DNA from: Eledone cirrhosa
Taxonomy: Eukaryota
NCBI GenBank assembly: GCA_964016885.1
Contig: OZ024752.1
Span: 41,540,001-41,604,000, forward strand
Length of the DNA: 64,000 nt
Direction: 5' to 3'
The position numbers and the translations under genes were made by a program. The notes under the pieces were generated by a model. It was not told where the DNA came from. It searched no databases and worked only from the letters and a program-made list of their open reading frames with translations. Of this stretch, positions 1-64,000 are shown piece after piece. The number at the start of each line of letters is the position of its first letter. Position 1 is the stretch's first letter.

Positions 1-523
1 GGTATGGTTTCTTCCCTGTATGAATATATTCATGAGTAATTAAACTACTTTTATGAGAAAATGATTTCTTACAGATATCACAGTGGTGAGGCTGTTTCCC
101 TGAATGTAAAAATGAATGAGTAATTAAACTACTTTTCTGAAAAAATGATTTGCCACAGATATCACAATCATTTGACTTATTCCCTGTATGTTTACGTTTG
201 TGAGAAACTAAGCTACTATTATGAGAGAATGATTTTCCACAAACATCACAGTGGTATGGCTTCTTCCCTGTATGAATCTGTTTGTGAGTAATCAGGCTAT
301 TTTTCTGAAAGAATGATTTACCACAGACATCACAGTGGTATGGTTGCTTCCCTGTATGAATAAATGTGTGGGTAATTAAGCTACTTTTCTGAAAGAATGA
401 TTTACCACAGATATCACATTCGTATGAAGTTTTTCCTGTCTCTTCCTTTATATCTACAGGGGAATCAATACTTTCAGGTTCTATTTTACATTTAACCTGG
501 GTCCCACCTAAATCATTTTCCAT
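1..523 (-). CDS. C2H2 zinc-finger protein, paralogue 1 (5' part; runs off the window start)
   Basis: Manual translation from ATG at 523: [64 protein letters not shown]... Five C2H2 fingers, open to position 1. N-terminus is near-identical to the 800-aa ORF. Missing from the ORF track because there is no stop in the window. Confidence 0.9.
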   Translation of the reverse strand, partial: MENDLGGTQVKCKIEPESIDSPVDIKEETGKTSYECDICGKSFFQKSSLITHTFIHTGKQPYHCDVCGKSFFQKNSLITHKQIHTGKKPYHCDVCGKSFSHNSSLVSHKRKHTGNKSNDCDICGKSFFQKSSLITHSFLHSGKQPHHCDICKKSFSHKSSLITHEYIHTGKKPY

Positions 524-1199
524 TATTTGTCTTCTATCACAAGATATAGATATTTGTTTTCTTTTCTAATTTACTTTCTAACAAATATCTATTCTGCTAT
601 ATTTCAATAAGCTATAAACTCCTTTGTAAATTTCTCCATATTTAATTAGAATGTAAAACCAACTTGTATATATTCCAGATATTGAAGTAGATAAATGTTG
701 CTTTTAATCTCAGTTCAGGGGAAAGATTTCACAGTAATGTTTCCACAGGGTCATCTGTTCTGTATAAAATCATCTTTTAGTCTTTAAAAGATGATAAATA
801 TTGGTGATTGATCTCAAGTAGACAATTCTGTTATGCCAATATCATCTGTTTCTCTGAAATAATAGAGAAACAGTATAAGATATAGAGGATAGTTAAAAAG
901 TAGAAGAGATTCAACAGTAAAAGTTTTACTACATTTCTATATTGATAAACTGTAGATATAGACATTTGCTTGAACAACTGAACTTCATCATCGTTTTATG
1001 TTCAGGTTGGCATGTCTGCAGATAGATCAATGTTACTAGTGGTCATCTATACCAGTCAGGGGGAGCTTGCAGCCTGCGAAGCTTCCTGAATGGCTTGCTT
1101 AAGTCACCTCAGTGAAATCTTTCCCATTTTTTACCCCAATTTTTCAGTCATCATTTTTTTTTTTTAAATCTGGGCACAAATATAGACAATATGCCCCCA

Positions 1200-1487
1200 C
1201 ACCCTCCCACTGCCAGGTGGTCGTGGAGGTGCCACGGCAAAAAAGCACCCAGCCCACACTGTAAAGTGGACATGTAGGCGCCACGAAAAAGCACCCAGCA
1301 CTCACTGTAAATGAGGTTGGTGTTAGGAAGGGCATCCAGCTGTAGAAATCAAGCCAGAATCAGTTCCCGTATGAGCAAGGCATGGTCAGCCGACCAGACA
1401 CTGCCCACATCAGGACAACCCGTCTAACCCATGCTAGCGTGGAAGAACGGACGTAAAACGGTGATGATGATGATGATGATGATGATG
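1200..1487 (+). mobile_element. SINE or non-autonomous retroelement with (GAT)n tail (near-identical copy at 30720-30996)
   Basis: Shared ggttggtgttaggaagggcatccagctgtagaaa module and RTE-like 3' end with gatgatgat tail. Confidence 0.75.
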
Positions 1488-2040
1488 AAATGTCAATTAG
1501 CGCTTTCGGCCCGCCTGATGATGAGCCATATCTCATGTGGCCTGCTTCTTGAAAAAGGTTGCCCATGCCTGATCTATACACACCACATAACATATATCTG
1601 TACCAACATAATCTTACAGCCTGCACACTACATCTCATTCTTCTTAGCTATTCTCTGCTAGCTACATCGTTCATGCACACTAACATTACATAGCCAGTGG
1701 AACTATTACAGACCTGCCAACCCCTAAAAACTCAATCGGGGGGTACCACGAGAAAATCCTCCTTCTGTTCTCACTCTCCATGTTTTATCTGGGTTATCTG
1801 GGGACAAAGCAGCACCATTTTTATAGGTTAACAGGTCAATGATGGTCTCAGATGTCAATTACTTCGTACTGAATGTATTTTATAATGGCACCATTTATAT
1901 TGGTGCCATTATAAAATGCATTCAGTACGAAGTAGTTGACATCTGACCGGTAGCAAATATAGTGATAAGAGGATTCTTCGGTTAAGTCAAGAACCTGACA
2001 ACCTCTCTCCACGTAATGAAAAAAAAAACCATCACCTTCA

Positions 2041-2178
2041 CAGACCTGCTAACCTCTAAAAACCCAAACGGGGGAGTACCATGAAAAAAAAAGGGTCCCA
2101 AAACGAGAAAACATCTCTCACCCACCCCAAAGTGGGTGTGGATATCTCCCCGTCGGATGGGAACAGTTGACAGGTCTG
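2041..2178. mobile_element. hAT-like MITE (partial copy at about 1709-1837)
   Basis: TIR CAGACCTGCTAAC / GTTGACAGGTCTG; no clean TSD. Confidence 0.5.
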
Positions 2179-2653
2179 ATATTAGCCTCCTTTCTTTCTA
2201 GCTTTCGCAAGTTTCCTGCAATGAAGGTCCATGTATTACTACTTCGTACACAAACATCATACAAACGACTCGTGTTGAGAGAGAGAGACAGAGAGAAGCC
2301 CTTTGTTGCCAACAGAGCTAATAGTTCCCTAAGCTTTTTTCCAATCTGTTCTCACTCTAGCTACTGCCTTCTCTGAGCATCCATCCTCCTTCTAAGGTAG
2401 TCAAATCATCATCATAGTGTACCTGCTTTCCGTGCTGACATGGGTTTGACGGGTCGTCACAGTCCGAGATAAGGTAGGATTATGTGATGCTCATACGATC
2501 TATATTTTGGCATGGTTTCTAATACCAACCACTTTACAGAGTATAGTGGGTATATACTCTAATGGCAATGACACAATAAAAGCTGTCAATAACTTCTAGG
2601 AAACTGCCTGTACTAATATTACTATTACTATTATTATTGTTGTTACTATTCTA

Positions 2654-2845
2654 GGGCGGTGGATTGGCAGTATCGGTAGAGGGTCGGACGCCATGCTTTC
2701 CAGCATAGTTACGTCCCTTTACCATCTGAATTCAAATCCCGCCGAGGTTGACTTTGCCTTTCATCCTTACGGGGTCGATAAAATAAAAGTACCAGTAATG
2801 CACTGGGTAATTGCTGGCCTTGTGCCTAAAGTAGAAACAATTATT
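2654..2845 (+). mobile_element. tRNA-derived SINE family A
   Basis: A-box tggcagtatcgg, B-box-like aattcaaatcc, body gcctttcatccttacggggtcgataaaataaagtacc; more than 12 copies in the window. Confidence 0.8.
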
Positions 2846-2861
2846 GCTGTTACTATTACTA

Positions 2862-3130
2862 TGCGCTGAGCTGGCCAGCCGTAGGTGTGAGCCTCGCGAG
2901 ATGGAATGGCTCTTCCAGCGCATCTCCCTTACCATCCTCCGGGGAAACGCCTTCTCCATTCTGTCGGCCGCCGGAGCCGTGGGGAGGCGGCCAGCACGCG
3001 GGACCCTATTTGCTCACCATACAGAGAGATGGGGAGGGCGAGAGAAATGGAGGCGATGACAGTTGGAGTTCGACTCTTCCACGCTGACCATATCCTTGTG
3101 GCTGTGTTTATTGTGTATATAAACACAAGC
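2862..3130 (+). mobile_element. 3' fragment of a CRE-like (REL) non-LTR retrotransposon
   Basis: Translation EWLFQRISLTILRGNAFSIL matches the FQR(L/I)S.AI.RGNA C-terminal motif of CRE-clade elements; GC-rich island. Confidence 0.6.
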
Positions 3131-3445
3131 TTTCTCTGGGAGAAGAAGAAACAGAGGAACAGAAATTCCATATATATATATTGTAAAACGATATGAAAAT
3201 AGACTTGAGGCCATGTGTCCTTAGTATATATTTCTCGTGTGTATATACTGTATACAAGGTCTACCATAACAATTAACCTGCTTATAATTCCACAACAGTA
3301 ACAATGAAATTTACATGTGGAACATCAAAAACTAAAATGTAAACAATAATAAAGTCGGTATAAATGTTGTATTTTTTTTTATATGTTGCTATTGTATATA
3401 TGTGGCAACGATGATAAAATATGAAAGTAGTATATACATATATAC

Positions 3446-3580
3446 CTTGTCAGAGGAATTTCATTGACAGAAGAAAAACGAATGAAGACGTTAAAAATAT
3501 CGAATAGTGAAACTAAGAACTTCCGGGAGGAAAATGAATTATTGGATTTTCATTGGTGAATTTAGGTGATGACGTATAAA
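3446..3580 (-). promoter_or_regulatory. Putative non-coding first exon and promoter of ZNF paralogue 1
   Basis: Donor AAG|gtatat at 3446/3445, ETS-like CCGGAAGT (3519-3526), two CCAAT boxes (3541-3556). Homologous to 14283-14550. Confidence 0.55.
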
Positions 3581-4699
3581 ATAAATCAACTAAAAACTAA
3601 AGCATGTACTGTTGTACAATGTATACATAGTAGATTACTTATGAATGGAACGAACCCAGCGAGACGGAATTGCTCTTTTAGTGTATCTTTTAGTGTATCT
3701 TTCCACCATATCGCTTTCGCAGTTCTGCCTATGAAGCAACATCCATCTGATGTTTTGCAAAGAACATAAAATGGTTGTATTTGTCTTGCTAAATAAATGT
3801 GTCCGATCTTCGATTTCAGACTATGAGCTAGAGAATAAAATTAAGATGATTGTCCAATTTATATGTTAGAAATAAAGTGTTGTACTGAAGTTATAAACTT
3901 TATGTTTCTGTCGATATTAATATGTGGGATATAATGAAATATGGTATGGATTGTAGAGAGGAAAACAAAACAGGTGTAATGAAAGTATAAAGACATTTTT
4001 TCTTTGTTTTATTCAGATTCTTTTGTTTATCTTAGCGAATAGATTAAAACAAAGAAATGTATATAGAATGGCACATGTATACTATATATATATATGGTAA
4101 TTACATATTAATAGACACAATGGCAGATTCGAGAGAACTGATTTTACTGTAAAACATTGATTTATATTTTCAGCTCAATATAATAAAGACTGCTGTAGCT
4201 ATTTATTTACGTAGTTAATTATCAATCATCTATTTTCAATTCGACCCAGTGATATAAATGTTTATTGAATAATAGGAAACGAATAGAATTAAGGTAGATA
4301 CAACCATCAAGGGAAGTAACTCTATTTGATTCAACCGTCAGAGGAAGTAACTCTATTTGTAGTTTTAACTACATTTCTGTGGTAATGGCGGTGGGGGACT
4401 TATTTAATCAATTTAAACTTCTTATGTGGATTAATAATTGACAGAGAAAAACATGATTTAAAAATAGAGGAATTAGACAAAGTATTATTAACTAAAGACA
4501 TGGTTTTTAAAAAATAATTGAGAAAGAAACGTCTTAGCTCTCAGGAATCCATTATTAATGGTTCAAATTTTTATTTCTTGGTTTTTCTTATGGGGGTAAG
4601 AGTCATTTTACATGAATTTAACCATTACACCATATTGCATGTAGCTGCTAATTACTGTCTTTTGATGATACTACAAAAATTATATTTTCACCTACATAA

Positions 4700-5095
4700 T
4701 GGGGTTTGTTGAAAAAATAGGCTGGGAATAAAAATTACGTAGTCGGTGAGATTTAATTGTTGCACTTCTTCAAAGAAGGCCCCTTGTGTCTCTTCACACT
4801 TAAAACATGTCTGAAATGTTTCTTCCAGAATGGTTCTCAGTTCTGAAATTGCAGTCAATGTGATGTCCTCTCTGCTGTCAAAGTTGAAGATTTCAGTAGC
4901 ATCTTCATTTTGGGGGAACAACCAGAAGTTTGAAAAAAATGCCTTTTTTTTTGCCAAGAAACTTTGGTTCAGCTGCAGTGAATGAATTGGAGCATTGTTG
5001 TGATGCAGCAGCCAGTACTGCAACACCTGTAGAACCAGTCTTTTGTGCAGAACTGCATCATGATGTTGGAGAGCTTCCTGATAGTACTCCTTTGA
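4700..5095 (-). mobile_element. Degenerate mariner transposase fragment
   Basis: KEYY...WLLHHNNAPIH...FWLFP...F+SREDI resembles the mariner HDNAP.H / DFWLF region; frameshifted. Confidence 0.7.
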
Positions 5096-5129
5096 AACTG
5101 ATATAGTTACACTTCTGTATGAATACTCA

Positions 5130-5724
5130 CATTTATTTTTGTGACATTTTGGGGAATAGGATTTACCACAGATGTCACTGTAATATGGTATTTTTTGTGT
5201 ATGACTTGGTTTGAGTTTAATTTCCCACATTGAAAGAATGATTTACAGGGATATGGTTTCTCTCATGTATGAATGTTTTCAGTACAGTACTCACATTGAG
5301 AGAATGATTTAGTATAGATATCACACTCATACGACTTCTCTCCAGCACAAATATAATTGCAAGTAGTTAAGTCATTTTCTTCAAGGAAGGACTGACTAGC
5401 GATATGATTCTCCTGTAGGTATATGTTAGTGTTGAGTTAATGATTTACCACAGAAGTCAGTGATGTGGTTTCCCACATGTATGACTGTTGGTGTGTATTT
5501 AAGTTCTCACATTCAGAGAAGGATTTACCACAGACATCATAGTGATATAAATTTCTCTCATGTATGAATCTGTTTAGTTCAGAGTGATTTGCTACCGATA
5601 AAATTCTCATAGGACTTCTCTCATATACGAATATAGGAGTAATTAGGTCACAGTTTTCAGGGAATGCCTGACCGTAGATATGACAATGATATGGTTTCTC
5701 TTTTGTATCACAGTGATATGGTTT
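5130..5724 (-). pseudogene. Decayed zinc-finger repeats downstream of the ZNF stop codon
   Basis: Broken finger and linker remnants ([22 protein letters not shown]) continue past the TAG, which sits at the E codon of a TGEKP linker. Confidence 0.75.
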
Positions 5725-8127
5725 CTATCCTGTATGAATACGTACATGTTTAGTTAAACTACTTAACTGTGAGAATGACTCCCCACAGATATCACAATGA
5801 TATTGTTTCGGAGGAGAGAAGGTATTTAGCTCTGTTAAAGATTTACCACTGATATCACATTCATTCGACATCTCTCCTGAATGAATGCTTTTATGTCGAG
5901 TTAATAGACAATTTTGAGAGAAAGATTTACCACAGATATCACATTGGTACGGCTTTTCTCCTGTATGAATGCGTTTATGTCTAGTAAGGACACTATTTAC
6001 AGTGAATGATTTACCACAGATATCACAGAGATATGGTTTCACCCCACTATGAATACGTTTGTGTCGAGTTAGGTCACGTTTTTCAGAGAAAGACTTACCA
6101 CAGATATCACATTGATGTGGTTTTTCTCCTGAATGCATACGCTTGTGTCGAGTTAGGTCACCATTTCCAGAAAAGGATTTCCCACAAATATCACAGTGAT
6201 ATGGTTTTTCTCCTGTATGAATACGTTTGTGAGTAGTTAAGTTAGCTTTATCAGAGAATGATTTACCACAGATATCGCAGTGAAAGGGTTTTTCTCCAGT
6301 ATGAGTTCGTTTGTGTCTAGTTAAATGAATATTTTCAATGAAGGATTTACCACAGGTATCACACTGATATGGTTTTTCTCCTGAATGAATACGTTTATGA
6401 TTATTTAGGACACTATTGACAAAGAATGATTTACCACAAATATCACAATGATATGGTTTCTCTACTGCATGAACACCTTTATGTTTAGTTAGATGACTTT
6501 TTTGGGAGAATGATTCACCACAAATATCACAGTGATACGGTTTCTCTCCAGTATGAATGCGTTTGTGAGCAGTTAGATCACATTTTTGAGTGAATGATTT
6601 CTTACAGACATCACAGTGATATGGTTTCTCACCTGTATGAATACGTATATGAGTAGTTAGATTAGTTTTTTGATAAAATGACTTCTTACAGACATCACAC
6701 TGATATGGTTTCTCTCCTGTATGATGGAGTTTGTGAGAAATTAGACTACATTTTTGAGAGAATGATTTATCACAGATATCACAGTGATATGGCTTCTTCC
6801 CTGTATGTAGAAGTGTGTGAGTATTTAGACTACTTTTTTGAGAGAATGATTTACCACAGATATCACAGTGGTATGGCTTCTGAGGAGAGAAGGTATTTAA
6901 CTCTGTGAAAGATTTACCATTGATATCACATTCATTCGACATCTCCCCTGAATGAATATTTTTATGTCGAGTTAATAGACAATTTTGAGAGAAAGATTTA
7001 CCACAGATATCGCAGTGGTACGGCTTTTCTCCTGTATGGATATGTTTGTGTCTAATAAGGACACTATTTACAGTGAATGATTTACCACAGATATCACAGA
7101 GATATGGTTTCACTCCAGCATGAATACGTTTGTGTCGAATTAGGTCACGTTTTTCAGAGAATGACTTACCACAGATATCACAGTGAAATGGTTTTTTCCC
7201 TGTATGCATACGCTTATGTCTAGTTAGGTCACCATTTAGAGTGAAGGATTTACCACAGATATGACAGTGATATGGTTTTTCTCCTGTATGAATACGTCTG
7301 TGATTATTTAAGTTTGCTTTATCAGAGAATGATTTACCACAGATATCACATTGAAATGGTTTTTCTCCTGTATGAGTACGTTTGTGTCTAATTAAATGAA
7401 TATTTTCGGTAAATGATTTCCCACAGACATCACAGTGACATAGTGTCTCTCCTGAATGAATACGTTTGTGTCTAGTTAAGACACTATTTACAAAGAACGA
7501 TTTACCACAAATATCACAATGATATGGTTTCTCTACTGCATGAACACCTTTGTGTTTAGTTAGATGACTTTTTTGGGAGAATGATTCACCACAAATATCA
7601 CAGTGATATGGTTTATCTCCAGTATGAGTGCGTTTGTGAGCAGTTAGATCACATTTTTGAGTGAATGATTTCTTACAGACATCACAGTGATATGGTTTCT
7701 CCCCTGTATGAATACGTATATGAGTAGTTAGATTAGTTTTTTGATAAAATGACTTCTTACAGACATCACACTGATATGGTTTCTCTCCTGTATGATGGAG
7801 TTTGTGAGTAATTAGACTACATTTTTGAGAAAATGACTTATCACAGACATCACAGTGATATGGCTTATTCCCTGTATGAATACGTTTGTGAGTAATTAAG
7901 CTACAATTCTGAGAGAATGATTTACCACAGACATCACAGTGGTATGGCTTCTTCCCTGTATGAATACGTTTGTGGGTAATTAAGCTACTTTTATGAAAGA
8001 ATGATTTACCACAGATATCACATTTGTGTGAAGTATTTCCTGCCTCTTCCTTTATATCTTCAGGAGAATCAATACTTTCAGGTTCTATTTTACATTTAAC
8101 CTGGGTTTCTCCTAAATCATGTTCCAT
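5725..8127 (-). CDS. Poly-C2H2 zinc-finger protein, 800 aa (26 intact and 2 degenerate fingers), single coding exon
   Basis: Tandem CxxC-x12-HxxxH units with TGEKPY linkers and no KRAB/BTB/SCAN domain. Candidate splice acceptor ttatttcag at 8343-8351 is conserved in paralogue 1 (854-862). Confidence 0.95.
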
Positions 8128-9529
8128 TATTTGTCTTCTATCACAAGATACAGATGTTTGTATTAACTGCTGCTATTAATCTCAGTCCAGAGGAAATATT
8201 TCACAGTAATTCTCCCATAGATTTATAGAAAACAGGATCATATCTGTTCTGTATAAAATCTTCTTTTAGTCTTTAAAAGATGATAAATATTGGTGATTGA
8301 TCTCAAGTAGACAATTCTGTTATGCCAATATCATCTGTTTCTCTGAAATAATAGGGAAACAATATAAGATATAGGGGATTGTTAAAAGGTAGAGATTCAA
8401 CAGTAAACATTTACTACATTTCTATATTGATAAACTGTGGATATAGACATTTGCTTGAACAACTGAACTTATCAACTTATCATTTTATGTTTGCTTTTCT
8501 TGCTGGCTTAAATTAGATGGGATATCACTGCCTGAGACTTGACTGGTCAGAGAATCACATCTGGCTCATATATTCCATCTTTAGCAAGGTTTCTATGGTT
8601 GGATGTCCATCTAACACGAACCACTAAACAGAGGGTACCAAAAGCATGTTGTGACATCAACACTAGAACCTTTCATGGTTTCTATGACTGGATGTCCATC
8701 CAACAACAACTGCTATACAGAGGGTACTACCATTATCATTTAATAAACATCCCTACATGGGTTGGACATGTCTTCACAGATTAAGTCAATATCAATATTT
8801 CGTTTGTGTTTATGTGACTAATTTTGATTTTCCTTCTGTAGATTTTACTCACTACATTCCAGCGACCATATCTGTATCAGTGAGCAGCTCAACTTTACCA
8901 GACTTAGACCAATTACTTCAATTGTCAAGTCAAGAGTACTCAAACTATACGGCCATATAAAAAGATCAACTCGTGGTGTGAGTATGTTATAACTGGAAGG
9001 AAAGCTGTCTGGTAAGAGAAGCAGAGGCAGGCAGCCAAAACGATGGCTTGACAATGTCAACTTATGGACTGGGCTTCATCTTTGCTCTTTAAACTCTGCT
9101 GCTAGTGATCCAACTTTGTAGAGAAGAATATCTCATATTGATGCGTAGTCTGCAACTGGCGGAGTTTAGCGTCACAAGAAGATTTTACTTAAATTTTAAT
9201 GAAACCCTAAAATAGGATTATGCCCAACATCGATCATACGCATGCACAGGAAAATGAATGATTTATTATGAAAGAAAATTTATTATCAAAGGAAATGAAA
9301 CATGAAACCAAAAATAACTAACTTAGGCACTACAACGCTATTAGCTGTCAGTCGAAGCAGGCGATGAAAGCAAAACATTGTTTATTTCCGTATTACTACC
9401 ACGTGTAAGTGGAGTTACTTAAATGAAAATATATGTGGCCCTGAAAAGGGCCAAATTAGAATATACCGCTGCGTTTTTACAGTTTTACTAGTTACACATA
9501 CACACACACACATATATATATATATACAC

Positions 9530-9607
9530 ACGCTGTCCCCTCCAAAATATAGACACACTTTGATTACTTTGCTGTTGAAGTGTGTATACATTTTTTGGGA
9601 CACTGTT
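9530..9607. mobile_element. Short Tc1/mariner-type MITE in (TA)n
   Basis: Imperfect TIRs tgtcccctccaaaatatagacacactt / aagtgtgtatacattttttgggacactg. Confidence 0.45.
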
Positions 9608-9609
9608 TG

Positions 9610-9669
<60 letters not shown>

Positions 9670-10138
9670 GGGAAGGGAGAAATTTTTGGATGCTATACCT
9701 GACATAATAAAAAACCCAAATACACCCCTAACATTTGTCGGAATATCAATCACGAGAGTAGATAAATAAATATATAAATACATAAATAAGAAATGATAGA
9801 AAAGGAAAAGAAAATCCCTACATTATGTAATATTCCCAGTCACCCCTAAATTTTCCCTAAATTTCAAACCGAGAGGGAAAAGTCCGAGGGTTAAAATCCC
9901 AAATGATGGTACCTCAAATACTAGTGTATCCCTTCGCATTACAGTTTAAAGCAATACATATGATCGCTTTGATGACTCTTATTCGTTTCTAAGGGTCTCG
10001 TTTTTTTCTCTTCTTTCTATCATATATATATATATATATATAAATGAAGTAATTCCGTCGGAAAAGTCCAGGAAAAAAGAGTGCTCTATGTAGGTAACAG
10101 AGCTTAATAGTTATGTAAAAAACAACATAAGGCAATTA

Positions 10139-10198
10139 TTCCATTTACCAGTGGTTTCTTAAAAGCAAAAGATTTTGCTTTCAATCCTCAGAATGAAA
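10139..10198 (-). ncRNA. Type I hammerhead ribozyme motif (left arm; sense to the ZNF pre-mRNA)
   Basis: Inverted copy of 10211-10270. One difference converts a stem II G-C pair to G-U. Cleavage predicted after 10146. Confidence 0.78.
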
Positions 10199-10210
10199 AA
10201 ATCCGGATTT

Positions 10211-10270
10211 TTTCATTCTGAGGATTGAAAGCAAAATCTTTTGCTTTCAAGAAACCACTGGTAAATGGAA
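10211..10270 (+). ncRNA. Type I hammerhead ribozyme motif (right arm of palindrome)
   Basis: tttcatt-CTGAGGA-TTGAAAGCAAAA tc TTTTGCTTTCAA-GAAA-CCA c TGG-TA^aatggaa. Full core, long stem II, stem III, GUA cleavage after 10263, 7-bp stem I with one G-U pair. Confidence 0.8.
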
Positions 10271-10780
10271 TAATTGCCTTATGTTGTTTATTACATAAAT
10301 ATATATATACATATATATATATATATACATATATATAAAAAACATGAGAAGAAAGAAGAATACTGCAGGTTGCACATGGGTTACATATGATAAAATTAGT
10401 CCTTCGTCAGTGATTTGCCAACCATCATTGATATTTCGTCGCATTAAAAATCATATATCTCAGGTTGGTGCGAGCAATAACTAAAAAAAGCTATTGGGAC
10501 AAGTAAATCGCATAAAGCGAGTGAGACAAGTAAACAACATAGAAGGATGAAAGCAACACAAAGATGGGAATAAACAAGCTATATATATATATAACAAAGG
10601 AAATGTGGTAAGGAACCAGGTGGACCATAACGCACCAAAGTACTCAATACTTAGGGTAGTAGAGTGGGTAATAGGAACAAGTAAGACCCCGACGACTGAG
10701 TTCAAGCCGTTTCGACGGCTAATTCGTACAGAATTAGCCGTCGAAACGGCTTGAGCTCGGTCGTCGGGGTCTTACTTGTT

Positions 10781-10820
<40 letters not shown>

Positions 10821-11879
10821 TAAATCTTTCCCTCTGTCTATCTCTTTCCCTCTCTGTCTATCTTTTGCCATAAAAACGATAATGATAATCAATTCAATTA
10901 AGAAATATATATATATATTATTAGTATTATTATTAAAATTAAATACCATTTATTCTGCGACAGAGAGCTTCATCTTCTCCATCATTCGCTACTCCAGAAT
11001 AGTAGTACTAGTCGTTATTGTATGTGTGTGTTTCTGCGTATATATATATATATGTGGTGTGTATGTGTTTGTGTGTATATGTATATATGTTTGCGTCGCC
11101 ACTCTTGCCCTTCGTGAGGAGAATGCTGTGTACGTATGTATATATATGTGTGTGTATGTGTGTGCTTGGAATATTTACCAATGGTTGGTATATCGATGAA
11201 CCTCTGATAGGTTTATACAGAATTAATGGATCTCGTATCGGTTCCTTTCGTTCGATCACCAAGAACTACCCACACATTTGAATTTATAATGTAAATGGTT
11301 AAATGTTTCACAAACACTTGTACTCCCTTACTTTAACATACCCCTCCCCCATATACACATACTATGTGGGCACTCAGTTTGCTAGAAATAACAGCCAATT
11401 CTTTCCACCCACCTTAAAAAAAAATATTAAGAAAGAACACAATGTCCAATAATGTACTTATTAGATGCACCTAAAACGATGGGATGGTCGTGGCTGGAAT
11501 ACCGTTGATCATAATGGAATTCTGTGGTTTAGTCAAGATTGACCTAGGGCTAAACAACAACCTTTGCCCCTCAGGTGAAGGGGCCTTACTATCATGGAAC
11601 GGAAATATTGTGATGGGACCCGACTTTTCCCCGCCCCCTCGGTCTAACCCCGCAGGTACAGTCGAGTCCGCTTAAGAGTATACCCTCGGGAATGGAAAAT
11701 ATTAACCGAACTATATACTCTTATCTGGACTAAGTAAAAATATTCCACAGTATTATTATTTTGAGTCTTTCAATGATTAATAATCGCTTTATTATCATTT
11801 AAAATGCAAGTCAACAAAACTCTCTTGCAACATTGTAGAGTGAATGTAAAATTTTATAAGCTTCAGCTTTGAAAAACTA

Positions 11880-12650
11880 CTCTCACCATTTTCCATCGAT
11901 ACTGGATATGACATGATAATTGCCACATTTGTCCTTGCCGTCCTTTCCTTTATGGAGAATTACCATGAGCGCATCCTTCTTGTGGGACATTCTCATCTTC
12001 CCACACCATTTTCATGAGGTCAGTCAGGCGCTGCATGAAGTTTTCACCACCACACTTCAAAACCGCTCCACTCAGACCATCCATACCAGGAGACTTACCA
12101 CAGTTCAGCTTATGCACAACAGAAGACCCCTCTGCAAGAGAAGATACATTAGCCATCTCATATGCTTCACTGGTTCAATAGGAATGGAACAAATGAAATC
12201 ATCATCAACCTGGTTTAAGAGCTCATCAAAGTGATCTCTCTATCTGTTGAGTGTCTTTTGGGTCACGCAGTAATTGCTTGCCATCTTTCGATCTCAAAGA
12301 GGCCACTGGAGAGCTGAAAGGGCCATACACCTCTGTGAGTAGAAAGTGCGGCAGTTTCACATTGTTGCCGTCAGATGCCACTTGAACTTCATCTGCTTTG
12401 TTGCTCCACCAGGTATTTTGCATAGCCCTGAGTTTCACCTGCACTTCCTTCTTTACCTGTCTGTAATGCTCATAATTGTCACCAACAGAGCTACCACCTT
12501 TAAGAACTGCATCAAGTGCCTTTTGTTTTCTGTCTAGCAGAGCCTTGACCTCCTGGTCATTCTCATCAAACCAGTCCTTGTTTTCTTGTGACAAAGCCAA
12601 GGACCTCTGCTGAAGCCTCATAGACCGAGCTCCTGAAGTCCTTCCAGTTG
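11880..12650 (-). mobile_element. RTE-clade LINE ORF fragment, degenerate
   Basis: DWFDENDQEVKALLDRKQKA...LRSKDG..LL and GKSPGMDG..GAVLKCGGE motifs; frameshifts. Confidence 0.8.
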
Positions 12651-13369
12651 TTCTCATACACGCATACATACTTACATATATACATACATGCATACATACA
12701 TACATGTATACACACATACATACATCCATCCATACGTGTATACATACATACAATGGTTAAAGTGTTTGACTGACGACCATAAGTTCATGGGTTCATATTT
12801 GGGACCGGGTAGTTATTGAATCAACCTGATATCAATGTTTATTATACAGCACACTTCCTCTTTGGTTTAATATGACACATAGTAATATCTAACATAGTAC
12901 CCATCTAATCTGTTATAATATGATTTACCTTTCCTCTGTGAAGGCACATGCCTTAGGGGTTACGGTACTGGACTAACCATTATAAAGTCATGGGCTCGTT
13001 TCTTCGATCCTGCAGCATGTTGCGTCCTTCAGTAAAATACTTTAGTTCGTGTAGCATCTTCTACCAGGACTTGCGGCAGACAGATAATATCAGTAATGGA
13101 AAAAACCTTGTTTCATTAGTATGACCTGGAAATCAGTTCCACTCTATTTATCTTCTTTATTAAAGGCAATCAAATTATTTTTTATTTTATTCTTTTTCTT
13201 ATTTTTTCCATGTTTGTTAAATAAATTCCAAAAAATCGAACTAAATTGAAATTTTGTAATAAAATTTCCATAAAAGTTAATGTTTACAATACAATAAAAT
13301 GTAATAAAATGTATTGAAGTCGACGAAATGTGAACCTTCATTTTTGAAAGATGGATAATGCTATAAGCA

Positions 13370-13615
13370 GACCTTACAATATTGTACCACAATTTTCCTT
13401 TGTGCAAAAGTGGGCAGCCGAATTTAGGAAAGGATAGGGGATTCTTGAAGATGACCCAATGTCTGGACGTCCTACAACTGCCACTACCGAGGAAAACATT
13501 GATCTCAGTACTGCAACACCGATGGAAGAAGTGTGTGGAACGCAAGGGAGACTATGTTGAAAAATAAACCTCATTTGGTCGCATTCCATGAGAGTATCTT
13601 TGTCAACCCTCGTAT
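13370..13615 (+). mobile_element. Internally deleted mariner element (related relic at about 37200-37490)
   Basis: VQKWAAEF...EDDPMSGRPTTATTEENID fused to LQHRWKKCVERKGDYVEK*, followed by a subterminal sequence shared with about 37430-37470. Confidence 0.8.
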
Positions 13616-13651
13616 CTATGCACAATATACGTAAAGATACAGAATTGCGGA

Positions 13652-14014
13652 CACTACAACGCTATTAGCTGTCATATTTGTTGGTGAAAAAAATTTGATT
13701 ATAAAACTTAAATTTATGAATGACTTGTTTTCTACATTGATAACCATGGCTTGTTTTCTAATTTGGCCCTTTTAAGGGCTACCTATATTTTCATTTAAGT
13801 AACTCCACTTACATCGATATGCTTTATAACCATGACTTGTTTTCTATTTGTTTTCTAATTTGGCCCTTTTAAGTCTTCCCTCTCTCTCTTAAAAAAAGAA
13901 AAACGCGTGAAAACTCCACTTACGCGTGGTAGTAATACGGAAATAAACGATGTTGACGAGTGACGCCCCCTTCGCCTGTTTTCCACTGGACTGACAGCTA
14001 ATAGCGTTGTAGTG
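13652..14014. mobile_element. MITE with perfect 23-bp TIRs starting CACTA
   Basis: cactacaacgctattagctgtca (13652) / tgacagctaatagcgttgtagtg (14014); inverted partial copy at 9314-9460. Confidence 0.65.
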
Positions 14015-14326
14015 CCCTAAATTAGTTATGGATCAGCCCTATGTAGATTCAGTTTTTTGTATGAGTTTATATAAATAAATCAGGGAATGCTCACTTTTTC
14101 TTCACCTTTAATTACATTTTACGATTATTGCCGATTACGGGGCCAATTATTATAAATTTTACTTACAGAAATGTATGTGATCTTAAAACGAAAAATTAAG
14201 TTAATCGGACTATATATATATAATTTATTTTGAAAATGTTCTGTCGCCGACAAGTCGGAATTACTAGAGATGTATCTATTGTTTGTATGTGGACATAATG
14301 ATAAAGTATTAAAGTTGTATATATAC

Positions 14327-14550
14327 CTTTTCAGTAGATCTTCGTAGACAAAAAAAAAACACACAGCTTCACAATTTAATAAATTATATAAAACTGAAAA
14401 AACAATTAAACAGTCCAATTTTTTGAATGGTAATCATTAATTTAAATACAGATGTAAGTAAAATGAAAAATTTATATTTCTGGAATAAAAACAAGGCAGA
14501 GGAAAACGAATTATTGAATTTTCATTGGTTACTTGAGGTCACGTGATAAG
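14327..14550 (-). promoter_or_regulatory. Putative non-coding first exon and promoter of the 800-aa ZNF gene (intron about 8343-14326)
   Basis: Donor AAG|gtatat at 14327/14326 with intron flank homologous to 3395-3445. gaaaacgaattattgaattttcattgg (about 14502-14528) matches gaaaatgaattattggattttcattgg (about 3530-3556). E-box CACGTG at about 14540. Confidence 0.55.
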
Positions 14551-14624
14551 ATGTAAAGCAACAATGAAGGTAGGGGGGTCAGTAAAAAAATCCGGCTGCT
14601 ATGGATCATTTATTTATTACATAC

Positions 14625-15672
14625 ATTTTGCCTTTCATCCTTACGGGGTCGATAAAATAAAGTACCAGTAATGCACTGGGGTAATTGCTGGCCTTGTGCC
14701 AAAAGTAGAAACAATTATTTATTATTGTCGGTGGGTTGGCAGTATCGGTAGAGGGTCGGACGCCATGCTTTCCAGCATAGTTACGTCCCTTTACGATCTG
14801 AGTTCAAATCCCGCCGAGGTTGACTTTGCCTTTCATCCTTACGGGGTCGATAAAATAAAGTACCAGTAATGCACTGTGGTAATTGCTGGCCTTGTGCCAA
14901 AAGTAGAATCAATTACCGGTAGAAGGTCGGCCGCCATGCTTCGCAGTATAGAGTTACGGCCCTTTACGGCCCGAGTTCAACTTTGCCTTTCACCCTTAAA
15001 GTACCAGTAATGCACTGGAGCGATTGCTGTCCTTGTGCCAAAAGTAGAAACAATTATTTATTATTATCCAGGTGAAGTTAGCTTTGCCTTTCATCCTATA
15101 TACACTCGTCCAATGTCCGACCGACCATTACTGACTTTTGGCAGTATCGGTAGAGGGTCGGACGCCATGCTTTCCAGCATAGTTACGTCCCTTTACGATC
15201 TGAGTTCAAATACCGCCGAGGTTGACTTTGCCTTTCATCCTTACGGGGTCGATAAAATAAAGTACCAGTAATCACCTGGTGCCATGTGTAGAACGGATCC
15301 GGCTATCAGCTGAGTTCATCGTGAAGATTGCCCTCCACCGCCTTCCTTTAGCCGGGAAGGGCAGGCAGTTTTTATCTGCCTGGTGGCCTTGGCGAAGTAG
15401 ATCGTGTGGTACACACGTCTAGAAAGGCTAAAAATAAGCACTTATATGTTAAAACCCACACTTTTTCTCTCCTGTTCTGTCTGCACTATCGTTAGTTACG
15501 AAGCATAGAGTTACGTCCCTTTATGATCTGAGTTCAAATCCCGCCGAGGTTAACTTTGCCTTTCATCCTTACGGGGTCGATAAAAAAAAGTATCCGTAAC
15601 GTACTGGGGTCGATTTATATCGACTTTCCGCTCTCCCCAAATTTCTGGCCTTGTGCCTATAGTAGAAATCAT
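14625..15672 (+). mobile_element. Cluster of tandem and partial SINE family A copies
   Basis: At least five repeats of the gagttcaaatcccgccgagg...aaagtaccag body. Confidence 0.8.
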
Positions 15673-15838
15673 TATATATATATGTGTGTGTGTGTTTATA
15701 ACAACAGATTAAAGGGCGAAAGCAGCGATTCCTTGCTTATACTTTATTCTGTTCTTATAATAAATATTTGCTCTAGGGGTTTTTATATATATAATCCTTA
15801 TCGAGCCTTCTTCGGATTTTAGCCTTCACATTTATTAC

Positions 15839-15885
<47 letters not shown>

Positions 15886-18194
15886 AATATGTATGACCCC
15901 GACGGCAGAGCTCGAGCCGTTTCGACGGCTATTTCTGGACTATAAATAGCCGTCGAAACGGACTTCCAATGGAAATGTTCGGATCACAGAGAACATTTTC
16001 CTTACCTAGGACAAAAGTCCCGGGAACGGCAAAATATATTGTCATCTGCCAGCTAGCATAGGATCGATATAATTTCAAGGTACATGGCTCAGTAGTTAGA
16101 GTGTTGGGTGTGCAATCATGGGGTTGGGAGTTTGATTCACAGACCAGGCAATGTGTTGTACCCTTGCTTTAGTTTACTTAGCTGTAGGAATAAGTTGCGA
16201 CGTTATTGGTGCCAAGCTGTATCAGTCTTTGTCTTTCCCTTGGACAAGACCAGTGGCATGATGAGGGAAGACTGGTATGCTGTCTTCTATAGACAACCTT
16301 GTGCCTCAGAAGGGGAACTTTTTACGTGCAAATCCCATGGTCATTTGTAACCGGAGGAGGTCTATATAGTATAATTATGGTGGGTTATTGTGTATTAAAG
16401 GAGCATAGTGTTGTAGTTCAGTTATGTGTGAGTGCTATATATGTGAAGGCGCATAGCTTAGTGGTTAAGGTATTCGGATCAAGGTCATAAGTTTGATTTC
16501 CATCTGTGCATTGTGTCCTTGAGCAAGATGCTTTATTTGACGTTGCTCCAGTCTACATAAGCCATCATAGAGCCAGACTTCTAAACACACCTTTGTCTAG
16601 CTTTACTATATTAAACTATCAGTTTTAGTTGTATTTTTTTCTGGTGTTTTTTTTTTTTTTTTTTTTTTAAATAATTGAACTCCATTGATATTTCACTGGC
16701 ATGATTTTTAATATATATTATCGTGCGTGTGTGTGTGTGTGTGTGTTATTTTTTTATATTAATTAAATGAATAAAAAATGTTCCTTTTGAGAGGGGGGGG
16801 GGGGGCAATAAGAAAAAGTACCAGTCAAGTACTGGGGTTAATTTTTCCTCTATATCTCTTTCTTACTTTCTTTCTCTATGCTTCTTTGTAGGAAATCTGC
16901 TGCGTTCAGACGAGGTTTTAAAATGCCCTAGAAACGCTGTATGCCATTACAGCACCCCTACGACTCCATCAGGAATTACGAGACCATACAATACGACATT
17001 ACTTTTTATATTAAAGAGGGTCGGACGCCATGCTTTCCAGCATAGTTACGTCCCTTTACGATCCGAGTTCAAATCCCGCCGAAGTTGACTTTGCCTTTCA
17101 TCCTTACGGGGTCGATAAAATAAAAGTACCAGTAATGCACTGGGTATTTGCTGGCCTTGTGCCTAAAGTAGAAACAATTACTTTTATAATTAAAGAAATA
17201 AAAATATTTTTTAGCAAAAAGTTTTCTTTACTTCTTTGTATTTGACTCGAGTAAATTTTAAAGGATTTATGCCTGTGTATTTACATACCTAAAAACATCA
17301 GGTTTCTACTGCTTTTTCTGTGCTACCTTGTCCCAGACGACCTATCGAAAATACAGTATTTTTCTGTCGATAAGTTACCTCCCTTATGCTATCCTTTTGT
17401 TTTTCTCAGTATACGTGACTTATCTCCCTTAAGAAAATTTTTTTACCAGACCTCGTTCAGCATACAAATTATAAAGATATTAGATTTATGCAAGTTAATT
17501 TCACCTAGTAGTATAGTAGCCGTGATGTAGGGGAGGTGCATTGCCAACTGTACAGTGGCTGTTGGGATTAAGCAAGCTAGCTTTGTCTTTGCCCGAGTTC
17601 ATATCTCCTTTTTTCTTTTCTATTTTAAAAGAAAATTATTTTTTCATACCTGAGTTATCTCCTTTGATTAACTAGCTGTTTACTTACCAGTGCGACAATA
17701 CTCATTCTATCCATTCTTTTTTGACGAAAGTCTATTTATATTTCCCTCCTTCCGACGTCACCATTTACACAACTTATCTGCACTCAATTCTGTTCCACTT
17801 CTAGTCATAAGACTTTTAATAATTTTTTTTTTATGTATTCGTTTTGCTGTCCCCACAGTAGACACGAAGCCTGCCTCTTACTTACGTCCATGCACTCTAC
17901 TGATAAGCCAGTTGCTTGCGAATTGCTTACACACAATCCCACACACTACCAAGTGTGTTTTATCATAATACCAGAACTAAAGAAACTATTACGTCAGTTA
18001 AGAAGACTACATCATCAGTCGGCATACAGGAGTTACCATGGAGTTCCAGTTTAAAATTCTTCAGTGATGGCCTGAAGGACAATTATAAACAGAAGGAGAC
18101 TTAGGACTGAGCTCTTGTAAACCCTTACCTGCTCTACAGCTCAATCATTCTACTCATGGGCTGCCTCCTCTCACCGTCACTGTTCAACACATCA

Positions 18195-18535
18195 TTTCAT
18201 TTCATTTCGTTTTACGTCCGCTTTTCCCTGCTTGCAAGGGTGGGACGGGAACTGATTCTGGCTTGATTTCTACAGCTGGATGCCCTTCCTAACACCAACC
18301 TCATTTACAGTGAGTGCTGGATGCTTTTTTGCCGTGGCACCACCACGACCACTTTGCAGTGGAATGATAGAGACCCCAGTCCCTATCATCTCATTTCTAC
18401 AGCTGAGTAAACTGGAGCAATGTGAAATAAAGTGTCTTGCTCAAGGAAACAACACATCACCCGGTCTGAGAATTGAACTCACAACCTTTTGATTGCAAGG
18501 CCAATGCTCTAACCACTAAGCCATGTACCTCCATA
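18195..18535 (-). mobile_element. tRNA-derived CORE-like SINE family B with RTE 3' tail
   Basis: A-box tggcttagtgg, B-box gagttcaattc, CORE-like ccttgagcaagacacttt; tail shared with the LINE at about 45800-45855. Confidence 0.8.
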
Positions 18536-18635
18536 TCCCAACATATATAATACATATATATGTGTATATATTTATATATACTCACACACATTCATATGCA
18601 TGTAAGTATGGATGGATGGGTATATGTATAAATAC

Positions 18636-18960
18636 ATCATCATCATCATCATCATTTTACATCCGCTTTTCCTTGCTTGCAAGGGTGGGACGAGTCCTCT
18701 TCAGCATACCATCTCTCCATTCGTCACGGCCCTTTGTCATCTCCTCTGTGAGCTTCAGCGATCTGAGGTCAGAGCTCTCACCACCTCCACCCATGATTTT
18801 TGTGGTCTTCCTCTACTGCATCCTTCTTCCACCGGGATTTCTTGGCACTTCTTCACCCAGCAGTCATCGTCCATGCACATCACATGGCCATACCAACACA
18901 GTCTTCTCTCCTGCACACTACAGTTTATTCCTCTTATATACAGTTTCACTCTTAACCCAA
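18636..18960 (-). mobile_element. 5'-truncated RTE LINE 3' end
   Basis: RRLCWYGHVMCM...RGRPQKSW, then (GAT)n tail. Confidence 0.8.
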
Positions 18961-19144
18961 TATACACCCCACCCCACACACACCCTACCCCCCTCCTCTC
19001 ATTTCCGTTCCGTCCACTGTGTCGATGACACAACAGTCCACACTATAAGGAGACACGGTAAAAAGGCTCCCAGTCCACGCTATTAATGTGGTTGGTGTTA
19101 GGAAGGGCACCCAGCTGTAAAAAAAAACCTACCAGAGACGATTA

Positions 19145-19923
19145 ACACACTCTATATATATTACACTCTATATGATTCCCACACTCTATATAGATTACAC
19201 TCTATATGATTCCCACACTCTATATAGATTACACTCTATATGATTCCCACACTCTATATAGATTACACTCTATATATATTACACTCTATATATATTACAC
19301 TCTATATGATTCCCACACTCTATATAGATTACACTCTATATGATTCCCACACTCTATATAGATTACACTCTATATAGATTACACTCTATATAGATTACAC
19401 TCTATATATATTATACTCTATATGATTACCACACTCTATATAGATTACACTCTATATATATTATACTCTATATGATTCCCACACTCTATATAGATTACAC
19501 TCTATATGATTCCCACACTCTATATAGATTACACTCTATATGATTCCCACACTCTATATAGATTACACTCTATATGATTCCCACACTCTATATAGATTAC
19601 ACTCTATATATATTATACTCTATATGATTACCACACTCTATATAGATTACACTCTATATATATTATACTCTATATGATTCCCACACTCTATATAGATTAC
19701 ACTCTATATGATTCCCACACTCTATATATATTACACTCTATATGATTCCCACACTCTATATAGATTACACTCTATATGATTCCCACACTCTATATAGATT
19801 ACACTCTATATGATTCCCACACTCTATATAGATTACACTCTATATATATTACACTCTATATGATTCCCACACTCTATATAGATTACACTCTATACGATTC
19901 CCACACTCTATATAGATTACACT
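19145..19923. repeat. Minisatellite, 34-bp unit built from two related subunits
   Basis: gattacactctatat + gattcccacactctatata repeated. Confidence 0.9.
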
Positions 19924-20334
19924 GGGTGCATTTTATCGTAGTACCAGCACTAGTGAAGGTTGTCAGTCATTCATTTAACTGGTGGGCCCTCTCTACTCTA
20001 TTCTATGAGGAAAGAAGATAGGATGGAAAGGAGTTAAAGTGATAATAAGCATGTCCTGGGTAGGTGACAATAAATGGGAATCTCAAAATATTGCGTCGTC
20101 AAGTATGAAATTTGTAGAAAGAAAACAAATTTCTACAAATTTCATACTTGACAGTCGAATATAACATTTAAAAAAAAACAACAAAAGAAAACACAAATAC
20201 GTAAAGATGACATCAGTATTATTATATTAGACTCTGGAAATATTAATTTATATTTCTCAAAAGAACAGAGAAATGAGAGATTTTCCTGAAGGTTCCATGC
20301 AAAAAACAAAAAAAGTTTGAATGTGATTGATGTT

Positions 20335-20620
20335 TATATATATATCTATATCTATATAATATGATATATATATAATATGATATATGTATATGTGATATAT
20401 ATATCTATATCTATATAATATGATATATATATATAATATGATATATGTATATGTGATATATATATATATATAATGATATATATATATAATATAAATATAT
20501 GTATATGTGATATATATATCTATATCTATATAATATGATATATGTATATGTGTTATATATATCTATATCTATATAATATGATATATATATAATATGAATG
20601 ATATATATATATAATATGAA

Positions 20621-20655
<35 letters not shown>

Positions 20656-20925
20656 GAATGATATATATATAATATGAATGATATATATATATATATATAT
20701 AATATGAATGATATATATATATATATATATAATATGAATGATATATATATATATATATAATATGAATGATATATATATATATAATATGAATGATATATAT
20801 ATATATAATATGAATGATATATATATATATATAATATGAATGATATATATATATATATATATATAATATGAATGATATATATATATATATAATATGAATG
20901 ATATATATATATATATAATATATCT

Positions 20926-20990
<65 letters not shown>
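20335..20990. repeat. Interrupted (TA)n minisatellite
   Basis: (TA)n punctuated by aatatgaatga. Confidence 0.9.
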
Positions 20991-21291
20991 GACTGTTGTT
21001 GATGTTGGTGAAAAGGGAAACAACTTCTGATGGTTTAAGTCTGTTTTTATGATATTTTAATGAATGTATTTAGTGTAATAATGTAATGTGTCCAACGATT
21101 GCATTTAATACTAATATTATTATTTCATCCGACGCCCAGTGACAAATAAAAGAAATTGCTATTATTATTATAATTATTATTAAATTTTCTGTGTATATTT
21201 TTTCTGATAAAAAAAAAAGTTTATTCTATGAGAAATTGTAATGATGTTGAAGAAATTTCAGAACTCTGTGGTAGTAGTAGTAGTAGTAGTA

Positions 21292-21325
<34 letters not shown>

Positions 21326-21501
21326 AAGTAGTAGTAGTAGTCACTGTTGTTGCTTAACTTTGGGTCAACCCTGAACTAGCAAACCTATGATCATCAGCAA
21401 ATTCCAACCATAACCATCACCTTCCTTTTGGTGGGTTTGTATAACACGTCCTTTTGAGGGAAAATTGGTTGCTATTTCTACGTAGAAGTTTACATAATTA
21501 G

Positions 21502-21534
<33 letters not shown>

Positions 21535-21836
21535 ATAGTAGTAGTATTTTTTTTTTTTAACCCAGGCCAGGTAAGATAGGAAGAATGCTTTGATTTCAGA
21601 AAAATTTGGCTGCTATTTCTAGCACATCAAATATCCACATAGGGGTTTTGTAGTTAGGTAGGTAGGTAGTAGTTGTAGTAGTAGCAGCAGTAGTAGTAAT
21701 AGTAGTACCAATAATAGCTACATACATACATACAAAGACAACAAAATAGGTAAAACAATGAAGATTGTTTTGTTTTTGTTTTCATTAGTTTTTTGTTTTT
21801 TTCAACCTTTTTTTCAAACAAATTTTGCCCTCCAAC

Positions 21837-21990
21837 TCAATTATTGGAAGAATTTCTGGCTGAAGAGTTCTTGCGGTGGTTGCTTTCCTTGCCGCTGTCA
21901 ACTTGTTCCGTTCTCGAAGAACTCATCTCTTCACTTACGTAAGAATCTGGCAGTTCTAATATAACCACTTTTCGCAGAACTGCCACCCAT
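21837..21990 (-). CDS. FGD: FGD terminal coding exon: (K)[15 protein letters not shown]...NSSNN*
   Basis: ttccag| acceptor; supplies the PH2 Trp helix; TGA at 21839-21837. Confidence 0.88.
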
Positions 21991-24900
21991 CTGGAAAACA
22001 CACAGAAACAAATATATATATATATATAAATAAATAAACAAATATTTGTGTGTGTTGATGTATGTATCATCATCATCATCATCATCATTTTTACGTCCGC
22101 TTTTCCCTGCTTGCAAGGGTGGGACGGGAACTGATTCTGGCTTGATTTCTACAGCTGGATGCCCTTCCTACCACCAACCTCATTTACAGTGAGTGCTGGG
22201 TGCTTTTTTTTCATGGCGCCAACACGTCCACTTTACAGTGGAATGATAGGGACCCCAGTCCCTATCATCTCATTTCTACAGCTCAGTAAACTGGAGCAAT
22301 GTGAAATAAAGTGTCTTGCTCAAGGAAACAACACATCACCCGGTATATGTTTACATTACCCGGCATATGTCTATGTAATTGTGGTTGGTGTTAGGAAGGG
22401 CATCCAGCCGTAGAAAACCCACCAGATATAGTCCTATACGAGCGAGACACGGTCATTCGATCAATCCTGCCTCAAGTGGGACAATTCCCGTCTAACCCAT
22501 GCTAGCGTCGAAGATAGACGTTAAACGATGATGATGTGTGAGTCACAAAAAAGGATCTGTTGTCTCTAAATCTCTAAAAAAACTAGGGTTGACTTTTGTA
22601 AGATTGTAAATTACTGAGAGAAATACTTACTTATAAAGTTACTTATTCCTGTCAGCCTTAAAAAAAAACTAGGGTTGACTTTAACATGAGCTTCAAGGAA
22701 ACATCCATTTTGTGGGGGCAACAACTAATGTGTTGACTTTTGTAAGATTGCAAATTACTGAGAGAAATACTTACTTTCGAAGTTGCTCATCACTGTCAGC
22801 CTTAAAGTAGTGGACTTGCTGGTCCCGTTGACTAAGTTTAAAAACATGGGTTCGGTCCACAATAGGATCATTTTCATCTATCACAGTGACTGTATAACCT
22901 GGTAATGGCATTGTTGATAGAGCGTAGCCATCCTAGAAGGGGTTAAGAAAGTGACACAGTGAGTTATAGGAACTATAGGAGGGACTGATATAAGTTATAA
23001 GAGAGATTATAGTGAGATATAAAGGGACATTTTGGATAAAATATAATATAATACATTGTAGACAAAGCATAGTCATCCTTGAAGGGGGAGAATATGGACA
23101 TAAATGGGACATAGAGAGTTATAGGAAAACTTTATAAGAGTTATGGGAGATATTTATAGGGAGCTATAAGAAGGATTTATATGGAGTTATAGGGAAATAT
23201 AATGAACAACACATAATACATGGTAGATAGAGCATTGGCATACTAACAAGAGAAAAGGGACATAGTGAATTAAAGGGGGACATTATGGACAACATATACA
23301 CTGTAGGTAAAGCATAGAGATACTATGACAAAAGGGGACAGTGGGCTTTATAGGAGGGATTTACAGTGAGTTATAGTAGGACATTATGGAGAATATATAA
23401 TTGTTTCTACTTTTGGCACAAGGCCAGCGATTACCCAGTACATTACTGGTACTTTATGGAGAATATATAATACATTGGAAACAGAATGTAGCTATCCTAG
23501 CAGAAGAAAAATGGAAAAGAGCCAAACTACGTTTCCATTGCTGATACTATCTGTGGGACTCGACTTCTGGTAGAAGGAGGCAGGATTTGAACTCAGAATG
23601 CACAGAGTTGAATCAAATATGGTAGAGTATCCAGTCCAACTCTTTAATAATTCCACCAATTTCACTGTCTCTGGACTGACTGCTACTTTTACCTATGAAA
23701 CGTGAAAGGATCTAAGGCAAGAGTTAGCCTCAGCAGGATTTGAACTCAGAAGGCAAAGTTGTAGAACAGACACTGCAAACCATCTTGTCTCATATACCAA
23801 TATGGGCTGGTACTTCATTTTATCAACCCTTCAGGAAGACGACTTCAGCAGGATTTGAACTCAGAAAGCAAAGTTATAGAACAGACACTGCAAACCATCT
23901 TGTGTCATATACCAACATGGGCTGGTACTTCATTTTATCAACCCTTCAGGAAGACGACTTCAGCAGGATTTGAACTCAGAAAGCAAAGTTGTAGAACAGA
24001 CACTGCAAACCATCTTGTCTCATATACCAATATGGGCTGGTACTTCATTTTATCAACCCTCAAGAAGACGACTTCAGCAGGATTTGAACTCAGAAAGCAA
24101 AGTTATAGAACAGACACTGCAAACCATCTTGTGTCATATACCAACATGGGCTGGTACTTCATTTTATCAACCCTTCAGGAAGACGACTTCAGCAGGATTT
24201 GAACTCAGAAAGCAAAGTTGTAGAACAGACACTGCAAACCATCTTGTCTCATATACCAATATGGGCTGGTACTTCATTTTATCAACCCTTCAGGAAGACG
24301 ACTTCAGCAGGATTTGAACTCAGAAAGCAAAGTTGTAGAACAGACACAGCAAACCATCTTGTCTCATATACCAATATGGGCTGGTACTTCATTTTATCAA
24401 CCCTTCAGGAAGACGACTTCAGCAGGATTTGAACTCAGAAAGCAAAGTTATAGAACAGACACTGCAAACCATCTTGTCTCATATACCAATATGGGCTGGT
24501 ACTTCATTTTATCAACCCCCAAGAAGACGACTTCAGCAGGATTTGAACTCAGAAAGCAAAGTTATAGAACAGACACTGCAAACCATCTTGTCTCATATAC
24601 CAATATGGGCTGGTACTTCATTTTATCAACCCTTCAGGAAGACGACTTCAGCAGGATTTGAACTCAGAAAGCAAAGTTGTAGAACAGACACTGCAAACCA
24701 TCTTGTCTCATATACTAATATGGGCTGGTACTTCATTTTATCAACCCTCAAGAAGACGACTTCAGCAGGATTTGAACTCAGAAAGCAAAGTTATAGAACA
24801 GACACTGCAAACCATCTTGTCTCATATACCAATATGGGCTGGTACTTCATTTTATCAACCCTTCAGGAAGACGACTTCAGCAGGATTTGAACTCAGAAAG

Positions 24901-26282
24901 CAAAGTTATAGAACAGACACAGCAAACCATCTTGTCTCATATACCAATATGGGCTGGTACTTCATTTTATCAACCCTTCAGGAAGATGACTTCAGCAGGA
25001 TTTGAACTCAGAAGGCAAAGTTGTAGAACAGACACTGCAAACCATCTTGTCTCATATACCAATATGGGCTGGTACTTCATTTTATCAACCCTTCAGGAAG
25101 ATGACTTCAGCAGGATTTGAACTCAGAAAGCAAAGTTATAGAACAGACACAGCAAACCATCTTGTCTCATATACCAATATGGGCTGGTACTTCATTTTAT
25201 CAACCCTCAAGAAGACGACTTCAGCAGGATTTGAACTCAGAAGGTAAAGTTATAGAACAGACACTGCAAACCATCTTGTCTCATATACCAATATGGGCTG
25301 GTACTTCATTTTATCAACCCTTCAGGAAGACGACTTCAGCAGGATTTGAACTTAGACTGCGGGAATCTGGAACAACAACAACAACAATAACAACAACAGA
25401 AACAACAACAACAGCAGCAGCAGCAAAGAGTAAAATGAATAATAAAAGAGTTAATAATTACTTGGTTACTTTTGAAAATGTACATGACAAAATCATCATG
25501 TACTGAAAAAAATCGTCTGTACCAGTTTTTACAATAGTCTGTACTTATATGGAGGTAACCACAGTAGACATTGTGGTCAGTGGCTTTACACTGAAATAAC
25601 AATGAGAGACATATTATATTACACAGAGAAATAGAATAATAATAATAATAATGATTTCTTTATTAACCACAAGGGTTTACATAAAGTAGACATTAAGGAC
25701 AGTGCAGGACAAAACAGGACGGTACAAATGGGCATTTCTGCGTGTAAAAAACAAAGAACAGAGGGTGTAACAAAAAATAACAATGAAAAATTCCCCAATA
25801 GGGGGGAGACTTCGGAGGGACATTTGTGGAGAAAGCCCAGTAAAAAGCCACAGTGACCCTGACCACCAAGGCAAGTGCCCTCTCCCAGTTTTCCACCTTT
25901 AATTTACAGATATATACTCAGAGTAGGCCCATTCACTCGGGCCATTCTTGCTTCTCTCACCCATAATAATAATAATAAAAGGGCGGTGGATTGACAGTAT
26001 CGGTAGAGGGTCGGACGCCATGCTTTCCAGCATAGTTACGTCCCTTTACGATCTGAGTTCAAATCCCGCCGAGGTTAACTTTGCCTTCTGTCATAAGGTC
26101 GTGGATTGACAGTATCGGTAGAGGGTCGGACGCCATGCTTTGCAGCATAGTTACGTCCCTTTACGATCTGAGTTCAAATCCCGCCGAGGTTGACTTTGCC
26201 TTTCATCCTTACGGGGGGTCGATAAAATAAAGTACCAGTAATGCACTGGATAATTGCTGGCCTTGTGCCTAACGTAGAAACA

Positions 26283-26320
<38 letters not shown>

Positions 26321-26976
26321 AGAGTTGGTGAAGGTACTATGGGATTTTAGGATACAGACGGACAAGAAATTAGAACACAATAGACCTGACCTGGTGGTTT
26401 TGGACAAGGAAAAAAGATTGTGCCTGATTGTAGATGTAGCCTGCCCATTTCACACGAGAGTGCAAGAAAAGGAGAGGGAGAAAATTAACCGATACCAGGA
26501 CTTAAAGTGGGAGTTAAAAAGGATTTGGAACTGCCATGAAGTCAGAGTGGTCCCGATTGTCATAGGCGCACTAGGTACTATCTCAAAGAGTTTCCAGGGA
26601 TGGTTAAAGAAAATTAGTCCAGCCCCGCTTTTTGGAACACTTCAGAAGGCATGCTTTGCTGGGAACAGCAAGAACTCTCCGATACGTCCTGAATATCTGA
26701 GGCTGCAGGTAGCGGCTTGATATTCATTTCAACAAACTTTCCAGTTAAATAACATCAATGACTCAGACTCAAAGAATAATAATAATAATTGTTTCTACTT
26801 TTGGCACAAGGCCAGTAATTACCCAGTACATTACTGGTACTTTATTTTATTGACCCCGTAAGGATGAAAGGCAAAATTAACCTCGGCGGGATTTGAACTC
26901 AGAATGGCAAGGGCCGTAACCCTATGCATCAAAGCATGACGTCCGACCCTATACCGACACTGCCAATCCACCGCCC

Positions 26977-27039
<63 letters not shown>

Positions 27040-30000
27040 TGATTTCTACTATGGGCACAAGCCAAGTAATTTGGGGGAAAGGGAAAGTCGATTAAATCGA
27101 TCCCAGTACGTTACTGGTGCTTTATTTTATCGACCCCATAGAATGAAAGGCAAAGCTAACTTTGGTGGGATTTGAACTCAGAACATAAAGGGATGTAACT
27201 ATTGGTTATTTTTGTTAGTTGCACATAGTTTTTTTTCACAAAAAAATTTTGTAATTAAAGAATTATTAACCCTTTACCATTTACATTGCTCTATCATCAT
27301 CATCATCATCATTTTACGTCCGCTTTTCCCTGCTTGCAAGGGTGGGACGGGAACTGATGCTGGCTTCATTTCTACAGCTGGATGCCCTTCCTAACACCAA
27401 CCTCATTTACAGTGAGTGCTGGGTGCTTTTTTGCCGTGGCACCTCCACGACCACTTTGCAGTGGAATGATAGGTATCCCAGTCCCTATCATCTCATTTCT
27501 ACAGCTGAGTAAACTGGAGCAATGTGAAATAAAGTGTCTTGCTCAAGGAAACAACACATCACCCAGTCTGAGAATTGAACTCACAACCTTTCGATTGCAA
27601 GGCCAATGCTCTAACTACTAAGCCATGTGCCTCCATATTTACTATTATATTTTCATGGTAAAGGCTTTACCTCACAATATCAAATCTAAGAGATTTTGAT
27701 ATTATTTATGTTGAAAACAATAACTTAATATTAGTATGAGCAACCGGTTACAGCCAGTTTGAACAGAAAGAGGTGAGAGAATTCTGGCCGGATACAGCTG
27801 GCTTAAATGCTAAAGGGTGAAAGGTTTTGTACCCTTTTTATATATAGAATACTACAATTAACTGTCATCTTTGATGGCATGGGGCCAGTTAGTATCAATA
27901 TAATCTATAGGAATATATATATATATATATAAACATAGTTACCTCTAATATATTTTTCCTTTCATATGGTGACTCTCCATTGTTCCTTGTAACTACAGCA
28001 TCTAACATTTCAAAACATTTATCACAAACTCTATTTAGTTTGTTATCATCGTACAATAGAGGAAGTTTTCGAGATGAACATTTTCCACACACGACCTGAA
28101 ACAACAAAAACAACATTGAGGTTTTTTATATTTTTCAATTTTTTTTATATGATCATTATATTTTTAAAATCAATTTTAATCAAATACATTTGCAGTATTA
28201 GAGTAAAGACTTTAACATTTAACCCTTTAGCATTTACATTACTCAATATTTACTATTGTATTTTCACAGTAAAGGTTTTATCTCACATACTATCTTACAT
28301 AATTATCTCACATAATACTGAATCTTCGAGATTTTGATATTATTTATTTTGAGAACAATACCTTAACATAAGTATGAGCTGTTGGTTATTGCTGGTTTGA
28401 ACAGAAAGAGGTGAGAGAATTCTGGCCAGATAAGACCGGTTTAAATGCTAAAGGGTTAATGTGATGCAGTTATAGTGTTGTTCTATAATTTTCAGTAATG
28501 CAGCTTCATGTGGTACAGGATGTTGGGAGTTAAACAGAAATCGTAAAATCCATACTTACATAACCACAGGCCCGGCAGTGATGTCTGCGGCGGAAAGTGG
28601 TAAACTGGTTGCTACAGAGCATACACATACTTGCAGCATCATCTTTAACCCATCGAGGTGCCCGTTTGCCCACATCATCATCCTGGCATAACATAAAGAA
28701 GAAGTATAATTACAAATATTAGCATTTCATTCTTCTTCCTTTTGTCATTTAAGACAGTAAGGTGTTGCTATTTCTAGCATATCTAAAGATAATGTAGAGG
28801 CTCCATCATCGGGTCTATAAACATTAGCATTTCATTCTTTCCCCTCCAATATTTAACCCTTTTGATACCCAGAACCACCTTTGGCTCTATGAAACAAAAA
28901 AACAACCATTTTAAAGGATTTCTATTTATATTAAAATCTTCCAACATAATTTTATATAAGAGTTATATGTTAAGTTACTATCTTAGTCATGAAATAAATA
29001 ATGAATTTAGTAAAATTCCCACCAAAATTCTTCATTAATTCATTGAAATAGTGTATTTCATTAAATTTACAAAAAAAAAAAAAATAACAATAAATAAATA
29101 ATAATAAATAAATAAACAATTCTAGTGAAACTTAACCTTTATCATTTACATTACTCTATATATACTATTATATTTTCATGGTAAAAGATCTACCTCACAT
29201 AATTATCTCACATAATATCGAATCTATGAAATTTTGAGATTATTTATTTGGAAGAACAATACCTTAATATCAGTATGATTGGCTGGTTACGGTTGGTTTA
29301 AACAGAAAGAGGTGAGAGAATTCTGGCCAGATACGGCCGGTTTAAATGCTAAAAGGTTAAACCAACATACCTCTTCAATGTACATTTTCTGTGCTTGTTC
29401 TATGGTTCGCATTGATTGTTTGCGATTACTGAAGTCATCAATTGTCATTTTCATAATCTGGAAGGAAACAAACACACACGTGTGATCACGATGATGATGA
29501 TGATGGTGATAATAGTAAATGAGGCACATGGCTTAGTGGTTAGAGCATTGGGCTTGCAATCGAAAGGTTGTGAGTTCAATTCTCAGACAGGGTGATGTGT
29601 TGTTTCCTTGAGCAAGACACTTTATTTCACATTGCTCCAGTTTACTCAGCTGTAGAAATGAGATGATAGGGACTGGGGTCCCTATCATTCCACTGCAAAG
29701 TGGTCGTGGAGGTGCCACGGCAAAAAAAAAAGCACCCAGCACTCACAGTAAATGAGGTTGGTGTTAGGAAGGGCATCCAGCTGTAGAAATCAAGCCAGCA
29801 TCAGTTCCCGTCCCACCCTTGCAAGCAGGGAAAAAGCGGACGTAAAATGAAATGATGATGCTGATGATTGGTGGTGGTGGTGGTGATGGTGGTGATGGTA
29901 GTGATGATAATGATGATGGTGATGGTAGTAGTGATAGTAATACTGATGAACATGAAATGAGGCAAAAATGTTCCGTTGGATGTGCAGTGTAAATGTGCAT

Positions 30001-33000
30001 GAACGACCGAGCATGAATGTGTTGAGAGAGAAACTGTGTCTGAGAGGGATAGAATGTAGTGTGGGAGAGAGGAGACTGCGGTGGTGTGGACATGTGATGC
30101 GCATGGAGGATGGGTGAAGAAGTGCCAAGAAAGCCCAGTTGAAGGAAGGCGTGGTAGAGGTAGACCACGAAAAACATGGGCGGAGGTGGTGAGAACAGAC
30201 CTCAGATCGCTGAGGCTCATGGAGGAGATGACGAAGGACCGTGACAAGTGGAGAGATGCTGTGCTGAATAGGACCCGTCCCACCCTTGCAAGCAGGGAAA
30301 AGCGGATGTAAAATGATGATGATGATGATGATGATTCCAAAAAGAAATACTTACACTGTACCAGCAGTTAGGATCATCTAAATAACCTCTGAAATAAAAA
30401 TAAATAAATAGAAACATATTAGTATTTGTATTAAACACTGTCAATTCTCACAAGTACTAACCAAATAATTAAGTCAAAGATGTACATCCATATATGTATA
30501 CTGAAATACTAGTATGTATATGAATACACACACGTATACATATGTAGATGTACCAAGTTTTTTTTCACTGATCACTTTACTGTGAGTGGCCAGCTATTCT
30601 GTATGTAAACACACAGACTACTAACCAAATAAATATACATATATACACACACATACATACAGGGTACCCGACCTCCCATGGGTACATGCTGAAGCATATA
30701 AACAATATGCCCCCCCCCCCCCCCCACCGCAAGGTGGTCGTGGAGGTGCCACGGCAAAAAAGCACCCAGCCCACACTGTAAAGTGGACGTGTAGGCGCCA
30801 CGAAAAAGCACCCAGCACTCACTGTAAATGAGGTTGGTGTTAGGAAGGGCATCCAGCTGTAGAAATCAAGCCAGATCAGTTCCTGTATGAGCAAGGCATG
30901 GTCAGCCGACCAGACACTGCCCACAACAGGACAACCCGTCTAACCCATGCTAGCGTGGAAGAACGGACGTAAAACGGTGATGATGATGATGATGATACAT
31001 ATGGACATAAGTATATGTATATATATATATTTTTTTAGATCGACTTTTGTCAAATCGGACCGAGGAAACAATGTTTCCATTGGTCTTTCCAATTGCTAAT
31101 ACCATCTATCGGTCGCAACTCCAGGTAGAAGGAGCAACGTGAAATAAAGTGTCTTGCTCAAGGACATAACGCATCGCCCGGTCCAGGAATCGAACTCACA
31201 ACCTCACGATTGCGAATCCAGTTCTCTAACCACTCAACCACACGCCTTCACTATATATATATATATATATATACACATATGTATATACATACATACACAT
31301 ACACACACATATATATACATATACACACATATATATATACATACACATACACACACACATATATATATACATATATACATACACATACACATACACACAC
31401 ACATATATATATATACACATATATATACATACACACATATATACATACACACACACATATATATAAACACATACACACATACACACATATATATAAACAC
31501 ATACACACATATATATGTATATATGTATATACACAAATAGCACATAGGATGTAAAATGTGTAGCACATAGGATGTAAAATGTGTACATACTCATTTAGTA
31601 ACTCAATAGTCTTCTCAGTACTCTGCACGTAAAAGGCATTTGGGAGGTCAGCTTGGGTCAACTGGAAATTACACACACAGATACATAAATTTATAAATAA
31701 AGCAAGCCAGCATATAAAAGCAGAACAGAAGCACCTAATTTAGGACTGGTTTAGTTGGTGATGGGAGGTGGGCCATGTGTAATATAGATTGAGGTGATGT
31801 TGGTGATGTTGGTGCATGGTAGTGAGGTGGGGCTCTTGTGGGGGGAGGGCTCTTGTGGGGCGTGGGGAGGGGCTCTTGTGGGGTGAGGGGGAGGAGGTAA
31901 AGATAAAAGGGACGGCATGGTGCTAGTGGTGTGGGGAGGAGGAATATTTAGAGCTGTTGTTCCTAAGCTATAGCTGTATGGATCCAGTGTTTAGGATAAG
32001 TACAGTGTGTTCCTGATGACATTTGTACATTATTCTATGTACTATGCATGCACCTTTGATGAGTTGTAGTGCACCTGAGCAGTGTACACAGTCATTTCAT
32101 TATTATTGGATTGGCAGTATCTGTAGAGGGTCGGACGCCATGCTTTGCAGCAAAGAGTTATGGCCCTTTATGGTCTGAGTTCAAATCCCGCCGAGGTTAA
32201 CTTTGCCTTTCATCCTTACGGGGTCAATAAAATAAAGTACCAGTAATACACTGGGTTCAATTTAATCGACTTTCCCCTCCCCCCAAATTACTGGCCTTGT
32301 GCCTATATAAGAAACCATTATTCTATGTACTATACATGCACCTTTGATGAGTTGTAGTGCACCTGAGCAGTGTACACAGTCATTTCATTATTATTGGATT
32401 GGCAGTATCTGTAGAGGGTCGGACACCATGCTTTGCAGCAAAGAGTTACGGCCCTTTATGGTCTGAGTTGAAATCCCGCCGAGGTTAACTTAAAGTACCA
32501 GTAATGCACTGGCGTCGATTTAATCGACTTTCCCCGGCCTTGTGCCAAAAGTAGAAACAATTATTCTACGTACTATACATGCACCTTTGATGAGTTGTAG
32601 TGCACCTGAGCACTGTACACAATAATTTCATTATTATTATTATTATTATTATTATAAAATGGTTACACCCAAGAAGAACATTTGGTTGTAAAACATTGAA
32701 AAATAAAAATGAAATTTATAGCTCGCACCACTGCGGGGTTTAGCAGGACTCTGACAAGGTCATATCATATAGGAGGTTTCTCAGATGCTGCAAAGAGAGA
32801 GGCCCCAGCACTCTCATACACCCACATATATATCTACCTTGATTACAGCCCATAACTATGTAGGATTAGCTGGCCCCTGAAGAGGTTGCATCTCATAGGA
32901 GGTTTCTCAGGTGTATTAATGATAGGGACCCCTTATATATATTTTTTATTAGAGTCCATAACTATGTAGGTTTAGCTGGCCCCTGAAGAGGTTGCATTTC

Positions 33001-35345
33001 ATAGGAGGTTTCTGAGGTGTATTAATGATAGGGACCCCTTATATATATTTTTTATTAGAGTCCATAACTATGTAGGTTTAGCTGGCCCCTGAAGAGGTTG
33101 CATTTCATAGGAGGTTTCTCGGGTGTTTTAATGATAGGTGCCCAGGTCCTATCAGGAAAAGGAAGGTGAAATGAAGGATCTTGCTCAAGAACATGAAGCA
33201 CTGCCAAACCCAGAAATCTAACCTATGACATTAAGATCAAGAGTCCATCACCCTAACCACTAGGCCACATGCCCTTACTTATAAAACATTGCATCATAAC
33301 CTCCCCCGATGAGTATGAAGAAATGTGGTTGGGGTTAGGAAAAGCATCCAGCCATAGACACCAAGCCAGAATCAGTTCTGTATGAAGAAGACATGGTCAT
33401 CTGGTCTAACTTGTCTCACAATGGGACGACTCGTCTAACTCATGCTAGCATGGAAAAATGGGGGTTAAACGATAATGATGACGGTAGGGACCCTTTAAAA
33501 TTGGTTGTTTTGTTTCATAGAAACAAGGATAGTGGGTTGATTTCAAAAGGGTTAATGGTGAATTTGGAAGGATTTATTAAAAGAAAATTAATCTCATTAT
33601 TAATATGGCATCTGTAATATAATTTAATAAATAGTTCTTATATCAAATTATGATGGGAAGTTTTAACCCTTTAGCATTTAAACTGGCCAAATCCAGTAAG
33701 AATTCTCTCACCTCTTTCTGTTCAAACTAGCTGTAACCGGCCACTCATACGCATGTTAAGGTATTGTTATCAAAATAGATAATATCAAAATTTCATAGAT
33801 TCAATATTATGTGAGATATTATGTAAGATAAACCTTTACTGTGAAAATATAATAGTATATATAAAGTAATGTAAATGTTATGTGAGATATTATGTAAGAT
33901 AAACCTTTACTGTAAAAATATAATAGTATATATAAAGTAATGTAAATGTTATGTGAGATATTATGTAAGATAAACCTTTACTGTAAAAATATAATAGTAT
34001 ATATAAAGTAATGTAAATGTTATGTGAGATATTATGTAAGATAAACCTTTACTGTGAAAATACAATAGTATATATAAAGTAATGTAAATGTTATGTGAGA
34101 TATTATGTAAGATAAACCTTTACTGTAAAAATATAATAGTATATATAAAGTAATGTAAATGTTATGTGAGATATTATGTAAGATAAACCTTTACTGTGAA
34201 AATATAATAGTATATATAAAGTAATGTAAATGTTATGTGAGATATTATGTAAGATAAACCTTTACTGTAAAAATATAATAGTATATATAAAGTAATGTAA
34301 ATGTTATGTGAGATATTATGTAAGATAAACCTTTACTGTGAAAATACAATAGTATATATAAAGTAATGTAAATGTTATGTGAGATATTATGTAAGATAAA
34401 CCTTTACTGTAAAAATATAATAGTATATATAAAGTAATGTAAATGTTATGTGAGATATTATGTAAGATAAACCTTTACTGTGAAAATATAATAGTATATA
34501 TAAAGTAATGTAAATGTTATGTGAGATATTATGTAAGATAAACCTTTACTGTGAAAATATAATAGTATATATAAAGTAATGTAAATGTTATGTGAGATAT
34601 TATGTAAGATAAACCTTTACTGTGAAAATATAATAGTATATATAGAGTAATGTAAATGTTATGTGAGGTATTATGTGAGGTAAAGCCTTTACTGTGAAAA
34701 TATAATAGTATATATAGAGCAATGTTAATGTTATGTGAGATATTATGTAAGATAAACCTTTACTGTGAAAATATAATAGTATATATAAAGTAATGTTAAT
34801 GCTAAAGGGTTAATTTAAATAGAAACCGTTTAAAATGGGTGGTTTTGTATCACAGAACGAGGGACAGTTTGGGGTTGATTGGTATCAAAGAGTTGATAAA
34901 TCAATAAGATACTAAAAGGTAAAAAATCTGTGGCACGAACCTGCATCCCATCAATAGTCATACTAGCTCTTATTTTGTATGTACCAAGGAGAGGTTCACT
35001 GCATACTAACATCAGGTCGTTGAACTGCAAGGAGAAAACACAGAAGATGTAGAATATCAATATAAGGAAGGAAATGAAAGGATTGTGAGTGGACATGGGT
35101 GATGTACCCATGATTAAAATAACTCGGGGTTTATGTATCCATGGTTGACTAACCATAGGTTGGCCTCTCTGAAGCAAAAGCTTGGATATATATGGTGCTT
35201 TTGTGGAAGACCAATTGTTGCCCGTGCATGCAAGTCTCCCCTTTCCATGACACCGATATTGTCCAAGAGAAAAGCAACAGTGAATACAGCTTGGCATGAA
35301 TGTTGCCATAATTCATATATTCACTATTACACTATATATATGTGT

Positions 35346-35377
<32 letters not shown>

Positions 35378-35620
35378 CCCATGTTCAACCGGGGGTAACC
35401 GCAGTAAGTAAGGTACTCAATACATAGCAGAGTATAACTGTTCAATATAGAAATGGCTTCTACAGGACTAGACCTGTTTCATTCAAAGAATATAATCAGG
35501 AAAGCTTTCCTGATAATTTCCTTTGAAGGAAACAGTTCTAGTCCTGTAGAAGCCATTTCTATATTAAATATAAATATATATATATGTAATATATTGTTTA
35601 ACCTTATATTACTTTCCACA

Positions 35621-35665
<45 letters not shown>

Positions 35666-37815
35666 TTCCAAGTAAAAAGTGTTGGTTGATCAGGCAGTTG
35701 ACTGTAAACATATGTAAACACTCCACAATGTGCGTATCTTAAGTCTTAAGATATTACCTATAAGGTATCAGATACAGTGTCAATATTATAAAAAAGATTA
35801 TTATGTAACCCCGTTGATGTCTTTGAAATGTGCATAACAGGGTGATGTACACATGATACTATCTCTCTTCTTTTTCATAATATATATATATATATATATA
35901 TAAAGATCTTATAGGTAGAAAAATACATTTTTATTTTAATTCATCAGTTTTGTCTACAATTTTTTTAGTGAGTGATTTAAAAAATGGTACATGACGGGGA
36001 CTATCTCAGTGTGATAGAGTAAGTGGCTGAGCATTCCACAGACATGAATATCCTTAATGTAATTCTTATGGAGATAAGTAACTGAGCATTCCACAAATAT
36101 GTGTATCCTTAATGTAATTCTTATGGAGATAAGTGACTGAGCATTCCACAAATATGTGTATCCTTAATGTAATTCTTATGGAGATTTAGTGTGACACTGT
36201 GTGTGACAAGGTTGGCTCTTTGAATAACAGAAACAACTCATTTGTCTCCAGTTGAGTGAACTGAAGCAACATGAAACAAAGTGACTTGCTTAAGGACACA
36301 ACATGCCACTGGGAATCAAATCCATGACCTTACGAGCTGCACATTCTTAGCCACACACATTTATATAAAACTGCCCACCAGTATGACTTACTAAAACAGC
36401 ATTCCAAATAAAATGAGGCTTCATTTTGAGAGTCAGATAAAAACATCCTTGATCATTTCCTTATCATATAGAAAGCTCAACTGTGACCTCTATTAGATCA
36501 CTGCAACCATATGTAAGACACCACAGCTTGTGTGCCAGACTCACATACCAAGCAAGAATATATAGCAACTATATATATACTTCAACAATATATTTCAGGA
36601 ATATATACCAACTATATATACCAACAATATATTTCAGGAATATATACCAACTGTATATATACTTCAACAATATATTTCAGGAATATATACCAACTATATA
36701 TACCAACAATATATTTCAGGAATATATACCAACTGTATATATATTTCAACAATATATTTCAGGAATATATACCAACTGTATATATATTTCAACAATATAT
36801 TTCAGGAATATATACCAACTGTATATATATTTCAACAATATATTTCAGGAATATATACCAACTATATATACCAACAATATATTTCAGGAATATATACCAA
36901 CTGTATATATATTTCAACAATATATTTCAGGAATATATACCAACTGTATATATATTTCAACAATATATTTCAGGAATATATACCAACTGTATATATATTT
37001 CAACAATATATTTCAGGAATATATAGCAACTATATATATATTTCAACAATATATTTCAGGAATATATACCAACTGTATATACCAACAATATATTTCAGGA
37101 ATATATACCATATCTGAGACACCACTGATTATGTGCTAGATTTGGCATACTTACCAAAAATATATATAAATTATATATACCATATATAGTTTATATATAG
37201 CAAGATGGTTGGATAATATTCATGAGCTTGGCTGGTCTTACTTGAGGATCCAGCCAAATCAATTGAAGATGGTCACTTCTGATAGGACCTACTGACGGGA
37301 GGTGTTTGAGGATTCAGCCCCCACGATAAGTGGGCAAAGAAGAAGTGATGTTAGAGCTGTGAAATCTAGCATGCATTAATTTCAACTCATCTTAATAACT
37401 ACATTGTTTCTTTCCAGGGAGAACATTGAAAAATAAACCTCATTTGGTCATTCCATGAGAGTATCTTGGTCAGACTAAGAACTTTTCTTGGTCAGACTAA
37501 GACCCTCTTATATATGTAACATATTTGTGACAGCACTTCCACCATGTTTGACCATACTTACCAGGAATATATATCGTTCCTGTTTCTCTCCACTTCGTGC
37601 CGAGATCTTGATTATACGTCCTTCTCGAACAAGTTCCCGTGTCGGACTAATTAGGTCAACAGTCTGGCCAAGACGTTGATGGATTTCTAATAGTTTCCGG
37701 AATTTTTCCTGATTTAATAAAGTTGGAAAGAGAGTTAGAGGAATAGATAACATTAGAAGATTAAAGAATGTTTTAGATGGATGTATAAAATGGACATATA
37801 TACATATATATATAG

Positions 37816-37860
<45 letters not shown>

Positions 37861-38508
37861 TATGTATATTTATATATATATATATAGTATGTGTGTATAT
37901 ATATATATATATACATACTGTATATATATATCACGACAAAAAATACACAGTCCACGCTGTAATGTGGCCGTGTAGGCAACACGGTAAAAACCTCCCAGCC
38001 CCACACTGTAAATGTGGTTGGTGTTAGGAAGGGCATCCAGCTGTAGAAAACCTGCCAGACAGTCCACGCTGTAATGTGGCCGTGTAGGCAACACGATAAA
38101 AACCTCCCAGCCCCACACTGTAAATGTGGTTGGTGTTAGGAAGGGCATCCAGCTGTAGAAAACCCGCCAGACAGTCCTATGCGAGCAAGACAATCACTCT
38201 TGCCTCAAGTGGGAAAACCCCCGTCCAAACCCATGCAAGCGTGGAACACGGACGTTAAACGTTGATGGTGATGATGATGATGATGTATATATATATATAC
38301 AGTATATATATATATAGTATGTAGATTCCTGAAAGGGATCGGGAGGTGACCACAGTTAAAGAAGGTACTCAATACATTGGTAGAGTATAAGTAGACATCT
38401 TTATTTTATACAGAAATGATTTTCTACAGGACTAGAACTGTTTCATTCATATGAAATCATTACGAATGAAATAGTTCTAGTCCTGTAGAAGTCATTTCTA
38501 TATCAAAT

Positions 38509-38566
<58 letters not shown>

Positions 38567-39569
38567 CGTTGATAAATGAAGCAAAACAAACACAAGGATA
38601 CAAAAATACACAATTATATTAGGTTCACGCTTGGAGGAAACGGAGGAGGGTTCGATGTTTCGGACAGAAATCTTTCATCAGGAAATTTCAGATAAGGAGA
38701 GAACAGGTAGATATATGTATGTGCGAGCAAGATAATCACTCTTGCCTCAAGTGGCAAAACCCCCGTCCAAACCCATGCAAGCGTGGAACACGGACGTTAA
38801 ACGTTGATGATGATGATGATGATGATGAATGGTGCAAAAGTTAGGAAAGGAAGTTAAGAATAGGGTGTTGGTAGAAGATTTGTTAGGTAGGGGCTGGATG
38901 GTAGGCAAAAGGTCTGGCATAGGAGGTGGGGGTTCAAGTATGGAGTCCAGGGATGTCATGGGTGTGGTTATGTGTGTGCCGAAGGGATGACATTGGTAGG
39001 TGTGTGTTGCTTGATGGATATATAGAATGGATGTATATTATTGATGTTTAAAATGAATCTATAAGACTGATATATATGACAGATGTATAAGATGTAGATA
39101 CATAAGATGTATAAGAAACATGTATATATATAAGAAAGATGTATATATAATAATTGGAGTTTTACTTACTATTTTGTTCATTGCTTCATTTGAGTGACTT
39201 GCTGCTTCTGTAACTTTCTGGAGTGCTTCTGTAATATATATATATATGTATATATATGTATGTATTGATAGGGGGCGGATTAAGAAATTGCAGAAACCCA
39301 AGAAGCTAGATTTACCATCTTTCTAGTGGGTCCGGGTAAGTTTTTACATTCATATAAATTATTGATTTATTGATATTTTATCTGAGTGACCCGAATCTTC
39401 CTGGTCGTTATTTTTCGGCTGCATGGGTGATTTTAGGCATAATCTTTGTGTGTTGGTATTTTAACGATAGTTATAGCTCTGATTTATCTGAATTATTGAG
39501 CCCTCTGCCACTCATGTCGGATTTGTTTATCGTAAATTCATGAGCTGATTTTCCGATACTCGATTATTC

Positions 39570-39603
<34 letters not shown>

Positions 39604-41449
39604 GTATGTGTGTATGTTTCATTGAAATATATTAATTTGTTATAAAATACACTGTTTTTATTATTCATTAATTTTTTCCAGTGTCAATTGTATGTAAAAG
39701 GTTCTCAAACTTTTGGGGCTACAGCCCCCCTCACAGCCATGTAATACCCTCAGCGCCCTCAGCCCTATTTCCAGAGGGACTGGCTAAAACGCAAATTGTA
39801 AATAATATATAATAAATAAAATCGTTAATTTATATATAATAAATAATATAATATAACCTATGTATAAATATATATTATATATTTTTTATATATATGTGTA
39901 ATGGAAACATTTATCCACTACATATGTATATTATATCATTTCTACCCCCTCCACCACCCCCTTAGACCCCAGTGCCCCCCTGAACCTTCTCAACACGACC
40001 AGGGGACGGTAGGGTCCACTTTTAAAACCACTGTTGTATATCAACATCAGGCTAAAATTTCTCTAGTAAAAAATAAAAATACACCGAAAGCCTCTATTTC
40101 TATTTTATGTTAAGGTATTGTTCTCAAAATACATAATATCAAAATCTAGTAGATTCGATATTATGTGAGATAATTATGTGAGGTAAAGTGTGTTTACCAT
40201 GAAAATACAATAGTAAATATAGAGTAATGTAAATGGTAAAGGGTTAAAACAGATGTATTTTGTAGCACAGTAAAATCAAAATCTAGTAGATTCGATATTA
40301 TGTGAGATAATTATGTGAGGTAAAGTGTTTGCCATGAAAATACAATAGTAAATATAGAGTAATGTAAATGGTAAAGGGTTAAAACAGATGTATTTTGTAG
40401 CACAGTAAAATCAAAATCTAGTAGATTCGATATTATGTGAGATAATTATGTGAGGTAAAGTGTGTTTACCATGAAAATACAATAGTAAATATAGAGTAAT
40501 GTAAATGGTAAAGGGTTAAAACAGATGTATTTTGTAGCACAGTAAAATCAAAATCTAGTAGATTCGATATTATGTGAGATAATTATGTGAGGTAAAGTGT
40601 GTTTACCATGAAAATACAATAGTAAATATAGAGTAATGTAAATGGTAAAGGGTTAAAACAAGATGTATTTTGTAGCACAGTAAAATCAAAATCTAGTAGA
40701 TTCGATATTATGTGAGATAATTATGTGAGGTAAAGTGTTTGCCATGAAAATACAATAGTAAATATAGAGTAATGTAAATGGTAAAGGGTTAAAACAGATG
40801 TATTTTGTAGCACAGTAAAATCAAAATCTAGTAGATTCGATATTATGTGAGATAATTATGTGAGGTAAAGTGTGTTTACCATGAAAATACAATAGTAAAT
40901 ATAGAGTAATGTAAATGGTAAAGGGTTAAAACAGATGTATTTTGTAGCACAGTAAAATCAAAATCTAGTAGATTCGATATTATGTGAGATAATTATGTGA
41001 GGTAAAGTGTGTTTACCATGAAAATACAATAGTAAATATAGAGTAATGTAAATGGTAAAGGGTTAAAACAGATGTATTTTGTAGCACAGTAAAATCAAAA
41101 TCTAGTAGATTCGATATTATGTGAGATAATGTGTTTACCATGAAAATACAATAGTAAATATAGAGTAATGTAAATGGTAAAGGGTTAAAACAGATGTATT
41201 TTGTAGCACAGTAAAAGGAGACAGTTTTAGGTGTGAAAACAGTTAAATCTATATTTACCTTCTGTGTCTTTTCTGTCAGGTGAATCTGTCGGGAGGTGCT
41301 TTAAATAATCTGAAATACAGAAGAAACAGTATTTAACATCTTATTTGGAAACTATATATATAACAAAGAACATGTGGTAAGGAACCAGGTGGACCATAGC
41401 TGTCAAAACTGACGGTGCTCAGCCGTTGGAGTCCCGACTCTTTTCCTAC

Positions 41450-41523
<74 letters not shown>

Positions 41524-41866
41524 TATATATATATAGTAATAATAATAAATTTGAAGACTAAAATCCAAAGAGGGCTCGATAAGGATAAATATATATCAGA
41601 TATATAAGAACCGTGAAATATTTACTTCTGCGTTCACAGATTGACTTTTTTAGTTTCAGAAGATCCTGTTAAGGGTGAAAGCAGCGATTCTTTGCTTAAA
41701 CTTTAATCTGTTATTTTAATAAATATATATATATATAATTAAAAGTTTAACAAGGTTCAATGAATTCATCAATGAATAAAGTTTCACAATAGATTAGAAG
41801 CACTCTACAGTAAGGTTTTCTGGAGTTATTAATATTACTTCAAAATATTAATAAATATAGACATTC

Positions 41867-41954
<88 letters not shown>

Positions 41955-42216
41955 CCAGTCCGAAACAAATGAGGTCGTGTAGGTGTCACGACAAAAAAAC
42001 ACACAGTCCACGCTGTAAATGTGGCCGTGTAGGTAACACGGTAAAAACCTCCCAGTTCCACACTGTAAACGTGGTTGGTGTTAGGAAGGGCATCCAGCTG
42101 TAGAAAACCCGCCAGATAGTCCTATGCGAGCAAGACAACCACTCTTGCCTCAAGTGGGAAAACTCCCATCCAAACCCATGCAAGCGTGGAATATGGACGT
42201 TAAACGATGATGATGA

Positions 42217-42270
<54 letters not shown>

Positions 42271-43795
42271 TACTCGAGAGAAGGCTACGTTGGTACGGTC
42301 ACGTGATGCGCATGAAAGACGACAGCTGTATAACAAAGTGCAGGGCAATAAAGATAGACGGTAGCCACGGAGTAGGCAGACCCAGAAAAACATGGGACGA
42401 GCTGATAAATTCCGACCTCACACGCTTACACCTCTCCAAGACAATGTCACTGGACCGAGACCTTTGGCGGTACTCAGTAATAGAGAAGACCCGCCTTACC
42501 TAAATACAAAGTAAAAACCTACTACAGTCAGTAGGCATCTCTATCAAAACACACCCCCGTCCCACCACCTCCACCCCACCCACACCGCCCCTTTCAATGT
42601 AAAGTTATGTTGGTCCCACAACATCCAGGCCGAAACAAATGAGATCGTGTAGGTCTCACGACAAAAAACACACAGTCCACGCTGTAAATGTGGCCGTGTA
42701 GGCAACACGGTAAAAACCTCCCAGCCCCACACTGTAAATGTGGTTGGTGTTAGGAAGGGCATCCAGCTGTAGAAAACCCGCCAGACAGTCCACGCTGTAA
42801 TGTGGCCGTGTAGGCAACACGGTAAAAACTTCCCAGCCCCACACTGTAAATGTGGTTGGTGTTAGGAAGGGCATCCAACTGTAGAAAACCCGCCAGACAG
42901 TCCTATGCGAGCAAGACAACCACTCTTGCCTCAAGTGGGAAAACCCCCGTCCAAACCCATGCAAGCGTGGAACACGGACGTTAAACCTGATGATGATGAT
43001 GATGATATATATATATATATATATATATATACATTTATAATAATTGTTTCTATTTTTGGCACAAGGCCAGCAATTATCCCAGTGTATATATGTATATTGC
43101 TTTATTTTATTGACCCCATAAGGATGAAAGGCAAAGTTAAACTCGGCGGGATTTGAACTCATACCATAAAGAGCCGTAACTCTTTGCTATAAAGCATGGC
43201 GCCAGACCCTCTACCGATACTGCCAATCCACTGTATAATAATACATCTAGTTTAGATTCAGTGCCCCACATCCCTGCATGCAATCCAATGTAAACCATTC
43301 CCTTATAAAGTCTCATCCAAACCAAACCTCCATAAAAAATGTATACGTAAAAATGAAGAGGATTTAAGAATCCATATCTCAACAACAAACAGAAACAACA
43401 AACAACAACAATACTATGGACATCTAAAGTTCACTAACAAATTAACATATAAAAATATTATATGAACATATACATATATATATGCATATATATATATATG
43501 TATATATATATATATGTATATATGTATATACACACACACACATGCATATATATGTGTGGATGTGTGTATATATATATATATATATACAAATAGATATAAA
43601 TATTTAAATATTTATACACATATATATATATATATATATATATACACACGTATATATGCATGTGTGCGTGCATATGTATATATATGCATGTGTGTGTGCA
43701 TATGTATATATATACATGTGTGTGTGCATATGTATATATATACAGACATATACATTTATATACATATGCACATACACACATGCATATATACGTGT

Positions 43796-43852
<57 letters not shown>

Positions 43853-43864
43853 TACACACTCACG

Positions 43865-43923
<59 letters not shown>

Positions 43924-44010
43924 GCATATATATAAATATATATATATACATATACTCATAGATATAAAAATAAATATTTATGAGTATATCTATGTATAAA
44001 TATTTATGTG

Positions 44011-44041
<31 letters not shown>

Positions 44042-44096
44042 TTATATGTATGCATATATATGTGTGTGTGTATCTATTTATATATATGAATGTATT

Positions 44097-44142
<46 letters not shown>

Positions 44143-44800
44143 TATGCACACAAACACATATTCAACTATATACATATATCTATATATCTAATATAAGCAA
44201 TTCAAAAAAAAAGGGATGACAAGAAAGCAAGTCAGTACAAAAATTAACATAGTTATTAAGAATGGGTGGCAGTGGAAATGGGTTAGACTAACCTTTTAAT
44301 AATAACTCATAACGAGGAACTCTTTGGATTGGTTCCAACATGTGATGTTGTAAGGTTAAATTGGCACAGTCAGGGCGTTGCTGTAATAACACAACATATC
44401 AACAGAATATATAACATATCACAACATATAAATAATAGAGTAAAGAAAGAAAATATTCCAAAATATGAAAACAGCATAGAAATGGTAAAATGGTAAAATG
44501 GTAAAAATTGTAAACCCCCAACACCACTCACATACAGACACATACAGACACATATATACACACACATGTACTGTACTATATGCATGTACTCACATGCATA
44601 TAGTACATGTACACATGCATGCACATAAACACACATACAAATACATGTGAGTGAGAGATATTTATTTGAACTATATACACACACACACACACATATATAT
44701 ATATAGGAACAAGTAAGACCCCGACGGCTGAGCTCAAGCCGTTTCGACGGCTAATTTTGGTGCGTTATGGTCCACCTGGTTCCTTACCACATTTCCTTCG

Positions 44801-44831
<31 letters not shown>

Positions 44832-45059
44832 AAGGCGTGTGGCTGAGTGGTTAGAGAACTGGATTCGCAATCGTGAGGTTGTGAGTTCGATTCCTGGACC
44901 GGGCGATGTGTTGTGTCCTTGAGCAAGACACTTTATTTCACGTAGCTCCTTCTACCTGGAGTTGCGACCGATAGATAGTATTAGCAATTGGAAAGACCAA
45001 TGGAAACACTGTTCCCTCGGTCCAATTTGACGAAAGTCGATCGTTAGGAAAAAAAATAT

Positions 45060-45093
<34 letters not shown>

Positions 45094-45901
45094 GTAAATA
45101 TATATATATGTATATATATGTAGTATATATATATATAGGGAGAAATATGTATGCAGTAGATGTACAGGGAAATTAGACAGTAGAAGTCGCATTGATAGGC
45201 ACATTTTTCAAATGCAGGAGGGCGCTATAGAAGTGGTGGATAGCATCCGGTACCTAGGAGATCAGATTAGCATGGGAGGAGGGTGTTCCGAGGCCATAGT
45301 ATCTAGAATAAGTAGAATAAGGACAGGTTGGAAGAAGTTTAGGGAGTTGCTTCCTCTGTTGACGAAGAAGGGTTTCTACCTGCGTACGAAAGGCTGGTTG
45401 TATGATGCCTGTGTGAGGAGCACGATGTTGCATGGTAGTGAGACATGGGCAGCAACTGCAGGGGATATGCGATGGCTGGAGAGAAATGAGGCAAGCATGC
45501 TCCGTTGGATGTGCAGTGTGCGTGAACGACCCAGCATAAATGTGTTGAGAGAGAAACTGTGTCTGAGAGGGATAGAATGTAGTGTACGGGAGAGGAGACT
45601 GAGGTGGTATGGACATGTGATGCGCATGGAGGATGACCGATGGGTGAAGAAGTGCCAGGAATTGCCAGTTGAAGGAAGACGTGGTAGAGGTAGACCACGA
45701 AAAACATGGGCGGAGGTGGTGAGAACAGACCTCAGATCATTGAAGCTCACGGTGGAGATGACGAGGGACCGTGACGAGTGGAGAGATGCTGTGCTGAATA
45801 AGACCCGTCCCACCCTTGCAAGCAGGGAAAAGCGGATGTAAAATGATGATGATGATATATATATATATATATATGTATGTGTAAATATATATATATGTAC
45901 A

Positions 45902-45965
<64 letters not shown>

Positions 45966-48900
45966 AATATATATATATATGTACATATAGAAAGGTTATA
46001 TTTAATTTGTTGGAATTCAACAAACTTAAAAGTTTTATATCTGATATAAAGCACTCAACAATTTGGTGGAGTAAATATTCATTATATTAATAAATGGAAA
46101 CTATATTTATAAAACCATAATTATTTTATTATATATATTTCAAGGGCAACCAAGGCAAATTTTGGTGCGCTTTCATCAGATAAAATACAAAATTTGTTTT
46201 ATAAATGTTGACATATCTGCAGAAGAACAACCTTGATAGTTGGATGTTGCTGGATAGTGAAAAAATTTTCTTGAGGGTGTATGTACATAAATATATATAT
46301 TTAAATATATATATATGTAAATATATATATATATATGTACATATATATATATATTTATGAAAATATAATAGTATATATAGAGTAATGTAACTGCTAAAGG
46401 GTTAAAACATTTGTTGTAACAAATGGAATTAAAATAGTTTTTCTCACCTGGATTTCTTTCACAATAGCTGCAAATCTGGGATGTTTTTCTGCTGATTCAT
46501 TCATAAGGTTCATGGCATTATCAAAGTTCTTCACATATTCTGAATAGAGTTTAAGGAATGGTGCATTTCTCTTCATTAGATCTCCAATTCTTGGTTCTGA
46601 ATGCCTGGATGGAGAGGTGACAAAAAAAGAAAAATAACAGAAAATGAATACAGATTGATAAATCTGAATTAACCTTTTGTTGATACCAAACTTCCCCAAA
46701 CCAACTCTGGGTTTTGTTACTGGATTAACCCTTTAGATACCAAATTGCCTGCAACTGCCTTTGGTCCTACGTATATTATAAAATTGTTTGTTTTAAAATG
46801 TTTATATTTATATAATGAAGGCGCTTGGCTGAATGGTTAAAGAATTGGATTCACAATCGTGAGGTTTGTGAATTCGATTCCAGACCAGGCGATGCGTAAT
46901 GTCCTTGGGCAAGACACTTTATTTCACATTGCTCCTTCTGCCTGGAGTTGCGACCGATTGATAGTATTAACAATTGGAAAGACCAATGGAAACATTGTTT
47001 CCATGGTTCCAATTCAACGAAAGTCGATCAACTGTCGATATTCATATAAAAACCTTCCAAAGAACCTTTATTAAGTTTTGTCCCAAACATCAGATATATA
47101 ATGAGAAAGTTATATTATTAATTCCTTCCAAATTCTTGATTATTTTCAAAATTATTTGAAAATTACAAGCAGTGTATTTCATTACAAATGTGATATTTAA
47201 AGATTTAATTTCTGGAAGATGTAAACAATTTTTTTTATTAATTATTTGTCCTATATTTTTGAAAATGTAATTTTGGTATTTGTTATTACATTAAAATCCC
47301 CGTAATGAAGAATGTGAAAAAGATTTTGAAAAAAAAGAGTGTGAGAGGAGAGGAGGGGGGGGGCGAGATAGTGGAATAAACAGGAAGAACAAGAGGTGGA
47401 GGGGGGTGATGTAACACCAGATGAAATACTGAGAGTTGTTGAAGTTATTGTTGTTGAGAGATTATTTCCTACAGATTTAAATAAATGTTGATAATATCTG
47501 ACAGATGAACCAGCTTCATACGGTGGTGTTGTTGATGGTGGTGGTGGTGTTGATGGTGGTGGTGGTAGTGGTGTTGATGGTGGTGGTGGTGTTGATGTTG
47601 ATGGTGGTGGTGGTGTTGATGTTGATGGTGGTGTTGTTGATGGTGGTAGTGGTGTTGATGGTGGTGTTGATGGTGGTAGTGGTGTTGATGGTGGTGGTGG
47701 TGTTGATGGTGGTGGTGGTGTTGATGGTGGTAGTGGTGTTGTTGCTGGTGGTAGTGGTGTTGTTGATGGTGGTAGTGGTGTTGTTGATGGTGGTGGTGGT
47801 GTTGATGGTGGTGTTGATGGTGGTAGTGGTGTTGATGGTGGTGGTGGTGTTGATGGTGGTAGTGGTGTTGATGGTGGTAGTGGTGTTGTTGATGGTGGTA
47901 GTGGTGTTGTTGATGGTGGTAGTGGTGTTGTTGATGGTGGTGGTGGTGTTGATGGTGGTAGTGGTGTTGTTGCTGGTGGTAGTGGTGTTGTTGATGGTGG
48001 TAGTGGTGTTGTTGATGGTGGTGGTGGTGTTGATGGTGGTGTTGATGGTGGTAGTGGTGTTGATGGTGGTGGTGGTGTTGATGGTGGTAGTGGTGTTGAT
48101 GGTGGTAGTGGTGTTGTTGATGGTGGTAGTGGTGTTGTTGATGGTGGTAGTGGTGTTGTTGATGGTGGTAGTGGTGTTGTTGATGGTGGTAGTGGTGTTG
48201 TTGATGGTGGTAGTGGTGTTGTTGATGGTGGTGGTGGTGTTGATGGTGGTAGTGGTGTTGATGGTGGTAGTGGTGTTGTTGATGGTGGTAGTGGTGTTGA
48301 TGGTGGTGGTGGTAGTGGTGTTGATGGTGGTGGTGGTGTTGATGTTGATGGTGGTGTTGTTGATGGTGGTGGTGGTGTTGATGGTGGTGGTGGTGTTGAT
48401 GGTGGTGGTGGTGTTGATGGTGGTGGTGGTGTTGATGGTGGTGGTGGTGTTGATGGTGGTGGTGGTGTTGATGGTGGTGGTGGTGTTGATGGTGGTGGTG
48501 GTGTTGATGTTGATGGTGATGGTGGTAGTGGTGTTGATGGTGGTGGTGGTGTTGATGTTGATGGTGGTGTTGTTGATGGCGGTGGTGGTGTTGATGGCGG
48601 TGGTGTTGATGTTGATGGCGGTGGTGGTGTTGATGGTGGTGGTGGTGTTGATGGTGGTGGTGGTGTTGATGGTGGTGGTGGTGTTGATGGTAGTGGTGTT
48701 GTTGCTGGTGGTAGTGGTGTTGTTGATGGTGGTGGTGGTGTTGATGGTGTTGATGGTGGTAGTGGTGTTGCTGGTGGTAGTGGTGTTGTTGATGGTGGTG
48801 GTGGTGTTGATGGTGTTGATGGTGGTGGTGGTGTTGCTGGTGGTAGTGGTGGTGTTGATGGTGGTGGTGGTGTTGCTGGTGGTAGTGGTGTTGTTGATGG

Positions 48901-49193
48901 TGGTGGTGGTGTTGATGGTGGTGGTGTTGATGGTGGTGGTGGTGTTGATGTTGATGGTGGTGGTGGTGTTGATGGTGGTGGTGGTGTTGATGGTGTTGAT
49001 GGTGGTAGTGGTGTTGCTGGTGGTAGTGGTGTTGTTGATGTTGATGGTGGTGTTGTTGATGGTGGTGGTGGTGTTGATGGTGTTGATGGTGGTGGTGTTG
49101 ATGGTGGTGGTGGTGTTGTTGATGGCGGCGGTGGTGGTGGTGTTGATGGTGGTGTTGTTGATGGTGGTGGTGGTGTTGATGGTGGTGGTGGTA

Positions 49194-49226
<33 letters not shown>

Positions 49227-50358
49227 GTGGTGGTGTTGATGTTGATGGTGGTGTTGTTGATGGCGGTGGTGGTGTTGATGGCGGTGGTGGTGGTGTTGCT
49301 GGTGGTAGTGGTGTTGTTGATGGCGGTAGTGGTGTTGATGGTGGTGGTGGTGTTGATGGTGGTGGTGGTGTTGATGGTAGTGGTGTTGTTGCTGGTGGTG
49401 GTGGTGGTGTTGATGGTGGTAGTGGTGGTGTTGATGGTGGTGGTGTTGTTGATGGTGGTGGTGGTGTTGATGGTGGTGGTGGTGTTGATGTTGATGGTGG
49501 TGTTGTTGGTGGTGGTGGTGGTGTTGATGGTGGTGGTGGTGTTGATGTTGATGGTGATGGTGGTAGTGGTGTTGATGGTGGTGGTGGTGTTGATGTTGAT
49601 GGTGGTGTTGTTGATGGCGGTGGTGGTGTTGATGGCGGTGGTGGTGTTGATGTTGATGGTGGTGTTGTTGATGGTGGTGGTGGTGTTGATGTTGATGGTG
49701 ATGGTGGTAGTGGTGTTGATGGTGGTGGTGGTGTTGATGTTGATGGTGGTGTTGTTGATGGCGGTGGTGGTGTTGATGGCGGTGGTGGTGTTGATGTTGA
49801 TGGTGGTGTTGTTGATGGTGGTGTTGATGTTGATGGTGGTGTTGTTGATGGTGGTGGTGGTGTTGATGGTAGTGGTGTTGTTGCTGGTGGTAGTGGTGTT
49901 GTTGATGGTGGTGGTGGTGTTGATGGTGGTGGTGGTGTTGATGGTGGTAGTGGTGTTGATGGTGGTGGTGGTGTTGATGGTGGTAGTGGTGTTGATGGTG
50001 GTGGTAGTGTTGATGGTGGTGGTGGTGTTGATGGTGGTGGTGGTAGTGTTGATGGTGGTGGTGGTGTTGATGGTGGTGGTGGTAATGGTGGCGGTGGTAA
50101 TGAAGATGATATCTGACAGATGAACCAGCTTTATATGGTGGTGGTAGTGACGGTGGTGGTGGTGGTGGTGGTGGTGGTATCTGAGAGATGAGCCAGCTTT
50201 ATATCGTGGTGGTGGTAATGATGGTGATGGTGTTGGTGTCGGTGTTGGTGGTGGTGTTGGTGTTGGTAGTGATGATGATGATGATGATGATGGTGATGGT
50301 AATAATGATAATAATGATGATGAAGATGATGATGGTGATGGTGGTGGTAATAATGATG

Positions 50359-50390
<32 letters not shown>

Positions 50391-53300
50391 ATTTGAGAGA
50401 TAAGCCAGCTTTATATTATATGAATGAATGGATGAATTTGAAGAAATGCAATGTCTGACAGTGGCAGCCATTACATCAGAGTGTAAGAATGTAAGAGGAA
50501 AGCAAATATAGAGCTGATCTAATAATGGATCAAGAATCTATTGATACGGAAACATGATGGTGGCTCTTATTGATTTTATATTATTGATAGCACCAGTGAC
50601 GATTGGGTAATGGTTGAGTGGCGGTTGAGTGGCGGTTCAGTGGTGGTTCAGTGGCGGTAGTGGTGATTGTGTGGTGGTTGAGTAGTGGTTGTGTGGTGGT
50701 TGAGTGGCGGTAGTGGTGGTTGAGTGGTGGTTGAGTTGCGGTTGAGTGGCGGTAGTGGTGATTGTGTGGTGGTTGAGTTGTGGTTGAGTGGCGGTAGTGG
50801 TGATTGTGTGGTGGTTGAGTAGTGGTTGTGTGGTGGTTGAGTTGTGGTTGAGTGGCGGTAGTGGTGATTGTGTGGTGGTTGAGTACTGGTAGTGTGGTGG
50901 TTGAGTTGTGGTGATTGTGTGGTGGTTGAGTAGTGGTTGTATGGTGGTTGAGTTGTGGTTGAGTGGCGGTAGTGGTGATTGTGTGGTGGTTGAGTACTGG
51001 TAGTGTGGTGGTTGAGTTGTGGTGATTGTGTGGTGGTTGAGTAGTGGTTGTATGGTGGTTGAGTTGTGGTTGAGTGGCGGTAGTGGTGATTGTGTGGTGG
51101 TTGAGTAGTGGTTGAGTGGTGGTTCAGTGGCGGTAGTGGTGATTGTGTGGTGGTTGAGTAGTGGTAGTGTGGTGGTTGAGTGGTGATTGAGTGATAGTGT
51201 AGTGGCTGAGTGTTGGTTTAGTGGTGGTTGAGCGGTGGTTGTGTGTTGGTTGAGTAGTGGTAGTGTGGTGGTTGAGTGGTGATTGAGTGATGGTGTGGTG
51301 GCTGAGTGTTGGTTTAGTGGTGGTTGAGCGGTGGTTGTGTGTTGGTTGAGTAGTGGTAGTGTGGTGGTTGAGTGGTGATTGAGTGATGGTGTGGTGGCTG
51401 AGTGTTAGTTTAGTGGTGGTTGTGTGTTGGTTGAGTAGTGGTAGTGTGGTGGTTGAGTGGTGATTGAGTGATGGTGTGGTGGCTGAGTGTTGGTTTAGTG
51501 GTGGTTGAGCGGTGGTTGAGTAGTGGTAGTGTGGTGGTTGAGTGGTGATTGAGTGATGGTGTGGTGGCTGAGTGTTAGTTTAGTGGTGGTTGAGCGGTGG
51601 TGGGTGTGTTGGTTGAGTAGTGGTAGTGTGGTGGTTGAGTGGTGATTGAGTGATGGTGTGGTGGCTGAGTGTTGGTTTAGTGGTGGTGGGTGTGTTGGTT
51701 GAGTAGTGGTAGTGTGGTGGTTGAGTGGTGATTGAGTGATGGTGTGGTGGCTGAGTGTTGGTTTAATGGTGGTTTAGTGGTGGTGGGTGTGTTGGTTGAG
51801 TAGTGGTAGTGTGATGGTTGAGTGGTGATTGAGTGATGGTGTGGTGGCTGAGTGTTGGTTTAGTGGTGGTTGAGCGGTGGTTGTGTGTTGGTTGAGTAGT
51901 GGTAGTGTGGTGGTTGAGTGGTGATTGAGTGATGGTGTGGTGGCTGAGTGTTGGTTTAGTGGTGGTTGAGCGGTGGTTGTGTGTTGGTTGAGTAGTGGTA
52001 GTGTGGTGGTTGAGTGGTGATTGAGTGATGGTGTGGTGGCTGAGTGTTAGTTTAGTGGTGGTTGTGTGTTGGTTGAGTAGTGGTAGTGTGGTGGTTGAGT
52101 GGTGATTGAGTGATGGTGTGGTGGCTGAGTGTTAGTTTAGTGGTGGTTGAGCGGTGGTTGTGTGTTGGTTGAGTAGTGGTAGTGTGGTGGTTGAGTGGTG
52201 ATTGAGTGATGGTGTGGTGGCTGAGTGTTAGTTTAGTGGTGGTTGTGTGTTGGTTGAGTAGTGGTAGTGTGGTGGTTGAGTGGTGATTGAGTGATGGTGT
52301 GGTGGCTGAGTGTTGGTTTAATGGTGGTTGAGCGGTGGTTGTGTGTTGGTTGAGTAGTGGTAGTGTGGTGGTTGAGTGGTGATTGAGTGATGGTGTGGTG
52401 GCTGAGTGTTAGTTTAGTGGTGGTTGAGCGGTGGTTGAGCGGTGTTGGTTGAGTAGTGGTAGTGTGGTGGTTGAGTGGTGATTGAGTGATGGTGTGGTGG
52501 CTGACTGTTGGTTTAATGGTGGTTGAGCGGTGGTTGTGTGTTGGTTGAGTAGTGGTAGTGTGATGGTTGAGTGGTGATTGAGTGATGGTGTGGTGGCTGA
52601 GTGTTAGTTTAGTGGTGGTTGTGTGTTGGTTGAGTAGTGGTAGTGTGGTGGTTGAGTGGTGATTGAGTGATGGTGTGGTGGCTGAGTGTTGGTTTAATGG
52701 TGGTTGAGTGTTGGTTGAGTAGTGGTCCACTTACAAAGGAATTCTGTCAGCATGTGAATGACCTGAGAGTCAAACATTTCTAATAACAACTAATTTAGTA
52801 ACTTAACAGTTTCAATATGGAGTTTATAGAATTTATGTAATTTGTGCAACATTTAATAAAATGAAAAACAATCTTCTCTTTCTCTCTCTCTTTTCTCTCA
52901 TTTCTCTTCTGTTCTCCATCTCTCTCATCACTTTCTCCTTCTTCTTCTTCTCCTTCTCTCTTTCTCTTCTCCTCCTTCTCTCTTTCTCTCCACCACCCCT
53001 CTCTATCCCCAACCCCCTCTCCTTCTCTTTTTCTCTCCACCAACATCTCTCTTTCCCTCCACCAACCTCTCTCTTTCCCTTCCCCAACCCCTCTCCTTCT
53101 CTCTTTCTCTTCCCCAACCTCTCTCTTTCTCTTCCCCAACCTCTCTCCTTCTCTCTTTCTCTTCCCCAACCGCTCTCTTTCTCTTCCCCAACCTCTCTCC
53201 TTCTCTTCCCCAACCTCTCTCTTTCCCTCCACCAACCGCTCTCTTTCCCTTCCCCAACCCCTCTCCTTCTCTCTTTCTCTTCCCCAACCTCTCTCTTTCT

Positions 53301-55614
53301 CTTCCCCAACCGCTCTCTTTCTCTTCCCCAACCTCTCTCCTTCTCTCTTTCCCTCCACCAACCTCTCTCTTTCCCTCCACCAACCTCTCTCTTTCCCTTC
53401 CCCAACCCCTCTCCTTCTCTCTTTCTCTTCCCCAACCTCTCTCTTTCTCTTCCCCAACCGCTCTCTTTCTCTTCCCCAACCTCTCTCCTTCTCTCTTTCC
53501 CTCCACCAACCTCTCTCTTTCCCTCCACCAACCTCTCTCTTTCTCTCCACCAACCTCTCTCTTTCTCTTCCCCAACCTCTCTCCTTCTCTCTCTCTCTTC
53601 ACCAACCGCTCTCTTTCCAACCCTCTCTCTATCCTCAATCTCCCCTTCATCACTTCCCCTTCTCTCTATTCTTCATATGGCGTCTCTTTCTATTCTCTAT
53701 CTCCATCTTCTCTCCCCCGCCATCTCTCCATCTACCACCCCACCCACCCCTCGTCTTTCTCCCCTCTTTTCAATTGTCCACCTCACCCCACCCCACCCTT
53801 TCCACCACGTATCTCCCTCTCCCAACCCCCGCTCCATCGTCCATCTCTCCCGACCCCCTCTCCATCTTCCATCTCTCCCGACCCCCTCTCCATCGTCCAT
53901 CTCTCCCGAGCCCCTCTCCATCGTCCATCTCTCCCGACCCCCTCTCTACTGTCCACCTCAGACCCCCCCCCTCTCCATCTCACTCCAGCATCTCTGTAAT
54001 ATGACAACTGTCTCTCCATTAGACTATGTAATGTATTATGTATAACTGCTGTGATCTAATCTAACATCTCACTCAATCGTGAATTACTAAAGAACTCCTG
54101 AACCTAAGTATGTCTACTCCTTCCTTCACCATTAACACTACTGCATGTTCAACAAGAATGTCACCATGGGTGGAGCTGAAGTTGGTGTGCTACATGGATC
54201 GGTCGGTCCTTGAGTTTCAAAGAAAAACTGCATAAAAAGGAATGAGATGTTGTGTGCTAGAGAAAAGATTGTGCTGGTATTGTCACGTAATGTATAAGAG
54301 TAATGACATATATGAATGATATGTCAGGATATTCAAAGAAAAAGTCAAGGAAGATCTGGACAGAAATGCTGAGAGCAGATCTGAAAATGCTGAACTTTAC
54401 AGCGATGATGATGAAGGAATATGTCATGTGGAGCGAAGGTGTGCTGAAGTGGACTTGTCCATGCATGGAAAATTGGACATAAAACTGATGATGATAATGA
54501 GAAGAGAAAAACCTTTTCTACATATTTGGTATCCAGGTAACACTGGGTACTATAGCTAGTTGTTTAATTTATTTTTAAAAATATACTTTTTACAAATAGA
54601 AACATTCTTTAGTCATATAAACTGGTTGGTGATAGAACAGAAACAATATAGGTTAGATGGAAAGGATTCTTCAGTCTTGCTGAGAATGCTATTTCTAATG
54701 TGGTATTGTTAATGCCATGATGAAACACCTCGTAGTGCTGGTGCCACAATAAAATAGATCCAATAAACCCCTTGTAAAGTGGTTGGTGTTAGGTGTTAAG
54801 AAGGACATCCAGTCATAGAAACCATGCTAAACAATCTAATCTAATCTAATCTGGCCGAGTTTACACTCGCAAATAAGAAGAACCAGGGCCGCCCCTAGGA
54901 GCATTGGATTTGGTGTACTTCATATTTGTTTCGGTTGCTGAATACAATCAGGGGTCACTGCTTCTCCTGAAGGTCAATAGTTCTCTTCTAACTCGAGCGG
55001 GAGCGCCTTTCCATTGTCAATTTGCATTGATCATCTGCAAAGCTGCATTGTTCTCAGAACCACTACACCAGTCTTTTGATGAGTGCAGCTGGAACTACTG
55101 CCACCCATTGATTTGGCAGGATGTTTTTTTTAGATGGCCATTGACTTTTATGAGTTCTTCTGCCCTTTATCAGGTTTTATTTTTTGTCCTGCAGAGTGTC
55201 CAAAATCCTCCTCCTCACCAAGTAAACTTGGTGGGGTTGCTGGTTTAGTCGCCGACGACCCAACCATGCGACAGGTTGTTCTGGGTTACAATCTACCAGT
55301 AGCACTCGAGAGTGACCTGACATGCTAAACCATGTCACATATGAACAAGATGATCTCTCTGACCAGTCAAGTCTCAGAATGTGAGAACCTGTCCAATCCA
55401 TGCCAGCGTTGAAAACAGATGTACAATGATAATGATGGTGATACAAAAAAAATTCCAAGACTTACCAATTCTTCATTCTTTCTTCCAGCTGTGGACACAT
55501 GAAGTTGCAATGGAATTGGTAGATACTCTTGATGTTAGAAAACATCTGAGGTATAACTTCTGGCGAGAAAAAATTGTGCACTTGATTATCTACTATCACT
55601 TGAAACTGGAAAAC
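21837..55614 (-). CDS. FGD: FYVE, RhoGEF and PH domain-containing protein (FGD1-4-like Cdc42 GEF); 15 exons, 547 aa, 5' end not found in the window
   Basis: Exons join in phase with GT-AG ends (1644 nt including stop). DH motifs [17 protein letters not shown] and [26 protein letters not shown]; PH1; [23 protein letters not shown]; PH2. Confidence 0.93.
22775..22932 (-). CDS. FGD: FGD exon (PH2): [15 protein letters not shown]...[23 protein letters not shown]
   Basis: ttctag| and |gtaag; 158 nt; phase 0/2. Confidence 0.9.
23730..25352. repeat. 115-bp tandem satellite (about 14 copies) derived from a SINE family A-like element
   Basis: ORF starts recur every 114-115 bp. The unit contains the reverse complement of the SINE B-box (caggatttgaactcag) and body (ggtacttcattttatcaaccc). 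Confidence 0.9.
25462..25590 (-). CDS. FGD: FGD exon (PH2): [43 protein letters not shown]
   Basis: tttcag| and |gtaat; 129 nt. Confidence 0.9.
25650..25900 (-). mobile_element. Non-LTR retroelement 3' UTR with AATAAA and (ATT)n tail (inverted copy at 57325-57517)
   Basis: Two dispersed copies, both ending at an ATT/TAA repeat. Confidence 0.6.
26318..26775 (+). mobile_element. 3' fragment of an R4/Dong-clade non-LTR retrotransposon (restriction-like endonuclease domain)
   Basis: [22 protein letters not shown]...IVDVACP...EKINRYQDL...[10 protein letters not shown]; flanked on both sides by (TAA/ATT)n. Confidence 0.85.
27295..27637 (-). mobile_element. SINE family B nested in a piggyBac-type MITE (about 27269-27817)
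   Basis: MITE left end ttaaccctttaccatttac is interrupted by the SINE and resumes at 27638 through to aatgctaaaggg. Confidence 0.75.
27943..28095 (-). CDS. FGD: FGD exon (FYVE end): [28 protein letters not shown]...NILE
   Basis: tttcag| and |gtaac; 153 nt; RVC motif. Confidence 0.93.
28223..28455. mobile_element. piggyBac-type MITE (233 bp)
   Basis: TTAA|CCCTTTAGCATTTA...TAAATGCTAAAGGG|TTAA; other copies at about 29135-29357, 33667-34809, 55827-55950, 58340-58775. Confidence 0.85.
28560..28682 (-). CDS. FGD: FGD exon (FYVE): [41 protein letters not shown]
   Basis: gccag| and |gtaag; 123 nt; WxxD and RRHHCR motifs. Confidence 0.95.
29371..29457 (-). CDS. FGD: FGD exon: [29 protein letters not shown]
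   Basis: ttccag| and |gtatgt; 87 nt. Confidence 0.85.
29520..29860 (+). mobile_element. Full-length SINE family B
   Basis: gaggcacatggcttagtggttagagc head through to ccacccttgcaagcagggaaaaagcggacgtaaaatga tail; similar copy at 63028-63363. Confidence 0.85.
29955..30335 (+). mobile_element. 5'-truncated RTE LINE 3' end
   Basis: Near-identical to about 45485-45855. Confidence 0.85.
30355..30388 (-). CDS. FGD: FGD 34-nt exon: (E)[11 protein letters not shown]
   Basis: tttcag| and |gtaagt; phase 2/0 restores the frame and supplies the PH C-terminal Trp. Confidence 0.8.
31591..31661 (-). CDS. FGD: FGD exon (PH1): [23 protein letters not shown]
   Basis: ttccag| and |gtatgt; 71 nt; phase 0/2. 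Confidence 0.85.
33667..34809. mobile_element. piggyBac-type MITE carrying an internal 71-bp tandem array (about 14 copies)
   Basis: Both TTAA-flanked TIRs retained; an internal segment is amplified at about 33807-34800. Confidence 0.85.
34941..35024 (-). CDS. FGD: FGD exon (PH1): [28 protein letters not shown]
   Basis: ttgcag| and |gttcgt; 84 nt. Confidence 0.88.
36560..37110. repeat. Minisatellite caacaatatatttcaggaatatataccaactgtatata (about 35-42 bp)
   Basis: Direct tandem repeats. Confidence 0.9.
37562..37708 (-). CDS. FGD: FGD exon (PH1): [14 protein letters not shown]...[25 protein letters not shown]
   Basis: atcag| and |gtaag; 147 nt; phase 0/0. Confidence 0.92.
38648..38686 (-). 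ncRNA. Degenerate minimal hammerhead motif
   Basis: ttc-CTGATGA-aaga tttctg tcc-GAAAC-ATC-gaa. Two substitutions away from a standard CTGATGAAGGA..TCCGAAACGTC form. Confidence 0.45.
39170..39228 (-). CDS. FGD: FGD exon (DH end): [20 protein letters not shown]
   Basis: tacag| and |gtaag; 59 nt; phase 1/0. Confidence 0.9.
39695..40033. mobile_element. Degenerate hAT/Charlie-like MITE
   Basis: ggttctcaaactttt ... tttaaaaccactg termini. Confidence 0.45.
40137..41215. repeat. About 137-bp tandem array (about 8 copies) of a MITE end plus flank
   Basis: Each unit ends aatggtaaagggTTAA followed by about 25 bp of non-MITE sequence. Confidence 0.88.
41259..41309 (-). CDS. FGD: FGD exon (DH): [17 protein letters not shown]
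   Basis: ttcag| and |gtaaa; 51 nt; phase 1/1. Confidence 0.9.
44293..44380 (-). CDS. FGD: FGD exon (DH): [29 protein letters not shown]
   Basis: tacag| and |gttag; 88 nt; phase 0/1; hallmark DH CR3 motif. Confidence 0.93.
45140..45856 (+). mobile_element. RTE-clade LINE 3' end (post-RT region)
   Basis: RYLGD...[12 protein letters not shown]...[17 protein letters not shown]...[11 protein letters not shown]...RGRPRKTW, then (GAT)n tail. Confidence 0.9.
46448..46604 (-). CDS. FGD: FGD exon (DH): [30 protein letters not shown]...KEIQ
   Basis: tccag| and |gtgag; 157 nt; phase 2/0. Confidence 0.93.
47520..50390. repeat. Compound (GTG/TTG/ATG)n triplet expansion
   Basis: Low-complexity triplets; the 872-aa V/L/M ORF is an artefact. 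Confidence 0.92.
50610..52725. repeat. GT-rich minisatellite with higher-order units
   Basis: Recurring gttgagtagtggtagtgtggtggttgagtggtgattgagtgatggtgtggtggctgagtg. Confidence 0.9.
52875..53990. repeat. Polypyrimidine (CT-rich) minisatellite
   Basis: ctctctttctcttccccaac-type units. Confidence 0.9.
55466..55614 (-). CDS. FGD: FGD exon (DH): VFQFQV...[27 protein letters not shown]
   Basis: ttccag| and |gtaag; 149 nt; phase 0/2. Confidence 0.9.
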
Positions 55615-56509
55615 CTGGAAAAGATTTATAAAAGATAGGGGTAACATTTAGTTGTATATTTTATAAACCCTACAACAATATAATTTACAGGTTTGAACAA
55701 TTTATGATAAAATTTAAAAATTTGAAACTGTATAATTTGTTGACACTATTTGATACTAAATACTAATTATGAGAAGTTATCATATAGTGAATGTGAGATA
55801 AACAAGAAAATGACTTTGTACATTAACCCTTTAGCATTTAAACCGCCTGTATCCAGCCAGAATTCTCTCACCTCTTTCTGTTCAAACCGGCTGTAACTGA
55901 GCACTCATACTGATGTTAAGGTATTGTTCTCAAAATAAAAAACATCAAAAGAGTTTTGATGAACTAATAACTAATAATGGTTTCTGATTTAGGCACTCAA
56001 CCTGCAATTTGAGGGGAGGGTGAACCTGTAAGGTTGAAAGGCAAAGTTAACCTCAGTGGGATTTGTACTCAGAATGTCAAGGGACAATGATGATAACAAT
56101 GATGATGGTGATACCATGGTGACGATGCTGACAATAATGATGATGGTGATGGTGACAAAGGTAATGATGATGATGGTGGTGGTGGGTGATAGTGATGATG
56201 GAGATAATGATGGTGATGATGATGGTGATAATGGTGGAGATGATGATGATGGTGATAGTGATGCTATATCCCAGTGTAGAGGAAATGAAACTACTTCAAC
56301 TGAAAGACAATTAACTGAAGGAAGTTATCAAACAACCCCCACCCTACCCCACCCCCACCCACCCCATAAAAATACAACAAGAAAAAAAGAAAAACAATTT
56401 AAAATCAAAAGAAAGAGAAAAAAATTGAAATTCAAAATAAATAAACGAAGAAAAAAAAAACCATTTTATCTTTTTTCTGAAACCACCAAAGGAATATATA
56501 TAGGTTATC

Positions 56510-57110
56510 TTACTACAACTGCTGCTGCTGCTACTACTACTACTACTGCTACTAACACCACCATCACTACTACTGCTGCTACTACTGCTACTAACACCAC
56601 CATCACTACTACTGTAGTTGCTACTACTACTGCTACTACTACTACTAACACCACCACCACTACTACTGCTACTACTATTACTACTACTAACACCACCACC
56701 ACTACTACTGTAGTTGCTACTACTACTACTACTACTACTAACACCACCATCACTACTACTGTAGTTGCTACTACTACTACGACTTCTACTTCTACTACTA
56801 CTACTAACACCACCACTGCTACCACCACCACCACTGCTACCACCACCACTAATACCACCACCATCACCACTACTACTAGTTATTACCACCACCACCACTG
56901 CTAGCACCACCATCACCACCCACTACCACTAATACCACCACCATCACCACCACCACCATCACCACCACCACCACCACTATCACCACCACCACCACCACCA
57001 CTACCACTATCATCACCACCACCTCCACCACCACCACCACCACCACCACCATCACCACCTCCACCACCACCACCACCTCCACCACTATCACCACCACCAC
57101 CACCACCACT
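56510..57110. repeat. (CTA/CCA)n triplet repeat
   Basis: Low-complexity triplets. Confidence 0.9.
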
Positions 57111-59759
57111 GTTGCTGAACCCAAGTGCAATGGCCTGGCAGAGTAGTTAGGACATCAGCCAATGCTTGAGGCTCTTCGGCTCTTCAAGTTCTGAATTCAA
57201 ATCCTGTTGCAGTCAACTTCACCTTTCATCCTTTCAAGATCAATAATAAAAAGTATAAATCACTCGATATTCCCCTTGGCCCCAGCCCTTGAAATTGCTG
57301 ACCTTGTGTTTAAATAAGAAATCATTGGGCTTTCTCCACAAATGTCCCTCCGAAGTCTGCCCCCTGTTGGGGAATTTTTCATTGTTGTTTTTTGTTACAT
57401 CCTCTGTTTTTGTTTTTTACACGCAGAAATGCCCATTTGTACCGTCCTGCATTGTCCTGCACTGTCCTTAATGTCTACTTTATGTAAACCCTTGTGGTTC
57501 ATAAAGAAATCATTATTAGGGTGGTGGATTGGCAGGATCGGTAGAGGGTCGGACGCCATGCTTTCCAGCATAGCCCTTTGTGTTCTGATTTCAAATCTTG
57601 CCAATGTTAGCTTTGCCCTTCATTCTTATGGGATTGATAAAATAAAGTACCAGTAATGTACTGGGGTCGATTTAATCAACTTTCCCCTCCCCAAAATTGC
57701 TGGCCTTGTGCCAAAAGTAGAAACAATTATTATTATTTGTAATGTCCATTTTCTTCAGTGGCAAATAAATAAAATCATTAATATTATACAGTGAAGATTT
57801 AATGATTCTCGAATTAGAATAATTAAAATATAAATTTTAATTTCTTTTATTTCATTTTCCTTTTTTTCTTTTCTATTTTTCCTTCTTTCTTCACTTCATT
57901 CTTTCTTTCCTTCCATCCATCCTTCCTTCCTTTTATCCATTCATTCATTCATTTATTTAGTCACTCCCTCATTCCTCCCATATCTACCATAATGCTGAGA
58001 TTAACAGAATGTAAGTATAATGAATTTTATATGCAAAAAAATAAAAACAAAAAAAAATGTGTAAAAAAGCAACAAAAAATATAATATATATTTTCTTTAA
58101 TTAAAAACTGATGATTAAAACTAATTTTTTTTTTTACATCTAGCCTGAGGCTCGTTATCTGTAACATTTTCAACAATTTGTAGACTGATTCTGTTGGAAT
58201 ATAAAGAATGGTTTCTAATTTAGGCACAAGGCCAGCAATTTGGGGAGGGGTTGAGAAAAAGCCAATTAAATTGACCCCAGTACTTTAACTGGTACTTTAT
58301 TTTGCTGAACCTAGAGAAAGATGAAAGGCTTTTGATCCTTTAATCCTTTAGCATTTAAACTGGCCATACCCCGCCAGAATTCTCTCACCTATTTCTGTCC
58401 AAACCAGCTGTAACCAGCCACTCATACTGATATTAACCTTTTAGCATTTAAACTGGCCTTATCCGGCCAGAAATCTCTCATTTCTTTCCGTTCAAACCGT
58501 CTATAACTGGCCACTTATACTTATGTTAAGTTATTGTTCTCAAAATAAATAACATCAACATCTCATAGTATCAACATTATGTGAGATAATTATGTAAGAT
58601 AAAGTTTTTACCACAAAAATACAATAGCATATATAGAGTAATGTTAATGCTAAAGGGTTAAGTATTCTTATGAAACTAAATAATCTCAAAATCTCATAGA
58701 TTCAATATAATGTGAAATAATTGTGTAAGATAAAGCCTTTACAGTGAAAATATAATAATAAATAAAGGGTTAAACTGTGATTATATTAGTCACTTTAGTC
58801 TCAAGGTAACAGTAGTAGTGGCATATAAATAAATTTTAGTTATTACAGTTTATCAGCCTTCGTTTAGTTTATCATCCCTCTTTTGTAGTTCATCAACACT
58901 TGATTATTTAGGCTCAGATACTGAGATATGAAAGATTGTATCAAGAAAATCAAGATTGAGATCAAGATCAGTTTCATGGCTCAATCACCCCTCTTTGATT
59001 GATTGATAACTAAATTCAGTGAAGTCATTACTTGTGAATAAAACATAAAGTATCAATAAATAATTGATTAATATGAGATGATTCATAATATTGATCTAAC
59101 AAATAAATTAAGTATGGTCCAGTAGTATGCCATACATACAGGGTTCAAGTCTTGTCTGGGCTTTTCTTGTTGTTTAGTCTTTGGTTAGCCTTAGTTTCAC
59201 TCTTACAGATTGTGGAAACAAACTATTCTGAGCAATATTATCTTTCTTGTCGCAATATATGGATGTAAATATATTCTCCACTCATGATAATTTCAAAACT
59301 ATGACATCTAAACATAAGGTGTTGATTAGCTGCCTTAGCTTATAAATGGGGTTTGGAATTTTACCCATTTATCAGCTTATATTAGAGTATACCAAACCAC
59401 CTGAAACCTTACTGTTCATTTTAAAATGTTTATCGTCTTCATCATCATCGTTTAATGTCTATCTTCCATGCTTGCATGGGTTAGATGGGAATTGTCCCAC
59501 TTGAGGCAAGATTGGTTGGGTGACCGTGTCTCGCTCCTAAAAACCTTTCATAATAATTTTATGTAAAAATCTATGTTCCAAACAGCTGCTCAAAATAGGG
59601 TGTCAGCTTTTATTTAAGTATACCAAACCACCTGAAACCTTACTGTTCATTTTAAAATGTTTATATATTTATCTAAAAACCTTTCATAATAATTTTATGT
59701 AAAAACCTTTGTTAAATTACGTTCTAAACACCTGCTCAATAATAAGAAAGTTAGTTATA

Positions 59760-59939
59760 CAGTGAAATTCCGTAATAACGAAATTCATGAGGTATAAAAA
59801 AAAAATCGGTTGTAACAAAAAATTTATAATGAGATCAACCGAAATACATCGAGTGCTTGTTTGTTTATTACCTTGAAAAAAATTTCTTTATACTAAAAGA
59901 TTCGTTACAATGGTATTCATTAAAATGGAATTTTACCTG
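59760..59939. mobile_element. pogo/Tigger-like MITE
   Basis: TA|CAGTGAAATTCCG ... GGAATTTTACCTG|TA. Confidence 0.6.
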
Positions 59940-60249
59940 TATTACTAAATCCTTCCAAATTCTTGATTATTTTCAAAATTATTTGAAAATTATAGGCAAT
60001 GTTTTTCTCTAGAAATTCGGTAACTAAAGGGTTAAATATGAACAGTTTAGTATGTGTGGATTGAGGTGGGTTGATATTAAAAGAGTTGATGCTATGACAC
60101 ATCATAATAAGTTATAACTGTACACCAAGTGTGTTGTGTAGTATTATAAAAGCATTGCCTATACTTGCTGTGTGACATCCATGATTGTCATAGCAAAGAT
60201 GTCCCAGTGGGACAAAGAATTGGTTTACCTAATACTATGGACACATTGT

Positions 60250-60820
60250 AATTAGTTATGATGTGTCGTAACTAATTATGTGTCATAACTAATTATAATG
60301 TGCCATAAACTAATTATAATATGTCACAACTAATTATGTCATAACTAATTATGATGTCATAACTGATTATGATGTGTCATAACTAATTATGATGTCATAA
60401 CTAATTATGATGTGCCATAACTGATTATGATGTGTCATAACTAATTATGATGTGTCATAACTATTTATGATGTGCCATAACTGATTATGATGTGTCATAA
60501 CTATTTATGATGTGCCATAACTGATTATGATGTGCCATAACTGATTATGATGTGCCATAACTGATTATGATGTGTCATAACTAATTATGATGTGACATAA
60601 CTAATTATGATGTGCCATAACTAATTATGATGTGCCATAACTGATTATGATGTGCCATAACTAATTATGATGTGCCATAACTGATTATGATATGTGGCAA
60701 CTAATTATGATGTGCCATAACTGATTATGATGTGCCATAACTAATTATGATGTGCCATAACTGATTATGATGTGTCATAACTGATTATGATGTGCCATAA
60801 CTGATTATGATGTGTCATAG
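60250..60820. repeat. 20-bp minisatellite atgtgccataactgattatg
   Basis: About 28 tandem units with a quasi-palindromic core cataac(t)aattatg. Confidence 0.9.
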
Positions 60821-61540
60821 TAAAGATGAGACACTGAGACACAATATAGACATCATCTTCAATAACTGTGTGTCATTGTAGCATCAGGTATGACAGGATT
60901 AAAGACCGGGTGTCATCAATTGTATGTGTGCGTGTGTGTGTGTGTTTCCTTGTCATTGTTATCACTGTCATTGCTATTATCATCAATTAAGTGATTCGCT
61001 GTCATCACCATCACCATCATCATTATCCTCATCACCACCAGCCCTCCTACCAGCATCACCATCATCAACATATCAGTCCCCTTGTCATCATTGTCAGCAG
61101 AGCATCAACACCACCACCACCACCACCACCACAACTAAACCCAACACCACCACCACTACCCCTACACCCACCACCACCACCACCACCACCCCTACACCCA
61201 CCACCACCACCACAACTACACCCACCACCACCACTACCCCTACACCCACCACCACCACCACCACCACAACTACACCCACCACCACCACCACTACCCCTAC
61301 ACCCACCACCACCACCACTACTACACCCACCACCACCACTACACCCACCACCACCACCACCACACCCACCACCACCACCACCACCACCACCACCACCACT
61401 ACACCCATCAATATAGTGCACAGTTGCACTCTAAGGTTGGTAAAAAAGAATGCAGAAGTTAAATGCATGACATGCACATTGTGTGCAGCAATCAGTGCAT
61501 TCAGATACATTAGCGCACACACACACATACACACACACAT

Positions 61541-61571
<31 letters not shown>

Positions 61572-62369
61572 TATACACATATATACATACACACATACAT
61601 TCCTGTCACCGTACATCACTAACATCATCATCAGCATCAACATTATCTAGCACACACACATACATACATACATACACACATACACACACACATACATACA
61701 TGCATACACACACATACACACATACACAAACATACCCATACATACACACACACACACACACATTCCTGTCACTGTACATCACTACCACCACCATCATCAT
61801 TATCAACACCATTATTAGAAACAATTATTATTACTTCCACCACCACCACCACCCATACTACTACCACTACCACCACCACCTAGTGGTGGTGGTGGTGGTG
61901 GTAGTGGTGATGTTAGTGGTATAGGTGGTGGCGGTGATGGTGTTGGTAATGGTGGCGTTAGTGGTATAGGTGGTGGTGGTGGTAGTAGCAGTGGTGGCGG
62001 TAGTAGTAGTAGTAGTAGTGGTGATGGTGATGGTGGTGTAGGTTGTGGTGGTGGTGATAGTGTAGTGGTGATGATGTAGTGGTGGTGGTAGTGTAGGTGA
62101 TAGTGTAGTGGTGGTGATGGTGTAGTGGTGATAGTGTAGTGGTGGTGGTGGTGTAGTGGTGATAGTGTAGTGGTGGTGATGGTGTAGTGGTGATAGTATA
62201 GTGGTGGTGGTGGTGGTGGTGGTGTAGGTGATAGTGTAGGTGATAGTGTAGTGGTGGTGGTGTAGTTGAGAGGGTGGGGGAGAAAGTTAAATGACTCAAA
62301 AAATATGACAGAAGAATGTGACAAGAAAATATATATTGTTTTAAAGTAGGAATGACTCAAAACTGTGTG

Positions 62370-62412
<43 letters not shown>

Positions 62413-62473
62413 CTATCTGCCGATATATATATATATATATATATAACTACCGATATTACTTCTTGTTGTTTTA

Positions 62474-62518
62474 ATTGCCCTGATGAGTCCTTAATAGGAC
62501 GAAACATTGTCGGCTAAT
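62474..62518 (+). ncRNA. Minimal type I hammerhead ribozyme (Penelope-like)
   Basis: attgcc-CTGATGA-GTCC ttaata GGAC-GAAA-CA t TG-TC^ggctaat. Canonical core, G10.1-C11.1, GUC cleavage after 62511, AATAAA immediately downstream, embedded in (TA)n. Confidence 0.82.
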
Positions 62519-63482
62519 AAAGACTTTTGATGTATTGAAGGCTTCTTTGTTTTACTCTCTTAATATATATATATGTATATGTGTCAAGGAAATATATATA
62601 TATATATATACACACACGGGATAACAAATTATCGTTATAGGTAGTCCACTTAGGTGTAGTCCAGTTAGAGTACTCCGAGTAGGGGATAGTATCAACACTT
62701 GGCTAAGTTTGACTCAACAAGGCGTTTCCATAGTGATGCTGCGAGTACGCGGTGATTTCTAAGTAGTTTATACTTGGAGTAATGATAAATCAAGAAAGAA
62801 GAGTGACATGGTTTGCTACACAATAAGGGCTTTATTCACATTGCTGACAATTGTTTCTCTGAACTGGTAGGTCTAGAGATCGCTACCCGCCTGTTTCTGC
62901 ATCAATCGATCACCAGGCGGGTAGCGATCTCTAGACCTAGCAGTTCAGAGAAACAATTGTCAGCAATGTGATTAAAGCCCTTATTGCATAGCAAACCGTG
63001 TCACTCTTCTTTCTTGATATATATATATGGAGGCACATGGCTTAATGGTTAGAGCATTGGCCTTGCAATCGAAAGGTTGTGAGTTCAATTCTGATGTGTT
63101 GTTTCCTTGAGCAAGGCACTTTATTTCACATTGCTCCAGTTTACTCAACTGTAGAAATGAGATGATAGGGACTGGGGTTCATATCATTCCACTGCAAAGT
63201 GGTCGTGGAGGTGCCACAGCAAAAAAGCACCCAGCACTCACTGTAAATGAGGTTGGCGTTAGGAAGGGCATCCAGCTGTAGAAATCAAGCCAGAATCAGT
63301 TCCCGTCCCACCCTTGCAAGCAGGGAAAAGTGGACATAAAATGAAATGATGATGATGATGATGATATATATATATAAAAACCCGGAGAGCAAATATTTAT
63401 TCACGTTTAGGGTGAAAGCAACGATTCTTTGCTTAAACTTTAATCTGTTATTTTAATAAATAAATAAATATATAGAGAGAGA

Positions 63483-63545
<63 letters not shown>

Positions 63546-63639
63546 GATGATGATGGTGGTGGTGATGTATGTATGTATGTATGCCTATATGAAGGAAGTT
63601 TATATACATTTATATATATATATATAGATTATATCCTTA

Positions 63640-64000
63640 CCAGAAGACGTGACAGAGTGTCTGTTGTAAACACTAAATCCCTCCCCCATGAAGAATGCAC
63701 CTCCCAACATAGACTGATAATTAGCGACCTCATAGTCAGGTCGAGACGTACTCGACAGCAGAAGAGGACTATCCTCAGGAGAAAAATATGGAAGCTAAAG
63801 GACCCCACAGCCAAAAATAAATTTCAAAACATATTACTTGATGCTTTCGACAGTAAGGAAGAACACTTAGAGTCGGACAATATAGAGGGACAGTGGGAAT
63901 TTCTGAAAGCAAACCTGCTGTTGGCCACAGACGAAGTCTGTGGCTGGAGCAGGCCTGTAGGCAGGAGGAGAGTAACATGGTGGTGGAACAGTAAGGTGGA
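63640..64000 (+). mobile_element. RTE LINE fragment (endonuclease-to-RT linker), runs off the window
   Basis: WEFLKANLLLATDEVCGWSRP..RRRVTWWWNSKV motif. Confidence 0.7.

Follow-up and report, generated by a model that had tools for sequence, protein, structure and literature searches.

A hammerhead-bearing palindrome in a predicted zinc-finger gene intron of Eledone cirrhosa: a probable fold-back end piece of a Hydra-clade Penelope-like element

The palindrome at positions 10111-10298 of the window, which is the whole 64,000-nucleotide stretch of the Eledone cirrhosa genome analysed here (assembly GCA_964016885.1, contig OZ024752.1, positions 41,540,001 to 41,604,000), is with high confidence a short terminal fragment of a Penelope-like element (PLE) of the Hydra clade, comprised of a tailed copy and an inverted tail-less copy between TA repeats. 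It likely represents one recent insertion, and self-cutting is predicted to be impossible, given that every transcript would fold into a hairpin of 94 bp. In its position within a predicted intron of a C2H2 zinc-finger (ZNF) gene, the insertion is likely neutral and not an editing-controlled switch. The features of the region are as follows.

5725-8127, minus strand: 800-aa C2H2 zinc-finger ORF (host gene).
8343-14326, minus strand: predicted intron 1 (5' UTR) of the ZNF gene, approximately 6.0 kb, containing the insertion; donor and acceptor are common to four tandem paralogs.
10022-10041, no strand: (TA)n target, left flank.
10042-10204, minus strand: long arm, which is the main copy, 5'-truncated, of the terminal repeat (hammerhead and tail) of the Hydra-clade PLE; its identity to the 5' UTR of the ORF-bearing locus L061 is 167 of 168 nt and, as in other palindromes, this arm extends to yardstick position 160.
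10042-10110, minus strand: tail extension present on one arm only, its outer end merging into (TA)n.
10139-10198, minus strand: type I hammerhead in the predicted ZNF sense orientation, with its core at 10191-10185 and cleavage predicted after 10146.
10201-10208, no strand: inversion junction without a spacer; the element has a short quasi-palindrome at this place, where turns recur, as judged from the turn points of the listed tight palindromes.
10205-10298, plus strand: short arm, the inverted tail-less copy; its end is ambiguous to 10302 against (TA)n.
10211-10270, plus strand: type I hammerhead; core 10218-10224, stem II 10226-10249, stem III 10254-10262, predicted cut after 10263.
10299-10336, no strand: (TA)n target, right flank.

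The two arms (10111-10204 and 10205-10298, 94 nt each) are mismatched only at 10161/10248 and 10119/10290, and their complementarity is lost outward from 10110/10299. The hairpin has a folding energy of -135.8 kcal/mol (z -29.7) and none of 200 shuffles was as stable, which bears out the near-perfect palindrome with two mismatches described in the first-pass annotation. The extent given there, 10111-10298, holds for the palindrome itself; the element is larger, with the minus-strand arm extending approximately 69 nt further as a tail (to ~10042) and the plus arm directly abutting (TA)n, which borders the insertion on both sides. Each arm carries one substitution compared with the usual family state, and the divergence of the window copy from the family is approximately 1%.

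A second palindrome, belonging to another repeat family, lies 370 bp away at 10671-10785 (long arm to ~10590, minus strand) and displays the same layout of one tailed arm, one short arm and (TA)n flanks; no hammerhead was found in it. Its repeat family yielded 486 candidates, with an inverted partner in 25 of the 40 scored, and further pieces were noted with this family at ~15880-15961 and ~44672-44815 of the window. Three more long hairpins in the window (62789-63018, 35444-35565 and 1848-1946, with arms of 105, 61 and 46 nt) are probably further fold-back repeats, and a tRNA-like Rfam match just over the cut-off at 29529-29586 (plus strand), repeated near 63030-63095, probably corresponds to the head of a tRNA-derived SINE.

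Each arm contains, in order, CUGAGGA (at 10218 on the plus and 10191 on the minus strand), stem II, GAAA, ACCA-C-UGGU, GUA and a 7-bp stem I. The proposal of one complete type I hammerhead per arm is thus confirmed on both strands at the level of the core motifs (CUGANGA, GAAA and UH), and the identity is further backed by the covariation described below. Stem II comprises 11 bp in the folds, while the 12 bp suggested earlier as its upper length would leave a loop of 2 nt. The centre of stem III is a single nucleotide, so that a monomer can form only 3 bp, and the 9-mer alone stayed unfolded; two GUA arms cofold at minimum energy as a classical double hammerhead, and any single transcript carries just one hammerhead. 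PLE hammerheads are expected to act as dimers, according to the accessible parts of three reports (PMC4209133, PMC6765202, PMC6155905). The G-U pair in stem II, previously read as a mismatch that keeps the pairing, is the usual state of the family, and it is the plus arm that departs from it; it is therefore no sign of selection on the window copy. The comparison with Rfam that had been recommended returned no hammerhead at gathering score across the window and none among 50 matches at E≤10 between 9900 and 11000, these matches being generic hairpin families under their cut-offs. Elsewhere in the window (62480-62515, plus strand), another PLE family is represented by a minimal hammerhead that has the standard G10.1-C11.1 pair and lies between (TA)n tracts.

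Comparison of family copies supports the hammerhead identity through covariation, self-cleavage being a prediction from sequence. In an alignment of 25 copies, many of which were found via a pattern requiring the hammerhead core, 91% of the cells are paired in the proposed structure, compared with 34-52% in slid controls. Two-sided changes occur in nine of the 22 pairs (six in stem II, three in stem I and none in stem III), and covariation on three measures was higher than in any of the 500 shuffles; on another measure (further pair types) the shuffles were not surpassed. RNAalifold recovered stem II unaided; stems I and III were not recovered. When 47 distinct copies were chosen irrespective of the core, it was kept in 43 (up to two substitutions allowed), and position N7 is occupied by G in 29 copies, U in 11 and A in seven.

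It had also been noted that U10.1-A11.1 replaces the usual G-C pair. G10.1-C11.1 is indeed absent, and U-A is not a maintained pair: positions 10.1 and 11.1 are paired in eight of the 25 copies and unpaired in 17, a nearly fixed A being faced by U, C or A. Work by Lunse et al. on dimeric PLE hammerhead variants may already cover the 10.1 variant. We rejected the pair as a novelty, given its presence in only these eight copies and since Hydra hammerheads without G-C have already been tabulated; in the accessible part of the published table, four of the eight non-Chlamys rows show U.U, Hydra-1_oBim has an extra G followed by A-U, and three show G-C, with the stem III of Hydra-1_oBim likewise of the ACCA-N-UGGU type. 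The minimal type I hammerheads of PLEs, as presented in the available text of Cervera and de la Pena 2014 (PMC4209133), share with the present family the long helix II, the palindromic helix III, the dimer architecture and copy numbers of thousands per genome, but have a highly conserved G10.1-C11.1, which is replaced here by N.A with N being U, C or A. A distant subfamily with approximately 75% identity (L055:783-880, minus strand; L070:2600-2740, plus strand) keeps the core and GUA; its stem I is rewired, its stem II is longer, and positions 10.1-11.1 are A.G.

The repeat family is abundant. Exact matches to a 23-mer of the arm, taken from downstream of the cut site, number 4,482 in the genome (control: 0), and sister subfamilies in which the core is followed by a base different from U account for 3,629 additional pattern matches, some of them double-counted; a search with one arm gave 804 candidates, 40 of which were scored. 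In the first 100 places listed for the 23-mer, pairs no more than 400 bp apart comprised 12 in head-to-head, one in tail-to-tail and one in direct orientation, and extrapolation from one contig gives roughly 500 head-to-head pairs genome-wide. Palindromes with a spacer of at most 30 nt number 84 in the genome. By eye, the turn point of the window palindrome recurs in 20 of the first 50 listed, 19 having a 1-nt spacer and one having none. We inspected 20 palindrome loci, consisting of these 20 same-junction loci minus one, plus one other. Fifteen of them resemble the window in having an arm that ends at yardstick positions 97-101 and a second that ends at 160; in the remaining five, one arm is broken off. 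Most arm ends adjoin (TA)n, as do those in the window. The arms of one locus carry common subfamily variants, and these variants differ between loci, which indicates that the palindrome is rebuilt at each insertion, by several subfamilies separately.

This pattern bears on whether the palindrome could itself be mobile and spread as one unit, in the manner of a MITE or retrozyme. The junction common to 19 of the 50 listed tight palindromes speaks for such a unit; however, the same-junction loci derive from different subfamilies with variants matching within and not between loci, the centres of the other palindromes differ, the arms are asymmetric, and open parent ORFs exist, all of which makes spreading as a whole very improbable. 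Retrozymes have in common with the present copies that they are short, non-coding and hammerhead-bearing, but they possess direct LTRs, 4-bp target site duplications, a PBS and a PPT (PMC6765202, in the part accessible), while the copies described here are inverted, tailed and part of an autonomous PLE. Identity with retrozymes was excluded based on the inversion, the tail and the parent ORF.

The PLE origin proposed in the first-pass annotation is supported by the long arm, whose sequence runs in L061 into a PLE ORF, continuing to an ATG located approximately 265 nt after the hammerhead core, as well as by Hydra-clade motifs. The genome-wide search for linkage of the arm to an ORF encoding a reverse transcriptase (RT) and GIY-YIG domain, which that annotation had called for, was successful (L061, L243 and L244). 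The parent element has a single ORF of approximately 710 aa encoding an RT plus GIY-YIG at the C-terminus; the open frames of L243 and L244 (715 and 714 codons, respectively) carry YRDDG and VVY...YVG. An N-terminal piece of the ORF gave 151 matches among 150 scored candidates, and stop-free frames of at least 700 codons were seen by eye in 24 of the 150 listed copies, which marks the PLE family as young. The layout of the window insertion is found in complete form in L243, which measures approximately 4.9 kb from 5' UTR to tail; the order there is an inverted short arm, the 5' UTR with hammerhead, the 715-codon frame, a GUG hammerhead copy, approximately 1.8 kb of microsatellite-rich DNA, the terminal hammerhead and the tail.

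The parent protein displays RWK, DKT in place of DKG, a CxCX5C linker, and CxxC and CxH in the endonuclease, and by reading of its sequence CCHH is absent. The available text of PMC8557442 lists for Hydra-clade PLEs these same features (RWK, DKT, CxCX5C, CxxC, CxH and no CCHH), a (TA)n target and a length generally under 3 kb, a length that L243 exceeds due to its long microsatellite-rich 3' region. Pfam gave no family on three ORF fragments, a PDB sequence search returned nothing useful, and a homolog search, with 1,193 relatives among 7,999 scored, was uninformative on the clade. Based on the motifs and the likeness to published Hydra proteins, the parent is classified as a putative Hydra-clade PLE. 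In the portion of Craig et al. 2021 (PMC8557442) at hand, the nearest known element is Hydra-1_Obim of Octopus bimaculoides, whose N-terminus is alike by eye. The family shares with Hydra-clade C-terminal EN+ PLEs the single ORF of ~710 aa, the protein motifs listed above and (TA)n, and with the Hydra-1_Obim type the ACCA-N-UGGU stem III and the lack of a plain G10.1-C11.1 closing. It is a putatively distinct family from Hydra-1_Obim. Compared with the published Hydra-clade elements, its stem II is longer (11 bp), GUA takes the place of GUU, another hammerhead copy (GUG) lies approximately 350-550 nt past the ORF end, and the unit measures approximately 4.5-5 kb, the published figure being under 3 kb.

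This diverged GUG copy was found 3' of every ORF end examined (L243:4800-4860; L062, L067, L069 and others), where it precedes the terminal GUA copy by 0.9-2.7 kb; its core is kept, its stem II is weakened, and its pattern has 408 exact matches genome-wide. Hammerheads with NUG at the cleavage site are not known to be cut. A role for the GUG copy as dimer helper was rejected, as the GUG+GUA minimum-energy cofold shows no double hammerhead while GUA+GUA does. The microsatellite-rich stretch between the hammerhead copies (L016:400-1445; 3' region of L243) ends in a pyrimidine tract and AG, approximately 118 nt before the cut, and looks like a retained intron, as in Penelope. The inverted arm of L017 begins exactly at this AG boundary.

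We examined the insertion ends in relation to the predicted cut site. Out of 58 copies of the ORF start, 23 pass the 400-nt yardstick, eight begin between there and the cut, and 27 begin scattered downstream, such that 31 span or reach the cut site, and one starts within 3 nt of it. Genome-wide, 42 breaks were located at most 2 nt from the cut, compared with 17 and 20 at a pair of control sites lying 10 nt from it, a raw excess of 2-2.5-fold that becomes approximately 1.4-2-fold after a rough correction for pattern leniency; two of 30 inspected breaks lay exactly at the cut. Hammerhead cleavage as the process that sets the 5' end of inserted copies is unsupported by these counts. The low number of ends at the cut site fits uncleaved RNA as the template together with two RT start sites, as described in the accessible part of Frangieh et al. 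2024 (PMC11167929), where the two sites explain the tail.

A one-sided tail with an inverted 5'-truncated copy was found in the window, in 15 of the 20 tight palindromes and in L243. PLE insertions of this form, with a tail of 30-40 nt, are described in the available portions of bioRxiv 10.1101/2021.04.23.441226 and Craig et al. 2021. The published insertion unit and the window insertion have in common a tailed arm, an inverted tail-less arm and two 3' end points; they differ in the tail, which measures ~62-69 nt here, and in that both copies are cut down here to the hammerhead region. The GIY-YIG endonuclease of the element would nick (TA)n, and the RT would copy uncleaved element RNA from two internal start points approximately 62 nt apart, one per target end, as for the anole PAc in vitro. 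Both cDNAs would stop early and may be joined head to head at the short stretch of self-complementarity immediately 5' of the hammerhead, which would be carried along because it adjoins the RT start points.

The host gene is one of four tandem ZNF paralogs, all of which have in common the donor (14327/14326) and the acceptor (8343/8342) on the minus strand. The previously proposed location of the insertion in intron 1 is supported by these comparative splice sites of the four paralogs, placing it in a predicted 6-kb 5' UTR intron. A promoter-like block is found upstream of the four tandem genes (window 14450-14590, minus strand; L150; L151; window 3400-3600), and contains what we take to be E-box-like and CCAAT words. 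The element sequence has no match in the three paralog introns.

The first-pass annotation had further claimed that a transcript of either strand makes the antisense arm first, so that the hairpin masks the ribozyme, and that the element is self-silenced and could be unmasked by ADAR editing. The masking agrees with the fold models, in which adopting the hammerhead fold would cost 76-79 kcal/mol in the whole palindrome (78.5 on the minus and 76.5 on the plus strand), compared with 2.2-2.3 kcal/mol in an isolated arm. The unmasking would amount to a switch in which editing melts the hairpin, the hammerhead folds and ZNF intron 1 is cut. The 94-bp near-perfect hairpin in a predicted intron and the intact core in both arms favour it, as does the role of young inverted repeats as main ADAR targets in animals stated in the accessible text of PMC9989829. 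The editing models, which are equilibrium folds with proxies for inosine, argue against it: with all 36 As of the antisense arm edited and none elsewhere, the hammerhead fold of the minus-strand transcript would still be disfavoured by 58.7 (I as G) or 28.1 kcal/mol (I unpairable). The five As of the hammerhead core are essential. Random editing at 50% gave a lowest cost of 17.4 kcal/mol and spared these As in two of 40 trials, and editing at 75% gave 11.3 kcal/mol and spared them in none of 40. Complete editing of the antisense arm thus frees the fold in neither model, and random editing strikes the core As. In addition, stem III requires a second copy as dimer partner, which a transcript with a single hammerhead does not offer, hundreds of like palindromes are expected genome-wide, and the insertion is missing from the paralog introns. 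We consider an ADAR-gated switch to be extremely improbable. A literature search, with most subscription papers and bioRxiv supplements outside its range, found neither a cephalopod hammerhead palindrome nor an ADAR-gated natural hammerhead. On the reading of a neutral PLE insertion, the hairpin in the pre-mRNA would likely be an ADAR substrate without switch function and would be removed with the intron; its editing would plausibly reflect the ordinary targeting of young inverted repeats (PMC9989829, as far as accessible).

The host could also have co-opted the PLE by-product, either as a hairpin that yields small RNAs directed at the element or to alter how ZNF is spliced. Long perfect intronic hairpins can be diced or edited, and a second PLE-type palindrome lies 370 bp away, both of which count for such a use; weighed against the lack of conservation evidence, the ~1% divergence from the family and the absence from the paralogs, it has very little likelihood.

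Another reading concerns the function of the hammerhead within the family. A hammerhead devoid of G10.1-C11.1 could cut as a dimer, opening cap-independent translation of the ORF approximately 220 nt downstream and not setting the end of the copied RNA, with the fixed GUG copy as an uncleavable helper and the head-to-head palindromes as a source of dsRNA that damps the family. This reading, whose translation idea borrows from the accessible part of PMC13725137, seems unlikely, and the GUG+GUA cofold result speaks against its helper part.

An ADAR switch, if true, would newly link editing to ribozyme activity, and the evidence presented here is against it. The single locus is of little weight, being one among an estimated several hundred fold-back PLE stumps. 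Seen via its commonest by-product, the repeat is a new family of a known kind of element. Its hammerhead is a natural variant for asking whether G10.1-C11.1 is needed, and, the family being a young Hydra-clade PLE of high copy number in which many ORFs are open, its insertion ends offer a natural means of testing the two-start-site model beyond the Poseidon clade.
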